A DNA stretch of 62,790 nt, the filler included, from an uncultured Methanosarcinales archaeon (GTDB lineage: Archaea > Nanobdellota > Nanobdellia > Woesearchaeales > CAYXTQ01), in NCBI GenBank assembly GCA_964608065.1. It is 8 parts of 8 records of this genome, joined end to end, with 100 filler letters (N's around TTAATTAATTAA, not from the genome) between each part and the next. Parts side by side here need not be neighbours in the genome. Positions count along the whole stretch, not along the records: positions 8,244 to 16,367 come from CAZSMA010000068.1; 7 more parts are not named here. One strand, written 5' to 3'. The notes under the pieces are model-generated. The model worked only from the letters and a program-made list of their open reading frames with translations. It had not been told where the DNA came from and made no database searches. Made by a program: the position numbers and the translations under genes. Numbering within the stretch: position 1 is the stretch's first letter; the number at the start of each line of letters is the position of its first letter. This document shows, one piece after another, positions 1 through 62,790 of this stretch.

Positions 1-231
1 CAATATATTTAAAGAAACAGGGTTTAGAGGCTCTGTAATGCTATTTTCAGGGTCTTAATTTTTATTTAATGTGTGTATTATTTATTGAATTTTTTTTTTG
101 TTACACTTCTTTTCCATATTGAAAATAAATAACAAATAGTAACTTTTATAAACAACCTGTAATTTCTCTGCAAAGAGGTTTAAATAAGGTTTAGAGGTTC
201 TAAAGTTAGCTATAGAAAGGTGAAACAATAA

Positions 232-826
232 ATGACAAACGCTTTTGATGTTCCTGCAGATGAACTAATAGAAAAAGTAGCTGAAAAGCTAAAATCAATG
301 CCTGAGATTAAAGCACCAGAATGGGCTAGTTTTGTAAAAACTGGAAGACATAAGGAAAGGCCTCCTGTTAAAAAGGATTGGTGGTATGTAAGGGCAGCAT
401 CTGTTTTAAGATCAATATATAAACTTGGACCGATTGGAGTTTCAAAATTAAGAAGAAAGTATGGCGGAAAGAAAAACAGAGGAGTTAGGCCAGAAATATT
501 CTATAAAGGATCAGGTTCAATAATAAGAAAGATATTACAACAACTGGAATTATCAGAGTTAATAGTAAAAAAAGAAGTAAAAAGACATAAAGGAAGAGTT
601 GCAACACCTAAAGGAAAATCATTATTAGATAAGACAGCAAGTGAATTGTCAAAAGGTATGAAAAAGGAAGTTCCAAAAGAAGTTAAGAAAGAAAAACCTA
701 AACCTTCGAACGAAAGTGAGAAGCTTCCGAAGGAAGGTTTAGAAAAATCGAAGGTTTTTCAAAAAGGTTTAGAGAAGTCAAAAACTTCTCAAAAAGAAGA
801 ATCAAAAGGCAAGAAACCTGTTAAAA

Positions 827-834
<8 letters not shown>
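232..834 (+). CDS. rps19e: 30S ribosomal protein S19e, with Lys/Glu-rich C-terminal tail containing a hairpin-derived insert
   Basis: PEWASFVKTG..KERPP..WWYVRAASVLR..GSGSIIRKILQQLE motifs. Confidence 0.97.
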
Positions 835-1353
<519 letters not shown>

Positions 1354-1355
1354 AG

Positions 1356-1856
1356 ATGGCAGAGAAAAAAAGCAAAAAAGGAAAAGAAAGTAAGATAGTA
1401 TTAGAAAGAACTTATAATATCCCGCTTAGAAGGGAATGGCTTAAAGTAGCTAAGTATAGAAGGGCTAAAAAGGCAGTTAAAGCTGTGAAGCAATTCCTAA
1501 TTAAACATATGAAATCAGAAGAAGTTAAAGTTGGCAAATACATTAATTTAGAAATATGGAAACATGGAATTAAGAATCCACCACACCATGTTAAGGTTAA
1601 TGTTACTAAAGATGATAAAGGCTTAGTTAAATCTGAATTAGTTGGAGCTCCTGTTGAGAAAGTTCCTGAAAAGAAAAAGAAAAAACCTGAAACAACAGCA
1701 GAGAAAGTAAAAGATATGATGGAAAAAAAAGAGAAACCTGAAGAAAAGAAAGAAGAAACTAAAGCTGAAGAAAAGAAGGAAGCTCCTAAGACTGAAGAAA
1801 AGGTCGAAATCAGTGAAAAAGAGCCAATAAAAAAAAGAAGAGAAAACGAAAGTTGA
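1356..1856 (+). CDS. rpl31e: 50S ribosomal protein L31e with charged C-terminal tail
   Basis: ERTYNIPLR..RAKKAVKAVKQFLIKHMK..INLEIWKHGIKNPP. Confidence 0.95.
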   Translation: MAEKKSKKGKESKIVLERTYNIPLRREWLKVAKYRRAKKAVKAVKQFLIKHMKSEEVKVGKYINLEIWKHGIKNPPHHVKVNVTKDDKGLVKSELVGAPVEKVPEKKKKKPETTAEKVKDMMEKKEKPEEKKEETKAEEKKEAPKTEEKVEISEKEPIKKRRENES

Positions 1857-1934
1857 AGAAAAAGCTGTTTCTAAATAAGAGAATTCAATTAAAAAAGAAT
1901 CAATAAAGAAATAAAAAGATTTAAAAAAAAAAAA

Positions 1935-2156
1935 CTATTCTTCGAACTTTTTAGGAAGATGTCTTTTGACTGTTATTGGGATAATGCCTTTTTCAAACTC
2001 TAATTTAGCAATTTCTATAGGGTTATAGTTTATCTTCTTCAAGTCTTCATCAGTTAGTTTAAGTAAAAAAGGAGCTCCCATTCCAATCTGTAGTGCTCTG
2101 CTTCCAAGCATCCTAGCTTTCTCGTATTTTGTGAATTTGAATTTTTCTTCTGCCAT
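1935..2156 (-). CDS. rpoK: RNA polymerase subunit Rpo6 (RpoK)
   Basis: TKYEKARMLGSRALQIGMGAP..IAKLEF..IPITVKR; ATG at 2156 preferred. Confidence 0.95.
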   Translation of the reverse strand: MAEEKFKFTKYEKARMLGSRALQIGMGAPFLLKLTDEDLKKINYNPIEIAKLEFEKGIIPITVKRHLPKKFEE

Positions 2157-2184
2157 GATTATCACTTTGTTTTTCACAATTAAC

Positions 2185-2955
2185 TTATAAATGTTTCCTT
2201 AATTCTTTTGATTTTTCCAGAGCAATATCAATCATTTTGTCTATGTCTTCAGTGTTAATAGGCATATCTCCACCTTTTTGTAATGCACACAATGCACCAT
2301 CTGCCATTGTTGCTACTGTCAATCTTGAGTCTAACACTTCCTCTTCCTCAGGGCTAGGATCAACTAGATAATTTTTCCCAATCTTAAGAACAGTTATACT
2401 GATTGGTTCTTTGCTTAATGGTAGTTTTTCCTTTGTTTTTTTCTTATAATCAACCTTTTTTCCATCAAATGCTGGAAATCTAGCATCTTTTAAAGCTGCT
2501 AAAGCTGCTAAAGAAGCAGCATCAAATAGATTGCCATCATCATTTAGAGGAATAACATCTATTAAAACAAGCCATACTTTTTCTCCTGATTCTATGCATA
2601 ATTTCTTGAAATCAAGGGCTTTTGACTCTCTAATACCTCTGTCAACAACTCTTGCAAGCTCAATAGCCTGTATTCCTGGAGGTCCTGATTCAAATTCAGG
2701 GCTTGACAATGGAATTAGTTCTGCTCCTACTATGATTGTTCCTTCATCTGGTGTATCAGGATAAGGTGTTCCAACTTCAAGTTTTACTCCTCCAATTACT
2801 TCTGTGTCACCAATCTTGACTCTTGCAGAGCCTTCAGCGCTTTTTGTTATACCATATTCTACTGTAATCTTTCTGTATTCGTTTGTTTTTCTTCCATCAA
2901 ACCTTAAACCTTTGTTTAAGGTTTCTGTTATATGATTTTTTAAGTCTGAATTCAT
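2185..2955 (-). CDS. rrp42: Exosome complex component Rrp42
   Basis: RFDGR..AEGSARVKIGDT..PYPDTPDEG..ELARVVDRGIRES; exosome operon. Confidence 0.96.
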   Translation of the reverse strand: MNSDLKNHITETLNKGLRFDGRKTNEYRKITVEYGITKSAEGSARVKIGDTEVIGGVKLEVGTPYPDTPDEGTIIVGAELIPLSSPEFESGPPGIQAIELARVVDRGIRESKALDFKKLCIESGEKVWLVLIDVIPLNDDGNLFDAASLAALAALKDARFPAFDGKKVDYKKKTKEKLPLSKEPISITVLKIGKNYLVDPSPEEEEVLDSRLTVATMADGALCALQKGGDMPINTEDIDKMIDIALEKSKELRKHL

Positions 2956-2964
2956 TTTTGAACC

Positions 2965-3651
2965 TCAAATCTTATATTTTTCTTTTAAGCTTTTTTTTTG
3001 AACTTCGTATATTTTTTTTGAAGCTTCTTTACCAAGTTCAATAGCTTTCTTCAAGTCTTCTTTGCTTATTATTCCGTCCATCTGCAATAATGTAATCTCT
3101 CCTGTTGTAGGCATGACTGCTATTGGGATGTCTACTGCGCCTTCAATGTCTTCTTCTTCTTTGGATAAATCCACAATCACTTCATTGTTGGCATATCCAA
3201 CAGCTATTGATGAAACCAAATCTTTCATAATAAGTCCAGCATCTGCTAATGCAATAGAAGCTGCGCATATTCCTGCACATCTGCTTCCAGCATCTGTTTG
3301 CGGAAACTCAATGAATAAATCAACTACAGCGTTTGGAAATTCATTCAAATCCAGAACAGGTAATAAAGCATTTTTAGTTACCATTGAGATTTCCTTTGAA
3401 CGTCTTGAGCCACCTGGTCTGATTCTTTCTCCACTTCCAGAAAAAGGCATCATATTGTAATTACATCTTAAAATACCTTTTTGAGGGTCTTGCATGAATC
3501 TTGGATACAGGTTTCTTGGACCATAAACAGCAGCATATGCTATTGTATCTCCAATCTTAAAATAACCAGAACCGTCTGCTCTTTTAATGACTCCTGCTTT
3601 TGCTTCTATAGGTCTTGTTTCATCGTTTTTTCTTTTATCAGGCCTTTTCAT
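2965..3651 (-). CDS. rrp41: Exosome complex exonuclease Rrp41
   Basis: RPDKR..ADGS..AAVYGPR..RRSKEIS..DAGSR..LLQMDG. Confidence 0.96.
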   Translation of the reverse strand: MKRPDKRKNDETRPIEAKAGVIKRADGSGYFKIGDTIAYAAVYGPRNLYPRFMQDPQKGILRCNYNMMPFSGSGERIRPGGSRRSKEISMVTKNALLPVLDLNEFPNAVVDLFIEFPQTDAGSRCAGICAASIALADAGLIMKDLVSSIAVGYANNEVIVDLSKEEEDIEGAVDIPIAVMPTTGEITLLQMDGIISKEDLKKAIELGKEASKKIYEVQKKSLKEKYKI

Positions 3652-4345
3652 TTTTTACCTCTTTAGTGTTTTTCTCTAAGAATTTTTTAATCTCATCTGT
3701 TAATCCAGTCATATGAGCTAGTTTTTCTATTTTCTTTATAGCTTCTACAGCTATCAACTCATTTTCAGGACTTCCCTCAATCCAGACAACGCCATTCTGG
3801 CCAACCATTATTCTGCAGCCAGTAGCTTGTTTAATCATACTAACCATGGATCCCTGCTTTCCTATGATTCTAGGAACCTTGTTTGTGTTAACAAGGACTA
3901 TTCTTCCGCCTTTTAGCTTGCTCAGCCCTGGGCCTTTCATAGTCAAATCAACTAATTTTTGACTAGTAACATTTGTTATCTTAGCTGCAACATAGTCTCC
4001 TAAATTAAGGAATTGCGCTAAATCAGCTCCACGAGCTATGAAATCAGAAGTTGCGTCTCTGATGTTTAACATAGCAGGGTATGCTGAGTTAGTTTCTATT
4101 CTCCAGCCAGAAAATGTTATATCCATAATCTGCCCAATTATAGTATCATCTCTTTTAGGCATATATCTTCCTGATAATGGAATTAGTTTTAATGCTCTTC
4201 CATCAACATTAACTAAACCTAATCTGGATGATATTATCCTGTCGTTGTCTCTGTAAGTGCCGTTTCCTGGAAGATAGTCCATACCTTTGGCTAATTCTTC
4301 TCCTGGAACAACAATATCTTTATTTTTTATTAATAGTTCTCCCAT
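3638..4345 (-). CDS. rrp4: Exosome RNA-binding protein Rrp4
   Basis: VVPGE..YMPKRDD..KVPRIIGKQGSM..VGQNGVVW (S1+KH). Confidence 0.96.
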   Translation of the reverse strand: MGELLIKNKDIVVPGEELAKGMDYLPGNGTYRDNDRIISSRLGLVNVDGRALKLIPLSGRYMPKRDDTIIGQIMDITFSGWRIETNSAYPAMLNIRDATSDFIARGADLAQFLNLGDYVAAKITNVTSQKLVDLTMKGPGLSKLKGGRIVLVNTNKVPRIIGKQGSMVSMIKQATGCRIMVGQNGVVWIEGSPENELIAVEAIKKIEKLAHMTGLTDEIKKFLEKNTKEVKNEKA

Positions 4346-4362
4346 TTTGTTTATTCACCTTT

Positions 4363-5082
4363 TCATTTTGTTTTTAATACTTTACTTTCTATATTACCAT
4401 GACAAACTTTGTTTATAGCATCGTAAAAATCATTTTCCAAGCCGCCAGGAATCTCAATTACAACAACCCATGAGCCATCTGACTGCCAGTCTTCTTTTAG
4501 GAGCTTACCAAAGTTTTTTACAGTAGAATAAGATTTAGCAGCATAATCTGCAGGAATCTTAACAGCTATCTCTTTCATTTCGAATTTTATAGGTAAGATA
4601 GGCCTTATTTTTTTTAATACTTCTTCTACTTGTTTTTGTACTGACTGGTATTCATCTATGTGATATTTTGCCTCTTCTATTGCGTTTTCAATTCTTTGTG
4701 GAGGATGTGGTGCATGTGTCTTTGGATCAACTGCGTTTCTGTGAATCATGTTAATAATTTGTTTCTTCTTGATTTCTTTTAATTTAGCTCTGTATTCTGC
4801 TGTAAGCTGAACTTCACCTTCTTTGATTATTATTTTTGCAACCTCTAATGGATCAGAAGTGTTAAATAATTGCTGCATCTCAGTTGGTGATGCTTCTAAA
4901 CCTTTTTTAGCGTCATAAAATACTTTTTCTACTTTGAGAACATCTTTGATATCTATACTTGAGCCCCCTTTAAAAGCAAGTGCTAATTCACTGTTTACAT
5001 CTATCTCGAATGTTTTTCCGCCTTTCTTGAGTCTTGCTAAGTTTAAAGAGATTTTCTCTTTATCAAAAGTTGTTCCTACCAT
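4363..5082 (-). CDS. Ribosome maturation factor SBDS/Sdo1
   Basis: ARLKKGGKTFEI..GEVQLTAEYR..DPKTHAPHPPQRIENA. Confidence 0.95.
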   Translation of the reverse strand: MVGTTFDKEKISLNLARLKKGGKTFEIDVNSELALAFKGGSSIDIKDVLKVEKVFYDAKKGLEASPTEMQQLFNTSDPLEVAKIIIKEGEVQLTAEYRAKLKEIKKKQIINMIHRNAVDPKTHAPHPPQRIENAIEEAKYHIDEYQSVQKQVEEVLKKIRPILPIKFEMKEIAVKIPADYAAKSYSTVKNFGKLLKEDWQSDGSWVVVIEIPGGLENDFYDAINKVCHGNIESKVLKTK

Positions 5083-5083
5083 T

Positions 5084-5824
5084 TTAATTTACTTTTTTTT
5101 TCACGTCTTTCAATATTTTTTCTATATTTGCTTTTGAAAATTTTGTAAACTTTTTTTCATCAGTTTTAATATAAGCAGCTTCTATTCTTTCGGCATTGAA
5201 GTTTTTGTCTAAAACTTTGCTTAGACTGCTTAATGCTAATTTAAACCCTTCTTCTATTGTCATGTCTTCCCTGTATTTTTTGTGCAGTATTTCTTCTACA
5301 TCTGTTTCGCCTTCTCCTATGACTGATGCTTTGTATCTGAAGAATATTCCTGTTGGATCTGTCTCGTATAGTTTTGGTCCGTCTTCGTCAATACCAGCAA
5401 ATAATAATGAGACTCCGAATGGTCTGAATCCTGCTGATTGTGTTGTTATTTGTTTTAGGCTGCATACATCTTTTACTATAGATGCAGTATCGATTTCTGA
5501 ATCGTATGTAACTCTGTGCTGCTGAGCTGTAAGCTGTGCTTTTTCTACTAAGACACGAGCGTCAGACAATATTCCAGATGCAGTTGCACCCATATGATCA
5601 TCTATCTGCCATATTTTCTCAACAGATTCTGCTACTATCAGAGAATCTACAATTCTTTTGTCTGCTATTAATAGGACTCCGTCTTTACATACCATCCCTA
5701 TTGCAGTAGAGCCTTGTTTTACTGTTTTTTTAGCATACTCTACTTGTAATAATCTACCATCTGGGCTAAACATTGTGATAGCCCTATCATAACCCATCAA
5801 TTGATGAGGCATTGGTTGTTGCAT
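5084..5824 (-). CDS. psmA: Proteasome subunit alpha
   Basis: GYDRAITMFSPDGRLLQVEYA; GAGGTGA RBS before ATG 5824. Confidence 0.97.
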   Translation of the reverse strand: MQQPMPHQLMGYDRAITMFSPDGRLLQVEYAKKTVKQGSTAIGMVCKDGVLLIADKRIVDSLIVAESVEKIWQIDDHMGATASGILSDARVLVEKAQLTAQQHRVTYDSEIDTASIVKDVCSLKQITTQSAGFRPFGVSLLFAGIDEDGPKLYETDPTGIFFRYKASVIGEGETDVEEILHKKYREDMTIEEGFKLALSSLSKVLDKNFNAERIEAAYIKTDEKKFTKFSKANIEKILKDVKKKVN

Positions 5825-5837
5825 TTTAATATTCACC

Positions 5838-6179
5838 TCAGTTTACATAAAATTTTTTTTCAGCTTTATTTAATATTCCAGAAACACCTAAACTTCTGAA
5901 CATTAGATCTTGTTTATTTATTAAAGCTAAGACTGATTTTAAATGATTGACATGCTTATGGTTTACTTTGATTATTCCTTTTTTATCTTTGAATTTGTCA
6001 TGCATTATTATTAGTCCTGCTCCAGCCATTCCTAAGGTTCCCAGGAATTGTTCTCCTTGCTGTAAGATTATGTTACTGACTAAATTAAAATCTATTTTTT
6101 TTTCAGATATTGCTTCAAATACCAAGTATCTTTTTTTTTGCCTTAAACTTGGTGATAAAGGTTTTATTTTCCTTATCAT
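5838..6179 (-). CDS. RNase P protein Rpp14/Pop5
   Basis: PSLRQKKRYLVF..LGVSGILNKA; usual neighbour of psmA. Confidence 0.9.
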   Translation of the reverse strand: MIRKIKPLSPSLRQKKRYLVFEAISEKKIDFNLVSNIILQQGEQFLGTLGMAGAGLIIMHDKFKDKKGIIKVNHKHVNHLKSVLALINKQDLMFRSLGVSGILNKAEKKFYVN

Positions 6180-6332
6180 ATTTAATTAGAGAAAAAAATT
6201 ATTTTTTTGTCTTTTTTTTCTTCTCTCTCCAAAGTAAGTAGTTATGTTATGATATTTAAATTTTGCTATTGTTTTTGATATAATTAAATGGTATGTTAGT
6301 ATAGGTTTTAGTATATTGATATATTAATTATG

Positions 6333-7706
6333 TTAATTCTTGATTAACTCTAATAACTCTTTCTTCTTTATTTCTAACAATTCTTTAGAATCAGCTTCTA
6401 AATTCAGTCTAAGTAAGTCTTCTGTGTTGGATGGCCTTATGTTGAACCACCAGTCTTTGAAGTAGATACTTAGTCCATCAATATGTTTTATTTCAGCGTT
6501 TTTATAATGTTTTTCTATTTCTTTGATTTTTTTTTGTTTATCTTTAACTTCTGAGTTAAGTTCTCCAGATTGATAATATTTTTTAAATGGTTTTATCAGT
6601 TCTGATAATGGTTTGCTGTGTTTAGACATAATTTCAATCAGTTTGACAGCAGCTATAACTCCAGAGTCTGTGTAAAAATTGTCTCTAAAGTAATAATGGC
6701 CTGAAAGTTCTCCTGCGAATAAACCATCTTTTTCTCTCATTAATTGTTTGAAGAAAACATGGCCTACTCTGGACATTATTGAAGTTCCGTTATTAGCTTC
6801 AACTGTTTCTTTTATTATCTTGGATGTTCTTAAATCATTGATTATAATCTGATTTGGGTTTTCTTTTAATAGTTCTTGTGCGAACAAAGCGATAATATGG
6901 TCTGATGGAATTTTATTGCCATTTTCATCAATGAAAAAAACTCTGTCTACATCTCCATCAAAAGCTATGCCCAAGTCAAATTTTTCTTTTTTAACTCTAT
7001 CTTTAATTTCTTTAACATTCTTATCCTTTAAAGGATTAGCTTCATGGTTTGGAAAATTTCCGTCTAATTCAAAATACATTTTTTCAATACTTAATCCTAA
7101 CTTATTGAATATTTTTTCAACAGCTAAGCCAGCCATTCCATTTCCAGCATCTATTATTATTTTTAAGTTTTTATTGATGTTTTTCCATGAAAATCTTCGA
7201 TTTTCAGGGCACAGAAAAGCTTTGCTTTTCTCGTGTACTGAATTCGCAACATGATTTACATAATCTTTTAAGATGTCTTTTGATGTTACATTGCCTTTTT
7301 CAACATCTTTGAATTTGTTTTTTAAAACTAGTTTTTCTATCTCTTTTATTCCTGTTTCTTCACTTATTGGAATGCTTTTTTCCCTGTTTAGTTTAAAGCC
7401 ATTGTATTCTTTAGGATTATGAGACGCTGTAATCATAATAGAAGCATCAGCTTTAAGGAAGTTATTTGCAAAATAGTTCATGGGTGTTGAGCTTAGCCCA
7501 ATATCAATAACATCTGCACCCTGGTCTGTCAGACCTTTGATTAAAGCTTTAGAAATTGGAATTCCACTTTCCCTCATATCTCTGCTTACAACTACTTTCT
7601 TGCATTTTAGTAATGTGACAAAAGCTCTAGCTATATTATATGCAGTATCTTCATCTAATTCTTCAGGATACAATCCTCTAATGTCATATGCTTTGAAAAT
7701 TGTCAA
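6333..7706 (-). CDS. Phosphomannomutase/phosphoglucomutase, with ~17-aa palindrome-derived insert
   Basis: FKAYDIRG, TASHNP, FDGDVDR, GELSGH, RPSNTE motifs. Confidence 0.95.
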   Translation of the reverse strand: MTIFKAYDIRGLYPEELDEDTAYNIARAFVTLLKCKKVVVSRDMRESGIPISKALIKGLTDQGADVIDIGLSSTPMNYFANNFLKADASIMITASHNPKEYNGFKLNREKSIPISEETGIKEIEKLVLKNKFKDVEKGNVTSKDILKDYVNHVANSVHEKSKAFLCPENRRFSWKNINKNLKIIIDAGNGMAGLAVEKIFNKLGLSIEKMYFELDGNFPNHEANPLKDKNVKEIKDRVKKEKFDLGIAFDGDVDRVFFIDENGNKIPSDHIIALFAQELLKENPNQIIINDLRTSKIIKETVEANNGTSIMSRVGHVFFKQLMREKDGLFAGELSGHYYFRDNFYTDSGVIAAVKLIEIMSKHSKPLSELIKPFKKYYQSGELNSEVKDKQKKIKEIEKHYKNAEIKHIDGLSIYFKDWWFNIRPSNTEDLLRLNLEADSKELLEIKKKELLELIKN

Positions 7707-8143
7707 ATTAAATTACCTCTTAAATCCCATTTAGTTACTTCTTGTATTTTAACTTTTACTTTTTGGCCAAAGATATCTTTATTACATTTAACAACAACTG
7801 GCCTGTATGCATAATTTCTTCCTACAAATGTATTATCTTTCCCAAGTTCATCTATCAATATTTCTCCTTCCCATTTTTTCCATTTTTTATTGTTTTCAAA
7901 AGCAATCCATTCAAATATTGAAGTAATCATTCTACTTCTGTTTCTTATCTCTCCACCTTCTAATTGTTCCATTTCAGCTGCTTTTGTATTAGGTCTTGGT
8001 ACAAATTTTGACCTGTTAAGAACATTTGGCTTAATTTCTTTGATTAGATTAACAGAATCCTGGAACTGTTCTTTTGTTTCTGTTGGAAAACCGCAGATTA
8101 TGTCTGTTGAGATAGTTAAATCTGGAATATTTAATCTGAATTT
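7703..8143 (-). CDS. MiaB/MtaB-family tRNA methylthiotransferase, C-terminal part (5' end lost at contig edge)
   Basis: ISTDIICGFPTET..F.PRPNTKAA..GRNYAYRPVVV + TRAM-like end. Confidence 0.88.
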   Translation of the reverse strand, partial: KFRLNIPDLTISTDIICGFPTETKEQFQDSVNLIKEIKPNVLNRSKFVPRPNTKAAEMEQLEGGEIRNRSRMITSIFEWIAFENNKKWKKWEGEILIDELGKDNTFVGRNYAYRPVVVKCNKDIFGQKVKVKIQEVTKWDLRGNLI

Positions 8144-8243
8144 NNNNNNNNNNNNNNNNNNNNNNNNNNNNNNNNNNNNNNNNNNNNTTAATTAATTAAN
8201 NNNNNNNNNNNNNNNNNNNNNNNNNNNNNNNNNNNNNNNNNNN
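8144..8243. other. Artificial contig linker (N44-TTAATTAATTAA-N44); same at 16368-16467, 24439-24538, 32447-32546, 40352-40451, 48183-48282, 55875-55974
   Basis: Identical 100-nt N blocks carrying a six-frame stop linker; contig lengths decrease monotonically. Confidence 0.98.
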
Positions 8244-8295
8244 TTTAATTTTATAACATTTTTTAAGGTTATTTTTAATTTTATTTTAAAAAATT

Positions 8296-8331
<36 letters not shown>

Positions 8332-8362
8332 GAAAAAACATATATACTTAGTTTTTATTTAT

Positions 8363-8623
8363 TTATCTATAATAAATATAATCATGATGCTGTAAATCTT
8401 CAAAAATTATAATGTTTTTCTCCAGCTTAAATATCAAAACAAAATGACCTACATGAACTCTCTTAAACTCCTTCATATTATATCTTAAATTCTTATAATG
8501 TTCTACACTATCAGAATTTATCACTTCTTCAATTTTTCTTATAACTTTCTCGTACAATATTTTTCTTTTTTTTACTAATTTATTTAGAATCTTCTTTAAG
8601 CTTGGCTTAATTTCATAATTCAT
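8363..8623 (-). CDS. RelE/ParE/YafQ-family toxin
   Basis: 86 aa basic protein, HYKNLRY..KRVHVGHFVLIF..HHDYIY; downstream of antitoxin. Confidence 0.85.
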   Translation of the reverse strand: MNYEIKPSLKKILNKLVKKRKILYEKVIRKIEEVINSDSVEHYKNLRYNMKEFKRVHVGHFVLIFKLEKNIIIFEDLQHHDYIYYR

Positions 8624-8625
8624 TT

Positions 8626-8865
8626 TTAATTTTCAATTATTTTTCTAAGCTCTTTAATGTTATTAAACTTAATCCCTTTTTGTTTATCTATTTTTAACAG
8701 TCTTTCTTTATATTCAGGTCTTAATTCAGGTTCAAGAAGTTCTTCTTCAAATTTATTTATCACTAGATTAATAGCATCAGATTTATTTTTTAACCCATAT
8801 TTCCCTTTTACAATAGTCAATACTCTATCTTGATTATCTCCTAAACTTACAATTGCTTGTACCAT
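8626..8865 (-). CDS. DUF2683-like antitoxin
   Basis: MVQAIV..RVLTIVKGKYGLKNKSDAIN..EPELRPEY; paired with toxin; GAGGTGA RBS. Confidence 0.8.
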   Translation of the reverse strand: MVQAIVSLGDNQDRVLTIVKGKYGLKNKSDAINLVINKFEEELLEPELRPEYKERLLKIDKQKGIKFNNIKELRKIIEN

Positions 8866-8979
8866 CTTGATTCACCTCATTATAATTTATAATAAAATAT
8901 AATAAATTATTATATAAACCTTTCGGTTTAGACATTCTTTTAATTAACTAAAATTCTCAAAAATACCAATAAATATATA

Positions 8980-9104
8980 TTAGTACTAAATAAATACTTA
9001 ATTAGTACTACTCATTATAGAAAGAAAGAAAAAAATGCTATAAAAAAGAAAATATTTATATATTAGTACTGATTACTTACTATTAAAATAATAAATTAGT
9101 ACTA
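8980..9104. promoter_or_regulatory. Four TTAGTACT(A) palindromic operator-like boxes near TATA elements
   Basis: Copies at 8980, 9002, 9063, 9096, upstream of the AbrB-type gene. Confidence 0.6.
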
Positions 9105-9116
9105 TTTTACGCAAAA

Positions 9117-9281
9117 ATGAAAGTTGTTCTAAACAAGAACCAGTACAAGATAACTATTCCTAAAGAGCTTGCCGAAGAGAATGGATGGGGTCCTGGCACT
9201 AAGATAAGATTTGTTGAAGATCTAGATGGAAGAATTTTTTTGAAAGTTACAGATAAAAAACCCCTTAAAAGAAAAAAATGA
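9117..9281 (+). CDS. AbrB/MazE/SpoVT-family DNA-binding protein (54 aa, absent from ORF track)
   Basis: MKVVLNKNQYKITIPKELAEENGWGPGTKIRFVEDLDGRIFLK; ATGA overlap with next gene. Confidence 0.85.
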   Translation: MKVVLNKNQYKITIPKELAEENGWGPGTKIRFVEDLDGRIFLKVTDKKPLKRKK

Positions 9282-10687
9282 ATGATAAAAACATAATGAA
9301 AAAAAGGGAAAACGAAAAGGATGAAAAAATGAATGAAAAAGAATTCAAAGTTATTTTGCAAGAAGGGGAAGGGCTTAAAATAGAATTCAAAGAATCTTTT
9401 GATAAGTCCATTGCTAAAGATATCGTAGCTTTTGCTAATTCTACAGGAGGAAGAATTTTCTTAGGGATTACTGACAAAAGAATTGTTAAAGGGATTGAAA
9501 TAACAAATAAGCTGAAATCACAGATTCAGGATTTGGCTAATAATTGTGATCCTTCGATTAAAGTTGAATTAAAGCAACTGGAGGATATTTTAATTATTGA
9601 AATTAAAGAAGGGAAAGATAAACCTTACAAATGCAGGGATGGTTTTTACCTAAGAGAAGGAGCCAACTCTAAAAAATTATCACGTAATGAACTATTAAAG
9701 CTAGTTGTTGGCTTAGGAAAAGTTAAATTCGATGAACAAATAAACAATGACTTTAATTTTCCTAATGACTTTGATAAAGAGAGATTTTCAGAATTCCTGA
9801 AAAAAATGGGTATTTCTAAAGTTATTTCTACAAAAGAGATTCTAACCAATCTTTCTCTTGGAGCCTCTATAGATAAAAGATTTAGATTAAACAATGCTGG
9901 TATTTTGTTATTTGCGAAAAACCCTGAAAGATTTATTAGGCAAAATTTTATTAGTTGTGTTTTGTATAAGGGCAAAGAAAGATTGAAGATTATTGACAGG
10001 AAAGATTTCAAGAATGATTTATTAACAAATTATGAAGATGGAATCAGCTTTCTTAAACAGCATCTAAGAGTAGAGTATATTATAAAAGGGACAGGGCCAA
10101 GAGAAGAAAAATTTGAATTGCCTGAAGAAGCATTAAGAGAATCTTTGCTCAATGCAATCATTCACAGAGACTATTTTGAAAAAGGATTTGGAATCTTTGT
10201 AGAAATTTTTGATGATAGGTTAGAAATAACTAATAAAGGAAAACTGCTTTTTGACAAAAAGAAATTAGGAAAGATAAGTTTTCCAAGAAATCCAATCCTT
10301 TTTGACGTTTTCTACAGAATTGGCTTAATTGAAAAAGTAGGTAGTGGAATAAATAGGATCAAGAGTTTAATTAAAAAAAGAGGACTGGAAGTCAGATTTA
10401 AGATAGATGATTTTTTCAGAGTTGTTTTCTATAGGTCTGGGGTAAGCAAAGCAAAAGACACTGTAAAAGACACTGTAAAAGACACTGTAAAATTGTTATC
10501 TAAAAATGAAAGGCTTATTTTAGAAGAGATGAGGAAAAATCCTAAGATTACGTCAGAAGAATTATCGCATTTACTAAACATAAACATCAGGAATACAAAG
10601 AAGAATATTGAAAAATTGAAACAAAAAGATTTGCTAAGAAGAATTGGAAGTGCAAAAGGAGGACATTGGGAAGTCACTGAAAAATGA
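9278..10687 (+). CDS. Schlafen/AlbA_2 + HATPase_c_4 + wHTH protein (copy 1)
   Basis: EFKES..AFANSTGG..EALRESLLNAIIHRDY..EKVGSG..IGSAKGGHW; 12-bp tandem repeat (DTVK)x3. Confidence 0.9.
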   Translation: MNDKNIMKKRENEKDEKMNEKEFKVILQEGEGLKIEFKESFDKSIAKDIVAFANSTGGRIFLGITDKRIVKGIEITNKLKSQIQDLANNCDPSIKVELKQLEDILIIEIKEGKDKPYKCRDGFYLREGANSKKLSRNELLKLVVGLGKVKFDEQINNDFNFPNDFDKERFSEFLKKMGISKVISTKEILTNLSLGASIDKRFRLNNAGILLFAKNPERFIRQNFISCVLYKGKERLKIIDRKDFKNDLLTNYEDGISFLKQHLRVEYIIKGTGPREEKFELPEEALRESLLNAIIHRDYFEKGFGIFVEIFDDRLEITNKGKLLFDKKKLGKISFPRNPILFDVFYRIGLIEKVGSGINRIKSLIKKRGLEVRFKIDDFFRVVFYRSGVSKAKDTVKDTVKDTVKLLSKNERLILEEMRKNPKITSEELSHLLNINIRNTKKNIEKLKQKDLLRRIGSAKGGHWEVTEK

Positions 10688-12039
10688 ATGATAAAAACAT
10701 AATGAAAAAAAGGGAAAACGAAAAAACAGAATTCAAAGAGTCACTACATCTAAAAGACGAGATAGGAATAGCTGTATCAGCGTTTGCAAACAAAAAAGGC
10801 GGCAGATTAATTATAGGTGTAAGTGATGATGGTAAAGTTAAAGGGATACAATCCGGAAAAAATACAATAGAAGAATTAGCCAATTATATTAAAATAAATA
10901 CAGACCCAAAAATATATCCTACTATACAATCTGAAGATAGATTAATAATAATAGAAGTTAAAGAATCCAGTGAAAAACCGGTTTTCTTCAAGGGAACTGC
11001 CTATATTAGGATAGGCAAAAGCAGCCATAAGCTAAGTTCATCTGAAATAAGGAGATTAGTAAAAGAAAGCAAAAAGAGTTATTGGGACGAACAACCTTGT
11101 GAAGAATCCAGCTTAGAAGATATCGATAATAGTAAAGTAAGATGGTACTTAGAGCAAAGGGAAAAGCACAGAAATGTATCTAAAAAAATTAAAATTTCAT
11201 TGAATAAATTTTTGGAGAATATTAAAGCTGTTAAAGATAGAACATTAACAAATGCCGGTATTTTATTCTTTGGAAAAAATCCTTTGATAAAGATATCTTG
11301 TGCTCAGCTTAGACTTGTAAAAATAAAAGGAAGGGAAATAAGCGGAACAATTCTTGATAGATTAGACTGCAACGGAACTTTATGGGAAATGGTTGAGCAA
11401 GCTGAGAATTTTCTAAAGGAGCATATTAATTTCATGGGTTTTAGAACTGCAAAAAGTTTCCAGAGAGAGGATAAGTTCGATATTCCAATTGAAGCTTTAA
11501 GAGAGCTGATAATCAATGCTTTGATACATAGAGACTATGAAACAACTGCAGATGTTAGAGTATTTGTTTTTGACGACAGAGTTGAGATAATCAATCCAGG
11601 CAGTTTCCCAAAAGGAGTGACTCCAAAGATGCCTTTGCACAAACCTGTGAATAAAGTGCTTTCACAGTACATGTATGACATAGGTTTTATTGAAAAATAT
11701 GGCTCAGGAATAGTTAATGTAAGATCCCTGTTAAAGGAAAATGGGAACAGAGATTTAGAATACGTTCTTCATGAGATTGAGACAAAAGCAATTGTTTATT
11801 CCCAGATTGACTATACTGAAAAGGTCACTGAAAAGGTCACTGAAAAGGTCACTGAAAACCAAAGAAAGATCCTCAACAGCATACTCAAAGATAAAACAAC
11901 AACTATCAAGGAAATGTCTAGGATAGTAGGTATTTCAGAGAGGAAAATCAAGGAGAATATTTCCAAATTAAAGAAAAAAAAGGTGCTTAAGAGGATTGGC
12001 TCTGCAAAAGGAGGACATTGGGTTGTTTTAAAACAATGA
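10684..12039 (+). CDS. Schlafen/AlbA_2 + HATPase_c_4 + wHTH protein (copy 2)
   Basis: EFKES..AFANKKGG..EALRELIINALIHRDY..EKYGSG..IGSAKGGHW; (TEKV)x3 repeat. Confidence 0.9.
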   Translation: MNDKNIMKKRENEKTEFKESLHLKDEIGIAVSAFANKKGGRLIIGVSDDGKVKGIQSGKNTIEELANYIKINTDPKIYPTIQSEDRLIIIEVKESSEKPVFFKGTAYIRIGKSSHKLSSSEIRRLVKESKKSYWDEQPCEESSLEDIDNSKVRWYLEQREKHRNVSKKIKISLNKFLENIKAVKDRTLTNAGILFFGKNPLIKISCAQLRLVKIKGREISGTILDRLDCNGTLWEMVEQAENFLKEHINFMGFRTAKSFQREDKFDIPIEALRELIINALIHRDYETTADVRVFVFDDRVEIINPGSFPKGVTPKMPLHKPVNKVLSQYMYDIGFIEKYGSGIVNVRSLLKENGNRDLEYVLHEIETKAIVYSQIDYTEKVTEKVTEKVTENQRKILNSILKDKTTTIKEMSRIVGISERKIKENISKLKKKKVLKRIGSAKGGHWVVLKQ

Positions 12040-12173
12040 TTAATAAAACAATAAGGCAAGGATTTGTATTGTTTTTCCTAGTTCTTGCTTTAGTTTCCTC
12101 TGTAAAAGCAGTTTCAGTTTCACATACAGCAACTGCTATTTACAATAGAGCTAATAAGGAAAAAGGTGAATAA
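12036..12173 (+). pseudogene. Orphan signal-peptide mini-ORF (45 aa), paralog of the N-terminus of the 14042 secreted protein
   Basis: MINKTIRQGFVLFFLVLALVSSVKAVSVSHTATAIYN...; 24 bp identical to 14134-14157. Confidence 0.75.
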
Positions 12174-13226
12174 ATGAAAAAAGCAGTAAAAAAAAAGTAT
12201 AATAAAATATTCAGAAATATAGTAAATCACATTGAACAATCAAAACTAAGAGCTTTTGCTGAAATAAATAAGGCGCTTTTACATGCTTATTGGAACATAG
12301 GAAGGGAACTAAGCAAAAACGTTTCTTATGGAAAATCGGTTGTGGATAAGTTATCCAGAGATTTGAGATTAAAATACCCTCGTGCTAGAGGTTATTCTAT
12401 CAGAAACTTATGGAATATGAAGAGATTTTATGAGAGTTACCAAAAACTCCAGTCACTGTCTGGAGAATCTAAAAAACTGCAGGCACTGCCTGCAGAATTG
12501 CTTCAGGTCTCATGGACAAATCATGTACTCATACTAGATAAGACAAGCTCGGATGAAGAAAAGCAATTTTATTTAAAGATGTGCCTAAAGGAAAGATGGA
12601 GTTCAAGGGGGTTGGAACGTCAACTTGATTCCTCATTATTTGAAAGATACATGCTCGCAGACAAGCCAGAAAAAGTAACTGCATTAATACCAAAACATGA
12701 AACTAAAGATCTAAGCAAACATTTCAAAGATGAATATGTTTTGGAATTCTTAAACCTAAGAAAAGAATATTCAGAACAAGAGCTTGAAAAATCAATTTTA
12801 GATAACCTTAGAGATTTCTTTCTAGAGTTTGGAAAATCATTTACTTTTGTTGGTTCACAGTATGTCATTGATATTGGAAGAAGAGAAAACAAAATTGACT
12901 TATTATTTTACCATAGGGAACTAAGGTGTTTAGTAGCAGTTGACCTTAAAATTGGAGATTTTAAAGCTTCATATGTAGGTCAGATGCAAAAATATCTTGC
13001 AGCTCTAGATGAAAAAATAAGACTATCTGAAGAAAAGGAAAGTGTTGGTTTAATACTTTGCAAATCCAAAAATCATGAAGAGGTAAGATTTACTCTTGCT
13101 AAGACACTATCACCTGTAAAAGTTGCAACCTACAAAACAAAGTTGCCTGACAGGAAATTGATAATCAAAAGGTTAGAACAATTTAAGATTAAAGATGATG
13201 ATTTTATTAAAAAAAAAAAAGGTTGA
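12174..13226 (+). CDS. YhcG/DUF1016 family PD-(D/E)xK nuclease-domain protein
   Basis: AYWNIG..RNLWNMKRFY..SWTNH..KDEYVLEFL..IDLLFYHRELRCLVAVDLK..GQM..GLILCK. Confidence 0.93.
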   Translation: MKKAVKKKYNKIFRNIVNHIEQSKLRAFAEINKALLHAYWNIGRELSKNVSYGKSVVDKLSRDLRLKYPRARGYSIRNLWNMKRFYESYQKLQSLSGESKKLQALPAELLQVSWTNHVLILDKTSSDEEKQFYLKMCLKERWSSRGLERQLDSSLFERYMLADKPEKVTALIPKHETKDLSKHFKDEYVLEFLNLRKEYSEQELEKSILDNLRDFFLEFGKSFTFVGSQYVIDIGRRENKIDLLFYHRELRCLVAVDLKIGDFKASYVGQMQKYLAALDEKIRLSEEKESVGLILCKSKNHEEVRFTLAKTLSPVKVATYKTKLPDRKLIIKRLEQFKIKDDDFIKKKKG

Positions 13227-13235
13227 AAACTTAAT

Positions 13236-13385
13236 ATGAAATTTAAACTAAACAGAGGACTTGTATTGTTTTTCCTAGTTCTTGCTTTAGTCTCCTCTGT
13301 AAAAGCAGTATCAGTTTCACACCCAGCATCTGCTGTTTATAATATACCTAAAGAAAAAATGGTGAAAAATGCATATAGAAGTTGA
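13236..13385 (+). pseudogene. Second orphan signal-peptide mini-ORF (49 aa)
   Basis: MKFKLNRGLVLFFLVLALVSSVKAVSVSHPASAVYN...; 80/88 nt identical to 12060-12147. Confidence 0.75.
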
Positions 13386-13903
13386 TCAAAGCGGAAAAAT
13401 TGAAGACTATTTAGATACTGTTGTAGCTTTTAGAAATAAAGAACAATACACAGTTTTACTAAAAAGGAAAATTAAAAACGAAATTTTAACTGAATATAGA
13501 AATAAACACAAAGATATTCACTATAGATTATTTGCAATTCTTATCNNNNNNNNNNNNNNNNNNNNNNNNNNNNNNNNNNNNNNNNNNNNNNNNNNNNNNN
13601 NNNNNNNNNNNNNNNNNNNNNNNNNNNNNNNNNNNNNNNNNNNNNTATCATTGTATTAAGAATTATCAGGATAAAGTCCAATTAATTGTAATTGATGATG
13701 AATATGAAAAAAGAGGAATTGACATTAAAAAACACCTTCTAAGATTCATTTGGAAAGATTATCCTAACTTTGACAAGAAGTTGATTAGGTTTTCCAGGAT
13801 TGGGAAAAAATCTAATGCCCACAGATTGGCATATCAGACATTTATTGGTAAATTAGCTCCAAACAAAATCATAACTGCAGATGAGGTTAAGAAATTAATA
13901 TGA
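13369..13903 (+). CDS. Putative RNase H-fold / DUF3800-like protein (spans an internal N gap)
   Basis: N-terminal IEVDQSG (cf. hYhDESG), central IVIDDEY, C-terminal KSNAHRLA; N gap 13546-13644. Confidence 0.55.
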
Positions 13904-13909
13904 GATTAA

Positions 13910-14006
13910 GAAAAAATCAGGGGATGTTACATAGTAACATAGTATACGCCTACAGCGAGTCTAGCAGATGCTTTCTCACAGTCAGCGCAGCACCCATCAT
14001 ACTACC
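13910..14006 (-). ncRNA. Candidate small structured RNA, convergent with the DUF3800-like gene
   Basis: GC-enriched ~90-nt island; minus-strand TTTATATA box at 14030-14023; ATGTTAC/GTAACAT hairpin; ends in a T-run. Confidence 0.4.
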
Positions 14007-14041
14007 AACAAAGAATAACTACTATATAAATTTTACTAAAA

Positions 14042-16367
14042 ATGGTTAATAAAAACAAGGCTAAGATATTGCAGATTTTCACTAAACATATTCCTATAGT
14101 TCTGATAGTATTAACACTACTACCTCATGCTCTAGCAGTTTCAGTTTCACATACAGCTTCAAACATTTACAATGGAACATTTTCAGGAGGAAACTATTAT
14201 TTCCCTGTAAATTTAACAGTTGACACTAGTGATTTACATGTTGATGGTACTGGTGGTGCTGTTGGTATTGGAACTGTAGAGCCAAAGTCAGGATTTAAGT
14301 TAGATGTAAGAGGTGCAATAATTGCTTCAGGTGAAAGTAATTTAAGCTTAGGCTGCGGCAACATAACAGGAGCTACAAGTGATTTATGTACTTTAGTTGA
14401 TACTGGTGGAAGTGGTATTACAAATGGAACAGATGCTACTTTCGCTAAAGTTAACATGACTGAACTAAATGTAACTGGCTTATGTGTTGCAGAAGACTCA
14501 TTAATAACAATGGAAGATGGAACTAAAAAAATAATAACAGAAATTAAACCAGGAGAGCAAGTTTTAAGCTTAGATGAAAAAACAAATAAAATTGTTTCAA
14601 ACAAAGTTAAAGCATTACTGGATATGGACATAAAGCCTGTCTTCAACCTTACAACCAAATCAGGAAGATCAGTAAAAACAACTGGAAACCACCCATATTT
14701 AACTCCAGAAGGGTGGGTGAAAGTAACTGAGTTAAATGTTGGTGATGAAATAGCAGTTCCAGAATTAGTGGGCTTGACGAGCGAAGCGAGGAAACCCACG
14801 AAGGTGCCAGCTGACTTCTCAGCTGCTGGAAACCACCCATATTTAACTCCAGAAGGGTGGGTGAAAGTAACAGAATTAAGCATTGGAACAAAAATTGCAG
14901 TACCTAAAATAGAAAACAATCATTTAAGAAACTTTACGGTTGCGGAGTCTCTGAAATTTGCAAAGCAAATTTCTGAGAAACCAGAAATCAGCAAAGCTGA
15001 TTTCTCAGTTCAACGTAAAGGTTTAGAAACCACTTTAGTGGTGCCAGAAGCTTTGCTTCTAAGCATCTATGATTTCAAAAACATATCAACTAATTCAGGA
15101 GTAGAATACACCTTAACAGCATCCTGCTTTTTGAAATCATCCTCTCTTGACCAAATTGCACAACCTAAATGCAAAGCTAATGCAAAATACGGAATATCTT
15201 TGCTGTGTGGCGCTAATTTCTCTGCTTTGGATTGCAGTTCAGGAGAGAATTTGTATATCGGAAATATCTCAACTCTTTGTTTAAGAATTTCAAACTCCTC
15301 TCTAATTTTGGACTCTGTAGAACCGCAAATCTTAGCCATTGTTCCTGCATTCTTATTAAACTCCTTAATCAGATATGGCAATGCAACTAATCTCAACTTG
15401 TCTTCAAAAAATAAATCATTAGTCTTGCCCTTGCCAATAATAGCTGCAAATAAAACAGTAGCATCTACAACTAATTCCATTTATTTTGCCTCACGAAAGC
15501 TTTTAGCTACTGCTTCAGAAATCTTATCAGTAAACTCTTTAGCATCTTCATCTGAGATTTTAATTTTGGATGAAAGCGTTTTAAGCCTCCTTAACTTTTC
15601 AGCTTTATCAAATATTGCTCTCCTAGCTACCTCAGACCAATCCAGCTTAAACTCGTGCATACTTTTCTCTAATTCATCTGGTACAGATATTGTTATTGTT
15701 CCCATTTTAATATCACCAGAGCATAATAATGAAAATGACTATTTAAATGTTATGGAAAACAATAATATCAATTTAAAAGATAATAATCCCACCCACCCAC
15801 CCCAAACCACATCCTTAATAGCAATATCAACATTGGAGCAAAGCGATATCTCTTTGAAATCAGAGATTTCTGATGTCTTCTGGGATGAAATTACAAGTAT
15901 AGAATACATCGGAGAGGAGCACGTCTATGACTTAATGATAGAAAACACCCATAACTTTATTGCAAACGATATTATTGCTCATAATACATATATTAGTGAT
16001 AATGCAAGCTTTGACAGCGGAACATTATATGTAGATGCAGCAGATAATAGGGTCGGCATCGGGACGACTAGTCCTGATGCCATATTAGAAATAGTAGGTG
16101 TAAATAGTTTAGACCCAATTCTTTTAGATAAGGGAACTGGAGAAACTGGAATTAAGTTTACTTTTGATGGAACAAACTATGTTAGTTATATTAGGACGGT
16201 TGAGGCAGGTACAATCGCAGATAATTATATGACTTTTGGTGTTTCTCAAGGTGCTAATACAAATTCTTTAGAAGTGATGAGGTTAAAAGGCGACGGCAAC
16301 GTCGGCATCGGCACAACAGCTCCAAAATCTTTATTACAAGTTGAAGATGGTAATGTAACATTTAACA
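14042..16367 (+). CDS. Large secreted/surface protein with VGIGT (tail-fibre-like) repeats and an intein; 3' truncated
   Basis: Signal peptide ending ALA|VS; three (G/N)xVGIGT repeats; many NxT sequons; intein at aa 148-648. Confidence 0.85.
15067..15480 (-). CDS. PIN-domain (VapC-like) toxin nested antisense in the intein
   Basis: LVVDATVLFAA..E..KDIPYFALAL..IWSREDDFKKQ..VYSTPEL. Confidence 0.88.
   Translation of the reverse strand: MELVVDATVLFAAIIGKGKTNDLFFEDKLRLVALPYLIKEFNKNAGTMAKICGSTESKIREEFEILKQRVEIFPIYKFSPELQSKAEKLAPHSKDIPYFALALHLGCAIWSREDDFKKQDAVKVYSTPELVDMFLKS
15481..15705 (-). CDS. CopG/RHH-type (VapB-like) antitoxin nested antisense in the intein
   Basis: MGTITISVPDEL..DWSEVARRAI; TAA directly abuts the toxin ATG; GGTGA RBS at 15717-15713. 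Confidence 0.88.
   Translation of the reverse strand: MGTITISVPDELEKSMHEFKLDWSEVARRAIFDKAEKLRRLKTLSSKIKISDEDAKEFTDKISEAVAKSFREAK
15740..15755 (-). promoter_or_regulatory. TATA promoter of the nested TA operon
   Basis: Minus-strand AACATTTAAATA, same as promoter-like motifs at ~42197 and ~44596. Confidence 0.6.
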
Positions 16368-16558
16368 NNNNNNNNNNNNNNNNNNNNNNNNNNNNNNNNN
16401 NNNNNNNNNNNTTAATTAATTAANNNNNNNNNNNNNNNNNNNNNNNNNNNNNNNNNNNNNNNNNNNNATATAACAACTAATATATAAAACTTTCGGTTGT
16501 TATATAGAGAAAAAAAAAAAAACAATAATCAAATTCAATAATAATAAAAGAAGGAATA

Positions 16559-18631
16559 TCATAAAACCTTGCTTACATGTTCTTCTTTATTTATCCTAAT
16601 AACATTGTCTACAAAGCTTTCTATCTTGCTTTCATGGCTGACAACAATAACCTGCTTCATGTTCAACTGCTCCAGAACTTCCCTTATCTTATCTAATTGT
16701 TCTGAACTGAATCCATCTGTAGGCTCATCTAATATGATTAAATCCTTTGTTTTGATATCTCCTATGAAATCATTGATAACCTTGTTCAAAGCCAGTCTGT
16801 AAGCCAAAGCACAGCTTGTTTTTTCTCCTCCGCTTAGGTTTTCTACACTAACCTCATAACCGTTCTGTTCAACTACAGGACTAAAAGAATCATCCAACCT
16901 TACATTAATGTTCTCATCCTCTACTAAAACATTAAACCATCCCTGGAACAGCTCATTGAATTCATGATAAATCTTTAACATAATATGCTTTTCCATCAAA
17001 TCCATCAAATTTATGAAATATTCCTCTAACCAGTTCTGTAATTCATTTAATTTTGTCAGAGATTCTTTAATTTTCAGTTTTTCTTTAATTTCTTTGTCTA
17101 AACTTTCAATAAACTTTGTTATTGTCTGTTTTTCTTTTTCAAAGCTTGCTTTGTTTATCTCAATTTTTCTTTCTTTATCCAGAAGTTCCTCTAGTTTATT
17201 CTTAGTGTCTTGATATTCTTCTTCTATATCTTTTAACTTTACAATCTTGTTGTTTAAATCAAGTTTTTCAGAATTGATTTTACCTACTTTTGTTTTTATT
17301 TCTTCCTGCAATGTTTTAAGTTTATCTGCTTTCTTTTTTTTTTCATTTAAAGAGGTTGTTTTAAGTTTTATAATCTTGAATTCATTTTCTTTCTGGTTTA
17401 ATTCTTTAAATTCTTTTTTCAAATCAGTAAGTTGGTTCTCTTTTAATTTCAAATCTTTTTCATGCTTTTTTAAGTGTTCTTCTACTTTTCTCTGTTTTTC
17501 TTTTTCTCTATTGTTGATGCTGTCCTTATGTTCGGGGCTTACTTTTTGCTCGCACATAGGGCAGTTGTCTAATTTTAATATTTTTTCTATTATTTCTAAG
17601 GAATATTTTTTTTTTATTTTAAATTCACTAAACTTATTTTGTATTTCTCTTATGTTTTTTTCCAATTCTTCGATTTCTTTTTCTTTTTTATTGATTTGTT
17701 CTTTGATGTCTTCTGCTTTTACTTCTTTTCCTTTTAGTTCTTCTTCAATATCCTTTATTTCTTTCTCTAATTCTTCTTTTTCTTTTTTATTTATTTGATG
17801 CTGTTCAAGATGTCTTTTAAGGTCAAGCTCTTTAACCTGGAAATCTCTCTTTAAAGTGTTCAGTGTTTTTATCTTTTCTTCTGTTTCTTTGATTTTATCT
17901 TTATAGTTTTTTAATTCTTTTTTTATAGAATCCCATTCAGGCAGTATGTTACTTATTTCTGCTTCAATTTTTTTTACTTCATCTTCTTTATTGTTTAATT
18001 CTTTTTTTTTTATTTCTAAATCAGCTATTTTGCCTTCATTTTCTTTCTTTTTTTCTTTTAAACTTCTTACAAAGAGAGTTGTGTTCTCTTTGATTTTTTT
18101 GTATTTATCAATATTGAAAACTTTCCTTAAAGTGTTTAGCCTGGAATCTTCTTCATCAAGTAAAATCTGCTTCATCTCTTCCTGTGGTGTGTAAACTGTG
18201 TATCTGTAGACCAGGTCTTTTGATTTTGTAAGCAGGTCTTGAGGATAACCTAATAACTCAAGAATAAAGCTTTTTAACTCAATAGGTGTTCCTTCTTTTT
18301 TCACATCATTAACAATTACGTATCCTGCTTCCTGTTTTATTTCGTTTTTTCCTCTTTTTAAAGTTCTTTTTATGATTATATCCTTTCCATCAATATCTAT
18401 CCTTAATTCTACGCTTCCCTTTTTTTTTCCATTTCTTAACAAAGAAGCTCCAGATAAATGTACTCTTCTTACTCCGAATAAAGCAAACTCTACTGCTAAA
18501 AGTATAGTTGATTTTCCAGAACCTATATCTCCTGCTAATAAAGTAGAACCTGTAGGAAACTCTATCATCTCATTAAGATAGCTTCTGATATTCTCTAATT
18601 TAATTGATTTTATTATCAATATATCCCCCAA
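16559..18631 (-). CDS. rad50: Rad50/SMC-like ATPase
   Basis: GDIGSGKST, CPMC zinc hook, LSGGE, ILDEPT, VVSH. Confidence 0.88.
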   Translation of the reverse strand: MGDILIIKSIKLENIRSYLNEMIEFPTGSTLLAGDIGSGKSTILLAVEFALFGVRRVHLSGASLLRNGKKKGSVELRIDIDGKDIIIKRTLKRGKNEIKQEAGYVIVNDVKKEGTPIELKSFILELLGYPQDLLTKSKDLVYRYTVYTPQEEMKQILLDEEDSRLNTLRKVFNIDKYKKIKENTTLFVRSLKEKKKENEGKIADLEIKKKELNNKEDEVKKIEAEISNILPEWDSIKKELKNYKDKIKETEEKIKTLNTLKRDFQVKELDLKRHLEQHQINKKEKEELEKEIKDIEEELKGKEVKAEDIKEQINKKEKEIEELEKNIREIQNKFSEFKIKKKYSLEIIEKILKLDNCPMCEQKVSPEHKDSINNREKEKQRKVEEHLKKHEKDLKLKENQLTDLKKEFKELNQKENEFKIIKLKTTSLNEKKKKADKLKTLQEEIKTKVGKINSEKLDLNNKIVKLKDIEEEYQDTKNKLEELLDKERKIEINKASFEKEKQTITKFIESLDKEIKEKLKIKESLTKLNELQNWLEEYFINLMDLMEKHIMLKIYHEFNELFQGWFNVLVEDENINVRLDDSFSPVVEQNGYEVSVENLSGGEKTSCALAYRLALNKVINDFIGDIKTKDLIILDEPTDGFSSEQLDKIREVLEQLNMKQVIVVSHESKIESFVDNVIRINKEEHVSKVL

Positions 18632-18671
18632 TTAGCCAATAATAACTATAGTTTATAAATATTTTGTAGAA

Positions 18672-19661
18672 TTACAACTGTTTCTTTAAATCTTCAATAA
18701 GCTCAACAGGTGTTGGGTCTACTTTGTATTTTAAAGCTAAGAAATAAGAGCACCAATCTCCTATGTAAATTGCGGAGAATATCTTTGTCAATAAAGAAGA
18801 GCCTGTTAAGGATATTTCTGTTACTGAAACATTCTTTTTCTTAATTAAATTCTTTGTTATATCCATCTGTTTTCTTAATTTCATGTAATCATTCTCATCT
18901 TTGAATATAATAACATAGTAATTTGCTTTTAAGTTGACAAATCCGTTAATTTCATTATGGTCTAATTCAGGGAATACATTATAGAATGCATGAATCTTTG
19001 TGTTTTCATTGAAATTAATTTTCCATTTATAACCAATTATTTTTAATCTTTCTGAAGTGTATATTAGAGGGACTTTGCCATCTAGTTTTTTTGCTAGATC
19101 ATTTCCTTTGTCTTTGAAAACAGGCGTTTTCAGGATTTCAATCATTCTTATTATTTCATTAGTCCTGTCTGCTATTAACTTTGAGTTCTGCAATATGGTT
19201 ATTATCGGGAAGAATAAATATCCAAGAGCTAATCTTGGTTGTATGTCTTTATTGACTAAGACCAAGTCAATGCCTTGCTTTCTTGCTAACATCTCTAATC
19301 TTCCGCCAGATGTGATTACAACTATTCTGCATCCTTTTCTTAATGCGTTTCTGTATGCATTTACTGTTTCTTCTGTGTTGCCAGAGTAGCTTATAACAAA
19401 AACTAAGGTTCTAGAGTTTATTGATTCTGGAAGAAAATAATCTTTGTTTACATGAATTGGAATTTTTTCATCTTTTAGATAAGTTTGCAGAAGGTCTCCT
19501 GCTAAAGCGCTTCCACCCATTCCTGTGACAACAATCTTGTCTATTATCTCTGTTATCTTTATGTTTTCTCCTAGTTTCATAGCAGCAGCTATCTGCTGTG
19601 GGAATTTTTCTAATATTCCGTACATGTCTCTTGTATCTATGTCAAACCTGTCTTCTTCCAT
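18672..19661 (-). CDS. Bifunctional phosphoglucose/phosphomannose isomerase
   Basis: GMGGSA, SYSGNTEET, QPR, NENTK, FPELDHNE, DPTPV. Confidence 0.93.
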   Translation of the reverse strand: MEEDRFDIDTRDMYGILEKFPQQIAAAMKLGENIKITEIIDKIVVTGMGGSALAGDLLQTYLKDEKIPIHVNKDYFLPESINSRTLVFVISYSGNTEETVNAYRNALRKGCRIVVITSGGRLEMLARKQGIDLVLVNKDIQPRLALGYLFFPIITILQNSKLIADRTNEIIRMIEILKTPVFKDKGNDLAKKLDGKVPLIYTSERLKIIGYKWKINFNENTKIHAFYNVFPELDHNEINGFVNLKANYYVIIFKDENDYMKLRKQMDITKNLIKKKNVSVTEISLTGSSLLTKIFSAIYIGDWCSYFLALKYKVDPTPVELIEDLKKQL

Positions 19662-19773
19662 AGTATCATCAATATATTCAAGATTATTTAAAGTTTTATG
19701 TTCTATAGTTTATATTTAGCAACATTTAAATAACGGTATTTAATCACTCATTGTATTATAAGGGGTGTAATAT

Positions 19774-20187
19774 ATGAAATTAAAATATCTATTTGTTTTA
19801 TTAACAATATTGTTAGTGATAGGGTGTGCAACTGAAGCACCAGAAGTAACTGAAGAAGTTGAGGAAGAAACTGTTGAAAAAACAACAATGGAAGCTACTG
19901 TTTCTGAACCAACTGGAGAAATGGTTCTAATCAAAGGTCCAAAAGCAATTGAACCTTCAGAATTAACTGTTAGTGTAGGAACAATAGTCACATGGAATAA
20001 TGATGACTATACTGACAGAGATACAGGGACAGGAAGAGCACATACACTAGCTGAATGGAATGATTATTTCAGAAGTGAAAGACTAGAACCAGGAGATTAT
20101 TTCAGCTTTACTTTTACAGAAGCTGGAACCTATGAGTATAGGTCAATAACAGCTCCAGGAGCACAAGGAACTATAATTGTTGAGTAG
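19774..20187 (+). CDS. Secreted/lipoprotein cupredoxin-fold protein
   Basis: PSELTVSVGTIVTWNN..HT..LEPG..FSFTF.EAGTYEY..GTIIVE. Confidence 0.75.
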   Translation: MKLKYLFVLLTILLVIGCATEAPEVTEEVEEETVEKTTMEATVSEPTGEMVLIKGPKAIEPSELTVSVGTIVTWNNDDYTDRDTGTGRAHTLAEWNDYFRSERLEPGDYFSFTFTEAGTYEYRSITAPGAQGTIIVE

Positions 20188-20225
20188 TTTTTTTTTATTA
20201 TTTTTTATTTTTTTTAATTTCTAAA

Positions 20226-20924
20226 ATGACATTAAAACAAGTCAAGCAAGAACTGAAAAAAATTAGCAATCCTTCAAAAGCTAAGATATTGCAGAGATTC
20301 TTCAAAACAGGCAAAGGAGAGTATGGGGAAGGTGATATATTTCTTGGGATTGTTGTTCCAGAGCAAAGGAAAATAAGTAATAAATATGATTTGAGTTTAA
20401 AAGAAATTCAAGAATTGCTTAAAAGCAAGATACATGAGTATAGGTTGGTTGCTTTGTTTATTCTTATATTAAAATATAAAAAAGCAGATGAACAATTAAA
20501 AAAACATATATTTAACCTATACTTAAAAAATACAAAAAACATCAATAACTGGGATTTGATTGATTTATCAGCTCCAAATATAGTTGGAAACTATTTGTTG
20601 GATAAGAAGAGAGGTATTTTGTATAAGTTATCTAAGTCAAAATCGTTGTGGGAAAAAAGGATTGCAATATTAGCTACATTCACATTTATTGGGAATGGTG
20701 AGTGGAAAGATACACTTAAGATTTCTGAGATTTTATTGAATGATGAACATGATTTGATCCATAAAGGTGTTGGATGGATGTTGAGAGAGGTTGGCAAGAG
20801 GGTTAGTCAGCAGAAAGAGGAAGAATTTCTTAAGAAGTATTATAAGAAAATGCCTAGAACTATGTTAAGATATGCTATAGAAAGATTTCCAGAGAGCAAA
20901 AGAAAGTTTTATATGAAAAAATGA
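20226..20924 (+). CDS. AlkD-like DNA alkylation repair protein
   Basis: FFKTGKGEYGEGD..NNWDLID..HKGVGWMLREVGK..PRTMLRYAIERF. Confidence 0.92.
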   Translation: MTLKQVKQELKKISNPSKAKILQRFFKTGKGEYGEGDIFLGIVVPEQRKISNKYDLSLKEIQELLKSKIHEYRLVALFILILKYKKADEQLKKHIFNLYLKNTKNINNWDLIDLSAPNIVGNYLLDKKRGILYKLSKSKSLWEKRIAILATFTFIGNGEWKDTLKISEILLNDEHDLIHKGVGWMLREVGKRVSQQKEEEFLKKYYKKMPRTMLRYAIERFPESKRKFYMKK

Positions 20925-21565
20925 ACATAAGCAAACTAATGCAGATTCTTGGTAAACATTTTAATTTTAAAGAGAGAACTACACTTAATCGTATGAGGAA
21001 AAAGCCTAATGCATTTAAGATACTTATTTCTTGTTTGATTTCATTAAGAACTAAGGATGCTAATACTGAAAAAGTTTCTAAGAAATTATTTGCAGTTGCT
21101 GACACTCCTAAAAAAATAAATAAAATGTCTGTTAAGAAATTGGAGACACTTATTTACAGCTCTGGACATTATAAGAAGAAGGCAAGAACATTAAAACATG
21201 TTTCTTCTGAGATTATTAAAAAGTTTAATGGAAATGTTCCAAATGATAAAGAAAAGCTTTTGTCAATCAAAGGTGTAGGGCCTAAGACAGCGAATATTGT
21301 TTTGTGCTTTGCTTTTGATAAAACAGTTTTGCCAATAGATACTCATTGTCACAGGATTCCAAACAGATTAGGGTGGGTTAAGACAAAAACTGCAGAAAAA
21401 ACAGAGAAAGCTTTGGAAAAGATATTAGCTAAGAAATACTGGAAAGAGTTTAATGGAATATTTGTGTTGTTTGGAAAGACAATTTGTGTTCCAATAAGTC
21501 CGTTTTGTTCAAAATGTCCTGTTAGTAAGTATTGTCCTAGAATTGGCGTGACTAGAAGTAGATAG
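20921..21565 (+). CDS. nth: Endonuclease III
   Basis: HhH GVGPKTAN, IDTH, CxxxxPxCxxCPVSKYC Fe-S motif. Confidence 0.95.
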   Translation: MNISKLMQILGKHFNFKERTTLNRMRKKPNAFKILISCLISLRTKDANTEKVSKKLFAVADTPKKINKMSVKKLETLIYSSGHYKKKARTLKHVSSEIIKKFNGNVPNDKEKLLSIKGVGPKTANIVLCFAFDKTVLPIDTHCHRIPNRLGWVKTKTAEKTEKALEKILAKKYWKEFNGIFVLFGKTICVPISPFCSKCPVSKYCPRIGVTRSR

Positions 21566-21632
21566 AAAATAGCAAAATTTTTATACCAGTCAAGTTTATT
21601 GTTTCACATTAAAATAATAAGGGGTGAAACGT

Positions 21633-22184
21633 ATGAATACATGGTTGATTTTATTGATAATAGTTGTTGTAATAGTATTATTCATAATTTTATTATACAA
21701 CAGCCTAATACGTTTAAGAAATCAGGTAAGAAATTCTTGGGCACAGATTGATGTACAACTAAAGAGAAGAAATGATCTTATTCCCAACCTAATGGAAACT
21801 GTAAAAGGTTATATGAAACATGAGAAGAGTGTTCTTGAGAATGTAACTAAAGCAAGATCAGCAATCTTAAAATCTCAGACAGTAGAAGGTACTGCAAAGG
21901 CCTCAAATATGTTATCTGAAACACTTAAATCCTTGTTTGCTGTTTCAGAAAATTATCCAAAGTTAAGGGCAAATGAAAATTTTATGCAGCTTCAAGAAGA
22001 GCTGACAGGAACTGAAAACAAAATAGCTTATGCAAGACAGCATTACAATGACATTGTTATGGTATTCAATACAAAGATTGAGACATTCCCAAATAATATT
22101 TTTGCAAAACAATTAAATTTTAAGCAAGAGTCATTATTTGCAGCTACAGCAGAAGAAAGAAAAAACGTCAAAGTCAAGTTTTAA
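21633..22184 (+). CDS. lemA: LemA family protein
   Basis: [40 protein letters not shown]. Confidence 0.95.
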
Positions 22185-22227
22185 TTTTTTTTTTATTTTT
22201 TTTTTTTTTTATATTCTGGTGATCTAA

Positions 22228-23130
22228 ATGAGAATAATGTTTGATGAAGTAAGAAACAATAAGATTAAATCTGTAATTCTTGCATCATTTTTCATTATAT
22301 TAATTGGTTTGCTTGGAGCAATAATTGGTTTAATATATGGAAGCTTATATTTCGGTTTAATTATTGCAGTAATCTTCTCTTTTATCTATTCCATCATTGT
22401 ATTCTATTCTGGAGACAAGATGGTTCTTGGTTTGTCTGGTGCAAAGCAAGTTACCAAAAGAGAATATCCTCATTTGTTCCATGCAGTAGAAGGATTGGCA
22501 GTTGCTGCAGGAATTCCAACACCAAAAGCATATGTAATTGAAGATAGTGCGTTAAATGCTTTTGCAACTGGAAGAGACCCTAAAAATGCATCAGTTACAG
22601 TAACAACAGGTCTTTTGAAAACAATGAATAGGCAGGAGCTTGAAGGAGTGATTGCTCATGAGATGTCTCATGTAAAAAATTATGATATAAGGTTTATGAT
22701 GCTAACTGCAGTTTTGGTTGGAATCATTACATTGTTAAGTGATTTTCTATTAAGGTCTTTTCTGTGGGGAGGAAAAGGAAAAAGAGATTCCAAAGGGAAG
22801 GGTCAGATTGGAGTCATACTAATTGTAGTTGGTTTGGCATTAGCGATATTAACTCCCATTATTGGTCAGATGATTAAGCTTGCTATAAGCAGAAAAAGAG
22901 AATACATGGCTGATGCAAATGGTGCGATTTTAACAAGATACCCTCCAGGACTTGCAAGCGCTTTAAGAAAAATATCAAAGGATCCTGACCCTTTAGTAGA
23001 CAAAGCAAACAAAGCTACAGCTCATCTTTTTATCTCAACACCTTTTAGGAAAAAACACGGTGCTATGATAAATCTATTTTCCACACATCCTTCTATCGAA
23101 GAAAGGATCAAAAGATTACAAGCTATGTAA
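22228..23130 (+). CDS. htpX: HtpX M48 zinc metalloprotease
   Basis: NAFATG, HEMSH, SRKREYMAD, FSTHP. Confidence 0.95.
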   Translation: MRIMFDEVRNNKIKSVILASFFIILIGLLGAIIGLIYGSLYFGLIIAVIFSFIYSIIVFYSGDKMVLGLSGAKQVTKREYPHLFHAVEGLAVAAGIPTPKAYVIEDSALNAFATGRDPKNASVTVTTGLLKTMNRQELEGVIAHEMSHVKNYDIRFMMLTAVLVGIITLLSDFLLRSFLWGGKGKRDSKGKGQIGVILIVVGLALAILTPIIGQMIKLAISRKREYMADANGAILTRYPPGLASALRKISKDPDPLVDKANKATAHLFISTPFRKKHGAMINLFSTHPSIEERIKRLQAM

Positions 23131-23133
23131 TAA

Positions 23134-24399
23134 TCAGAAATCATCCAAACCAGTCTGCTTATGTTTTAAAGTTGTTGTTACTTTCTTTTTTTGTTCTTTT
23201 TCTTCTGTTTCATCCAGGATAGGTTGACCGTATTGACCATCAAAGCCAGGACGTACTCTGATTTTTCCTTCTCTGTTCATAATTATAACATTAGCAATTT
23301 TTTCATCAACAACCTTCTTTAAATCATCCTCAGAAACATCTAATAATATATTATACTCATTATCAAACTTTTCAATTAATGGATTATAAATTTTCCAGAC
23401 TTTGGGAGAAGCAACAGGTGATTTTATCATGCCTGAAATCAACTCAGAAAGTGGAATTAAATTTTTATAAGGTTTGGCTGTTTTAGGAACAAAACCTTCT
23501 TCCCTGTCTGCTAATTCTTCAACCCTGTTAGCAACCCCTATTGTTAATTCTTTACCGCATTTTGGACAGATGTTTTTGTTTTTTATAGAGTCAGAAGGTT
23601 TAAGACAGACATTGCAGGCTCTATGACCATCCCAATGATATTTTCCTTCTTCTGGCCAGAATTCAATTGTTCCTGTTAAACCTTCACCAGTTCTTATAGC
23701 ATTCAATAAATTCTTATAACTCAGCTCAATATCAAAAACTGTTGCTTCTCTTCCAATTCTCCAAGGCCAAAAGCTATGCAGATCTGAAGAACTAACTAAT
23801 TGATAATTGTCTAAAGCTGACAATCTATAATTCATTGCTGGGTCTGAAGACAATCCTGTTTCTAAAGCATTAATATATTTAGTTTGGTCTTTAAAGCATT
23901 GCTCTATTGTATTAAATCCGGATTTAGAGCCAAACAATGAAAACCAAGGAGTCCAGATATGGGCTGGTATCACTTCAATATCCTGGCTGATTTTTCTTAA
24001 ATCTTCTACAAATTCAGGACAAGGAATTTTGAATATTGGCCTTCCGTCATAATCAATTCTACCTTTTGTCAACAAATATTCTGTGATTTGGTCAACAACT
24101 TCAAAATTTGGAGCCATAACAACATTATGGATCCTATGTCCTTTTCCATCCTGGGAATAAATTAATGAAAGTTCTGTTTGAAGTATAAAAGGAAAACCAT
24201 TTTTAGTTTTTAATATTCCGTCTTGTTCTGTTAGTTTTGATTTTAACTCTTTAATCCATTCAGGATGTGTAAAATCTCCTGTTCCAAGTAAGTCAACACC
24301 TTTAACTTTAGCCCATTTTTCTAAGTTATCAATATCCAATGATTTAGAAGTTGCTTGGCTATGTCTGCTGTGTATGTGTAAGTCTGCTATAAGTTTCAT
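23134..24399 (-). CDS. PHP-domain endonuclease Q family protein
   Basis: DLHIHSRHS.ATS, GTGDFTHP, PAHIWTPWFS, ETGLSSDP, GKYHWDGHR.C, CPKCG. Confidence 0.88.
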   Translation of the reverse strand: MKLIADLHIHSRHSQATSKSLDIDNLEKWAKVKGVDLLGTGDFTHPEWIKELKSKLTEQDGILKTKNGFPFILQTELSLIYSQDGKGHRIHNVVMAPNFEVVDQITEYLLTKGRIDYDGRPIFKIPCPEFVEDLRKISQDIEVIPAHIWTPWFSLFGSKSGFNTIEQCFKDQTKYINALETGLSSDPAMNYRLSALDNYQLVSSSDLHSFWPWRIGREATVFDIELSYKNLLNAIRTGEGLTGTIEFWPEEGKYHWDGHRACNVCLKPSDSIKNKNICPKCGKELTIGVANRVEELADREEGFVPKTAKPYKNLIPLSELISGMIKSPVASPKVWKIYNPLIEKFDNEYNILLDVSEDDLKKVVDEKIANVIIMNREGKIRVRPGFDGQYGQPILDETEEKEQKKKVTTTLKHKQTGLDDF

Positions 24400-24585
24400 A
24401 AAATATAATCCAGAATTAGATAATATATAAATGTTACTNNNNNNNNNNNNNNNNNNNNNNNNNNNNNNNNNNNNNNNNNNNNTTAATTAATTAANNNNNN
24501 NNNNNNNNNNNNNNNNNNNNNNNNNNNNNNNNNNNNNNACATTTTAAGAAACCTTTTTATATAATGATTTCTAATAGGTTATAGT

Positions 24586-25296
24586 ATGAAAAGGGTGGCT
24601 ATATTATTGATCTTGTTAGTTCTTTGTACTAGCTGCAAGACAGATAAAGAGAAATATATTCAGGAATGTGTTGAAATAGAGAAAAGCCATAGGTTTTGTA
24701 ACTATAAATTTGCAGTTGAAATTGAAGGAAAAGATGAAGCTTTGTGCAAGCAGGAAAAATATAAGGTAAATTGCTATAAAGATATTGCAAAAATAAAAAA
24801 AAGTGAAAAAGTTTGCAATCGTTTAATCAGCAACCAGAGGTTTGAATGTTTAAGTGAGATGGCTTTGTATTTTAATGATGTTTCTTATTGTGATGAAATA
24901 CCTGTAGGTTATAATATTGGAAGTTTAGAGTATGAGTATGCTATGAATTTCAAAGGAGACTGTTATATTGATTATGCAGTTAAGATTGATGATCTGTCTT
25001 ATTGTGAATCAGTGGATTTTGGAGATGTGATATTTAACTGCTATGATAAATTTGCAAGGATTAAAAAGGATTCTTCAATCTGTGAAAATATTAGGACAAC
25101 TGACACTTACAGCAAAGGTTGGTGTTACAGCAATATGGCACAGTTTTTAGATGATATATCATTATGCGAGAAGGCTGAGAAAACTCAACCATTTTGTTAT
25201 TATTATTTTGCAACAAAGCTGAAAAATATTGAACTATGCAGTAAGATTGACAGGAGCAGTAGTTTTAGGGAGCTGTGTTTTGAGAAGGTTGGTTAA
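24586..25296 (+). CDS. Cys-rich repeat lipoprotein-like protein
   Basis: Signal peptide ending TSC; repeated CY..A....D.S.CE units. Confidence 0.7.
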   Translation: MKRVAILLILLVLCTSCKTDKEKYIQECVEIEKSHRFCNYKFAVEIEGKDEALCKQEKYKVNCYKDIAKIKKSEKVCNRLISNQRFECLSEMALYFNDVSYCDEIPVGYNIGSLEYEYAMNFKGDCYIDYAVKIDDLSYCESVDFGDVIFNCYDKFARIKKDSSICENIRTTDTYSKGWCYSNMAQFLDDISLCEKAEKTQPFCYYYFATKLKNIELCSKIDRSSSFRELCFEKVG

Positions 25297-25337
25297 AAAA
25301 CCAAAAACTTAATAAATAAGGTGTCTTACCAAGTTAT

Positions 25338-27170
25338 ATGGGGAAGATATTAGTTTTAGATTTTGGGGGGCAGTATTGCCACTTAATTGCCAGAAGAATT
25401 AGAGCTATGAATGTTTATTCTGAGGTTGCATCACCTACTACAACTAATTTTAGGGGTGTTAAAGGAATTATCCTTTCTGGAGGGCCAAATTCTGTTTTTA
25501 GCGTCAGAGCACCAGAGTTTAATCCAGATATTTTTAAGCAGAATATTCCAATATTAGGGATTTGTTATGGTCATCAGTTGATAGCACATCATTTTGGAGG
25601 CAATGTTATTCCTATACAAATAAAAGAATATGGAAAAACACAGTTAACTATTGCTGATAAAACAGATTTGTTCAAAGATTTAAATAACAAGGAAATAGTG
25701 TGGATGTCACATGGAGATTCTATTGAAAAAAATCCACCAGGTTTTAAGACATTAGCTTCTACAAAACATTGTGAAATAGCTGCAATGGCAGATAAAAAAA
25801 AAAAAATATACTCAACGCAGTTTCATCCAGAGGTAACTCATACAAAACATGGACAGGATATTCTGAAGAACTTTGTCTTTAAAATATGTAAATTAAAACC
25901 TGAATGGAAGCCAAAAAACTTAGTAACTAAGCTTGTAAAGCAAATAAAGAAAGAAGTAGGGAATAACACTGTTCTGATGGCAGCAAGCGGTGGAGTTGAC
26001 AGTACAGTTGCAGCATGCCTATTAAATAAAGCACTGGGAGATAAAGCATATTATGTTTTTGTTGATAATGGATTGGTAAGGCACAAAGAGGTTGAGAATG
26101 TAATCAACATATTTAGAAAACAAAAGATAAAGAATTTGTTTATAATTGATGCCAGGAAAATATTCTTAAAGAATTTAAAGGGAATAACAGAGCCTGAAGA
26201 AAAAAGAAAAAGCATATCTGATACATTTTTTGATGTTTTTGAAAGAAAAGCAAAACTTCTTTCTAAAAAATATAAAATAAAGTTTTTAGGACAAGGAACT
26301 ATTTATCCAGATAGGATTGAGACTGCACAAGCTTCAAAAAGTGCTGATAAAATCAAGAGCCATCATAATGTCATATTACCAAAATGGTTAAAATTGAAAT
26401 TAGTAGAGCCATTAAAGGATTTTTATAAAGATGAAGTAAGGGAAATAGGTAAAAAATTAGGACTTCCTGTGTGGATGGTTGGAAGGCACCCATTTCCAGG
26501 ACCTGGTTTGGGTGTCAGGATATTAGGACAGCTTACAGAAAGAAAGATAGAATTCTATAAAGAGATAGATCATCTGATAACTCTAACTTTAAGAAAAACA
26601 AAATGGTATCCAAAGCTTTGGATGGGTTTTCCTGTTTTAATTCCAATAAGGGAATTTGAGGATCCTGTTGAAAGGGATAATATTGTTGGAAATAACACTA
26701 GTGAAAGGCTTGGGATTGTAAGCAAATCACAGGAAATTGTAAAAAAAATATTAAATGAAAATGATGTTAAATATGATGTTATAAAGGCAATTTTTCTGCC
26801 AGTAAAATCTGTTGGTGTTATGGGAGATTCAAGGACATATGAGCATCCGATTTGTTTGAGAATTATAAAAAACAATAAAATCGCTGAAGTTCCTTACAAT
26901 GTGTTAGAAGACATAAGTAATGAATTAATTAATAAAGTTAAAGGTGTTAATAGGGTTATATATGATATAACAGAAAAACCAACAGGATGGGATAATATAA
27001 TAGCTATAAGGGCTGTAACAAGTTTGGATGCTATGACATGCGATTGGGCTAAATTTGATTATAGTTTAATGAAGAAAATGGCTAATAATATAATTAAAAA
27101 AGAGAAAATTATTAATAGGGTTGTGTATGATATAACACAGAAGCCTCCTGGAACAATGGAGTGGGAATAA
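25338..27170 (+). CDS. guaA: GMP synthase (fused GATase+ATPPase) with duplicated C-terminal domain
   Basis: DFGGQY, GICYG, QFHPEV, SGGVDS, IKSHHN, RHPFPGPG, YDITQKPPGTMEWE. Confidence 0.95.
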   Translation: MGKILVLDFGGQYCHLIARRIRAMNVYSEVASPTTTNFRGVKGIILSGGPNSVFSVRAPEFNPDIFKQNIPILGICYGHQLIAHHFGGNVIPIQIKEYGKTQLTIADKTDLFKDLNNKEIVWMSHGDSIEKNPPGFKTLASTKHCEIAAMADKKKKIYSTQFHPEVTHTKHGQDILKNFVFKICKLKPEWKPKNLVTKLVKQIKKEVGNNTVLMAASGGVDSTVAACLLNKALGDKAYYVFVDNGLVRHKEVENVINIFRKQKIKNLFIIDARKIFLKNLKGITEPEEKRKSISDTFFDVFERKAKLLSKKYKIKFLGQGTIYPDRIETAQASKSADKIKSHHNVILPKWLKLKLVEPLKDFYKDEVREIGKKLGLPVWMVGRHPFPGPGLGVRILGQLTERKIEFYKEIDHLITLTLRKTKWYPKLWMGFPVLIPIREFEDPVERDNIVGNNTSERLGIVSKSQEIVKKILNENDVKYDVIKAIFLPVKSVGVMGDSRTYEHPICLRIIKNNKIAEVPYNVLEDISNELINKVKGVNRVIYDITEKPTGWDNIIAIRAVTSLDAMTCDWAKFDYSLMKKMANNIIKKEKIINRVVYDITQKPPGTMEWE

Positions 27171-28105
27171 TGAAGAAGATAACATATGCAAAAGCAGGAG
27201 TGAATATAGACGCTGCAAACCTAGCTGTAAAAAAAATTAAAGGGATGGTTAAGAAAACATTTAACAAAAATGTTTTAGCAGATATTGGTTTGTTTGGTGG
27301 ATTATATCAAATAAATGAAAAGCAAGTTTTGGTTGCTAGTATGGATGGTGTTGGAACAAAATTAAAATTAGCTTTTAAGACTAATAAACATGATACAGTA
27401 GGGCAAGATTTAGTAAATCATTGTGTTAATGATGTCTTAGTTCAGGGAGCTATGCCTTTGTTTTTTCTTGATTATATTGCAACAGGAAAATTAAAGCCAA
27501 ATGTTGTTGCAAATATTGTAAAAGGCTTTGCTAAAGCCTGTAAAGAAAATAAGGTTGCTTTGATAGGTGGGGAAATAGCTGAGATGCCTGGAATGTATAA
27601 AAAAAATCATTATGATTTAGCTGGATGCATAGTTGGAGTTGCTGATAAGAAAAATATTATTACAGGTAAAAAAATAAAGCCAGGAGATAAAATATATGGA
27701 TTAAAATCCTCCGGCTTGCATACTAATGGTTATAGTTTAGTAAATAAATTGTTAGAAAAACATAAACTAGACATAAAAACATTAATGGTTCCTCACAAAA
27801 GCTATCTTAAAACAATAAAGCCTTACTTAAAACAGATAAAAGGTATGGCTCACATTACAGGTGGAGGATTTTATGATAATATTCCAAGGATATTGCCAAA
27901 GAATTGTTCTGCTTTAATCAACAAGAAATCATGGGCTATACCAAAAATAATTAGACAAATTCAGAAAGTATCAAAATTATCTGATAAAGAGATGTTCAGA
28001 ACATTTAACATGGGCATTGGGTTAGTTGTTATAGGTAAAAAAATTCCAGGTTCTATAGAAATTGGGAAAATAGTGAAAGGCAATAGGAAGGTTATAGTTA
28101 AATAG
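27170..28105 (+). CDS. purM: AIR synthetase (FGAM cyclo-ligase)
   Basis: YAKAGV, DGVGTK, HCVND, GLHTNGYSL, HITGGG, RTFNMGIG. Confidence 0.95.
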   Translation: MKKITYAKAGVNIDAANLAVKKIKGMVKKTFNKNVLADIGLFGGLYQINEKQVLVASMDGVGTKLKLAFKTNKHDTVGQDLVNHCVNDVLVQGAMPLFFLDYIATGKLKPNVVANIVKGFAKACKENKVALIGGEIAEMPGMYKKNHYDLAGCIVGVADKKNIITGKKIKPGDKIYGLKSSGLHTNGYSLVNKLLEKHKLDIKTLMVPHKSYLKTIKPYLKQIKGMAHITGGGFYDNIPRILPKNCSALINKKSWAIPKIIRQIQKVSKLSDKEMFRTFNMGIGLVVIGKKIPGSIEIGKIVKGNRKVIVK

Positions 28106-29048
28106 ATGTATTCAATATAGCGCGCGCTATGTGTTTTATTGAGGAGGAAGTCATCTTTAAGTTGTGAATTATTTCATATAGATTAGGGTTCTTTTTTTCA
28201 AAATATTCAATTGTATCTAATCTTTTTTTTGATTCTAACTCTATTTTTAATGCCAGGTTTAAGTCTTTTGTGTGGTATGATTTGATTGCATCTAAATATT
28301 TTTCCTTAATAAAAAATAATAACTTCTCCAATCCTTTTTCAGTTTTTGGTGTTAAATTTACTTTATCTAAGTCCCTACATATTCTCTTGATGCTATCTCC
28401 AATAGATTCTAAATAACCAATTATCTTCCAATCTCTAATAAGCTCTATAACTTTTTTATCAAATTTTTTCCTTACTTTTTCATTGTCAGATGCAAATCTT
28501 ATTACACGCTTTGTTAAGTAGACTAATCTATTGATTTCTATGTCTCTTTGAAATAGGCTTTCATATTGACTTTCATAAATACTTTTTATTAAGTCATCTA
28601 ACATTCCTCTGATAATCAAATCTATTCTTCTAATCAAAACCTTGATCGATATTTCTTCAATATTCATCAAGTCTCTTACAACTATTTTGTTGTTTGTTTC
28701 TTCTACTAACTCAATTCCTGCTAATTCTTTTAGTATTGATTTAATTTTAGTGGATTCTTTAGTTATATTTTCACCCCTGATCTCTATTATTTTGTAACCA
28801 GCAAGATATGCAGAAACAATCTCTGTTTGTATTTGGTCTAGTTTTTTGTCTTTTGTGTTAATCATAATTGCTCTTATCTGTTCGCTGTTTTCTTTTTTTA
28901 CTTCTTTTACAGTTAATTGTAATCCATCAAAGTTTTCGTCTATGTAAACTGTGTCTCCTTTGTGTAATTTTTTTTTTTTAATCCATTCGTTGGGTAATGA
29001 AACAACATGAGAGCTTTTTCCGAATTTTATTAGTTTTCTAAACTCCAT
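28098..29048 (-). CDS. AbrB + PhoU domain regulator
   Basis: RKLIKFGKSSHVVSLPNEW; IVSAYLAGY; LESIGD. Confidence 0.85.
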   Translation of the reverse strand: MEFRKLIKFGKSSHVVSLPNEWIKKKKLHKGDTVYIDENFDGLQLTVKEVKKENSEQIRAIMINTKDKKLDQIQTEIVSAYLAGYKIIEIRGENITKESTKIKSILKELAGIELVEETNNKIVVRDLMNIEEISIKVLIRRIDLIIRGMLDDLIKSIYESQYESLFQRDIEINRLVYLTKRVIRFASDNEKVRKKFDKKVIELIRDWKIIGYLESIGDSIKRICRDLDKVNLTPKTEKGLEKLLFFIKEKYLDAIKSYHTKDLNLALKIELESKKRLDTIEYFEKKNPNLYEIIHNLKMTSSSIKHIARAILNTSI

Positions 29049-29165
29049 AGTGACCAACCTCCTAAAAACATATAGTAAATATATACTATATATGGTATAT
29101 AGAATAAGTATATATATTTAAACGTTTCTATTATTCACAGTATAAATAGAAAGGGATGAGAAACT

Positions 29166-29276
29166 ATGGAGGATGATAGTATATATTCAGAAAGAACAAG
29201 GGAAGACCTTGTTGAAGAAGATGGACTAACTCCTGAAGAAGCTGCTTTTATGAGAGGTTATGAGGAAGCAGGTTAA
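29166..29276 (+). CDS. Acidic microprotein (36 aa)
   Basis: MEDDSIYSERTREDLVEEDGLTPEEAAFMRGYEEAG; purine-rich RBS; first of three abutting ORFs. Confidence 0.7.
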   Translation: MEDDSIYSERTREDLVEEDGLTPEEAAFMRGYEEAG

Positions 29277-29278
29277 AG

Positions 29279-29431
29279 ATGAAGCATGATTATATGGATT
29301 TGGATCAGGGAGAGATTCTTCTAGAGAGTCCTATTTACTGCGGTACTTGTATGGCTTCAATGAACCATGTAAAAAAAACAACTTTCAAATGTCCAAGCTG
29401 CGGAGTCTTGTATAATTATCAGATGAGGTAA
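29279..29431 (+). CDS. C4 zinc-finger microprotein (50 aa)
   Basis: CGTC..CPSCG. Confidence 0.65.
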   Translation: MKHDYMDLDQGEILLESPIYCGTCMASMNHVKKTTFKCPSCGVLYNYQMR

Positions 29432-29432
29432 A

Positions 29433-29567
29433 ATGAAGACTATTTGTTTGATTTGCGGTAATGCAATAACTAAAAGTTCACTGCACGATCCTTATTTATG
29501 TAGAACTTGCAGCAAAGAAGATGTAAATCCAGGACTTACTAAATACTGGTTAGATAGCAAACTATAA
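29433..29567 (+). CDS. C4 zinc-finger microprotein (44 aa)
   Basis: CLICG..LCRTC; GAGGT RBS. Confidence 0.65.
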   Translation: MKTICLICGNAITKSSLHDPYLCRTCSKEDVNPGLTKYWLDSKL

Positions 29568-29697
29568 TATCATATTCAACAATATGAGGTGATGAAAAAG
29601 ATTGGATAAGGGGGGCTTTATTGCCCTTCTTTCTTTCATTCTAAGACCTTTGAATTCAGGCTTTTTAGGCTCTGTAGATGTTGTTTTTAATCGAAAC

Positions 29698-29760
29698 CAA
29701 TGAAAATTTCTTAGCAATTTTCAAGCTTTGAAAATGCTCTGCATTTTCGAAAGTTTTATA
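29698..29760. repeat. Palindromic double-hairpin element abutting the gyrB promoter
   Basis: Reverse-complement homolog of 34381-34436. Confidence 0.75.
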
Positions 29761-29830
29761 AAGAAAAAGACATTATGATTCTGTATTCTTGGGGTAAAAT
29801 CTCGACGATAAATTCATAAAATTTAGTTAG

Positions 29831-31735
<1,905 letters not shown>

Positions 31736-31747
31736 AAGGAAAAGCAA

Positions 31748-31850
31748 CAAAAAACCCTTTTGTTTTTTGAGGTATTCTAAAACAAAGTTTTAGAAACTTA
31801 TGAAAATCAAAAGATTTTCAAAGTATTCGTAATTTTTCGAAATTACGAAA
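31748..31850. repeat. Array of four hairpins (palindromic element family) upstream of the rps3ae promoter
   Basis: CAAAAAAC/GTTTTTTG, TTCTAAAAC/GTTTTAGAA, TGAAAATC/GATTTTCA, TTCGTAATTT/AAATTACGAA. Confidence 0.75.
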
Positions 31851-31888
31851 CCTTTATAAACAAATCATAGTTTCTAAGCGTAATCAAA

Positions 31889-32446
31889 ATGGCAAAAGAT
31901 AAAACTGCAATAAAAGTAAAAAAAAAAAACTGGTATGAGATAGTTGCACCAAAGATGTTTGATGAAAGAGTTATAGGAGAAACTACAGTTTTAGAGCAAA
32001 GTGCGCTTATTGGAAAGCCTATCTTGGTTAATTTAATGAGTTTGACAAATGATCCAAAAAGGCAGAACATCAATATTAAGTTTAAAGTAGATAGTGTAAA
32101 GGAAAGCAAGGCTTACACTAAATTTATAGGTTATTATCTAAGTTATTCTTCTTTGAGAAGGATGATGAAAAGAGCTACTACAAGAATAGATGATTCATTT
32201 TTGGTTGAGACTTCTGATAATTTAAAGCTGAGGATAAAACCTTTCTTATTAACAAGAAAACCTATTACTGGCTCTGTATCAACTAATATGAGAAATTTAA
32301 CAAGAGAGTATATAATAAAACAAGTTAGTAAACTTACATATGAGAAATTAGTTTATGGTTTGGTTTCACATAACTTCCAGAGAGCTTTGAGTGCTTATAT
32401 GAAGAAAGTATATCCTTTAAGGACAAGTGAGATAAGGGAGATGTAT
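31889..32446 (+). CDS. rps3ae: 30S ribosomal protein S3Ae (3' truncated)
   Basis: KKKNWYEIVAPKMF..IGET..KVYPLRTSEIR. Confidence 0.9.
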
Positions 32447-33359
32447 NNNNNNNNNNNNNNNNNNNNNNNNNNNNNNNNNNNNNNNNNNNNTTAATTAATT
32501 AANNNNNNNNNNNNNNNNNNNNNNNNNNNNNNNNNNNNNNNNNNNNCCCATGAATTTATGGTTAATTTTATGTCATTTGGTTTTAAATAGATTTTTAGGT
32601 TGAAAAATATACTATAAATCACAGAAAATAAGTATCACACTCGATAAGTTGTTAATGGATTTAGAAGTTAGTTATCGACGATGAAATTGGAATTTTAAGA
32701 AACCACACTTAACTGGTTGTAACACATACGATTTATAAACCTAACTACGTCTATTTTTGCTACTTTTTTTGTATAACTATGTGTTTAATAATTTAGTGAA
32801 TTTCTCTTTTAAAAAATGAATATATATTGATAATGGATAAATAAGTGAGATGTAAACACAAGGGCTATCATCAGAATAGTTAGTTTGTTCATTTTTGTTT
32901 TGAATAAATCTGATCAAAAAAAAAAAACTACACCTCTTTTTGATTTAANNNNNNNNNNCAAAAATATTTTTTTTTTTTTTTTATTATTTTTTAAGAGTTT
33001 TTTATTTAAAAAAAAAAAAAAAAAAAACACCTCTTTTTGATTAAACCTCAATTTCCCATGATTTGATGGATTAATCTATAATAAACAATTATAAATACAT
33101 TTGCAGATTGCAAACTATATTAAAGAACACAGAAAAAAAGTGTCAACATTGAAAGAGTATTAATAATAATAATTTAGTTTTATAGTCGAAATAGAAAACA
33201 AAGATTAGGAATCACTTTAAGCAAGTCATATCAGTTAGAATTTATAAACTTAACTAACGGTTTTTTAATTACTTTTAATATATAACCTATTGTCTATGGA
33301 GTAAGTAATGATTTTATTGAATTTTCTCATCTATTTTTTTATTTTTTTTTTTTTTTTTT

Positions 33360-33474
33360 TTTTTTATTTTATTAATATTTTCAAGATAAAATTCAAATGG
33401 TTTCATTTTCTCTGTAAATAACCATCCGCACATAAATATCCAGGGATTGTTGATAAATTTCTATTAAATTTCAT
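33360..33474 (-). pseudogene. LAGLIDADG endonuclease remnant
   Basis: 33474-33403 encodes MKFNRNLSTIPGYLCADGYLQRK*; a shifted frame continues FEFYLENIN. Confidence 0.55.
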
Positions 33475-33518
33475 TTTACATCATAGTTCTAACTACTGTG
33501 AAACTATATAAATGGTTT

Positions 33519-33567
33519 TCATTTATATACCTCACGCACACTTGGCCAGTGCTATTTTTGGCAAGTG
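33519..33567. repeat. 49-bp dispersed repeat, copy 1 (copy 2 at 52157-52205)
   Basis: 42/49 identity by manual alignment. Confidence 0.8.
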
Positions 33568-33635
33568 AGGGTATAAAGAGAAAAAGCATAATTTGATAGT
33601 TGAATTATCTTTGTGTGATGTAAAATGTAAAAAAT

Positions 33636-34049
33636 TTAAATATCCAGACTAACAGTTACTTTGTACCCTTTTTCACTCTGCTCAAATTTATATTTATACA
33701 TTGTAACTGCTTTTACAACAGTTTCTCCTAACTCAGGTTTTATAGGTTCACCTTGTAACTCAGCTATTAAATGAGTTTCATCTATTTCCTTAATTTCAAA
33801 CTTAGAGAAAAACATCTGCTCTGTATCTACAATAGCAATCAAACTTTGCAGCCAGTTAAACATCAAATCTTCTGCATTCTCTGCTTTTACTTCAAACTTT
33901 TCTTTCTTATCAGGCTTTACTTCACCAACTTTGCATATTACAGTAAACAAAGCTAAAGCTGCATTTTCAAATAGTTCTTTTAAATCCTTTCCATAAGCTT
34001 CATATGCTACATCAGAGGTAATATTATCTAAAAACTTGTACTTAGCCAT
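33636..34049 (-). CDS. Archease
   Basis: TSDVAYEAYGKDLKELFENAALAL..VKAVT..VSLDI. Confidence 0.9.
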   Translation of the reverse strand: MAKYKFLDNITSDVAYEAYGKDLKELFENAALALFTVICKVGEVKPDKKEKFEVKAENAEDLMFNWLQSLIAIVDTEQMFFSKFEIKEIDETHLIAELQGEPIKPELGETVVKAVTMYKYKFEQSEKGYKVTVSLDI

Positions 34050-34050
34050 T

Positions 34051-34347
34051 TTAATGATACTCTATAATATCTGGAATTTCTTTTTCTTCTTCAACTTTTA
34101 CTTCATCATCACTTGTATTTTCATTATCTTCTATAGAAGGTGTTATTGGCTCTGCTCCAAACATATTAGAGAATGCATTTCCTCCAGAATCACTAGGTAT
34201 ATCATCTCCTAAACATGGAGGATCACTATCAAATATATTTGGCTGATTGCTGAAAGTCTCCCTTTCTCCAACTAAAGAAGACAGCATTTTAATTGCTCTT
34301 CTAATCTCTTCATGAGAATCCTCTTTTGTATCTATTGTGATTTTCAT
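34051..34347 (-). CDS. Acidic hypothetical protein
   Basis: MKITIDTKEDSHEEIRRAI..; own promoter. Confidence 0.65.
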   Translation of the reverse strand: MKITIDTKEDSHEEIRRAIKMLSSLVGERETFSNQPNIFDSDPPCLGDDIPSDSGGNAFSNMFGAEPITPSIEDNENTSDDEVKVEEEKEIPDIIEYH

Positions 34348-34380
34348 TTTAATTCACTAATAGAATTAAGATAATTTAAA

Positions 34381-34436
34381 CCTTTCGAAAATTCACAGAA
34401 TTTTCGGAAGCTTGAAAATTGTCTTAATTTTCATTG
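34381..34436. repeat. Palindromic double-hairpin element abutting a minus-strand promoter
   Basis: CGAAAATTC/GAATTTTCG and TGAAAATT/AATTTTCA; homolog of 29698-29760. Confidence 0.75.
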
Positions 34437-34450
34437 TTTTTGGTTTTAAA

Positions 34451-34732
34451 TGGGCCCAGCCGGACTTTCATGATTGATTGCGAGCGAATAGCGAGCACGT
34501 GAGACTTTATGTCTCACATTGCGTATCGATCGAGCGTAACCAATCGCTTTGAACCGGCGACCTTTGCCAATTTCGACGTTAGTCGGAATTCAGTGAATCT
34601 TCGATTCTAACGCATGTGAAGGCAATGTCATCTGTGGAACTGATTGCGAGCGTAAGCCGAGCACGTGAGGCTTTATGCCTCACCTTGCGTGTCAACCGAG
34701 CGTAACCAGTTGAGCCACTAGACTATAGGCCC
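34451..34732 (-). tRNA. tRNA-Val(CAC) with three introns (D-loop 20a/21: 34632-34712; 37/38: 34570-34614; T-loop 59/60: 34465-34547)
   Basis: Spliced 73-nt product GGGCCTATAGTCTAGTGGCTATGACATTGCCTTCACATGGCAAAGGTCGCCGGTTCAAATCCGGCTGGGCCCA folds as a cloverleaf; each junction forms a BHB or relaxed BHB. Confidence 0.92.
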
Positions 34733-34733
34733 A

Positions 34734-35483
34734 TTATTCAAACAAATTTTTATAATTCATAAAAATATTATTAGCAACTTCTTCCTTATCCATTTTTTTT
34801 ATTTCTGCAATTTTCTTTACTGATTCAATAATATTACAAGGTTCATTCCTTTTTCCAGGAAAAGGACTTAAATAAGGACTGTCTGTTTCTGTCAATATTT
34901 TATTGATATTAATCATACTAACTATTTTCTGAAACTGCTCACTTCTCACAACATTTGTTGGAATCGAGAAATAATAACCAAGCTTATCAGCTTTCTTGAC
35001 TAAATCAAAGTTTCCATTAAAACAATGCAGCACAACTTTAGCATTTGAAGATTCTAACAAATCCAAAGCATCTTTCTCAGCCATTCTTGAATGAACTATT
35101 AATGGTTTTTTTAATTTCTCTGCCAATTTTATGATTTTTTCAAATATTTTTTTTTGTCTATCATGCTCTTTTTTATCCCAATGGTAATCAAGTCCACCTT
35201 CTCCTATTGCAACAATCTTATCTTTATTCTTAGAAATAAACTCTAACTCTTCATCAACTTCTTCATCTTTCAATTTTAAAGCTTCAATAGGATACAATCC
35301 TAAAGCTGATTTCACAATATCATATTTCTTAGCTAACTCTAAAGTTTCTCTATTTTTTTTTATATCAATCCCATTATTGATTATAACTTTAACATTATTT
35401 CTTTTTGCATTATCTATAACTTTATCTAAATCATTCTTAAACTTACAATGATCCAAATGTGTGTGTACATCTACTAATAACAT
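34734..35483 (-). CDS. tatD: TatD family DNase
   Basis: DVHTHL, IGEGGLDY, IVHSR, LHCF, ETDSPYL, RNEP. Confidence 0.93.
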   Translation of the reverse strand: MLLVDVHTHLDHCKFKNDLDKVIDNAKRNNVKVIINNGIDIKKNRETLELAKKYDIVKSALGLYPIEALKLKDEEVDEELEFISKNKDKIVAIGEGGLDYHWDKKEHDRQKKIFEKIIKLAEKLKKPLIVHSRMAEKDALDLLESSNAKVVLHCFNGNFDLVKKADKLGYYFSIPTNVVRSEQFQKIVSMININKILTETDSPYLSPFPGKRNEPCNIIESVKKIAEIKKMDKEEVANNIFMNYKNLFE

Positions 35484-35607
35484 TTTACATTCACAAAAAC
35501 AACAACCTTTATAAACATTTGTAAATTCCTCAACGTTATGGATTTTATCAGAAAAAAAGGATCATAAGAATTCTCTAAATTAGTTTTGAGTCCATTAATA
35601 CAACGGA

Positions 35608-35764
35608 ATACCACCAATCTTGGATTGGTGGTATGAGTAGTGCTCGAAAACCACCCATTATTGGTGGAATTCCGAGCGTCAAAAACCGCTTGCATATGTT
35701 TGTGCGAACCTAGTCATGCCAAAATCTCTGACTGGTGGTTTTTGACATTTTAATTTTAGGAGGT
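35608..35764 (+). promoter_or_regulatory. Highly structured leader upstream of the DHS operon (candidate cis-regulatory RNA)
   Basis: 12-bp perfect hairpin, an internal-loop hairpin and a three-way junction ending 11 nt before the AGGAGGT RBS. Confidence 0.45.
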
Positions 35765-35768
35765 TAAT

Positions 35769-36668
35769 ATGAAATCTGTTAAACAAATAAAAATCACAAA
35801 AAACATGAAAGTCAATGATTTAGTCAAAGAAATGTCTAATGCTGGTGTCTTCGGAGGAGGAAGACTGGCAAAATCTGTAAATATAACAAAAAAGATGATT
35901 AATGATAAACAATGTAAAGTTTTCCTAGGAGCAGCTGGAGCATTAGTCCCTGCTGGAATGAGAGAAATATTAATTGATATGTTAAACAAAGGATATATTG
36001 ATGTTTTTGTCACAACAGGAGCTATGCTAACTCATGACTTAGTTGAAGCTTTAGGATTTAAACATTATCAGGGCAGTTGTAATGTTGATGATAAAAAACT
36101 GTTCAAACAAGGTATTGATCGCATTTACGAATCATTTATGTCGAACAAAGTCTATGAAGATTTAGAACTTTTTTTTTCAAAGAATTTCAATAAATTAAAA
36201 ACAAAAGAAAGCATCAAAGATTTTCTATGGGAAATAGGGAAATTAATTAACAAAAAATCAATTTTAAACACATGCTATAAAAAGAAAATTCCAATATTTT
36301 GCCCAGGTATTGCAGATTCTGGAATTGGATTGATGATTTGGGGAAATTTAGCAAAAGGCAAGTCATGTAATGTTAAAGCATTTGAGGATTTGAAAGAAAT
36401 ATTAGATATAGCATGGACAGCAAAGAAAACAGGAGTTATCTACCTTGGAGGCGGAGTGCCAAAAAACTACATACAGCAGGCAATGCAGTTCTCTAAAGGA
36501 GCTTCATATGGAGTACAAATCACAATGGACAGGCCTGAACCTGGAGGAAGCAGCGGAGCAGAGCTAAGGGAGGGTATCAGTTGGGGTAAATTAAGCAATA
36601 AAGCAGAGTTTGTAAATTTAATCTGTGATATAACAATTGCTCTGCCAATAATTTATTCATCACTATAA
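35769..36668 (+). CDS. Deoxyhypusine synthase-like protein 1
   Basis: GGGVPKNY, GGSSGA, EGISWGK, DITIALP. Confidence 0.9.
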   Translation: MKSVKQIKITKNMKVNDLVKEMSNAGVFGGGRLAKSVNITKKMINDKQCKVFLGAAGALVPAGMREILIDMLNKGYIDVFVTTGAMLTHDLVEALGFKHYQGSCNVDDKKLFKQGIDRIYESFMSNKVYEDLELFFSKNFNKLKTKESIKDFLWEIGKLINKKSILNTCYKKKIPIFCPGIADSGIGLMIWGNLAKGKSCNVKAFEDLKEILDIAWTAKKTGVIYLGGGVPKNYIQQAMQFSKGASYGVQITMDRPEPGGSSGAELREGISWGKLSNKAEFVNLICDITIALPIIYSSL

Positions 36669-36722
36669 AACAAAAAAGTTTTTATATGAAATTAGAATAT
36701 AAAACTACGACGAAAAAAAAAA

Positions 36723-39005
36723 ATGATAATATGTAAAGATGGTAAAAGGGAAGGTGAAATGAGAAATGGTTTTGAAGATGGTTTTATACCACTAGAACCA
36801 TTAGACTTGTCTAAAATCAAAAATTTTGATGATTTAGCTAAATCTATGTCTCATACTGCTTTTGCTGGACGTGCTCTAGGTGAAGCAGTAGATGTTTTTG
36901 AAGCAATGGTCAAAGACCCTGATTGTTTTGTAGTCCTTACATTATCAGGAGCGATGACTCCTGCAAAAATGGGCTTGATTGTATGCGATATGATAGATAA
37001 AGGAATGGTTAATGCAGTTGTCTCAACTGGATCTTTAATGACTCATGGATTTGTAGAAGCACAAGGAATGACTCATTTTAAATATGAACTAGGAAAAATG
37101 AATGATAAAGAGTTGTACTATAAAGGCTATGACAGAATTTATGATATAATTGAATTAGAGAAGAATCTAGATGATACTGAGTTGATATTTAGGGAGATTA
37201 TGAAAGATTTAAATCTTGATGAAGTTTTGTGCAGCAGAAGGATTCTTGAAGAATGCGGAAAATGGTTAAAGAAAAATACAAAAGGAAGAGGTATATTAAA
37301 AAGCGCTTTTGAAAAGAAAGTTCCAGTCTATGTTCCTGCATTCACAGACTGTGAGATGGGGCTTGATTTTGGTATTTATAATCTTAGAAAAGAAAAATTC
37401 AAGGAAAAACCATTTAGATTCGATCCTTTCCTTGATCTAAACCATTTTACAGAATTAATCAAAAAACAAAAGAAACTAGGAATCTTTACAATTGGCGGTG
37501 GTGTTCCAAGAAACTGGGCACAGCAAGTTGCCCCTTATATTGATATAATTAACAAAAGAATGGAAAACCAATGTCCTGATTGTGAGGGCAAAGGTTGTAA
37601 AAAGTGCGGAAATAAAGGTTATTTGAAAGATAGAGGAGTTCCTGGAACAATGTATACTTATGGTGTAAGGATATGTCCTGAGCCGGTGCATTGGGGAGGA
37701 TTATGTTTGCACGGAGATACAAAAATAGAAATCCCTAGAAACCTAGAAGAAGCTCCTGAAGGAGTACCTATTAGAAATCTTGCTGGAATGTCTAATATTC
37801 CCGTCTATTCTTTCGATAGTACTAAAAAAAGAATATGTATATCTAATATAAGACATGTGTTAAAAACAGGAAAAAAGAAGCTCTACAAGATCAAATTTTC
37901 TTGGATCTCTGGTTGGGGCCAAAAAGAAAAAAAACTAAACAGCAGATATATAGTTGCTTCAGCTGATCATAAATTTCTTATGCGTGATGGTAAATACAAA
38001 AAGGTTTCTGAATTAAAGTCAAATGATCGGTTAATGCCTTTTAATACTTATTATAAAGCAGATACGCATGGGGATTATAGGTTTATTAGTCTGAATAACG
38101 GAAAAAGAATTGCTGAACACCATCTTATAGCACAGGCAATGTTAGAGGAGCCTTTTGATGTAGATGACGTTGTTCATCATAAAGATCATAATACTCTAAA
38201 CAATGATATCAATAATTTAATTGTTATGAATAAAAGAAAACATATAAGTTATCACCGCTCTGTTGAGACCTTGGAAACAAGGAAAAAACGAGCTAAAACC
38301 CTTTCAGAGATTTCTGATCCGGAAAAAATGAGAAAAAAATCAATGAAGTTCTGGAATAATCTCACTAAAGGGGAATATGAATTGTTATGTTTAAATAGAA
38401 AGGAAGTAGCATTAAATCCCAAGGAAAGAATTAGAATATCTAATGTATCAAAGACTTACTGGAATAAGTTATCAAAAGAACAAAAAAAAATAAGGCTAAT
38501 AAACGCGCATAATGCTACAAAACAAAGATGGTCAGAAATGGATCCTGAAGTAAGATCCAAGTTAGTATTAAATGAAAAAAATCCTAAATTCATAAAAGGG
38601 ATTGCAGAAGATAAAGTAAAAGATGCATTAATTAAAGAGAATGGGTCTATAAAGAACGCAGCAAAAAAGCTTGATGTTAGTGTGAAAGTATTAAACAAAA
38701 GAAGAGAAATATATGGAATAAACAGGGATTGGATATCCCAAAATTGTATAGAAAATCATTTTGTTACATCTGTAGAATATTATGGTGAAGACGAAACTTA
38801 TGATATTACAGTGGACAACACCCACAACTTTGTCGCAAATGGGATTGTTGTATCAAATAGTGGCTGTACTTATAGTGAAGGTGTTTCATGGGGAAAATTC
38901 AAACCTAAATCAGAAGGTGGAAGATGGGCAGAAGTTTTAGCTGATGCTACTATAGCTTGGCCAATTATTGTCAAAGCTGTTATGGAAAGACTAAATATTA
39001 AATAA
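36723..39005 (+). CDS. Deoxyhypusine synthase-like protein 2, intein-containing
   Basis: LSGAMTPA, GYDRIYD, GGGVPRNW, WGGL|SGCT, EGVSWGK, DATIAWP. Confidence 0.9.
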   Translation: MIICKDGKREGEMRNGFEDGFIPLEPLDLSKIKNFDDLAKSMSHTAFAGRALGEAVDVFEAMVKDPDCFVVLTLSGAMTPAKMGLIVCDMIDKGMVNAVVSTGSLMTHGFVEAQGMTHFKYELGKMNDKELYYKGYDRIYDIIELEKNLDDTELIFREIMKDLNLDEVLCSRRILEECGKWLKKNTKGRGILKSAFEKKVPVYVPAFTDCEMGLDFGIYNLRKEKFKEKPFRFDPFLDLNHFTELIKKQKKLGIFTIGGGVPRNWAQQVAPYIDIINKRMENQCPDCEGKGCKKCGNKGYLKDRGVPGTMYTYGVRICPEPVHWGGLCLHGDTKIEIPRNLEEAPEGVPIRNLAGMSNIPVYSFDSTKKRICISNIRHVLKTGKKKLYKIKFSWISGWGQKEKKLNSRYIVASADHKFLMRDGKYKKVSELKSNDRLMPFNTYYKADTHGDYRFISLNNGKRIAEHHLIAQAMLEEPFDVDDVVHHKDHNTLNNDINNLIVMNKRKHISYHRSVETLETRKKRAKTLSEISDPEKMRKKSMKFWNNLTKGEYELLCLNRKEVALNPKERIRISNVSKTYWNKLSKEQKKIRLINAHNATKQRWSEMDPEVRSKLVLNEKNPKFIKGIAEDKVKDALIKENGSIKNAAKKLDVSVKVLNKRREIYGINRDWISQNCIENHFVTSVEYYGEDETYDITVDNTHNFVANGIVVSNSGCTYSEGVSWGKFKPKSEGGRWAEVLADATIAWPIIVKAVMERLNIK
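37704..38858 (+). mobile_element. Intein (385 aa) with HNH homing endonuclease
   Basis: CLHGDTKI start; ASADHKF block B; EHH..VHHKDHNTLNNDINNL..H..YH; YDITVDNTHNFVANGIVVSN + Ser+1. Confidence 0.92.
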
Positions 39006-39024
39006 TTAAACAAGGTGATATAAA

Positions 39025-39510
39025 ATGAACATATACAAAAATATTTTTGGAATTGAATTTAACTGGAAAAATGCAATGTTACTTATATTTTTAGCAGCAT
39101 TGCCAAATGTTGTTGGATTATTCCATACAACAATCTTCGGAATAAGAATACACTTTTTTCAGTATCTGATATTTTTGGCAGCAATGATATATGGTCCTGC
39201 AGGAGGAGCAATGGCAGGAGCATTTGGTTCAATACATACAGCAATTGCTTTGCATAATCCTTACATTGTTATTGGCAACATAATTCTGGGAGTATTTGTA
39301 GGATTATTCTACAAAAGAATTAACATAGTTTTAGCAGTATTATTAGCATACGCAATTCAACTGCCATGGCTATGGATGACAGATATTTATTTAGCAGGAA
39401 TGCCAGTTAATGTAGTAAATGGTGTTGTTCTAGGCTTATTAGTAAGCAACACAATAATGGCATTTATTGCTTGGGGGACAGCTAAGAAGATTAAGCAGCT
39501 AGTTATGTAA
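39025..39510 (+). CDS. ECF transporter S-component-like membrane protein
   Basis: 161 aa, ~5-6 TM segments, YGPAGGAMAG motif. Confidence 0.7.
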   Translation: MNIYKNIFGIEFNWKNAMLLIFLAALPNVVGLFHTTIFGIRIHFFQYLIFLAAMIYGPAGGAMAGAFGSIHTAIALHNPYIVIGNIILGVFVGLFYKRINIVLAVLLAYAIQLPWLWMTDIYLAGMPVNVVNGVVLGLLVSNTIMAFIAWGTAKKIKQLVM

Positions 39511-39903
39511 ATGAAATTACTAGAATTTGAGGATATAGTAAAAAGAATCAATAAAACAAAGTTTCCTAAACTTGATTTTATTGTAGCCATAGGCCGTGGA
39601 GGCCTAATTCCGGCTTCTTTAATTGCAAAACATCTTAATAAAGACCTTAAAGTTCTATGGTTGAAATTCAAAGATGATAAAAACAAAGAGATATACAAAA
39701 AACCAAAACTATTGAAAAAAATTGATTTTATATACAAAAATAAAAATATACTGTTAGTGGATGATTTCTCAAAAACAGGAAAAACATTTAGAGAAGCAAA
39801 AAACATTTTAAAAGGCGCAAAAATAAAAACCTTTGTAATAAATGGCAAAGCAGACTACAACTTATACAGGTATCCGTGCTGTGTGGAATTTCCCTGGACC
39901 TAG
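39511..39903 (+). CDS. Type I phosphoribosyltransferase
   Basis: IGRGGLIPA, ILLVDDFSKTGKT, FPW. Confidence 0.85.
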   Translation: MKLLEFEDIVKRINKTKFPKLDFIVAIGRGGLIPASLIAKHLNKDLKVLWLKFKDDKNKEIYKKPKLLKKIDFIYKNKNILLVDDFSKTGKTFREAKNILKGAKIKTFVINGKADYNLYRYPCCVEFPWT

Positions 39904-40013
39904 GAAAAGATTTATACGAGAGAAATGCATAGCATTTCTAAGTATAAAGCTCTTGGAACGGGGTTCCAAAAGCTTTATATATGATTAATTAAATCAAAGC
40001 ATTTGGTGATAAT

Positions 40014-40351
40014 ATGGTAATAATTGGATTTAATTTTACAAAGATGGATGTTGAAAGAAAAGAACAAGTAAGTGGAAAGATAAATATAAGCAACAATGTT
40101 AGTATAAAAAAAGTTGAAGAACACAAACTGTCTCTTGGTGCTGGAAAAGAATCATCCTTAAAGTTTACATTTGAATTTACTTCTAAATATAAGCCAGAAG
40201 TAGGTAACATAACTTTATTAGGGGATGTGATATTTATGGCTGAAGAAAAACAAGTAAAAGAGATTCTAAAGTCATGGAACAAAGATAAAAAAATACCTAA
40301 AGAAGTAATGTCTAATGTCTTGAACAATGTCTTGGTAAAATGCAATATACA
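40014..40351 (+). CDS. Conserved hypothetical protein (3' truncated)
   Basis: MVIIGFNFTK..FTFEFTSKY.P.VG.I; GGTGA RBS. Confidence 0.7.
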
Positions 40352-40451
40352 NNNNNNNNNNNNNNNNNNNNNNNNNNNNNNNNNNNNNNNNNNNNTTAAT
40401 TAATTAANNNNNNNNNNNNNNNNNNNNNNNNNNNNNNNNNNNNNNNNNNNN

Positions 40452-41625
40452 CAGGGCCTTCTGTGTAATATGCTGAATAATCTAGTTCTACTTCAATATG
40501 GCCTGTAGCTGAGGTAAGAGAGTGATTGCTTGAATTAATCAAAGCAAAATTAATTTGAGGCACTGTTACATTATAATTAGTTGGTTGTTCTCCTGTCATA
40601 TGCTCTAAACTAATATTCTTAGGAGTTCCTGGAAGTTTATATAATGTAAAGTTGAAGTTTGTTATATTTGTTGAGTCTATATTCAATGATATATTTTTTA
40701 GTGCTCCGTAATAATCATTACTTGATTTTGCTACCGCAAGCAACATAACATCAACACCCATAGTAGCTCCGATTAAAGTCATATTGAAGAATCCTTCACT
40801 TGTGTTAGTAATGTGAAAGTTATCAGTATAACCATCCCATGCGCTCATATTGTGGGGCATTGCTTGTCCAAAAAAAACCATACTTCCAGGTTCTATCAAG
40901 TAAGCAATAACATCTACATCATCAAATGTTACAGAACCATTTACCTTCATATAACCAGAAACCCTTTTTTTCTTTTCTGATGTGTCAAATGTTATGTTAA
41001 TAACTTTTGGAGAAGGGTATTTTGAAATATTATTCAAGTCATAGCTTATTGGCATAGAATTTTGAGGGTAGATCATTATTGAATAGCTTCTGTTAGCAGG
41101 AAGATGCGCTGTAAGATTAAGGGTTTGGGTCTGCCAATTAGACAATATTGGATAACCTAATATTTTATCTTTTATTTGATAAGTAAAACTTTTGCCACCT
41201 CCAGAAGAATTAGAGGCATTAATGTTTATTGTTGCAGCTTCTTTTAAATAGAAGTTTACAGCACTAATGTTTAGCATATTAGTGAATTCTGAGTGAGGGA
41301 AAGGAGGGAGTGATGCTCCTATAAAATCAACAACAGTTTTACTTGAATTAGTATCATTATACTTTTTTGGTATTAGTTTGTACATGTAACTGGCGTCATC
41401 TACTACAGGTACTGAATAGTATCCTGAACCATTGCTCATAGTTGAGTTTGATTCAAATAAAATATCAAAACTAGAGTAAACTTCAACTGTAACATTTACA
41501 TTTGGAGTAGCATTTCCTGTAATGTTGTACGTATATCCGCTAACATTCATTGTTGATGCATAAGCACTTACTGCAAAGCATATTAAGATTAATAACAATA
41601 TATTAAATTTTAGAATTCTTTTCAT
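40452..41625 (-). CDS. Large secreted glycoprotein (3' truncated)
   Basis: Signal peptide; beta-rich, many NxS/T sequons. Confidence 0.75.
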
Positions 41626-41730
41626 ATCAACCACCTTTTTTTTTTTTAAAAACATCTTTTGAATATAGCTTTCTATAACTATATAGTAAGTTATAAATAC
41701 TCATATAAAAATCTTTCTTTTTATTAGAAA

Positions 41731-42162
41731 ATGAAGAAACAATATAATGATCAATATTTTGAAGGAGTTTTACAATTAAGGAACCCTAACAAAGAGATAT
41801 TCAGATTTGTGAAAAAAAAAATAGAAGAAGCAGGGGAGTTCATATCAAAAGAAGTTAAGCAGAAAAATGGTTTTGATTGTTATATCAGTTCTCAAAAGTT
41901 TTTGAGAAGATTAGGAAAGAAGTTGCAGCAGAGCTTTAAAGGCGAGTTAAAGGTAAATTATCGTTTATTTTCCAGAGATAAGCAGACAAGCAAGGAGATA
42001 CACAGGATTAATGTTTTTTTTAGGGCTATTGATCATAAGAAAGACGATGTAATTGATTTTAAAGGCGATAAACTGAAGATTATAGGTATAGGCAAAGATG
42101 TGCTTTGCAGGAATGTTGAAACTGGTGAAAAAATCCATTTGGATTTCAGCAAAATTTCTTAA
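41731..42162 (+). CDS. NMD3-related protein
   Basis: YFEGVLQLR..GFDCYISSQK..LFSRDKQTSK..R..V.FR. Confidence 0.7.
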   Translation: MKKQYNDQYFEGVLQLRNPNKEIFRFVKKKIEEAGEFISKEVKQKNGFDCYISSQKFLRRLGKKLQQSFKGELKVNYRLFSRDKQTSKEIHRINVFFRAIDHKKDDVIDFKGDKLKIIGIGKDVLCRNVETGEKIHLDFSKIS

Positions 42163-42250
42163 CTACTTGATACTAATTCTACACTTATATAACCAAAACA
42201 TTTAAATATCCATAAATTAAATTTAGTTTAAAATAATGAGGTGAACATGG

Positions 42251-43249
<999 letters not shown>

Positions 43250-43257
43250 GATAGACA

Positions 43258-43623
43258 ATGATGCAGATAAAGGATTGGATAAGCTTCTTTGTAGGAGCTG
43301 CTGTCTTCTTGCTGGGATTTTTACCATTATTCAAGAAAATGGATATTTTACCTATAGCTGTATTCGCATATATTGCTTCTGCTGCTGGATTTTATCTAAT
43401 GATTAATTCTGTAATTGAGATCACAAACAGCAATATTATAGGGTGGTGGTCTTTTATAATTGCAGTTATTGTATTATTAATTGGACTTCCTCCTATGCTT
43501 AGTAGTTTTGGTGTTGGTCCAGCATGGTTTAATTTTACATGGGTTTCACAAACCATCTACCACATAATATTCATGGTAGAGGGCGCTTTCTTGATGATAG
43601 CATGTTTTGCAATGGAATTATAA
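43258..43623 (+). CDS. Four-TM membrane protein
   Basis: Hydrophobic segments; GAGGT RBS. Confidence 0.7.
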   Translation: MMQIKDWISFFVGAAVFLLGFLPLFKKMDILPIAVFAYIASAAGFYLMINSVIEITNSNIIGWWSFIIAVIVLLIGLPPMLSSFGVGPAWFNFTWVSQTIYHIIFMVEGAFLMIACFAMEL

Positions 43624-43624
43624 A

Positions 43625-44587
43625 ATGGTTCAATTTATTCCTAAGTATGTAGAGTATTCAAGAATTTTGGGAATATATACATTAGCTATAAGAATAAGGC
43701 AGTATTCCTGGTGGACGCAAGAACTATTAAGGAATATTAATCCTAATGTTAAAAAGCTTAAAGATACAGTTCATAAAATAAAAAAAAAAGAAAACTTCTA
43801 TAAAGACCTTACTGAAATAAAAAATAACTCTGGATTGTTAGCTTCTGAACTAGGGAAATGGATGCATTATCTTAAATTAATATATTTCCATAACTCTACT
43901 ATACTCTACCTGAATCTAAAGATTTTGTTAAATCTTTACAGCAAGGTAAAAGAAAGTAAAAAGAAAGTTGTGAATTTAAGAAAACATGAGAAAGAGAAGC
44001 AAAATAAAATAGTATTACAACACAAAATAAAACAAATACAAAAAGAAATAAAAGACATTTCTGAAGTTGACGATGAATTAATCGACTCTTTAAACTCTTT
44101 TAAAAAAGGCTTTAACAAATCATTAAGAAAAGGTTTCTCAATTAAAATATTTACATTATTAAAAGAACAGAGAATCAGCCAAAAGATGAAGATTAAGGCA
44201 AGGAAAATAAAAGAACTAGAGCCTAAAAGAAGGGCTGCAATGGCAAATCTTAATACTGAGAAAGAAAAAGATATAAAAAAAGTTACTAACTTAATTGAAA
44301 AAGAAATCCATGCAGTAGAAAAAGATGTTCTATATACTAGGCAGCTAATAAAAAAACTTAAAACAAAGAAATCTCATATTGAAAGTCTTATAAAACAATT
44401 GGGAAAGAAAATGTATAGGATGAAATTTGAAAGAGATGTAATAAACAGCACTTTGTTATTGTTAAATAAACCCTATGGGGAATTAGATAAAAAAATAGAG
44501 GAAGATACTAAGAAAATGTTCTATAATGCTTTACGTCAGTTGAATATGTCATCAAGGAAGTCCAGGCCATTAAAAATGGCTGCTTAA
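43625..44587 (+). CDS. Basic coiled-coil hypothetical protein
   Basis: Long Lys-rich ORF starting right after the previous stop. Confidence 0.65.
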   Translation: MVQFIPKYVEYSRILGIYTLAIRIRQYSWWTQELLRNINPNVKKLKDTVHKIKKKENFYKDLTEIKNNSGLLASELGKWMHYLKLIYFHNSTILYLNLKILLNLYSKVKESKKKVVNLRKHEKEKQNKIVLQHKIKQIQKEIKDISEVDDELIDSLNSFKKGFNKSLRKGFSIKIFTLLKEQRISQKMKIKARKIKELEPKRRAAMANLNTEKEKDIKKVTNLIEKEIHAVEKDVLYTRQLIKKLKTKKSHIESLIKQLGKKMYRMKFERDVINSTLLLLNKPYGELDKKIEEDTKKMFYNALRQLNMSSRKSRPLKMAA

Positions 44588-44671
44588 AAACCCAAACATT
44601 TAAATATAAATATATAATCCTAATATATAATATTTCTCCTTGTTGATTCACGAGGTAGAATAAAAAATGGT

Positions 44672-44777
44672 TACACGAGAAAATCTAGGATTTTTTGTGG
44701 ACTGGGAAATCCAAAGGATTTCCGGTCTCCCGAAAATTTTCAATTTTCGAGGATCCTAAACATCAAGGATTTTCATG
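44672..44777. repeat. Nested palindromic element in the slyD start region
   Basis: Ends match the reverse complement of 52745-52796; extra hairpins inside. Confidence 0.75.
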
Positions 44778-45437
44778 AAAATAAAAGACAAAAGTTTTGT
44801 TGAAATAGAATACACAGGTAAAACAAAAGAAGGACTTGTGTTTGATACTACAGATGAAAAAATAAGCAAAGATAGTGGTATCTATGATGAAAAGATGGAG
44901 TTTGGTCCTGTAACTATATGTGTTGGAGAGCAGCATGTAATCAAAGGTCTTGATAAAAATCTGATAGATAAAGAATTGGGATCTTATAAAATTGAACTAA
45001 TCCCAGAAGATGCTTTTGGAAAAAAATCAGCTAAACTTATACAGTTAATATCAACTTCAAAATTCAAACAGCAGGAGATAATGCCTATGCCTGGATTGCA
45101 GGTTAATATTGATGGTATTATTGGAGTAATAAAGACTGTGTCAGGCGGAAGGACTTTAGTGGATTTTAACCATCCTTTGGCTGGAAAAGACATTGTTTAT
45201 GATGTTAAGATAAACAGGATTGTGACAGATCCTAAAGAACAAATAAAATCATTTTTAAAAATTGGATTGAATCTGAAAGATGTTGAAGTTAAAGTAGAAA
45301 ACAATAAAGCAGATGTTTTATTACAGAAAGATATTCCAGAAGAAATCAAGGATAATTTAGTTAAGAAATTAAAAGAAATCACGAAAATAGATGCTGAATT
45401 TAAGCTAAAACCGTCAATAAACAATAAGAAAGTTTAA
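44775..45437 (+). CDS. slyD: FKBP-type peptidyl-prolyl isomerase (SlyD-like)
   Basis: IEYTG..VFDTT..PEDAFG..VDFNHPLAGK. Confidence 0.92.
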   Translation: MKIKDKSFVEIEYTGKTKEGLVFDTTDEKISKDSGIYDEKMEFGPVTICVGEQHVIKGLDKNLIDKELGSYKIELIPEDAFGKKSAKLIQLISTSKFKQQEIMPMPGLQVNIDGIIGVIKTVSGGRTLVDFNHPLAGKDIVYDVKINRIVTDPKEQIKSFLKIGLNLKDVEVKVENNKADVLLQKDIPEEIKDNLVKKLKEITKIDAEFKLKPSINNKKV

Positions 45438-45493
45438 ATATAAGTTATTACACTGAATGAATATAAATAAAAAAGAGCAGGTGGGAATAAAAT

Positions 45494-46591
45494 ATGGAAA
45501 CTATTATCAAAAATGCTACTGAGGTTTCAGATGCTGAACCTATAAAATATAATATTGTAGATACTGAACTAGAAGAAGTGCTTGGAAAACAAAAAGCAAC
45601 TATAAGGGTTATAGGAACTGGTGGCGGTGGAAATAACACTATAAACAGAATTTCAGAAGTAGGAGTTACAGGAACTGAAATAATCGCTATAAATACAGAT
45701 GCTCAAGACTTACTTTATACAACAGCTGATAAAAAAATACTAATTGGTAGGGATATTACGAAAGGAATGGGCGCTGGCTCAGACCCTAAATTAGGAGAAG
45801 AAGCCTGCAGAGAAAATGAGGCTGATATTAAGAAAGCATTACAAGGAGCAGATATGGTATTTATCACCTGCGGCTTAGGAGGAGGAACTGGTACTGGTTC
45901 TGCTCCAGTTATAGCTGAAATATCAAAAAAGATTGGCGCATTAACAGTTGGAGTTGTTACATTACCATTTGCAATGGAAGGCAACAGAAGATATGAGAAT
46001 GCTATTATGGGCCTGGAAAAATTAGAACAGATTGTTGACACATTAATAGTTATTCCTAATGATAAATTATTGGAATTAGCTCCGGATTTACCATTGCATA
46101 CTGCGTTTAAGGTTGCAGATGAAATCCTGACTAGTGCTGTTAAAGGAATTGCAGAGCTAGTAACCAAAGCAGGATTAGTTAACCTGGATTTTGCAGATAT
46201 AAGGGCTGTAATGTCTGGCGGAGGAGTTGCTTTGATTGGTGTTGGAGAATCTGACACTGAAAACAGGGCAGTTGAAGCAGTTGAAAAAGCTATTACAAAT
46301 CCTTTACTTGATGTTGATATTTCAGGAGCTAATGGAGCTTTAATCAATGTTGTTGGCGGTCCTGATATGACACTTGATGAAGCAAGAAAAGTTGTAGAGA
46401 CAGTCTCAGAGAAATTAGATGATGATGCAAGGATCATATGGGGAGCTCAGATATATGATGATCTTCCAAAGACAATAAGAACTATGCTGATTGTTACTGG
46501 AGTCAAAAGCTCACAAATATTTGGAAAGAAAACACCAGATAAAAGAAAAAAAGAAATTGAATCAGAACTGGGTATAGAGTTTGTAGATTAA
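45494..46591 (+). CDS. ftsZ: Cell division protein FtsZ
   Basis: GGGGNN, NTD, GGGTGTG, NLDFAD. Confidence 0.97.
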
Positions 46592-46592
46592 A

Positions 46593-46787
46593 ATGGACGA
46601 AGAAAAAAAGCCTTCTTTATTTTTTAAGTTAAAAAGATTTGCTATTGAATGTAAGAGGGTCTTAAAGATTACAAAGAAACCAAACAAGGAAGAGTTTAAA
46701 GTAATTGTTAAAGTATCTGGAGTAGGAATGATGATCATAGGACTAGTAGGATTTATAATACAAATGATAAAAAGATTGTTATTTTAA
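46593..46787 (+). CDS. secE: Protein translocase SecE/Sec61-gamma
   Basis: RVLKITKKPNKEEF..G..IIGLVGFII. Confidence 0.93.
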   Translation: MDEEKKPSLFFKLKRFAIECKRVLKITKKPNKEEFKVIVKVSGVGMMIIGLVGFIIQMIKRLLF

Positions 46788-46788
46788 A

Positions 46789-47319
46789 ATGGAAGAAGAA
46801 CAAAAAACAAAAATATTTGCGTTGAGGACAACTGCTAATAGGGAAGACCAGGTTATGGATTTTGTTACAAGTAATGCCCTAAAAAAAAAATTAGAAGTTT
46901 ATTCTGTAATAAGACCTCATGGAATGAGGGGCTATATTTTTGTAGAGGCTACAAAAAGGTCAGAGGCAGAGCAAGCTGCTTTTAATGTTCCATATGCAAG
47001 AGGAATTTTACCTAAAGAGATTCAGTACAAGGAAATAGAACACATGTTGGAGCAGGTTAAGAGAGATGTTAATATAAGGAAAAATGATATTGTTGAGATT
47101 ATCTCAGGTCCTTTCAAAAGAGAGAATGCTAAAATCACTAGAATAGATAAAACAAAAGAAGAAGTTGTTGTTGAGTTATTGGAAGCAGCAGTTCCTATTC
47201 CTATTACTGTAAAGATGGATGCAGTAAAGGTTATCAGAAGAGAGAGTGAAGAAGATTCTGATGAAGATGATGAAGAGAGAAAAAAACCTGAAGAAGGTTC
47301 AGGGCTTCCTAAACTGTGA
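46789..47319 (+). CDS. spt5: Transcription elongation factor Spt5
   Basis: GYIFVEA, DIVEIISGPFK KOW, VPIPITV. Confidence 0.95.
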   Translation: MEEEQKTKIFALRTTANREDQVMDFVTSNALKKKLEVYSVIRPHGMRGYIFVEATKRSEAEQAAFNVPYARGILPKEIQYKEIEHMLEQVKRDVNIRKNDIVEIISGPFKRENAKITRIDKTKEEVVVELLEAAVPIPITVKMDAVKVIRRESEEDSDEDDEERKKPEEGSGLPKL

Positions 47320-47386
47320 TAAGTAAAATAATTTCTTATTTAACTACCAAAAAGCTTATAAATGCTCTACAATTTTCAAGGCTACT

Positions 47387-48181
47387 ATGGCTAAAGAGAC
47401 TATTAAAGTTTTAATTGAAGGGGGGAAAGCAACAGCAGCACCACCATTAGGTCCAGCTTTAGGACCTTTAGGAGTCAATATTGGCCAGATTGTTATGGAT
47501 ATTAATAAAAAAACTGCTAGTTTTAAAGGAATGCAAGTTCCAGTTGAAGTTATTGTTGATAAAGATACTAAAGAACATAAAATTAAGGTTGGAACACCAC
47601 CTGCTTCTGCTTTGATTAAGAAAGAAGCTGGGCTTGAAAAAGGTTCTGGAAATCCATTACAGGATAAGGTTGCTGATTTAAGAATAGAACAGATTATTAA
47701 AATTGCAAAGATGAAAGAAGATTCTTTATTAGGCATAACATTAAAAGAAAAAGTAAAAGAAGTTATTGGAACATGTAATTCTATGGGAGTTATGGTTGGA
47801 AAAGTATCTGGAAAAGAAGCTATTCAGCATGTTAATGAAGGCAAATATGATAAGGAAATAAAAGAAGAGAAAACAGAGTTAAGCGCAGTAGAACTAAAAG
47901 AACAGGAAAAAGAAAGAAAGAAACTGGAAGAAGAGATTAAAGCAAGAAGAGCTGAGTTTGAAGCTAAAGCTAAAGAGATTATTGCAGCAATGGAAGGCAA
48001 GGAAAGAGGAGAAATCAAAGCAAAGATGGTTGAAGCAGAAATCCCAGATGCTATTATAAAAGAATTATTACCTGTAGAAGGTGCAGCAGCAGCTCCAGGA
48101 GCAGAAGGAGCACCATCTGTAGAAGGAGAATCTAAGGCAGGAGAAGCTCCAAAAGAAGAAGCTAAGGAAGAGAAGAAGTAA
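47387..48181 (+). CDS. rpl11: 50S ribosomal protein L11 with ~100-aa C-terminal extension
   Basis: GGKATAAPPLGPALGPLGVN, GTPPASALI, GTCNSMG. Confidence 0.95.
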   Translation: MAKETIKVLIEGGKATAAPPLGPALGPLGVNIGQIVMDINKKTASFKGMQVPVEVIVDKDTKEHKIKVGTPPASALIKKEAGLEKGSGNPLQDKVADLRIEQIIKIAKMKEDSLLGITLKEKVKEVIGTCNSMGVMVGKVSGKEAIQHVNEGKYDKEIKEEKTELSAVELKEQEKERKKLEEEIKARRAEFEAKAKEIIAAMEGKERGEIKAKMVEAEIPDAIIKELLPVEGAAAAPGAEGAPSVEGESKAGEAPKEEAKEEKK

Positions 48182-48365
48182 TNNNNNNNNNNNNNNNNNN
48201 NNNNNNNNNNNNNNNNNNNNNNNNNNTTAATTAATTAANNNNNNNNNNNNNNNNNNNNNNNNNNNNNNNNNNNNNNNNNNNNATTTTTTTATTGTTTTTT
48301 TCAATTATATTCATTTTAAATTTTTTAAAATAAAAAAAATATTTTTAAAAAAAAAAAAAAAAAAA

Positions 48366-48437
48366 AGCTCCCTGATCCTACTAGAACGATTATGCCAACC
48401 CTGTTCTTGTGTTAAGTTGGGGGTGTCTCAGGGAGCC
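48366..48437. ncRNA. Candidate small RNA: 9-bp closing stem around an H-type pseudoknot
   Basis: GCTCCCTGA/TCAGGGAGC; interleaved AGAAC..CCAAC..GTTCT..GTTGG. Confidence 0.35.
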
Positions 48438-48581
48438 TTTTTTCATGTTGGCGTTAATAGTGATTTTGTCCAGCTTATATTTAAATATTTTGGTTTTTGT
48501 CCAATAAAATTAAGAAATATTGGACATTTTTTAGTTTTTTTATGAAAAAATATATAAATCATCTAATATTATAGGTACAAT

Positions 48582-49205
48582 ATGGTAAAAGCTGTAATAT
48601 TTGATATGGATGGAGTAATAGTTGATACTGAAAAGTATCATGAGAAAGCGTATCAGAACACTGCAAATAAACTAGGAGTTAAGATTACTCAGAAGGAAGT
48701 TATGCAGTTCAAAGGTGTTACAGCTACAGAAATCTTTAAGTATTTATTTAATAAGCATAGGATAACTGAAAGTGTAGTTAAGTACGCATTAATTAAAGAT
48801 GAAGTTTACAGAAGCTATCTAACAAATTTAAAGCCATTATCTGGAGTTATAGATCTGATTAATAAATTAAAGAAAGATAAAATAAAGTTAGCAATAGCAT
48901 CTTCAGGATCTAAATTAAATGTTGAATTTATACTTAGAAAATTGAAGATAAAGAATAAGTTTAATGTGATAGTTAATGGTGAGGATGTGAAGAAGGGTAA
49001 GCCTGATCCTGAATTATTTTTGACAGCTGCAAAGAAATTAGGAATTAGGCCAAAAGAGTGTATTGTTATAGAAGATGCTGTTTCGGGTGTTAATGCTGCT
49101 AAAAAAGCGGGAATGTTTTGCATTGCAGTAACTGGTACTTTTGTAAAAAGTAAATTAAAAGATGCTGATTTGGTTATAAATAGATTAAGTGAATTGAAAG
49201 TATAG
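48582..49205 (+). CDS. HAD-family phosphatase (beta-PGM-like)
   Basis: FDMDGVIVDT, KPDPE, IEDA..G. Confidence 0.92.
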   Translation: MVKAVIFDMDGVIVDTEKYHEKAYQNTANKLGVKITQKEVMQFKGVTATEIFKYLFNKHRITESVVKYALIKDEVYRSYLTNLKPLSGVIDLINKLKKDKIKLAIASSGSKLNVEFILRKLKIKNKFNVIVNGEDVKKGKPDPELFLTAAKKLGIRPKECIVIEDAVSGVNAAKKAGMFCIAVTGTFVKSKLKDADLVINRLSELKV

Positions 49206-49273
49206 TTTGAATTCAATGAAAAGTAATCAATAATAAAAATTTTAAAAAAAAAAAAAAACAAAAGGTGGTCAAT

Positions 49274-50539
49274 ATGGACAAAAAAGAAAATTATGAGGTT
49301 AAAGATATTAAATTAGCTGAACAAGGGAGAAAAAATATTGAATGGGCTGAGATGCAGATGGGTGCTTTAATGAAAGTAAAAGAAAGATTTGCAAAAGAAA
49401 AGCCTTTGAAAGGAGTTAGAATAGGAATTGCTTTACACCCAACAAAAGAAACTGCTGTTTTGGTTAGGACTTTGATAGCAGGTGGTGCAGATGTTGCTAT
49501 ATGTGCATGTAATCCGTTATCAACCCAGGATGATGTTGCTGCTGCACTTGCTGAAGAAGGTGTTAAAATATGGGCATATAAAAGCGAGAGTAAAGAAGAT
49601 TATTATAGATATCTAAATAACGTCATTAACACTAGGCCAAATTATACATTAGATGATGGATGTGATTTAATCAGTGAAATCCACAGCAAACATCCTGAAC
49701 TAATAAAAGACATTATGTCGGGCGCAGAGGAGACAAGTACAGGTATACTAAGACTAAAAGCAATGGAAAAAGATAAAGCTTTGAAATATCCTGTATTGGC
49801 TGTCAATAATCTAAATACTAAGCATTTGATGGACAATATAAAGGGAACAGGACAGAGTACTATTGATGGAATTTTAAGAGCAACTAATGTGTTAATTGCC
49901 GGAAAAAATTTTGTTGTGTGTGGCTATGGACCTTGTGGAAAAGGTGTTGCAAAAAGAGCTTTAGGAATGGATGCTAATGTCATTGTAACAGAAATTGATT
50001 CATTTAGGGCTTTACAAGCAGTTATGGATGGTTTTAGGGTAATGCCTATTAAGGAAGCAGCAAAAATAGGAGATATATTTGTAACAGTCACTGGAAACAA
50101 AAATGTAATTGATGTTGGACATATGAAACTAATGAAGGATGGGGTTATATTGGCTAATTCAGGTCATTTTGATGCTGAGATTAATATAAATGGATTGAAA
50201 AAAGTTGCTAAAAATGAAAGAAAAATAAGAGAGTTTATGGATGAATTTACATTAGATAATGGGAAAAGGATATTTATTTTAGGACAGGCTAGACTTATCA
50301 ATTTGGCAGCTGCCGAGGGGCATCCTTCAACAATAATGGCTATGTCTTTTTGCGGACAAGCATTAGCTGCTGAGTATGCTGTGAAAAATAAAGGTAACTT
50401 GCCAGTTAAGGTAATAGATATACCTAAAGAAATAGATAACAAAATCGCAGAACTTCAACTAGAAGCATTAGGAGTAAAGAAAGACGTCCTTTCAGAGGCT
50501 CAAAAAAAATATCTAGATAGTTGGGATGAAGGAACATAA
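49274..50539 (+). CDS. ahcY: Adenosylhomocysteinase
   Basis: CNPLSTQDD, DDGCD, EETSTG, GTGQS, GYGPCGKG, SGHFD, NLAAAEGHP. Confidence 0.95.
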   Translation: MDKKENYEVKDIKLAEQGRKNIEWAEMQMGALMKVKERFAKEKPLKGVRIGIALHPTKETAVLVRTLIAGGADVAICACNPLSTQDDVAAALAEEGVKIWAYKSESKEDYYRYLNNVINTRPNYTLDDGCDLISEIHSKHPELIKDIMSGAEETSTGILRLKAMEKDKALKYPVLAVNNLNTKHLMDNIKGTGQSTIDGILRATNVLIAGKNFVVCGYGPCGKGVAKRALGMDANVIVTEIDSFRALQAVMDGFRVMPIKEAAKIGDIFVTVTGNKNVIDVGHMKLMKDGVILANSGHFDAEININGLKKVAKNERKIREFMDEFTLDNGKRIFILGQARLINLAAAEGHPSTIMAMSFCGQALAAEYAVKNKGNLPVKVIDIPKEIDNKIAELQLEALGVKKDVLSEAQKKYLDSWDEGT

Positions 50540-51934
50540 TTTATTTAAGCAGTTTAATGTTTCAGTGCCTTTCTGAGATAAAATTAGTTTTTTATCTTTT
50601 TTGATTAGGAATTTGTTCAATAACAAAATATCAATAGCTCTTCTAATTAAAGTAATGAATGATTGTTTTTTACGAGTAATTTTAAATTTTACTAACTTAT
50701 TAATTATTTTGTTAAAATCTGTATCTTCCTTATTAAAACAAAGGATTATTCTTGAATAAAGGTGATTTAAAATTCCAGTACAGAATTTATTATAATTTTT
50801 ATTATTTCCTTTCCAAGAAACAGAATCAAACAAGTTATATATTAAAAAATTCGAAAAGTTATCCCATCTACCTACATAAACATAAAAACATTTATTTCGT
50901 TTATCTGGAAATATTTTTGAATTAATATTAAAATATTTTAATAAAATTTTATGATATAATTCAGCCTCTTCTTTACAAGAAGTTGAGAATCTTATTTGGC
51001 TTAGACTATTATTTTTTAAAAGACAATCACAATCACAAAGGGTTCCTTTGATATAATCTATCACTACATCTTCATTCCAGTTTCCTAACAAAATTGAATT
51101 TTCAAATTTCATAAAGAGATATTGAATAATAAAAGACAAAGTAGAATTGTTAAATTTAATTTGCACACTTCCATAAAATTTTGCTTTGTGTCCTGGGCCT
51201 TGTTTATAAATAAACTTGAATTGGTTTTTAGATATGCCTAATTTTTCTGACCAAAATTTAATTAAGGCTTTTTCTCGTTTAGGATCTCTCTTTGATGATA
51301 TGTATTGGATATAATAAGATAACCTAGGGTTGTTGTTTGAAAATCCCATGGAGTGAATAAAAGACAACCATTTCTGAACAACTTTTGGATTACTGTTAGT
51401 GAATTGAAGTGCTGATCTTGTTAGAGAATGTTTACCACCTTCTGTCCTCCATAAGCCTACAATGAAAGAATCAAAAAGAAAATTTTTATCCATAATAATA
51501 TAATTTGAAGATTTTGAGTTCTGATAACTAAATATAATCTTATTGTTTTGCCATTTAAAGCAATTTAATTTTATAATTTCATCATTAATTTTAACAGAGT
51601 TGGGAAGAATTTTAATCAGGTTGTTTGATACGCTTTTTATTTCTTTATTCTCCAAGCTAATTCTTTCTAGTTTTTTAATAACTTCAGATTCTACTGGTGT
51701 TTTTATATCAAATCTCAAACCTAGTTTTGATCGGATAGATTTTCTTATATTTATTTTGTAATTACTTCTGACATTAGCTGGAAAAATAACTTCTTTATTA
51801 TCGATTAGATTTCTAATTTTTAAAATAATCCAATCTCCTATTTTAATTTGTGATTTTTTTAAAATGGTTTTTATATAGAGAACAGATCCTTCTCTTTTTT
51901 CAATTTTTATATTTCTTATGTTTCTATTATACAT
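50513..51934 (-). CDS. Free-standing LAGLIDADG-like endonuclease-domain protein
   Basis: FIVGLWRTEGG..LQFTNSN and YIKGTLCDCDC..IRFST; very basic; overlaps the ahcY 3' end. Confidence 0.65.
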   Translation of the reverse strand: MYNRNIRNIKIEKREGSVLYIKTILKKSQIKIGDWIILKIRNLIDNKEVIFPANVRSNYKINIRKSIRSKLGLRFDIKTPVESEVIKKLERISLENKEIKSVSNNLIKILPNSVKINDEIIKLNCFKWQNNKIIFSYQNSKSSNYIIMDKNFLFDSFIVGLWRTEGGKHSLTRSALQFTNSNPKVVQKWLSFIHSMGFSNNNPRLSYYIQYISSKRDPKREKALIKFWSEKLGISKNQFKFIYKQGPGHKAKFYGSVQIKFNNSTLSFIIQYLFMKFENSILLGNWNEDVVIDYIKGTLCDCDCLLKNNSLSQIRFSTSCKEEAELYHKILLKYFNINSKIFPDKRNKCFYVYVGRWDNFSNFLIYNLFDSVSWKGNNKNYNKFCTGILNHLYSRIILCFNKEDTDFNKIINKLVKFKITRKKQSFITLIRRAIDILLLNKFLIKKDKKLILSQKGTETLNCLNKLCSFIPTI

Positions 51935-52002
51935 CTCAAATCACCTCGTTTTAATTTTTCTTTTTTATTACATTTAAAAAGAAAAATTTTTGAGGCGTAA
52001 AA

Positions 52003-52137
52003 AAAGAGAGCGTTAAGCGAAATGCTCAAAAATCAAAGATTTTTGGCATGTTGAAAATCTATGATTTTCATACACTGCGTAATTGATTTTTGGCTATGCC
52101 TAAAATCATTATTTAGCAGTTTTGCGTGCTCTCTTTT
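52003..52137. repeat. Multi-hairpin palindromic element in the LAGLIDADG leader
   Basis: AAAAGAGAGC/GCTCTCTTTT closing stem; CAAAAATC/GATTTTTG and TGAAAATC/GATTTTCA hairpins. Confidence 0.7.
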
Positions 52138-52156
52138 CTTCTTCTATAAGTAGAAC

Positions 52157-52205
52157 TCATTTATATATCTCACGCGCACTTGGCTAGTGGGTTTTTTGGC
52201 CAGTG
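52157..52205. repeat. 49-bp dispersed repeat, copy 2
   Basis: 42/49 identity with 33519-33567. Confidence 0.8.
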
Positions 52206-52223
52206 GTATTTAATAGAAGGGAC

Positions 52224-52655
52224 TTAAGCAATTGTTGCAGTTATTTTACCTATTTTTGTATAGGTTCTTCCATCCTCTGCAATATAGGTGAAATTTATTT
52301 TTTTATCAATTTCATCTCCTATTTTGAATTCACAGCCTGTGATCAAGAAAGTGTCTTCATTATCTTTTCCTAATATGTTTCCTAAATCCATATCAGTGCA
52401 GTCTTCAACTCCAACATCTAACCCTAATAATAATTCATCCATCTTGTTCTGTATTTTTAGGGTAATCCTGTCTTGTTCTGCTTTGAATTCTTTGCATTTT
52501 AGTTTAGGAGCAATTTTACAAGTAGAGCCTTCAACATTTATCATGCCAAAATAGACTAATATTCCTAATCCTACTAATATTACCAATATAGCCCAGCTAT
52601 AAGTTATAAAGAATTCCAGGACATGTGCTTGTGATTTCTTCTTTTCCTCATCCAT
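52224..52655 (-). CDS. Class III signal peptide (pilin-like) protein
   Basis: KKKSQA..EFFITYSWAILVIL..LVYFG. Confidence 0.7.
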   Translation of the reverse strand: MDEEKKKSQAHVLEFFITYSWAILVILVGLGILVYFGMINVEGSTCKIAPKLKCKEFKAEQDRITLKIQNKMDELLLGLDVGVEDCTDMDLGNILGKDNEDTFLITGCEFKIGDEIDKKINFTYIAEDGRTYTKIGKITATIA

Positions 52656-52720
52656 CTTATAGATAATGATGTTTAATAAACTTGTATTTAAAATTTGTTG
52701 TTTTAGTTAAGTTTAAACAA

Positions 52721-52830
52721 GAGAAATGCTACGCATTTCTAAGTCATGAAAATCTTTGATTTTCAGGACACAAGAAATATTTGATTTTTTCGTGCATAAA
52801 ATTTCCGAAAACCCTTTTTTCGATAATTTT
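52721..52830. repeat. Palindromic element abutting the MEMO1 promoter
   Basis: 52745-52796 is 43/52 identical to 7186-7237; first hairpin matches 39920-39943. Confidence 0.8.
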
Positions 52831-52859
52831 ATATATTTTATAATCTAACAGTCTATTAA

Positions 52860-53726
52860 ATGGTAAGAGAACCTATTGTAGCTGGAATGTTTTATGAATC
52901 TGATTCTGAAGAGCTTAAAGAGCAGATAAGTGGTTGTTTTACTCATGAATTTGGTCCTGGAAGTTTAGATGGGACAAATGGTAAAAAGATTGTTGGAGTT
53001 GTAGCACCGCATGCAGGTTATCCTTACTCTGGGCCTGGTGCTGCATGGTGTTTTAAGGAAATAGCAGAATCAGAGCTGCCTGATTTGTTTATTATTATTG
53101 GATTAAGTCATAGTGGTTATAGAAGCTGTGTTTCTTTGGAGGATTGGAAAACACCATTAGGCGTTGTGAAGAATGACAAGGAGTTTACAAATAAATTGGT
53201 TGAGAACTCAAAATTAGAAGTAAATGAAGAAGCACATAATCAGGAGCATTCTTTAGAAGTTCAATTGCCTTTTTTACAGTTTGTTAATAAAGACAATATA
53301 GATAAGGTAAGGTTTGTACCTATAATAGCATCTTCTGATTTGGATTATAAAGAAATTGCTGAAAGTATAAAAAAAACAATAGATAAAACAAATAAAAGAG
53401 TTATTGTTATAGCTTCTTCAGATTTTACACATTATGGGATTAATTATGGTTATATGCCTTTTAGTAAGGATATAAAAGAAAATTTGTATAAATTGGATAA
53501 AGATGCTATTGAGTTTATAGAAAAGCTTGATTCTAAGGGTTTTTTACAGTATGTGAATGAGAAAAAAACTACAATATGTGGTCAGTATCCAATAGCTGTT
53601 ATGATTGAATTATGCAGGCTGTTAGGTGCTTCTAAAGCTAATTTATTAAAATATTATACTTCTGGAGATATTACAAAGGACTATAGCAGTAGTGTTGTTG
53701 GTTATGGATCTATTGTTGTAGAATAA
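52860..53726 (+). CDS. MEMO1 family (AmmeMemoRadiSam protein B)
   Basis: VAGMFY, PHAGYPYSG, EHSLEVQLPFLQ, ASSDFTHYG, TICG. Confidence 0.93.
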   Translation: MVREPIVAGMFYESDSEELKEQISGCFTHEFGPGSLDGTNGKKIVGVVAPHAGYPYSGPGAAWCFKEIAESELPDLFIIIGLSHSGYRSCVSLEDWKTPLGVVKNDKEFTNKLVENSKLEVNEEAHNQEHSLEVQLPFLQFVNKDNIDKVRFVPIIASSDLDYKEIAESIKKTIDKTNKRVIVIASSDFTHYGINYGYMPFSKDIKENLYKLDKDAIEFIEKLDSKGFLQYVNEKKTTICGQYPIAVMIELCRLLGASKANLLKYYTSGDITKDYSSSVVGYGSIVVE

Positions 53727-53826
53727 AGAAAAAGAATTATATTTCTGACAATAGTGTTCATTAGTAATGTATAAACCTTTCTATTGTCAATGAACAGTTT
53801 AGTGTGAAAAAAAATAAAAATAAAAA

Positions 53827-54888
53827 TTAGAAACCTATTGGTTTATTCTTTTTCTTCATTACGAAGAATATTGCTAATACAAGTATTACTATTACGACTA
53901 CAATTATGATTGTCTGGGTGGGAATTTGTTTTTTAACCTCTACTGGTGTAACTTCTGGTTCTTCTTCTATGGGTGTTTCTTCTGGGATTACTTCAGGTAT
54001 TTCTTCTGTTGGAGCTTCAATTTTTTCAGCTAATTTTCTAAATGTTAATTTTGCTTTTCCATAGACAATATCTACTAATTTAATTGCAATATCTTTGACT
54101 CCGTCATTGTTTATATCTATTTCTTTTGTTTCTCCTATTTTAACAGTTGTTGTAATTGGTGATGAAGTTATTGTTAGCAATACTCTGTCAACATAAACTT
54201 TTGTAATAGTTATTGTATGTTTGTTTTCTTTACTGTCTTTAAAAGAGAATTCACTTCCTTGGGCAGATTCTATGCTAAAGCCGCTTGCACTTTCAAAATC
54301 AAGTGTTTCTTCTAAATCTGTGACTGTAACTACTGGTGTTGCTGCTCCTCCGCCACCGCCACTGCTCCCACCGCCACCAGTGCTAGGTGTTGTTGCTGCT
54401 ACACATGCTGTAGCTTGACAAGTTCCACTGCCGCTTCCATCTGTATATTCAGTAGCGCCACTACAACAATAAGCGCCTGAACAGCCATTTGAATAAGAAC
54501 AAGATACTCCGTTGGCAGATTTATTCATTGAAAGATTCAAGTTAGTTGTTGCTCCGCTACTGCATGTTTGAACAGCTTCTGTAACATTCACTCCATAAAT
54601 CCTAAATTTAATATTTTCCCCATCATTACATCCAACTGTAGCAACATATTGTCCATTTGCAATTCCAGCTCCACCTAAATCTGGACCAACATAATATTTA
54701 ATTGCTGACAGAGAATCAGCTATATATACTTCAATAGTAGCGTTATCTACAACACTGGCAGAAAAATTTCCATCTATGCTTACATTTCCTGTAAACCTAT
54801 GAGCTGACGGCGCTGCAGCAAATACAAAAAGCGAGTAAAGTAGTGAAATAAATAATAGTAAAGTCAGTTTTATTTTATTCTTTTGCAT
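53827..54888 (-). CDS. Secreted, C-terminally anchored surface protein
   Basis: Signal peptide, Cys-rich segment, Gly linker, C-terminal TM + KKK. Confidence 0.8.
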   Translation of the reverse strand: MQKNKIKLTLLLFISLLYSLFVFAAAPSAHRFTGNVSIDGNFSASVVDNATIEVYIADSLSAIKYYVGPDLGGAGIANGQYVATVGCNDGENIKFRIYGVNVTEAVQTCSSGATTNLNLSMNKSANGVSCSYSNGCSGAYCCSGATEYTDGSGSGTCQATACVAATTPSTGGGGSSGGGGGAATPVVTVTDLEETLDFESASGFSIESAQGSEFSFKDSKENKHTITITKVYVDRVLLTITSSPITTTVKIGETKEIDINNDGVKDIAIKLVDIVYGKAKLTFRKLAEKIEAPTEEIPEVIPEETPIEEEPEVTPVEVKKQIPTQTIIIVVVIVILVLAIFFVMKKKNKPIGF

Positions 54889-54940
54889 TTTATGTTTTAT
54901 ACTTATAGTTTAATATATAATTTAAAAAAAAAAAAGTAAT

Positions 54941-55874
54941 TTAAGTTATCTCTATTCTGTCTGTCTTATTCATGTATAGATAGTAATTGTTAGCCTGATC
55001 ATTTATTGAGAAATTTATAAAGTCATTTGATGTATCATCTGGTAGATATGACAACCATTGACTTCCGTTGTAAGCAAACAGTTTAGTGTAACTTCCACTT
55101 ATTGAATCTAAGACATGTGAAGCATTTAAGCTTGTTAATGGCGTTGTTAAATTCTCTAGTAACCATGTTCTTAATGTAAATGGATCAGACCATTTATTTG
55201 CTGTCCAATAATCATGTTTTGTAGATGGTCTTGTTATACTATACAAAGACATTGTATCTAAGTCAAAGAACAATGTACTTTCTCTTAATTTGCCGCTTGT
55301 TGTCTCTCTACAGCTTATATAATAATTATAATAGTTGTCTGTTAGTGTAGTTAAACTGTGGTTATGGCTTGTTCCACTAGTTGCACCAAAGGCAGTCATT
55401 GAAGCATAGTTATTTGTTGTATTGCTATATTTGCATGTAGCAGACTTGTTTGTTGATACGTTCAATGGAGGTGTATTATCTGTTATTGTTCCAGATGGAC
55501 CATTAACAATCATCATTGCTGTTCCATCATATACTGTAAATGCTATTGCTGTTGATGAAGTCATATTATTTCCTGCTGTATCTGCACACCTTACATAATA
55601 AGTATAAGCTTGTTCATTTGTCAATCCTGTTAAAGTTACATAGTGTTGTATATTACTTGCCTCATCAGTCATTGAGCTTGTTGCCATAGATCCATATTGA
55701 ATATCAGTTTCATTATATCTGCAAGTAGATGCTTCTGTTGTAGTTACATTTAAAACAACAGTATTTGTAGTAACTGCTCCTCCTGTTGGAGAGATTACAG
55801 CATTTATAGATGGCGCAGTTGCATCACCTATATTAAATGTCATATATGCTCCTTGAGCAGTTGCAGTACTCCAT
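54941..55874 (-). CDS. Ig-like surface protein, C-terminal part (5' truncated)
   Basis: Repeated TxExxxCRY / YYVRCxDxxGN units. Confidence 0.75.
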
Positions 55875-56101
55875 NNNNNNNNNNNNNNNNNNNNNNNNNN
55901 NNNNNNNNNNNNNNNNNNTTAATTAATTAANNNNNNNNNNNNNNNNNNNNNNNNNNNNNNNNNNNNNNNNNNNNTGAATTATCTCCAAAGCATGGCCGCA
56001 ATGGGGTTTATGATTGGGATATGCAATAGCTGTTGTTACATATATTTTTTTGAATTAAACCACCTATTGGAGTAGAAACTAGTCAGTGTTTAAAAACTTT
56101 A

Positions 56102-56860
56102 TCAAAAAATAAATAAACTAACAGCCATTATAAAAGCAATAATATAGAATATTAGTTTTATCTTTTCTTCGCCTTTTTCAAGATGATATTTGCTGCCAAA
56201 CCACCCTCCTAATGCATGCGCTATAAGCATTACAAAAGCTAGAACCCAGTTAATATAACCTTTGTAGATAAACAAAGCAAGAGATATCAAACTTGTAGCA
56301 AGCAACGGAAGCTTTCTTGTTCCAGAAGCCTGAAGTATTGTCTGGCCATACATTATGATTAATACATATGAGAGAAGTATTGCACCACCTCCACCAACTA
56401 TAACTGTGACAATTGCTGCAAACAACCCAGCTATAGGGCCTAATATTTTTCTTCTTTTTAAAAGATGACCTTTTAGTTTCTGTACTTTTTTGTTGTTTTC
56501 AAAAATGAAGAATATCAGCAATCCAATGATCATTACTCCAACCATCTTTTTCATTATGTTTTGATCTAAACTGTCAATAATACTGAATCCAACAACACCT
56601 CCAATCAAACTTACAATAATAAAATAAGAAGCTAGTTTATAATCTACTTTACCCCATTTATGGAATTGGATCATTGATGTTATTGTTCCGCCTAATGTGG
56701 AAAATCTTCTTGTTCCCAGAATAACAGGAACAGGCAGGCCAAAATGTAATAGGACTGGTGTTGCTAATAACCCACCACCACCAACTGTAGAACCAATCCA
56801 TGAACTAATAAAAGTTATTACAAACGCGATGATTAATAATAAAGGGCTGACCATTTTCAA
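56102..56860 (-). CDS. TauE/SafE (TSUP) family transporter
   Basis: VGGGGLLATP, GGGGA, multiple TM segments. Confidence 0.85.
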   Translation of the reverse strand: MKMVSPLLLIIAFVITFISSWIGSTVGGGGLLATPVLLHFGLPVPVILGTRRFSTLGGTITSMIQFHKWGKVDYKLASYFIIVSLIGGVVGFSIIDSLDQNIMKKMVGVMIIGLLIFFIFENNKKVQKLKGHLLKRRKILGPIAGLFAAIVTVIVGGGGAILLSYVLIIMYGQTILQASGTRKLPLLATSLISLALFIYKGYINWVLAFVMLIAHALGGWFGSKYHLEKGEEKIKLIFYIIAFIMAVSLFIF

Positions 56861-57456
56861 TAGCTTTTCCAGTGAGGGTCATAACTTAACATCCAATCAG
56901 ATAAAACTCTAGTCTCATACTCATCATCTGTGTGGATGCCTTCATGAACTTCAACATATCTGTTCATATGGCTGTAGTTCATGTCAGATCTTTTACCCAT
57001 TGTGTCCCATCCTAAAATTGTCCAGCCTAAAACTCCGCCTAGAATTGATTTTGGCTCTACAATCAGTTTTTTGTTTGGTATATTTCTTGTAAAATCCTGC
57101 CTGCTTTTTAACAAATCTTCAAAATAATCTTTTACAAAAGTATTATAGTTGACAGAATTGATTATTTTCTTTTGATATTGGTCATTTCTAATTGGTTTGA
57201 TTTTTAATGGTCCTTGTGATTCTTCAAAAATAAAATTTTCTTTACTTTTTTCTTTGAAGTCTTTCTTCTCTTCTTTACTTATATTTTTTTTAGTAATAAA
57301 ACTATTTTGGATTACCTCTTGAATATAATCTTCTTCCTTAAGAATTAACTTGTCTTCTTTAGGAGCTAAGTATCTTATTATATCTTCAATAGGTGTTATT
57401 TCTTTGTAGCCTTCATCTTTTTTGTTATTCCAATCTTCTTTCCACATTTTCCACAC
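56857..57456 (-). CDS. Hypothetical protein with C-terminal HExxH motif
   Basis: VHEGIH..E; start codon uncertain. Confidence 0.55.
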   Translation of the reverse strand: MWKMWKEDWNNKKDEGYKEITPIEDIIRYLAPKEDKLILKEEDYIQEVIQNSFITKKNISKEEKKDFKEKSKENFIFEESQGPLKIKPIRNDQYQKKIINSVNYNTFVKDYFEDLLKSRQDFTRNIPNKKLIVEPKSILGGVLGWTILGWDTMGKRSDMNYSHMNRYVEVHEGIHTDDEYETRVLSDWMLSYDPHWKSY

Positions 57457-57785
57457 TCAAAAACATAAGATTTTACACCTTCAAAGCTTTTTCTTATATA
57501 AGGTGTTGTTGCTTCTCCTTGATTGCTGCAATGAGGGCAGGTATATATTATCTCTACAGTTAAAGTATCTTCATGCTCTTTCTTTTCTTCTTTAAAACCG
57601 CATCCAGGACAAATATATTCAGGAGCTCTTATCTTGACTTTTCCTTTTTCAACAGGCTTGCCCATCTTTGCTTTATGGCATTGAGGACATTCTTTTTTAT
57701 AGACCCATGCTTTAATAATTAGATTATCTTTTTTTCTGTTTGTGAAATAAATTAAATCATCCATTGATTCAGGTTCTGTTACCAT
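57396..57785 (-). CDS. Multi-zinc-ribbon protein
   Basis: CPQC, CPGC, CPHC, CGKC; GGTGA RBS. Confidence 0.75.
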   Translation of the reverse strand: MVTEPESMDDLIYFTNRKKDNLIIKAWVYKKECPQCHKAKMGKPVEKGKVKIRAPEYICPGCGFKEEKKEHEDTLTVEIIYTCPHCSNQGEATTPYIRKSFEGVKSYVFECGKCGKKIGITKKMKATKK

Positions 57786-57909
57786 ATTTTATCACCTTTT
57801 TAATTATTAACAAAAAAAAAACCTATTTTAACCTTATTTGTTAATAATTAACCAACTTATTTATAAATTTATTTCTTTTTATATAATTAAACATAGAAAA
57901 CTTTATATA

Positions 57910-57938
57910 TTAGTTCATTTATTGAACTAATTAGTTCA
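57910..57938. promoter_or_regulatory. Operator-like TTAGTTCA/TGAACTAA inverted repeats between the TATA box and ATG
   Basis: 57910-17, 57923-30, 57931-38. Confidence 0.6.
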
Positions 57939-57940
57939 CA

Positions 57941-58534
57941 ATGAGAACAGATATAATATCCTTTATTTTAATCTCAGAAAACAGGAAAAAAATAGTTAGA
58001 ACTATATTTGAATATCCTAAAAGACAATGGAGTTGTTCATCTTTAGAAGATTTAGCAAAAATTTCTCATTCAACTGTTTTTAGAACCTTATATGGTTTAA
58101 GGAATTTTGGTATTTTAAAAACCATAAAAATAAATAAAAAAGATATAATATATGAGTTGGTAATAGAAAATCCATTAATAGAAACTCTAAAAAGAATATT
58201 AGACATTGGAAAAATAACAACAAGCAAAATTGCAAATAATTTTATTAATAAAATTAAATCAAAACAAATATATTCTGCAATTTTATATGGTTCAAGCATT
58301 ACAGGAGATCTAAAACCTGAAAGTGATATTGATATATTAATCATTTTAGACAAATCAAACGAAATAAAGAAAAAAAAAATACAAGATGAAGCTGCAAATC
58401 TTTCCTCAAACTTAAATAGAACAATATCAACTTTAATAATGGATAAGAAAGAATTAAATAGTGAAAAAAATAAACAATTTATTAAATCCATTAAAGAAAA
58501 TATGGAGGTAATTTATGGAAAAAAACCATTTTGA
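57941..58534 (+). CDS. wHTH + minimal nucleotidyltransferase (MNT antitoxin)
   Basis: LYGS..G...ESDIDILII; N-terminal HTH. Confidence 0.88.
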   Translation: MRTDIISFILISENRKKIVRTIFEYPKRQWSCSSLEDLAKISHSTVFRTLYGLRNFGILKTIKINKKDIIYELVIENPLIETLKRILDIGKITTSKIANNFINKIKSKQIYSAILYGSSITGDLKPESDIDILIILDKSNEIKKKKIQDEAANLSSNLNRTISTLIMDKKELNSEKNKQFIKSIKENMEVIYGKKPF

Positions 58535-58898
58535 ACAAGCTAAATTATGGTTAGAAGGAGCAAAGTATATATCTAATTATAGTTCTGAAGGCAAAGAAAA
58601 ATGTACAGTAGCAGTTTCAATGGCTATTCATTCAATAATTAAAGCTAATGATGCTCTAACTTTCAAGTTTATGGATATTACAGCAAGACGCCATGATGAT
58701 GCTAGAAGATTATTTGAAGATTTGATAAAGAAAAATTTTGTTAAAGCAGAATACTCTAATTATAAACAAATAATACAGGATGCTATTAATGATAAAGCAA
58801 AAGCAGATTACAGGGGCGCATTCTTTAGTAAAAATGATTTTGAAGAAATGAAAAGAAAAGCAGAAAAATTTATAAAAATGGCTGAAGAGATAATCTAA
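58515..58898 (+). CDS. HEPN-domain protein (toxin partner)
   Basis: AIHSIIKANDAL..RRH..KAKADY; overlaps MNT. Confidence 0.8.
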   Translation: MEKNHFEQAKLWLEGAKYISNYSSEGKEKCTVAVSMAIHSIIKANDALTFKFMDITARRHDDARRLFEDLIKKNFVKAEYSNYKQIIQDAINDKAKADYRGAFFSKNDFEEMKRKAEKFIKMAEEII

Positions 58899-58899
58899 T

Positions 58900-59163
58900 T
58901 CATTGACTTATATTCATCGTTTGATTCGTTTCATTGATCATGCTTTGGTTTGTTTCATTGACTACAGGCATCCATTGTTGGTCAGAAGCAAATTCTACTG
59001 TGTTTTTTGTGCTTTTTCCGACTTGGAATAACCATTTACCAAAGTCTATAATAAAACTTTTTGTATCATCAAAATCTTCTATTGGTTCATAACTGTTTGC
59101 TTTTATTATGATCCAAGCTCCAATTATTATGAATATTATTATTATCCAACTTAGTTTTACCAT
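58900..59163 (-). CDS. Small membrane-anchored hypothetical protein
   Basis: N-terminal TM segment. Confidence 0.6.
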   Translation of the reverse strand: MVKLSWIIIIFIIIGAWIIIKANSYEPIEDFDDTKSFIIDFGKWLFQVGKSTKNTVEFASDQQWMPVVNETNQSMINETNQTMNISQ

Positions 59164-59169
59164 TTTTTT

Positions 59170-59985
59170 TTATAACCTCTTAACCTCAATACTTATTGCT
59201 TTAGCTTTAACCCTTATGTAAAAAGGACAAATGCGTAATTGATATTTATGTTTATTGCAATAGTTTATAATCTTTTCTTTTTCTTGTTTATCTTTGAATT
59301 TTATTACTACATTAATTCCTTGTTTGTCTTTATGGATTATGTTATAATGTTTTAAATCATTTTTTATTTTATTGTTTATTTTTTCTAAATATTTATATCT
59401 GCTATCTAGATTATTTAATTTTTCCAGTAAGGGCTTGTAATATTTTTCTTCAAAAATTGTTAAGTTGAATATCTCTTTAGGTTTATCAAATAATTCTTTT
59501 TTATTTACAGCTACAAACCCACCATAACCTAAATTAACTGGTTTACCATCTCCAAAGCTTCCTATCATAATATCACAGTATTTGCTGTAATCTTTTAATC
59601 CAATAGAACCTGAAACATCTAATATGACCAGACATTTGTTTTTGCAGATATTGTAGATTTCTTTGACTGGTTGTTCTGCAAAATATCCTGCAGGTGTGCT
59701 GTATAACAGACAGTTTGCACCTTTAACTTTTTTTTTCAAATCGTTTAAGTCTAAAATTCCATGATATGTTTTTACTTCTACAATATTTTGCTCTAAATAG
59801 AGTGGATATTTTTTGTAAGTAAACCATCCTCCCTGGTCTGGTATTAAAACCACTTTTTTAGGATTAATCTTTCTTGTACAGTAAAGTGCACTAAATATAG
59901 CAGTATTACCTCTAGAGGTTAACTCTATATATTTCATATTTGTACTTTTTTTTAATAGATCCAAAACCTTTTGTTTCATATTCAA
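59170..59985 (-). CDS. DegT/DnrJ-like PLP-dependent fold protein
   Basis: TSRGNTAI, ILDVSGSIG, SFGDGKPVNLGYGG. Confidence 0.7.
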   Translation of the reverse strand: MNMKQKVLDLLKKSTNMKYIELTSRGNTAIFSALYCTRKINPKKVVLIPDQGGWFTYKKYPLYLEQNIVEVKTYHGILDLNDLKKKVKGANCLLYSTPAGYFAEQPVKEIYNICKNKCLVILDVSGSIGLKDYSKYCDIMIGSFGDGKPVNLGYGGFVAVNKKELFDKPKEIFNLTIFEEKYYKPLLEKLNNLDSRYKYLEKINNKIKNDLKHYNIIHKDKQGINVVIKFKDKQEKEKIINYCNKHKYQLRICPFYIRVKAKAISIEVKRL

Positions 59986-60033
59986 TCTATATTTAGTATA
60001 AATTTATAAATATATTGAAAATTAAAGATAATA

Positions 60034-60513
60034 ATGACATATTATGATAAAATATCTAAAGGATATAATGAATTACACGGAGAAGAACAGCTGAAAAAGG
60101 TAAATATTATACTGCATAATATAAAGCTAAAGAAAGAAGACAAACTATTAGATGTTGGATGCGGAACAGGGTTTTATCATGGACTATTCAAATGTGAGGT
60201 TACTGGAGTAGATCCTTCTGAAGAATTATTAAAACAGTGTAAAAGTAAAACTGTAAAATCTTCAGCTGAAAAACTTCCTTTCAAAGACAATGAATTTGAC
60301 TGGGTTATTAGTATTACATCTGTACACAACTTCAAAGATATAGAAAAAGGTCTGGATGAAATAAAAAGGGTTGGAAATCAGTATGTTTTAACTGTTTTGA
60401 AGAAATCCAGTAAATTCAATAAAATAGATGAATTAATAAGAACAAAGTTTAATATAAAAAAAATAATCATTGAAGAAAAAGATGCAATATACTTTCTTAA
60501 GGAAAAGATTTAA
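60034..60513 (+). CDS. Class I SAM-dependent methyltransferase
   Basis: LLDVGCGTG, GVDPS, AEKLPF..FD. Confidence 0.9.
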   Translation: MTYYDKISKGYNELHGEEQLKKVNIILHNIKLKKEDKLLDVGCGTGFYHGLFKCEVTGVDPSEELLKQCKSKTVKSSAEKLPFKDNEFDWVISITSVHNFKDIEKGLDEIKRVGNQYVLTVLKKSSKFNKIDELIRTKFNIKKIIIEEKDAIYFLKEKI

Positions 60514-60550
60514 ATAATATTAATCTTTGAATTTTATTGAGGTGGTATTA

Positions 60551-60676
60551 ATGGCATTACCAACATGGGTTTGGATTGTAGGAGGAATAGTATTGATATT
60601 TCTGTGGTTGCTTTCTAAAAATAAGAAACCAGAAGTGGCATCAGCAAGACCAGCAAGACCAAAACAGAAGAAATAG
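60551..60676 (+). CDS. Single-TM microprotein (41 aa)
   Basis: MALPTWVWIVGGIVLIFLWLLSKNKK..; GAGGTGG RBS and upstream TATA box. Confidence 0.65.
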   Translation: MALPTWVWIVGGIVLIFLWLLSKNKKPEVASARPARPKQKK

Positions 60677-60721
60677 TATTTTAACACAAATTATATATAT
60701 TAGCTTTCTCTAAATATAATT

Positions 60722-61216
60722 ATGCCACTTTATAATCCAAGACAAACAGTCCTTGTAACTTGCAGGGATTCTATAAAAGATAAATTTACAGAAGAAGTAA
60801 CTGTAAAAGATAATATAATAGTATTAGACTGGCATATGCCTTTGAGTTTTGATCCTTTTTTATATGCAATCTCCATAGGAAAAAAAAGATTTTCATTAGA
60901 CTTAATAAAAAAAAGCAAAGTTTTTGCTGTAAACTTCATGCCTTTACATCTTGAAGAAGATGTATTATTCTGCGGCAGAAACTCAGGAGAGCATTTGGAT
61001 AAGTTTAAGGAAACTAATTTAACAAAAGAAGAAGCGAAAAAAATAGAATGCCCAAGAATAAAGCAAGCTTTAGCTTATCTAGAATGTGAAGTTATACAGG
61101 AAGTAGAAACAGGAGACCATATACTATTTATAGGAAAAGTATTAAATTCAGATGAAAATAATAAAGGAAAAAGAATCTTCCATGTAGAAGATGATAATTT
61201 CACAACAACCCAATGA
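60722..61216 (+). CDS. Flavin reductase family protein
   Basis: SFDP, FAVN, CGRNSG..DKF, LECEV, GDHILFIGKV. Confidence 0.9.
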   Translation: MPLYNPRQTVLVTCRDSIKDKFTEEVTVKDNIIVLDWHMPLSFDPFLYAISIGKKRFSLDLIKKSKVFAVNFMPLHLEEDVLFCGRNSGEHLDKFKETNLTKEEAKKIECPRIKQALAYLECEVIQEVETGDHILFIGKVLNSDENNKGKRIFHVEDDNFTTTQ

Positions 61217-61228
61217 GGTGATTTTTTT

Positions 61229-61543
61229 ATGTCAAAAGAAGAAATAGAAGAACTTGCTCAATCATTGAAAAACTCTGGCTTAGCAGCAAGTATTGAAGAT
61301 GCAAGAAAAAGGGCAGAAGAAATGCTGAATAAGAAAAACAAAGGCCAGAATATAAAAGTTGGAGAAAAGCCCGAAGAACAAAAGAAGGAAGTTAAAGAAG
61401 AAGAAACTGAAGAAGTTGAAGAGCCAAAAGAAGAAAAACAAGAAGAACTATTTGTAACCAAAGAAGTAGAAGAAGAAGCAAAGAAAGAACCAGAAAAACC
61501 AGAAGCAGATTTAACAAAATTCTTTTACTCTGGAAGTAAATAA
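61229..61543 (+). CDS. Acidic hypothetical protein
   Basis: GAGGTGA RBS; LKNSGLAAS..A. Confidence 0.65.
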   Translation: MSKEEIEELAQSLKNSGLAASIEDARKRAEEMLNKKNKGQNIKVGEKPEEQKKEVKEEETEEVEEPKEEKQEELFVTKEVEEEAKKEPEKPEADLTKFFYSGSK

Positions 61544-61718
61544 CTTCAACTGAAATTAAAGCTATGGTAATTGATTTATATAAGAGAAGATTTCTATAAA
61601 TTAGTAAATAAAACACCTATCTTAACATATATATTGAATAACAACAATATTTAAATAGGGTATAGTTAATTACTGTTAAATAATACTAAAAATAGACTAT
61701 TAGGGGGTCGTAAAAAAA

Positions 61719-62790
61719 ATGAAACTTTTGAACACAAGTGAAAAAGGTTTGGAAAAGAATTTTCCAAAAAAAATATTAATTGGAATTTTAATGTTATTTG
61801 CATTGGCATTAAGTGTTAGTGCAAACCCAGTTTTGGATGCAATTGCAAACCAAACAATTGATGAAAGTCAGACACTAAATTTTGATATAACTGGAAGCAA
61901 TCCAGACAATGGAACTTCTGTATTTACAGACAATGCAGCATTTGGAACATTAACCAAAAATAATGATACAAGCGCAACATTTACCTGGACACCAGGTTAT
62001 GATGACGCAGGAGTTTATAATGTGATGTTTACAGCAGCTGATGATGACTCATCTGATTCTAAGAATATGACAATCACAGTTAATAATGTTAACAGAGCTC
62101 CTTTAATTGATTTACCAGCTTCAGAAACAATTATACAAGGTTTTTCTGGAACTCTTGACTTAGATACATATGCATCAGATCCAGACACAGGTGCTACTTT
62201 AACATATACTCCAAGTTCTAAGAATGAATCAGAAGTTAATTGTACTGTAAGTGGAAGTATATTAACAATGACTTCTGGAGATTTTACAGGAGCAACAAGC
62301 TGTACAGTAAAGGTTAGTGATTCAAGCTTAGAAGCAAATGATACAATAGATATCACGGTTGAAGCACAGAATCCAAGTATTGATGTTGGTTCAATTAATT
62401 TCGGAAATGAAAACCTGAATACAACTACAGATTCAGTATCATTCAATATAATGAATAATGGTAACATGAATCTGAATAATATCGTTATTTCGTGGGATTC
62501 AGCTTATGATAAATACAACATAAACTTTACAAACGGTGTAACATCAACATTAAATGTTGGTGCAACAGACACTGCTACAGTAAAGATGGATATTCCAGCT
62601 GATCAATCAGCAGGAAGCTTGACAGTACCTGTCCAGTTTACAAGTAATGAGTTAACAACTACATTTAATCTTGAAGCAAATGTTCAAGGAAGATTAAGGA
62701 TAACTGATTTAGACATAAAAGTTGATGATAAGACTGACAGTAACTTAGAAAATAAAGAAGATGATTACCATATTGGAGAGAAAGCACAGC
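61719..62790 (+). CDS. Putative S-layer/cadherin-like Ig-domain surface protein (runs off the window end)
   Basis: Manual translation MKLLN..LALSVSA|NPVLDAI..FTWTPGYDDAG..VNNVNRAP; no stop seen before the end. Confidence 0.8.
   Translation, partial: MKLLNTSEKGLEKNFPKKILIGILMLFALALSVSANPVLDAIANQTIDESQTLNFDITGSNPDNGTSVFTDNAAFGTLTKNNDTSATFTWTPGYDDAGVYNVMFTAADDDSSDSKNMTITVNNVNRAPLIDLPASETIIQGFSGTLDLDTYASDPDTGATLTYTPSSKNESEVNCTVSGSILTMTSGDFTGATSCTVKVSDSSLEANDTIDITVEAQNPSIDVGSINFGNENLNTTTDSVSFNIMNNGNMNLNNIVISWDSAYDKYNINFTNGVTSTLNVGATDTATVKMDIPADQSAGSLTVPVQFTSNELTTTFNLEANVQGRLRITDLDIKVDDKTDSNLENKEDDYHIGEKAQ

Follow-up and report, generated by a model that had tools for sequence, protein, structure and literature searches.

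Repeated leader fragments between accessory genes upstream of an archaeal fibre gene look like one duplicated recombination scar

Main

Upstream of a fibre-type surface gene, two mini-ORFs (c1 and c2) divide a row of accessory genes. This leader array resembles a single recombination scar with a later duplication, and it does not prove a new gene-capture system. The best explanation, to which we give about an even chance, is that a spacer module of ~150 nt came from the 5′ end of a fibre gene and was duplicated by recombination as insertion brought defence-type genes (a YhcG nuclease and an unassigned gene) to the upstream side of the fibre gene.

Results

The window (the whole stretch of DNA analysed, 62,790 nt) is a pseudomolecule in which seven N44-TTAATTAATTAA-N44 linkers chain draft contigs. 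The array lies on a contig of 8.1 kb bounded by such linkers at 8144-8243 and 16368-16467, and begins with a small DNA-binding protein gene and two paralogous accessory genes:

8244-16367, no strand: draft contig with the leader array, joined to its window neighbours by artificial linkers only
9117-9281, + strand: AbrB/MazE-type small DNA-binding protein, the array's first gene (PF04014, E 7.5e-8)
9278-10687, + strand: accessory gene A1, with Schlafen/AlbA_2, HATPase_c_4 and wHTH domains (Pfam)
10684-12039, + strand: accessory gene A2, paralogue of gene A1 (39% amino acid identity, 171/438)

The AbrB gene, A1, A2, c1, cargo 1, c2 and cargo 2 all lie on the plus strand with stops and starts that overlap or abut (the start of A1, for example, overlaps the stop of the AbrB/MazE-type gene), so the array has the same-strand, mostly single-gene layout of integron or CALIN cassettes. 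For gene A1, PADLOC returned weak similarity to pAgo-associated profiles. A1 and A2 are 100% identical at their starts over 45 nt (10680-10724 versus 9274-9318) although the proteins are 39% identical, which is another recombination signature in the same array. As a possible integration target, no tRNA was found in the 62,790-nt window, and an Rfam search of the contig returned two sub-threshold chance matches only.

Downstream of A2, the mini-ORFs alternate with the cargo genes as follows:

12036-12173, + strand: mini-ORF c1, 45 aa; K/R-rich start, hydrophobic core, VKA, AVSVSHTATAIYN and 8 unrelated residues
12059-12187, + strand: module copy 1; leader remnant, ~30 nt spacer with GGTGA and the ATG of cargo 1 (BLASTN match to 13256-13382)
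12174-13226, + strand: cargo 1, YhcG/DUF1016 PD-(D/E)XK nuclease (PF06250, E 1.5e-51; PF17761, E 1e-37)
13220-13368, + strand: full spacer module M2, 149 nt; right junction J2 (13220-13259), leader remnant and GGTGA spacer
13236-13385, + strand: mini-ORF c2, 49 aa; MKFKLNRG, hydrophobic core, VKA, AVSVSHPASAVYN and 13 unrelated residues
13369-13903, + strand: cargo 2, no family assigned, split by the 100-N gap 13546-13645
13883-13924, + strand: J3, 41-nt stump of a third module, with an ATG at 13900 (MRLRKNQG...)

Cargo 1 is a PADLOC candidate defence gene (PDC-S02, E 2.6e-111). Cargo 2 had no Pfam, NCBIfam or PADLOC match and no significant PHROG match, and tblastn against plasmids found no identity for it; its right part resembles unnamed clusters of hypothetical proteins of 91-106 aa (Atlas 0.96) and its left part gave weak leads only (Atlas 0.85), and the two sides of the gap may be one gene or two. 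The gap, which begins 160 nt after copy 2, may also hide additional module copies.

Each mini-ORF is still open from its start codon, with K/R-rich first residues and a hydrophobic core, and both carry the features that the first-pass annotation of this DNA had described, a signal-peptide-like stretch followed by AVSVSH(T/P)A..(I/V)YN. A six-frame search found exactly three sites with this motif in the 62,790 nt (the two orphans and the intact gene) and there were no further module copies elsewhere in the 62.8 kb; the module is known from 2.3 copies at a single locus. The ATG of c1 overlaps the stop of A2 (ATGA coupling), and c1 is in frame with cargo 1 with a single TAA between them (TAAATG), while c2 overlaps the start of cargo 2 by 17 nt. 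Because its initial 19 nt resemble the A1/A2 gene-start module, c1 appears to be a mosaic. The repeat runs from 12059-12154 and 13256-13351 (90% over 96 nt), and in a BLASTN self-comparison it extends over 130 columns at 85% identity (E 2.6e-33), reaching 12187 and 13382; c1 matched the intact gene copy with an E of 4e-5. Codon alignment bore out the description of the orphans as near-identical with half of the differences synonymous (79/87 nt identical; 4 synonymous and 4 non-synonymous differences). All four amino acid changes are conservative, with a pN/pS of 0.38 that, on only 8 differences, is not significantly below 1; since the mini-ORFs stay open with such changes and such a ratio, there is room for a peptide function. 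The 24 bp reported as common to copy 1 and the intact gene were also recovered (12107-12130 = 14134-14157), as part of a three-way repeat of 43 nt with 84% identity.

The intact gene belongs to the family of fibre-type proteins from which the leaders derive, and it contains an intein with a nested toxin–antitoxin (TA) pair:

14042-16367, + strand: intact fibre-type surface gene, truncated by the contig end; signal-peptide-like start, AVSVSHTASNIYNGTF..G.Y.FP motif and VGIGT repeats
14483-15985, + strand: intein inside the fibre gene (PF14890, E 5.2e-30 over aa 155-648)
15067-15480, − strand: PIN toxin, antisense within the intein
15481-15705, − strand: VapB-like antitoxin, antisense within the intein

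The 43 nt that the fibre gene has in common with the orphans (14134-14176) span an N-terminal motif that is conserved in a large family. Judged by its sequence relatives, AVSVSH..IYNGTF is the predicted mature N-terminus conserved in this large family of archaeal fibre proteins. A signal peptide followed by x(6)[SGNQ]H.A..[IV]..G.F was present in 44/150 relatives among those listed, the pattern after the signal peptide being A-x-[VD]-[SP]-[SG]-H-x-A-x-x-I-x-x-G-x-F, and the closest relatives among those listed (P0010 and P0014) read PASAIYNGTF. These two proteins were singletons in a cluster look-up. In alignment A1 of the family, H37, A39, G45, F47 and G50 are invariant and VGIGT repeats follow the N-terminal domain; the gene at 14042 has the full N-terminal domain and then the VGIGT repeats. 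The mini-ORFs end at YN, directly ahead of the invariant G-x-F, and lack G45, F47 and G50; this makes them fragments rather than family members. No remnant of the lost GTF... body was found elsewhere in the window. A word-index search with the fibre N-terminus gave one match (P0001), which lies in the VGIGT region and not in the leader. The intein separates an N-extein that runs to 14482 from a C-extein that begins at 15986. For the TA pair inside the intein (15067-15705), the evidence is PF10130 (E 3.9e-18), NF050799 (E 1.1e-6, below its cut-off) and a frame test; the literature searched, available in part, yielded no description of a toxin–antitoxin pair inside an intein.

The first-pass annotation had homology stop directly after the YN codons in both orphans. 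This is true of the comparison with the intact gene; between the orphans themselves the BLASTN match continues past YN to the ends given above. The spacers from YN to the next ATG (29-31 nt) of c1 and c2 align at 25 of 32 columns, a score matched by 0/5000 shuffles, and 33 other gene-upstream regions of the window score at most 8 versus 15. Because the c1/c2 homology takes in the post-YN spacer and the next ATG, the data show a single ancestral junction. The orphans' 'same codon' is by this alignment one junction common by descent, inherited whole by both and not broken twice independently, and so gives no evidence for a fixed recombination site.

The two cargo genes are alike at the left junction (YN, about 30 nt, GGTGA and ATG) and at the right junction, where the sequences are homologous (AGGTTnAnAAnTTAATATGAnATT). 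Past cargo 2, the stump J3 is identical to 13220-13259 at 32/41 positions (1/500 shuffles as good); homology to the module is lost beyond 13924, and there was no residual module similarity in 13925-14133, where 442/1000 shuffles scored equally well. The GC-richer stretch 13904-14041 showed no structure (z −0.59 and −0.90). Two elements of the earlier proposal are upheld by these junctions: a conserved spacer from a surface-gene leader does divide tightly packed, same-strand accessory genes, and the stump of a third leader after cargo 2 is the remnant expected of a unit composed of ribosome-binding site, cargo and new leader start. Its further idea, that the fibre gene was restored each time by the same kind of leader exon, conflicts with the signal-peptide part of the intact gene, which is unrelated in DNA to the orphans' leaders.

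Origin of the array

We propose that the mini-ORFs are two copies of one ~150-nt module, and would be neither independent genes nor independently broken. In a single founding event, a fibre-adhesin paralogue would have been cut after its YN codons, and the severed 5′ end, with the start codon, the signal-peptide-like region and the first 13 residues of the conserved mature N-terminus, would have been joined to ~30 nt that contain a GGTGA ribosome-binding site and a start codon. The module would then have been duplicated while same-strand defence-type genes accumulated immediately 5′ of the fibre gene. Recombination within the module may be the most economical route, either through single-crossover (Campbell-type) insertion of circular DNA carrying a gene and a module copy or through unequal crossing-over, both of which would place a module copy on either side of the insert and would call for no dedicated recombinase. 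A later segment, at 13925-14133, would have displaced most of the module copy belonging to the fibre gene, bringing in an unrelated signal peptide and a TATA-like element of its own and leaving the 41 nt of J3. The module now most likely serves only as an intergenic expression signal for the next gene, by providing a ribosome-binding site and coupling of translation, to which the YN codons of copy 2 may add a TATA-like box; on this view the peptides would be by-products of the module. Against this reading, two unrelated cargo genes with similar ends on both sides are what a family of cassettes is expected to show, and simple duplication alone does not explain different genes behind the same junction.

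Cassette capture, as the first-pass annotation had it, would account for that pattern: units of ribosome-binding site, cargo and new leader start would be integrated repeatedly at the start of the fibre gene's coding sequence, by a site-specific recombinase encoded elsewhere or by homology-driven capture, so that defence genes stack and old leaders stay behind. We consider it rather unlikely. It draws support from the conserved left and right junctions at two unrelated cargo genes, from the stump past cargo 2, from genes that are same-strand, promoterless-looking and tightly coupled, from the candidate defence gene among the cargo, and from integrons reported in Archaea, including Aenigmatarchaeota and Nanoarchaeota (PMC9668308, accessible part). 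Related loci were sought in genome_contigs scans, which gave 19 pattern matches and 0 confirmed with the alignment of the closest relatives, so that close kin are absent from this collection, and 56 pattern matches and two confirmed loci (L001 and L002) with alignment A4. TA or defence genes stand directly 5′ of the family gene in 3/3 loci (the window, L001 and L002), which also speaks for capture. In L002 (Aenigmarchaeota), 138-nt direct repeats with 89% identity enclose a DUF433/PIN pair, and two tandem fibre paralogues, with 82% identity over 533 nt of the 5′ end, have TA-type genes between them; this is the same kind of duplicative architecture as in the window and counts for the duplication that we favour. 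Neither of the two related loci held an orphan leader or a second array. The tyrosine recombinase that might have been linked to the array did not appear: no PF00589 or other recombinase or integrase domain occurs in 13 contig proteins and 56 other ORFs (at least 90 aa) of the window, which is weak evidence on a contig of only 8.1 kb. CALINs lack IntI by definition. Folding gave no attC-like hairpin conserved in the spacers (copy 1, z −3.4 on the minus strand; copy 2, z 0.59 and 0.07), and a scan of 8244-16367 for RYYYAAC ... GTTRRRY core-site pairs gave none (R''...R') at cassette boundaries, the one pair detected on each strand falling within the fibre gene (14211-14305). With neither recombinase, attC-like hairpin nor second array found, the likening to integron accretion is unsupported; against capture also count the inherited, not recurrent, 'same break', the unrelated leader of the intact gene, and the lack of another module copy in 62.8 kb and of mini-ORF relatives in protein sets. 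A more far-reaching form of the idea, which we regard as unlikely, makes the module the attachment site of a gene-capture system on the coding 5′ end of a fibre-adhesin gene, by which DPANN archaea would stack and exchange defence genes upstream of host-attachment fibres; each capture would duplicate the leader and bring a ribosome-binding site and possibly the YN TATA-like box, and the 138-nt repeats of L002 would be a second instance.

The module might instead have been exapted, as a real small membrane or secreted peptide or as a promoter element or upstream ORF with control over the defence gene that follows, a reading that we find distinctly unlikely. Small membrane toxins of type I toxin–antitoxin systems have N-terminal charge, one hydrophobic helix and a short polar tail, and are marked by toxicity when expressed and by an antisense RNA antitoxin. 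By analogy, the layout of the mini-ORF peptides appears to resemble such toxins, and the locus is rich in TA modules. The intact frames, the conservative changes and the coupling of c1 to A2 and cargo 1 and of c2 to cargo 2 would fit a function, as would the VYN-I codons of c2 (GTTTATAATATA), which are TATA-like and stand ~29 nt before the ATG at 13369, near the −30 bin in which TATA-like 8-mers peak in this genome (7/21 matches, 38 upstream regions). The corresponding match of c1 is poor (TTTACAATA), selection on the peptide is not significant, and the peptide sequence is fully explained by its origin in a fibre-gene leader. Homologous small proteins were not found in a 5.8-billion-cluster protein set, in which the 'near' search (26-86 aa) gave no candidate and the 'longer' search 16 candidates, none with E ≤ 10; this is weak evidence against a standalone peptide family, as small ORFs are often unpredicted in the source sets. 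A chimeric join at the repeated leader in a draft single-cell or metagenome assembly is highly improbable. The draft source, the linker-chained contigs and the 100-N gap shortly past copy 2 would allow for such an artefact, but both copies lie within the gap-free stretch 8244-13545, they differ at 8/87 coding positions and by indels, unlike a collapsed or duplicated identical repeat, and all junctions are sensible start/stop overlaps.

If the array is only a duplicated scar, as in the explanation that we favour, it is an example of defence and TA genes piling up 5′ of surface-fibre genes in small symbiotic archaea, and of insertions that recycle the start signals of the resident gene. A reusable capture site would be an integron-like platform built on coding sequence without attC hairpins, and would bear on the exchange of defence genes among DPANN archaea, which have tiny genomes and few known mobile-element enzymes; the present data fall short of that claim.

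Comparison with known systems

The literature searched, part of it as partial text, contained no description of leader-fragment arrays. SXT/R391 ICEs bring a new 5′ end with them, so that the target gene remains functional, and they can occur as tandem arrays. These elements insert in the 5′ end of prfC, a conserved protein-coding gene, through recombination between near-identical sequences of element and chromosome, leaving direct repeats at both junctions (PMC2791158, as far as its accessible text goes). The likeness lies in the 5′ end of a protein-coding gene as the place of insertion and, possibly, in flanking repeats: cargo 1 stands between direct repeats and cargo 2 has the stump behind it, which would be candidates for attL and attR. 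SXT/R391 elements are, however, ~100 kb long with their own tyrosine integrase, whereas the inserts here are single genes of 0.5-1 kb with no integrase found in the 8.1-kb contig and the window. Archaeal integrons and CALINs, reported in DPANN lineages, have same-strand, single-gene, promoterless cassettes and a conserved spacer of roughly 60-150 nt, according to the available part of PMC9668308. The array resembles them in these respects; its spacer differs in being protein-coding leader DNA without a conserved single-strand hairpin, R''/R' core sites or IntI.

Bdellovibrio MAT proteins combine an invariant N-terminal domain with swappable tips (PMC10769870, in the part accessible). In a PDB profile search, the first ~200 positions of the archaeal family (alignment A1) matched solved beta-helix regions of MAT fibres (8ond, E 8.6e-9; 8ojn, E 8.1e-6). 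The matches cover profile positions ~71-194 and so differ in lying in the VGIGT repeat region and not in the N-terminal motif (AxVSH/ADPGH), which had no solved counterpart in that search.

The orphan cdiA-CT/cdiI and Rhs-CT arrays are similar in that fragments of one large surface or secreted gene are interleaved with small accessory genes, and in that the match to the full gene breaks off at a single short coding motif that is conserved (VENN in their case), where recombination is proposed to reload the main gene (PMC3150448, in its accessible portion). Their orphans are 3′ fragments downstream of the main gene, each with a toxin tip and a cognate immunity gene. Here, in contrast, the fragments are 5′ leaders upstream of the main gene, the YhcG nuclease and the unassigned gene between them are unrelated to the fibre gene, the break falls inside and not at the edge of the conserved N-terminal domain, and there are only two copies, with one common junction.

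Gene order and setting

The window strings together draft contigs in roughly decreasing order of size, joined about every 8 kb by seven copies of one artificial linker (44 N, TTAATTAATTAA, 44 N), so adjacency across the linkers is not genomic. GC content is 31%, and Pfam matches elsewhere in the window mark the source as archaeal (ribosomal S19e and L31e, exosome subunits, proteasome alpha, Pop5, Spt5, archease and deoxyhypusine synthase). The locus described here lies on the contig at 8244–16367, which follows the linker at 8144–8243 and contains a 100-N scaffold gap (13546–13645). From the AbrB/MazE-type gene to cargo 2, the stops and starts of the plus-strand genes overlap or abut.

Features of the contig at 8244–16367
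within the contig, minus strand: ParE-like/DUF2683 pair (domain search)
start 9117, plus strand: AbrB/MazE-type protein, first gene of the plus-strand run
start 9278, plus strand: A1, Schlafen-AlbA_2/HATPase_c_4/wHTH protein
start 10684, plus strand: A2, Schlafen-AlbA_2/HATPase_c_4/wHTH protein
start 12036, plus strand: mini-ORF c1, after A2
start 12174, plus strand: cargo 1, YhcG/DUF1016 PD-(D/E)XK nuclease (PADLOC PDC-S02, E 2.6e-111)
start 13236, plus strand: mini-ORF c2, after cargo 1
13369–13903, plus strand: cargo 2, gene or genes of no known family, split by the 100-N gap
between cargo 2 and the intact gene: non-coding DNA, 138 nt
start 14042, plus strand: intact secreted protein gene, cut by the contig end

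The PDC-S02 match marks cargo 1 as a candidate defence gene. The right-hand part of the cargo 2 region resembles whole proteins of 91–106 aa (Atlas 0.96), and the gap region may therefore hold two genes or additional copies of the spacer module described below. The intact gene encodes a fibre-type protein and continues past the contig end. Mini-ORF c1 and the nuclease gene share a frame and are one TAA codon apart (12171–12176); read-through would yield a leader–nuclease fusion, although the shared frame could be coincidence (a 1 in 3 chance). Both AlbA_2-type genes carry 12-nt tandem repeats just before the C-terminal wHTH (10460–10491, KDTV three times; 11815–11858, TEKV three times).

Leader copies share one junction

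Both mini-ORFs exist and share a repeat, as the first-pass annotation had reported. A repeat search aligned 12059–12154 with 13256–13351 (90% over 96 nt) and recovered a three-way 43-nt repeat at 12107, 13304 and 14134 (84%). When codon-aligned, c1 and c2 are identical at 79/87 nt, and half of their differences are synonymous (4 synonymous, 4 non-synonymous), again as first described, as is the 24-nt identity between copy 1 and the intact gene. A six-frame motif search found the leader motif at these three sites only, and tblastn with c1 and c2 detected no fourth copy in the window.

The earlier claim that homology stops after YN, the last two shared leader codons, fails between the two orphan copies: by BLASTN, their match runs past YN to 12187/13382 (130 columns, 85%, E 2.6e-33). 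In the 29–31 nt from YN to the next ATG, 25/32 columns align between the orphans, with a score equalled in 0/5000 shuffles (15, where 33 further upstream regions from this genome score 8 at most). Given that homology continues through the spacer to the next ATG, both orphans hold one junction that is identical by descent through copying. What had been read as recurrent breakage at the same codon is thus a single event.

The repeated unit is a spacer module of approximately 149 nt (13220–13368), present as one full copy, one truncated on the left (copy 1) and one stump. The segment from the last cargo 1 codons into the start of c2 (13220–13259) recurs after cargo 2 at 13883–13924 (32/41 identical; 1/500 shuffles as good). 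This stump starts a 49-codon ORF at 13900 (MRLRKNQG...), after which no module similarity was found in 210 nt, the signal-peptide region of the intact gene included (442/1000 shuffles align equally well). The start of copy 1 resembles an A-gene start (12003–12054 versus 10650–10702; 0/500 shuffles as good); homology between A-gene 3′ ends accounts for most of this match, and 15/19 nt past the ATG agree. A1 and A2 bear a similar signature: their proteins are 39% identical (171/438), yet the 45 nt over their start codons (9274–9318, 10680–10724) are 100% identical, suggesting that recombination or gene conversion has recently acted on gene starts in this array.

Origin of the leader in a fibre-protein family

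With residues 1–147 of the intact protein as query, a full HMMER search returned 196 proteins at E≤1e-3. Within the first 200 residues, 44/150 among the matches listed carry the family pattern, a hydrophobic stretch and small residues followed by x6-[SGNQ]H-x-A-x-x-[IV]-x2-3-G-x-F (for example, AATVSHPASQI..GTF and AADPGHPASSISAGTF). The closest two among the matches listed (P0010 and P0014) read PASAIYNGTF(A/S)GG.YYFP, and H37, A39, G45, F47 and G50 are invariant in a ten-sequence alignment. The pattern in relatives and these invariant residues indicate that a large family has a conserved mature N-terminal domain, which AVSVSH..IYN opens, and that the orphans end three residues short of the invariant G-x-F. 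When a profile built on the first ~200 positions of the family was compared with solved structures, it matched Bdellovibrio MAT fibre proteins across the VGIGT repeat region (8ond, E 8.6e-9). These proteins form trimeric adhesin fibres in which the N-terminal domain is invariant and the tips can be exchanged (PMC10769870). Because of this match, the archaeal protein may be a host-attachment fibre.

Inteins

The fibre gene holds an intein (14483–15985, plus strand; PF14890, E 5.2e-30). A VapB-like/PIN toxin–antitoxin pair lies antisense within it (15067–15705, minus strand), where a homing endonuclease would be. Across the 639 nt of this pair the intein sense frame has 0 stops, versus 20 and 14 in the other plus frames, and when the toxin–antitoxin genes were synonymously recoded at random with this genome's codon usage the intein frame stayed open in just 21/5000 trials, which suggests selection for readability of the host gene. 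A limited literature search found no description of a toxin–antitoxin pair of this kind inside an intein. The intein block-B region (GNHPYLTPEGWVKVTEL...) is duplicated as an 87-nt direct repeat (83%; 14682–14768 and 14826–14912). Elsewhere in the window, a second deoxyhypusine synthase copy (36723–39002) also contains an intein (PF14890, E 5.2e-15) and adjoins an intein-free copy (35769–36665).

Proposed formation of the array

Starting from the observed anatomy, we infer an order and route of events to which we give about an even chance. The 5′ end of a fibre gene would have been cut once after YN and fused to an RBS–ATG segment, and the resulting module would have supplied homology for the entry or duplication of further genes, through unequal crossing-over or single-crossover insertion of a circle bearing a module copy. 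By either route the insert would end up between two modules, and no specialised enzyme would be required. Later, a segment bringing another signal peptide and a TATA-like element of its own would have replaced the module copy at the fibre gene, of which the stump remains.

The first-pass annotation had instead proposed integron-like capture of units consisting of an RBS, a cargo gene and a new leader. Two unrelated cargo genes have similar junctions on both sides, as cassettes with conserved ends would give, and the contig is short enough that a recombinase could be nearby. However, the defining attC structure of integrons was not found: no attC-type core-site pair occurs at any cassette boundary tested, and no hairpin is common to both copies (copy 1, z −3.4 on one strand; copy 2, z 0.07 and 0.59). 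The linked recombinase that had been suggested did not appear, with no such domain among the 13 contig proteins and 56 other window ORFs, and the window contains no tRNA. We consider a cassette-capture system unlikely. That the module is itself functional is rather improbable: the c1 and c2 ORFs are intact with conservative changes, but their pN/pS of 0.38 is based on just 8 differences. The VYN-I codons of c2 (GTTTATAATATA) lie ~29 nt upstream of the next ATG, at this genome's peak of TATA-like 8-mers (−30 bin, 7/21 matches, 38 upstream regions), as a functional module might. In a set of 5.8 billion protein clusters, no relative of the mini-ORF turned up in the 26–86-aa class, and none of the 16 candidates in the longer class reached E≤10. 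Mis-assembly is highly improbable, since the two copies are not identical and the stretch that contains both has no gap.

Related loci in other archaea

A scan of the genome-contig collection for close relatives gave 19 pattern matches, 0 of them confirmed; a second scan gave 56 matches and two confirmed loci, both in Aenigmarchaeota MAGs and both lacking an orphan leader. In one (L002), 533 nt of upstream and 5′ coding sequence are common (82%) to two fibre paralogues in tandem, between which a ParE-like pair lies, and 43 nt of the first paralogue's 3′ end recur as an orphan copy (81%) downstream of the second (11622–11664). Adjoining these paralogues, 138-nt direct repeats (89%; 11750–11886 and 12684–12821) flank a DUF433/DUF5615 (PIN-like) pair, a layout that resembles the module–cargo–module pattern of the window. 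In 3/3 loci (the window and the two Aenigmarchaeota loci), the fibre gene is immediately preceded on its own strand by toxin–antitoxin or defence-type genes, a count too small to carry weight in genomes rich in toxin–antitoxin genes.

Comparison with known systems

A limited search of the open-access literature brought up no earlier account of such a leader-fragment array. The closest described parallel is the orphan cdiA-CT/cdiI array, in which surface-gene fragments are demarcated at one coding motif with accessory genes interleaved; those fragments come from 3′ ends and are paired with cognate immunity genes, unlike the 5′ leaders here (PMC3150448). SXT/R391 elements use recombination between near-identical sequences to enter a protein-coding gene, prfC, at its 5′ end, but bring their own integrase (PMC2791158), and none was found among the proteins of this window. 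Archaea, DPANN lineages included, are described as having integrons (PMC9668308); their attC structure was sought at this locus and not found. At this locus, accessory genes have been inserted between duplicated fragments of a gene start; it falls outside the cdiA-CT/cdiI and integron families and probably outside the SXT/R391 family as well.

Follow-up and report, generated by a model that had tools for sequence, protein, structure and literature searches.

A predicted toxin-antitoxin operon on the antisense strand of an endonuclease-free intein in an archaeal surface-protein gene

An intein in a surface-protein gene of an uncultured archaeon carries a predicted VapBC-like toxin-antitoxin (TA) operon on its antisense strand, at the position where a homing endonuclease normally lies. 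The same layout recurs in dozens of related inteins, and codon choice in the cargo genes indicates that selection keeps the host frame open across them. The window, by which we mean the whole 62,790-nt stretch of DNA that was analysed, strings together contigs from an assembly of 1.4 Mb with 31% GC, and the sequencing runs that match it are groundwater metagenomes, with no RNA data set listed among them. The host gene (14042-16367, plus strand), which is cut by the end of its 8.1-kb contig (C68), encodes a large secreted or surface protein with a signal-peptide-like start and GxVGIG beta-repeats; the relatives of this protein are LamG/Ig-repeat giants with open frames of up to 7,584 aa.

The intein and its antisense operon

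On the plus strand, 14483-15985 comprises 501 stop-free codons that begin with Cys, end with His-Asn and are followed by Thr. The class 1 motif set (Cys/Ser1, block-B Thr-x-x-His, block-F Asp, a His-Asn end and a +1 Cys/Ser/Thr) is complete, being represented by Cys1, Thr67/His70, Asp483, His500, Asn501 and a +1 Thr, with blocks F/G and the C-extein +1 Thr located at 15863-15988. Profile searches support this reading, Pfam Intein_splicing scoring 107 bits and both TIGR01445 and TIGR01443 exceeding their cut-offs. In the predicted structure the Hint fold is formed by residues ~1-75, 122-142 and 461-501 and superimposes on the NpuDnaB intein with a Z of 22.8 and an rmsd of 1.4 Å over 136 aligned residues, and the insert is modelled with pLDDT below 50. 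A profile search of the intein for LAGLIDADG and HNH domains gave no match at E<=0.1. An earlier note on this DNA had described a stop-free intein frame with intact F/G blocks and no endonuclease between the blocks, and open frame, residues, profiles and predicted fold bear it out on both counts. On the basis of the Hint fold, assembled from the N- and C-terminal regions, and of the splicing residues, we assign the element to class 1 and predict that it splices.

The minus strand of the insert encodes two abutting genes, the antitoxin stop at 15481 being directly followed by the toxin start at 15480. The downstream gene (15067-15480, 137 aa) matches PIN_2 with 66 bits, is predicted to adopt a VapC/PIN fold with PAE0151 (2fe1) as the best structural match (E 2e-5), and has three acidic residues (Asp6, Glu40 and Asp95) that are invariant in 55 homologs. 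The upstream gene (15481-15705, 74 aa) encodes a putative ribbon-helix-helix (RHH) antitoxin; its match to the VapB-like profile NF050799 (E=1e-6) lies below that profile's cut-off, and it clusters with RHH_12 at 0.92 in the Atlas. Seven nucleotides before the antitoxin start lies a GGTGA ribosome-binding motif (15713-15717, minus strand) that is present in most close homologs, and further upstream lies a candidate archaeal TATA box (15740-15747, minus strand). This octamer is kept upstream of the antitoxin in 14 of the 17 close homologs; it is variant in two others (L033 and L035), and the last (L040) has no antitoxin. DNA similarity between the study locus and its closest relative, L001, stops at 15747, exactly at the edge of the TATA box. 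The close toxin homologs are labelled Nanoarchaeota or Woesearchaeota, which suggests a DPANN archaeon as the source. A PIN-fold toxin with conserved acidic residues, preceded in one operon by a small DNA-binding antitoxin, is the arrangement that defines type II VapBC systems, and we predict from sequence and structural models that the pair is a VapBC-like TA operon. TATA box, ribosome-binding motif, antitoxin and toxin agree with the earlier note.

Two repeat features lie between 14682 and 15066. The block-B region is duplicated at 14682-14912 (plus strand), a feature absent from the earlier note, as two 87-nt copies of 83% identity with a period of 144 nt (48 codons) around a 57-nt palindromic stretch, the latter folding no better than its shuffles. 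The duplication resembles the intein-piece spacers that separate cassettes in array-bearing relatives. At 14925-15066, downstream of the toxin and in frame with the intein, two stacked capped hairpins fold strongly (z -8.0 and -7.2). They belong to a dispersed family of 15 such DNA hairpins in the genome, two of them inside this intein, and the family was found on contigs C2, C4, C6, C19, C20, C24, C29, C45, C64, C67, C68, C83 and C98 of the assembly (G000). The hairpins proposed in the earlier note are thus real as strongly folding structures (z about -8), and their membership in a dispersed repeat family leaves the suggested role as a TA terminator unsupported. A scan for sigma-70 promoters and terminators is uninformative in an archaeon, and no tRNA was found in the intein (locus L003).

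Recurrence of the layout and selection on the host frame

The best genome match of the toxin (L001, 79% identity) is likewise part of a TA operon antisense in an open intein, located in a different giant protein, and the layout is also found in a second intein subfamily, that of LamG-repeat proteins. Among the 16 surface-protein inteins from intein-centred searches, 15 carry antisense TA genes of the PIN, RelE/ParE or DUF433-DUF5615 types, the exception being one on G788 C57; in this count, which leaves out G788 C2 (contig end) and the weak C4 match of G788, genome G788 was reached via the toxin, and G202 C51 and G321 were also matched by the antisense-peptide genome search. None of the eight complete inteins in enzyme genes has antisense TA genes (L115, L121, L139 and L141, with the C-terminal part unscored, are left out of this count), and LAGLIDADG was present in all seven scanned host proteins. 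At the protein level, 152 proteins match the intein N-part. The best 120 of them, with no LAGLIDADG family listed for any, include 72 complete inteins. Antisense-TA profiles match 37 of these 72, namely 29 of 37 in the group closest to the study intein and 8 of 35 in the other, with two Elusimicrobia-labelled proteins included. No relative of the N-part was present among 86 pattern-matching viral-contig stretches. In two samples, each of 401 genomes, surface-type matches of the study intein's subfamily came from 2 other genomes in one sample and 1 in the next; for the second subfamily the figure was 4 of 401. These inteins are uncommon in assemblies, and giant repeat genes assemble poorly.

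Cargo in the relatives also includes ParE/RelE, DUF433, DUF5615 and DUF2283 families, and paralogous inteins of one genome hold different TAs in each of three genomes (G668, G788 and G202), some paralogous inteins of G668 carrying related RelE-type pairs. The source genome of L001 (G788, 1.6 Mb) has at least five such inteins across three giant genes. In G668 a 22.7-kb contig (C8; L125 and L126) is one open frame of 7,584 codons with LamG/Ig repeats. It holds three inteins, each with a different TA cargo and one with repeated N-terminal Hint halves. An intein of ~2,200 residues (G587) carries eight operons, namely five of PIN type, two DUF433-DUF5615 pairs and one DUF2283 pair, which use all three antisense frames; most are set apart by a TATA box and by repeats of parts of the N-region of the intein itself. 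The loci are related to one another and were recovered from fragmented metagenome assemblies, so that all locus counts exaggerate their independence, and the long arrays might be chimeric in part.

Frame openness at a single locus had been rated as moderate evidence in the earlier note, and we agree: given the protein sequence and the genome's codon use, the study TA genes would be free of antisense stops with P=0.004, and among 889 stretches of 213 codons taken from genes of the same genome, 2 have this frame open. As had been noticed, all 12 at-risk junctions (10 Tyr/His/Gln codons and 2 stops) are preceded by purine-ending codons. Stop statistics were taken from a sense-protein search, the best 80 of whose 111 loci gave 75 distinct PIN genes or 69 loci; the antisense-peptide genome search, biased toward open frames, was kept out of them. 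Across these 75 PIN genes, picked by their sense protein, antisense stops are distributed bimodally, with 34 genes lacking any such stop versus 6.7 expected by synonymous shuffling and the remaining 41 containing 156 versus 156.6 expected. Hint or giant-gene DNA lies opposite none of the 38 closed-frame loci, compared with 18 of 31 open-frame loci.

Codon choice points in the same direction. In 12 in-register cargo genes, none of the 98 Leu codons and none of the 53 Ser codons is stop-making, as against shares of 50% and 32%, respectively, in 52 other cargo genes; the total of 0 of 151 compares with about 66 expected (log10 P about -39 if codons are independent), and kinship among the loci inflates this and all other selection counts. 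None of 84 at-risk cells in 15 close homologs has a stop-making base, the only changes there being between A and G, and T and C make up 59% at the other four-fold sites. The toxin shows dN/dS values of 0.03-0.22 against its homologs, with dS above 1. Third-position transversions occur at 0.39 where silent in both frames, at 0.05 where they change the toxin and at 0.22 where they change the intein frame only. Toxin-changing transversions are thus reduced about sevenfold, and those changing only the intein frame less than twofold when the 15 homolog rows are pooled and about twofold when the 9 rows nested in inteins are taken, a reduction that may reflect weak constraint or sequence context. The off-register locus L040 and the duplicates L003, L035 and L045 were excluded from the at-risk-site and transversion analyses. 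These patterns show, as far as sequence comparison can, that selection keeps the host frame open over the cargo and that purifying selection acts on the toxins, with far less constraint on the intein-frame peptide.

An easy-to-open antisense frame combined with repeat-driven chimeric contigs might mimic such an arrangement, the shared-wobble frame being the easiest to keep open (the P value above concerns the study locus alone), the contigs small and no single contig among the public ones found covering the whole host-intein-TA stretch. Both cassette ends, whose bridging by reads had been named as a check, are nevertheless crossed by public contigs from two studies. X1 (14413-14711), which may come from the source sample, crosses from extein to intein; X3 (14743-15340, from a second study), X1 and X2 cross from intein to toxin; and X2 (15589-16228) runs from the antitoxin through the promoter and blocks F/G into the C-extein. 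Compared by eye, X3 differs by two third-position changes, neither of which creates a stop. Together with the repetition of the layout in other genomes, with other hosts and other cargo, and the codon avoidance described above, this makes chance or misassembly extremely improbable. Because the layout recurs so widely with recoded cargo, the view of the intein as a safe harbour for autonomous cargo holds, supported further by the missing homing endonucleases and by the empty sites described below; the splicing on which it depends is predicted.

Exchange of cargo and the filling of the slot

Unrelated cargo is found in inteins whose Hint arms are 96% identical, and the AU test rejects a clade made up of the four inteins that share the study TA type (p=0.00016). 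In a quick tree of 119 PINs (136 columns, mixing the sense-protein and antisense-peptide locus sets) the intein label needs 16 changes, at least 9 of them forced by strongly supported branches, and the PIN clade of the study TA is found in each of the two intein subfamilies. Empty sites lie in the same gene as filled ones, with an exact empty repeat in G668; the 501-codon intein's own site has approximate empty relatives only. Paralogous inteins in one genome share about 80% DNA identity and therefore show no sign of recent conversion, and two inteins in different host contexts (L033b and L039) share a continuous 74% DNA identity from the intein start through the TA. The uncoupling of cargo from intein lineage, the divergence of the paralogs and the exact empty sites together lead us to conclude that the cassette moves relative to the intein and that the intein has moved among repeats, not visibly recently. 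By eye, no common recombination site is evident at the cassette borders, and the spacers consist of intein or host-gene pieces with no attC-like site evident.

In order to rationalise these observations we favour, with modest confidence, a recombination-fed cargo slot in repeat-rich giant genes that is locked in by TA addiction. An endonuclease-free intein lineage with two subfamilies would reside in repeat units of giant surface-protein genes, its central loop serving as the slot; the hosts would be small-genome archaea (Nanoarchaeia-like, as the labels of homologs suggest), and related inteins occur in proteins labelled Patescibacteria. Antisense in this slot lie self-contained TA operons, each equipped with a TATA box. 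The surviving versions are those that leave the host frame stop-free, with cargo codons tuned accordingly, as the codon statistics show, and selection acts on the toxin protein far more than on the intein-frame peptide. Protein splicing would remove the junk peptide and restore the repeat unit, identical empty repeats of which exist. Cassettes would enter, swap and stack by recombination, with Hint-coding arms and host-gene pieces providing homology, a process that would leave duplicated intein pieces between cassettes. Each TA, once in, would resist its own deletion, and since each intein copy per genome carries a different TA, a ratchet may keep the slots filled. Such a ratchet would protect a deletion-prone repeat gene in the way that TA cassettes do in superintegrons; it would maintain the intein, spread being a separate matter. 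TA expression, toxicity, the recombination route and the ratchet itself are parts of this scheme that we infer.

The earlier note had suggested that the TA pair could make the intein addictive in place of homing. Spelled out, intein and TA would form a selfish unit, and conversion between filled and empty repeats would kill losers of the TA and spare gainers, permitting nuclease-free spread. No cargo intein examined contains an endonuclease, empty sites lie next to filled ones with an occupancy of 15/16, and the continuous identity of L033b and L039 across intein and TA would fit joint movement. We nevertheless consider this unlikely, as the uncoupled lineages, the study TA clade shared by two subfamilies and the unrelated cargo between near-identical Hint arms all speak against a fixed unit, as does the divergence of the paralogs. 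In addition, non-TA and sense-strand cargo occupies the same slot, the arrays, with up to eight operons in one intein, far exceed the TA pairs that a single lock would require, TA operons outside inteins also leave this antisense frame open, and the scheme would require polyploidy or frequent DNA exchange.

The cargo extends beyond TA pairs. In G390, two small membrane-type ORFs lie next to a PIN pair. tRNA or tRNA-like sequences lie in open host frames at L033:1299-1384, L100:368-437 and L002:2310-2399, one of them with a T-arm insertion, and several proteins among the intein relatives have stretches that by eye resemble read-through of an antisense tRNA gene. Seven same-lineage inteins (P0138, P0139, P0142, P0223, P0227, P0237 and P0246) have an in-frame NYN (PIN-like) domain in the endonuclease slot; at the protein level, these are mostly Patescibacteria-labelled, and other in-frame domains occur in that slot too. 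In a further reading, which we rate as less likely than not, an intein lineage would have traded its homing nuclease for an exchangeable cassette slot in which DPANN archaea and CPR-type bacteria hide operons inside giant surface genes; TA addiction would bias recombination in favour of filled repeats, which would then persist and spread endonuclease-free. TA arrays, small membrane genes, tRNA-like sequences and sense-frame NYN nucleases might then all be cargo of one platform, a proposal made with the same reserve. The alternatives weighed in this section (addiction-driven spread above, cover translation and hitchhiking below) partly overlap with each other and with the locked-in cargo slot that we favour.

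Cargo also lies outside inteins. Antisense TA operons were found in frame in giant proteins with no Hint domain found (L038 and P0110). In P0110 (residues ~1100-1780) the host is an unnamed domain that starts with Cys-Pro-Phe and has pieces repeated between cassettes; its Atlas matches, at 0.88, are unnamed as well, and autoprocessing may be its so far unrecognised function. L043:634-5193, which follows a LamG surface gene on its downstream side, holds five antisense TA operons, each under an abutting opposite-strand ORF, and one repeated spacer, containing a ribosome-binding motif, is common to four of the six junctions. Such cargo does not depend on an intein, since TA operons occur both in giant proteins with no Hint found and beneath stand-alone open frames. 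The common factor is the giant surface-gene locus, and the intein is an in-gene way of hosting cargo there.

The L043 arrangement raises the question of whether the strand opposite a TA must be translated in order to avoid premature termination of a long surface-protein transcript, inteins serving this function within genes and stand-alone ORFs between genes. Most of the L043 ORFs start from the repeated ribosome-binding spacer, FttA-dependent termination is described as Rho-analogous in the accessible text of PMC13681488, and a strict SD-ATG in the matching frame is present at 8 of 33 open non-intein loci versus 0 of 55 closed loci (a loose SD test, 17/36 versus 2/64, was not length-matched and is superseded by the strict one). 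The excess is modest, however, because the other two frames of the open loci give 3/33 and 2/33, and the same text calls direct evidence for coupling in archaea scarce. Two open frames outside inteins (L034 and L037) keep intein or extein remnants and, like others, may be relics, and the presence of TAs at all would be left unexplained. We thus regard a need for cover translation as quite unlikely.

Upstream of the host gene, 8363-13903 forms a defence-like cluster. It comprises a free RelE-type TA pair (8363-8865, minus strand) similar to the cargo RelE of inteins, a small ORF (9117-9281), two Schlafen/AlbA_2 genes, a DUF1016/YhcG gene and an unnamed gene with weak similarity to in-frame intein cargo of another protein, and truncated copies of the host-gene 5' end separate its genes. 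Two of these stray copies, of DNA from the end of the signal-peptide region (12108-12130 and 13305-13327, plus strand), flank the DUF1016/YhcG gene and a third copy lies within the host gene at 14135-14157; the genome contains 3 copies where 0 are expected by chance. The block-B duplication and these stray copies would fit a recombinational insertion that duplicates host pieces. Such neighbours, the TA array adjoining a giant gene in L043 and the non-TA cargo are also what one would expect if TA and small genes were kept for their own benefit as a defence or stress island at variable surface loci, hitchhiking in the intein as one tolerant spot with no addiction involved. Hitchhiking leaves the near-absence of empty slots unexplained, the second-smallest insert among the 72 complete inteins measuring 103 aa, and likewise the costly recoding within a frame when intergenic sites are available, and we rate it as somewhat unlikely.

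Known systems and implications

Opposite-strand genes in inteins have precedents. Antisense LAGLIDADG and VSR-like ORFs are described in actinobacteriophage inteins (Gosselin et al., bioRxiv 10.1101/2025.01.02.630785), and antisense LAGLIDADG ORFs in the Synechocystis DnaX and Chloroflexus SpoVR-like inteins (Gorbalenya 1998, as cited). As far as these sources are available, they share with the present intein an intact opposite-strand gene between the splicing blocks and an open host frame, and sit in conserved enzymes rather than repeat-rich surface proteins. Here, the opposite-strand ORFs encode PIN_2 and RHH proteins and no homing endonuclease of the LAGLIDADG, VSR, HNH or EndoVII families, and the cargo comprises whole TA operons with their own promoter and other small genes, is drawn from many families, and is exchanged and stacked in arrays. 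The word 'toxin' occurs 0 times in the main text of 10.1101/2025.01.02.630785, the supplements of which may list other antisense ORFs. We found no report of a TA or other non-homing operon as intein cargo in the literature searched, the coverage of which excludes most subscription papers. The earlier note's remark that it knew of no described system like this is overstated for the layout, antisense homing-endonuclease genes in inteins having been published; TA cargo, arrays and exchange appear to be undescribed.

Sedentary chromosomal integrons, according to the accessible text of PMC13108822, likewise have promoter-bearing TA cassettes interspersed in repeat-rich arrays, where they are proposed to prevent large deletions; the present arrays differ in lying within a protein-coding frame, in being dual-coded and hidden by presumed splicing, and in having no attC-like site evident by eye. 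Compared with archaeal VapBC systems, the pair agrees in gene order, sizes, abutting genes, PIN fold and VapB-like antitoxin, but lies antisense within another gene, whose frame its recoded codons leave open, and is known here from sequence. The ShiLan insertion, a hidden out-of-frame HNH endonuclease in a phage methylase (PMC11855218, as far as accessible), is also an in-frame stop-free insertion that hides a gene in another frame and recalls the non-Hint hosts L038 and P0110, yet it is a single element with a homing nuclease in an alternate frame, unlike TA operons in a cassette slot.

In the inteins described here, entire operons of cellular genomes are dual-coded over their full length, naturally and under selection, across kilobases and in all three antisense frames. 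As gene callers keep one strand only, TA operons or giant genes will be missed or split in these genomes. If the ~2,200-residue intein indeed splices, it would widen the known tolerance of Hint domains and provide a model from nature for coupling a payload to a host gene. Cargo slots suggest how endonuclease-free inteins persist, and they point to a testable role for TA systems in episymbiotic cells, that of protecting repeat genes of great length. The inteins resemble concealed stores of cargo more than homing elements.

Follow-up and report, generated by a model that had tools for sequence, protein, structure and literature searches.

A stop-free intein within a putative giant surface-protein gene carries a predicted toxin-antitoxin operon on its antisense strand, as do many related inteins

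The window, that is, the whole stretch of 62,790 nucleotides that was analysed, consisted of contigs chained through N44-TTAATTAATTAA-N44 spacers. An ORF on its plus strand was found to enclose an intein of 501 codons, and the minus strand of the same region carried two short adjoining genes resembling a type II toxin-antitoxin (TA) pair, preceded by a promoter. The features of the locus are as follows.

14042–16366, plus strand: host ORF (from the ORF list), enclosing the 501-codon intein
14042–14482, plus strand: N-extein of the host gene, hydrophobic and signal-like at its N-terminus and bearing the repeat motif VGIGTxxP
14483–15985, plus strand: intein, 501 codons and no stop; Cys1 (TGT) at 14483, terminal His-Asn ending at 15985, Thr at position +1
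14483–14768, plus strand: N-terminal splicing region with block A, block B (TTGNHPY) and the strand WVKVTELNVGDEIAVP; TIGR01445 intein_Nterm
14769–14825, no strand: GC-rich spacer of 57 nt between the copies of a duplicated segment, from the repeat search; GC up to 0.45
14826–14912, plus strand: second block-B/strand copy, a direct repeat of 14682–14768 with 83% identity
14913–15066, no strand: a run of four palindromic hairpins immediately past the stop codon of the toxin gene; plus frame open throughout
15067–15480, minus strand: PIN_2 toxin gene, 137 aa, VapC-like nuclease; PF10130, 3.9e-18
15481–15705, minus strand: antitoxin gene, 74 aa, putatively ribbon-helix-helix (RHH) or VapB-like; its stop adjoins the toxin ATG
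15706–15757, minus strand: promoter and leader of the operon, with a TATA box TTTAAATA at 15747–15740 and a Shine-Dalgarno GGTGA at 15717–15713
15758–15868, plus strand: linker from the cassette to block F, open in frame and without a family
15869–15985, plus strand: C-terminal splicing region with blocks F and G (VYDLMIENTHNFIANDIIAHN, then T); TIGR01443 intein_Cterm
15986–16367, plus strand: C-extein beginning with Thr, with VGIGTTSP repeats, truncated by the contig end

The host ORF was cut off by the end of the contig at 16367, and the piece bearing the intein was 2.7 kb long, bounded by this end and by a 100-N scaffold gap at 13546–13645 that had been missed in the preliminary description. 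A Pfam scan of the window's own N- and C-exteins returned no family. Host ORFs of the relatives were 1300 to more than 3100 aa long and shared the VGIGTxxP motif, which is of the kind found in giant surface or tail-fibre-like proteins; some also carried Peptidase_S74 or Laminin_G_3. The host is probably a giant, repeat-rich surface-protein gene, and the organism probably a DPANN archaeon. The contig also encodes two Schlafen/AlbA_2-HATPase genes and a YhcG nuclease gene. A second intein, that of deoxyhypusine synthase with an HNH_3 domain, lies elsewhere in the window at 36723–39005.

The intein and its intact F and G blocks, as proposed earlier, were recovered at the same coordinates by both Pfam and NCBIfam. 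The Pfam Intein_splicing model matched at 1e-30, with the match split over residues 8–501, and the NCBIfam N- and C-terminal intein models both matched the window ORF, TIGR01445 at ORF residues 148–221. Block A starts with CVAEDSLITM and supplies the N-terminal nucleophile Cys. Identity with related inteins was 50–66% over intein residues 15–73 and 54–64% over the F/G region. The duplication of block B (14682–14768 and 14826–14912) had been overlooked before; comparable repeated intein segments divide the cassettes in L022 and P0008. The fold of the 57-nt spacer between the two copies was not significant (z −1.3), and no repeat copies of the spacer, the hairpin element or the promoter region occurred elsewhere in the window. 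The linker between cassette and block F was much shorter in L001 and L013 than in the window.

In the AlphaFold2 model of the intein, residues 1–68, 131–143 (pLDDT 73) and 462–500 were confident, residues 69–130 fell below 50 and residues 144–461 reached about 22, overall confidence being low because of the insert. The model employs the second block-B copy. Its best matches among solved structures were the mini-inteins 6frg (E 1e-5), 4o1r and 2imz, with alignments of about 145 columns and TM scores of 0.48–0.55 relative to the target. The two intein ends are thus predicted to build a mini-intein HINT fold around a disordered middle. A Pfam search of the intein's plus frame found the Intein and Hint families only and no endonuclease domain. 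The splice junction was predicted from sequence; a regular-expression search for an intein-free NVTGF/TYL allele among 265 proteins and 23 host ORFs returned none.

The minus-strand PIN gene, already recognised in the preliminary description, was borne out by its PF10130 match, and its profile matched PAE0151 (2fe1), the nearest solved PIN protein, at 7.6e-6. Among 11 aligned sequences, the acidic residue D6 was kept in 10, E40 and D95 were invariant, and position 113 was E or D in all. The database held 83 relatives of the gene, mostly on contigs of 0.5–1.5 kb. The neighbouring gene had been called an RHH antitoxin; the 74-aa ORF adjoining the toxin stood, but its sole family match was to the VapB-like NF050799, below the cut-off (1e-6; 29 bits against 60), and neither a Pfam match nor a solved relative was found. 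In its monomer model (pLDDT 65), three helices come after an extended N-terminus, an arrangement compatible with an RHH fold and not proof of one. The antitoxin was conserved with the PIN gene in seven loci, lying upstream of it in L001, L013, L022, L010, L020 and L021. Neither protein of the window pair matched PADLOC.

The TATA box, ribosome-binding site and hairpins described earlier could all be confirmed. The first two lie at −42 and −12 from the antitoxin ATG, and the plus-strand translation of these promoter signals (SP...YLNV) was conserved even in distant cassettes. Minimum free energies of the hairpin region were −51.7 kcal/mol on the minus strand and −49.5 kcal/mol on the plus strand (z −5.6 and −5.1). 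The cassettes of L001, L013, L022 and P0001, homologous in other respects, lacked the hairpins, which may represent a terminator or an inserted element. An Rfam search of 13646–16367 gave no family at threshold, weak matches to snoR1, sR2 and mir-2063 (17–22 bits) being treated as chance, and ARAGORN found no tRNA in the window. An inverted repeat matching at 20 of 23 positions (15065–15087 and 15845–15867) was considered as the ends of a mobile cassette and rejected, since it was not conserved in L001, L013 and L022, homology with which stops at about 15755.

The intein frame and the TA frame have their third codon positions in common. As had been noted, all 10 Tyr, His and Gln codons and both stops of the TA genes, that is, the 12 codons prone to create a plus-strand stop, follow purine-ending codons; in four of the 12 this context is forced by a preceding Met or Lys. 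When the TA codons were permuted synonymously, the plus frame stayed open in 167 of 20,000 trials, and for the PIN gene alone the open fraction was 0.003–0.004 in a first resampling, for which codon tables came from few ORFs per locus. In a later resampling, with tables drawn from extein codon usage, one PIN_2 gene had a P(open) of about 0.96, and three more had values of 0.19–0.26. Stop density in the same antisense frame was 0.029 per codon across 48 further proxy genes of the window, and 213-codon windows of these genes were open in 31 of 5088 cases; the other two antisense frames contained 0.072–0.077 stops per codon, which leaves the wobble-sharing frame as the one with the fewest stops. 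Within the window intein, the other two plus frames held 55 and 39 stops. Free-standing PIN homologues were sought as a control of codon context by tblastn against plasmids; the five matches were haloarchaeal and had to be set aside, because these replicons are GC-rich and the genome studied here is AT-rich.

Related loci were collected by a search seeded solely with two motifs of the N-terminal part of the intein, which made it blind to open frames; 24 loci were returned. All 22 complete intein spans, from 21 loci of independent assemblies, had a length divisible by three, no stop and a His-Asn end followed by Thr, or by Cys in one case. Together with the window, the 21 locus spans comprised 8853 codons with no stop in the intein frame, against 705 and 944 stops in the other two plus frames. 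The earlier judgement that openness by itself is moderate evidence was right for one locus (P about 0.003–0.008), and is overtaken by this family-wide result; plus-frame stops in related alleles, which would have spoken against the proposal, numbered zero in the 22 related spans. Divergence among the related loci was 22–80%, so that they are not copies of one misassembled sequence. The related inteins keep Cys or Ser at position 1, T..HP[YF] in block B and conserved blocks A, B, F and G. As the preliminary description had proposed for the window, the homing endonuclease is absent (0 of 22 related spans at E ≤ 1e-3).

Antisense toxin-type genes were present in 15 of the 22 related spans, as PIN_2 with an RHH-like partner, DUF433/DUF5615 or ParE, L013 being counted among the 15 on 80% tblastn identity only. 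Across the loci, the antisense ORF families were PIN_2, PIN, DUF433, DUF5615, ParE_toxin and DUF2283. The window locus is not a singular case but one member of a widespread class. Pfam-supported antisense genes lay between intein blocks in 26 of 29 cases, and the remaining three held the equivalent position with block A off the contig; the inteins make up about 25% of host ORF length. The cargo occupies two loops of the intein, one behind block A and the other behind block B, either as single cassettes or in arrays. One intein holds at least four cassettes, and the 3246-nt intein span of L022 contains three without a stop, its entire 7280-nt locus forming one open plus frame; block A was assigned by hand in L022 and L015 for the pairing of blocks. 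A sense-strand NYN domain occurs in one related span.

Of 18 cassettes inspected, 12 had a TATA-like box 29–43 nt ahead of their first gene. Some cassettes had GGTGA at −12 and others were leaderless, and a cassette from Omnitrophota carried a bacterial TTGACT promoter with the ribosome-binding site AAGGAGGTGA. Rfam applied to 15 loci detected ordinary tRNAs only, all outside the inteins. A tRNA-Leu-like call inside the L016 intein was not confirmed by Rfam.

Codon choice in the cargo depended on the frame of overlap. In 10 cargo genes overlapping codon on codon, TTA, CTA and TCA accounted for none of 112 Leu and Ser codons, against 120 of 296 in 10 wobble-sharing PIN_2 genes; in the exteins, TTA plus CTA made up 33–74% of Leu. 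The same held within operons, where these three codons were 0 of 79 Leu and Ser codons in DUF433 and 96 of 198 in DUF5615 (Fisher p 1e-18, a value inflated because the cassettes are related). The TA proteins gave dN/dS of 0.07–0.12, indicating purifying selection, and replacements were more conservative in the TA frame than in the plus frame in six of six pairs. Differences between TA genes clustered at the third positions common to both frames, and their synonymous difference of 0.57–0.72 implies that these positions have turned over without ever producing a plus-strand stop. Judged from these sequence patterns, both strands are under selection and synonymous choice in the cargo is constrained to keep the intein frame free of stops.

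Nucleotide homology of the window with L022, L001 and L013 was confined to about 15073 up to 15747–15755. Similarity to the window intein was 64–66% for inteins carrying DUF433/DUF5615 and 56–64% for those carrying its own type of cassette; by this comparison, cargo type is independent of intein similarity. The duplicated flank in the window locus looks like a scar of cassette recombination.

Based on these results, the locus is quite probably a cis-splicing, endonuclease-free intein whose loop has been colonised by an autonomous antisense type II TA cassette, with the frame kept open. The host ribosome would read straight through the cassette, giving the intein a disordered, meaningless peptide with a length of 200 to more than 1000 residues; the HINT halves would still associate, and splicing would remove the peptide along with the intein. 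The insertion would then cost the host protein nothing provided the frame stays open, and only in antisense orientation could the cargo have its own stop without terminating the host ORF. The conservation of the splicing blocks suggests that splicing proceeds with the 318-residue foreign insert in place. Transcription of the cassette would start at its own promoter. Within a highly compact genome, the intein would thus offer a safe harbour to selfish cassettes, a proposal of the preliminary description that gains support from the 22 open spans, the frame-tuned codons and the position of the cargo between intein blocks. If the toxin is indeed toxic, the TA pair might penalise loss of the intein by post-segregational killing, and such addiction would stand in for homing as a means of persistence. 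Spread of the cassettes from one intein to another probably proceeds through recombination within the conserved intein sequence on either side of them.

A broader reading, which we favour only slightly, is that the inteins of ultra-small archaea and bacteria serve as a platform for cassettes, splicing erasing whatever the host ribosome translates there and recombination at the conserved splicing blocks moving cassettes between inteins, with TA addiction replacing the endonuclease. On that reading the cargo may include several TA families, small ORFs and even tRNA-like elements, all antisense and stop-free.

Alternatively, the cassettes may serve the host, being retained for defence or abortive infection from within fast-evolving surface-protein genes, or for tuning or switching the expression of the surface protein by convergent transcription, and persistence of the intein would be a by-product. 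The conserved cassette promoters do face the host gene, the array of four or more cassettes in one intein is reminiscent of a defence island, the Schlafen/AlbA_2-HATPase and YhcG genes share the contig, and the TA proteins are under purifying selection. However, none of six cargo proteins tested matched PADLOC and no functional tie links the TA pairs to the surface protein, and the three unrelated TA families in the same loops fit opportunistic colonisation better than a dedicated regulator. TA pairs are also able to persist as selfish elements without benefit to their host. A host-serving role is improbable on this balance.

Cassettes were also met where an intein was not recognised. In P0133, a protein of 2339 aa with Laminin_G_3, stretches with homology to the antisense peptide lie between repeats of a host segment; neither Intein nor Hint matched the protein even at E ≤ 5, and block motifs were absent within 450 residues. 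An intein may not always be needed, or P0133 may contain an unrecognised processing domain. Among 63 listed database matches to the antisense peptide, 62 were scanned with Pfam and 12 carried an Intein or Hint domain. All 11 short matches inspected start with Met; seven end just beyond the TATA-box region of the cassette, and four continue into extein- or intein-like sequence. Cassettes outside an intact intein can therefore also keep the frame open, which weakens the argument from the wobble-sharing frame alone. These open frames may reflect ascertainment, since only open frames become database proteins. P0031, named as a site-specific integrase, pairs integrase domains with Intein_splicing.

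P0133 lends some weight to the view that the insertion is merely tolerated without splicing, the intein being inactive or unneeded and the peptide remaining as a disordered loop in a non-essential surface protein, with the frame open solely to allow production of the downstream part; the modular, repetitive nature of the host protein and the duplicated, rearranged block B in the window would also suit it. Against this stands the placement of 26 of 29 cargo genes between the blocks of inteins that occupy about a quarter of the ORF length. All 22 inteins retain Cys or Ser at position 1, TxxH and His-Asn with the following nucleophile, which would be expected to decay if splicing were dispensable, and the model brings both ends into a mini-intein fold. 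Tolerance without splicing is thus very unlikely.

Chance double readability in the easiest frame, with either the host gene or the TA pair being a pseudogene, would draw on the low stop density of the wobble-sharing frame (0.029 against 0.072–0.077 per codon) and on PIN_2 genes that are open by chance at P of about 0.2 or more, but it is hardly credible given P of 0.003–0.008 at the window locus alone, no stop in the 8853 codons of 22 spans, the frame-specific codon avoidance (0/79 against 96/198), and intact ORFs that keep their catalytic residues at dN/dS of 0.07–0.12. An assembly or binning artefact joining a TA cassette of another molecule into the intein, as the short 2.7-kb piece between gap and contig end, the repeats in the region and the small contigs bearing most PIN relatives could suggest, may be set aside with similar assurance, because the same in-frame architecture recurs across separate assemblies and projects, in 15 intein spans and on contigs of up to 236 kb, and a chimera would not display codon usage adapted to the intein frame.

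The proposed antisense cassette within a splicing intein differs from the known systems that it resembles. Canonical homing-endonuclease inteins, such as that of deoxyhypusine synthase, likewise have HINT blocks A, B, F and G and a big in-frame insert in the B–F loop; here, the insert is a separate operon on the opposite strand with its own promoter and stops, its plus-strand reading is meaningless, and the intein lacks an endonuclease and thus a homing mechanism. Their host is a conserved enzyme, whereas the host in this case is a surface protein. The mini-inteins Ssp DnaB (6frg) and NpuDnaB (4o1r) are the best structural matches and are also without an endonuclease, but the halves of the window intein are split by 318 predicted-disordered residues that encode opposite-strand genes. 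VapBC type II systems share the antitoxin-toxin order, the abutting stop and start, the conserved PIN acidic residues and the short genes; the window operon differs in lying wholly inside the frame of another gene, with constrained synonymous sites, and in an antitoxin whose family is not established.

TA cassettes on plasmids and in chromosomal integron arrays are selfish, exchangeable and sometimes arrayed, and presumably guard the DNA that carries them against loss. The carrier in the window is instead a protein-splicing element in a coding region, with the constraint of a reading frame. No attC-like site common to the cassettes was found; what they have in common is the flanking intein sequence. 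According to the accessible parts of the two reports, the Rpn toxin-antitoxin pair uses same-strand, same-frame internal initiation (PMC10327210) and STALEMATE is a synthetic sequence entanglement (PMC12455656); as described there, both place two coding functions on one DNA and tie a toxin function to another gene, and the window overlap differs from them in being natural and antisense, with one reading destined for removal. A literature search found no description of TA genes lying antisense inside inteins.

For annotation, gene callers choose either the long plus-strand ORF or the small cargo genes, and many database "proteins" are a meaningless antisense reading. For engineering, these loci suggest that an intein can accommodate unstructured inserts of very large size and that cargo overlapping a spliced-out region forms an evolutionarily stable gene entanglement. 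With lengths of 0.7 to more than 3 kb, the overlaps are among the clearest natural long antisense overlaps, in which selection on two strands is legible in codon usage. The finding may account for the frequency of endonuclease-free inteins with large unexplained inserts in giant proteins of DPANN and CPR organisms. If the proposed reading is true, persistence of an intein by addiction rather than homing would be a new mode, and the discarded part of a protein would be a new niche for TA systems. Should the platform reading hold as well, these inteins would represent a new symbiosis of two classes of selfish elements, and long coding on both strands would here be preserved by selection in nature.

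An antisense toxin–antitoxin operon within the intein was confirmed. The locus was situated on the contig at 8244–16367 of the window, on a 2.7-kb piece between a 100-N scaffold gap (13546–13645) and the contig end; a further scaffold gap was present at 32949–32958. The window is a chain of ~8-kb contigs joined by N44-TTAATTAATTAA-N44 spacers (8144–8243, 16368–16467, 24439–24538, 32447–32546, 40352–40451, 48183–48282, and 55875–55974), and genes across a spacer are therefore not true neighbours. Pfam analysis of the host ORF revealed one Intein_splicing domain (1e-30), with the two halves 318 residues apart, and the NCBIfam N-terminal and C-terminal intein models both matched. The following features could be assigned to the locus.

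Features of the intein locus in the window
14042 to 16367, where it runs off the contig, plus strand: host ORF, from the ORF list
14483–15985, plus strand: intein of 501 codons with no stops; TGT (Cys) first, His-Asn last, then Thr
14682–14768 and 14826–14912: duplicated block B region, copies 83% identical, with a 57-nt GC-rich spacer between them
14913–15066, downstream of the toxin: four palindromic hairpins, folding z −5.6 and −5.1, alike on both strands
15067–15480, minus strand: PIN_2 toxin gene, 137 aa (PF10130, 3.9e-18)
15481–15705, minus strand: putative antitoxin gene, 74 aa; sole family match a VapB model, below cut-off
Upstream of the operon, minus strand: GGTGA at −12 and the archaeal TATA box TTTAAATA at −42

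These features agreed with the preliminary description, which had proposed a stop-free intein, a minus-strand PIN toxin preceded by a small gene, a TATA box with a ribosome-binding site, and hairpins downstream of the toxin; the TATA box was found exactly where it had been placed. The duplication of block B, one of the conserved splicing motifs, was absent from that description. The antitoxin stop directly adjoined the toxin ATG, and the fold of the 74-aa antitoxin is putatively RHH/VapB-like. The C/D-box sRNA family sR2 gave a weak hit at 14738–14791 (plus strand; 20 bits, gathering score 42), which reached from the tail of the first repeat copy into the GC-rich spacer and was probably due to chance.

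The catalytic motifs of the intein were all conserved in every relative. The AlphaFold2 model of the window intein was confident at residues 1–68, 131–143, and 462–500 (pLDDT 70–89), took the second copy of the duplicated strand, and gave pLDDT ~22 for residues 144–461. The closest solved structures were mini-inteins (Ssp DnaB, 6frg; NpuDnaB, 4o1r; Mtu RecA), which resembled the two ends of the window intein over ~145 aligned columns. The model fits a mini-intein broken by a long disordered loop, with splicing itself predicted. In contrast to this endonuclease-free element, a conventional intein of the same genome (36723–39005, plus strand), hosted by deoxyhypusine synthase (PF01916), carried an HNH_3 endonuclease on the sense strand.

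The toxin–antitoxin frame and the intein frame share third codon positions, and in this wobble-sharing frame a plus-strand stop arises only if TAN follows a pyrimidine-ending codon or CAN follows a T-ending codon. As had been noted for the Tyr, His, and Gln codons and the stops, all 12 stop-prone codons in both genes were preceded by purine-ending codons, 4 of the 12 being forced by Met or Lys. Upon synonymous codon permutation within both genes the plus frame was open in 167 of 20000 trials, and resampling of the PIN gene alone gave an open fraction of 0.003–0.004. Among 48 further proxy genes from the window, this antisense frame contained 0.029 stops per codon, and only 31 of the 5088 segments spanning 213 codons were open. 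Because of these permutation, PIN-gene, and proxy-gene results, double readability beyond chance is suggestive at this one locus, in line with the earlier view that an open frame alone is moderate evidence.

Other evidence cut the other way. The antisense-derived peptide (window 15065–15757, plus strand) produced 63 matches against 1.84 billion representatives, and an Intein or Hint domain could be detected in just 12 of the 62 that were Pfam-scanned. Eleven short matches were examined, each beginning with Met; seven stopped just past the translation of the TATA box, and four continued into extein-like or intein-like sequence, exteins being the host protein parts beside an intein. Most simply, the seven would be cassettes outside an intact intein with an antisense frame open by chance. 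The open short matches may reflect ascertainment, because protein databases show open frames only, and resampling put the probability of an open frame at ~0.96 for one PIN_2 gene and 0.19–0.26 for three others. Owing to such open cassettes outside intact inteins, openness of the wobble-sharing frame alone is weak evidence. A possible exception to removal of the peptide by splicing is P0133, a database protein of 2339 aa with Laminin_G_3, in which two antisense-derived stretches (a cassette array read through, residues ~1380–1800) were flanked by three copies of the host segment 'FLSDFIPxATSKEKEYxSFxDITNKV' and no intein was detectable. A search for an intein-free 'NVTGF|TYL' site found none.

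Whether the double readability exceeds chance was settled by comparison with relatives. A protein search using the whole plus-strand ORF revealed other intein-bearing 'VGIGTxxP'-repeat proteins; among 120 matches listed, 10 had intein middles homologous to the meaningless plus-strand peptide of the window, and in 9 of the 10 intein parts lay on either side. Six related inteins were aligned, and species-representative genomes were then scanned with two patterns; the scan was blind to open frames because both patterns sit in the N-terminal intein part. The scan yielded 24 loci (L001–L024) in MAGs labelled Woesearchaeota, Nanoarchaeota, 'uncultured Methanosarcinales archaeon', Omnitrophota, Patescibacteria, Oligoflexia, Verrucomicrobiota, and Altarchaeum. 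Exclusion of L007, L017, and L024, which had a truncated intein only, left 21 loci with 22 spans from the intein N part to the C part. Every span had a length divisible by three, no stops, and a His-Asn end followed by Thr (Cys in one). Over 8853 codons (the 21 locus spans and that of the window) the three plus frames contained 0, 705, and 944 stops. The host ORFs of the relatives ranged from 1300 to >3100 aa, and most ran off contigs.

Pfam analysis of the antisense ORFs in these inteins revealed the following cargo.

Antisense cargo of the related inteins (Pfam)
L001, L006, L010, L019, L020, L021, and three in L022, minus strand: PIN_2
L022, minus strand: PIN (PF01850)
L002, L003, L005, L008, L009, L014, L020, and L022, minus strand: DUF433 with DUF5615
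L004 (Omnitrophota), minus strand: ParE_toxin with a small upstream gene
L022, minus strand: DUF2283
L019 352–843, antisense: aspartyl protease-like gene

L013, outside the Pfam scan, carried the cassette of the window at 80% protein identity. A toxin-type gene was present in 15 of the 22 spans, on the minus strand every time. DUF433/DUF5615 and PIN with RHH count as predicted toxin–antitoxin pairs; toxin–antitoxin cassettes stabilise integron arrays and plasmids. The absence of a homing endonuclease, described earlier for this intein of the window, extended to the plus frame of all 22 related spans, and a sense-strand NYN domain occurred in one Patescibacteria intein among them. Patescibacteria inteins of the same family had this PIN-like nuclease in the sense frame at the usual endonuclease position (L012 3950–4996 and many database proteins, e.g., P0006, P0023, P0024, and P0040). 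Two insertion sites could be distinguished, one after block B (window) and one just after block A (L019, L020). The L022 intein span (2864–6109) enclosed three cassettes, and at least three more preceded it in a part whose block A falls beyond the contig end; all 7280 nt of the locus formed a single open plus frame. Altogether, 26 of 29 Pfam-supported antisense genes were demonstrably between intein blocks, the other three being the upstream L022 array; block pairing for L022 and L015 was set by hand in this count. None of the 29 lay in exteins, the intein share of host ORF length being about a quarter.

Further antisense ORFs inside inteins (L006 3153–3554; L018 959–1168 and L010 2288–2614) included two small hydrophobic proteins and a small shared ORF with the start 'MPKLVMTVKLG', all without a family. 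An in-frame element of ~270 nt, with copies 81–93% identical, occurred after block A in L016 (980–1260) and L013 (3707–3978) and after block B in L022 (3133–3387); it was partly tRNA-like (ARAGORN tRNA-Leu(CAG) at L016 1130–1215; Rfam below gathering score).

The cleanest test of selection was provided by genes in the codon-on-codon register, another antisense register, in which a cargo TTA, CTA, or TCA would give a plus-strand stop. Of the 112 Leu and Ser codons in ten such genes (eight DUF433, ParE, and the PF01850 PIN), none was TTA, CTA, or TCA, against 120 of 296 in ten wobble-sharing PIN_2 genes; in the exteins of the same loci, TTA and CTA made up 33–74% of Leu. Within single operons, DUF433 had 0 of 79 against 96 of 198 in its partner DUF5615 (Fisher p 1e-18, inflated by relatedness). 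Divergence analysis of four close cassettes (window, L001, L013, L022) gave dN/dS of 0.07–0.12 in the toxin–antitoxin frame against 0.11–0.19 in the plus frame. Differences were concentrated at the shared third position (e.g., 27/20/101 at positions 1, 2, and 3), and residue replacements were more conservative in the toxin–antitoxin frame in 6 of 6 pairs. The toxin–antitoxin proteins are the constrained reading of the two strands. Since synonymous differences reached 0.57–0.72, yet with no plus-strand stops, the four cassettes have diverged for long without acquiring one. The four PIN acidic residues were conserved, and the PIN profile matched the solved archaeal PIN protein 2fe1. Promoter signals were conserved across cassettes: 12 of 18 had a TATA-like box 29–43 nt before their first gene. 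The leader of PIN cassettes was short and contained GGTGA, DUF433 cassettes appear to be leaderless, and the signals of the Omnitrophota cassette were bacterial.

Nucleotide similarity of the window to L022, L001, and L013 (77–79%) was confined to 15073–15755, the operon and its promoter. Splicing-domain identity to the window intein (residues 15–73) was 64–66% for DUF433/DUF5615 carriers against 56–64% for same-cassette carriers; by these identities, splicing-domain similarity does not follow cargo type. Array cassettes were separated by a repeated intein strand, '...EL.EG.EIAVP' (L022 and database protein P0008; compare the duplication in the window). We infer that cassettes are exchanged by recombination in conserved intein flanks. 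In P0001, a protein from another metagenome, the toxin–antitoxin cassette of the window recurred in its antisense reading (78% identity), joined to a piece of DUF1016_N; the cassette lay beside a truncated DUF1016 gene and a mere scrap of intein. At 12018–13226 (plus strand) of the window, a 51-codon ORF with the N-terminus of the host protein ('AVSVSHTA..IYN') was directly followed by a YhcG/DUF1016 PDDEXK nuclease gene, and this nuclease may be linked to these intein loci. Farther upstream on this contig (9278–12039, plus strand), two paralogues stood in tandem, each combining Schlafen AlbA_2, HATPase_c_4, and winged-helix domains. Of the 83 relatives of the PIN toxin in the database, most were on contigs of only 0.5–1.5 kb, so that assembly breaks evidently tend to fall at these cassettes.

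A search of the open-access literature and bioRxiv found no description of genes or toxin–antitoxin modules nested antisense in inteins, in agreement with the preliminary description, though one may exist elsewhere; neither PMC4853749 nor PMC9957025 proved relevant. The structural and evolutionary core of the earlier interpretation was supported by the antisense cassettes in 15 of 22 spans, the stop-free frames, the codon avoidance, and the position of 26 of 29 cargo genes between intein blocks. The intein described here belongs to a widespread class that has apparently not been described before: inteins that lack an endonuclease, reside in giant surface-protein genes of ultra-small archaea and some bacteria, and carry antisense toxin–antitoxin cassettes under selection for an open intein frame. 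When loaded with a cassette, the intein is predicted to splice, which would remove the antisense-derived peptide from the host protein; expression and activity of the toxin–antitoxin pair, and a role in addiction, are likewise predicted steps.
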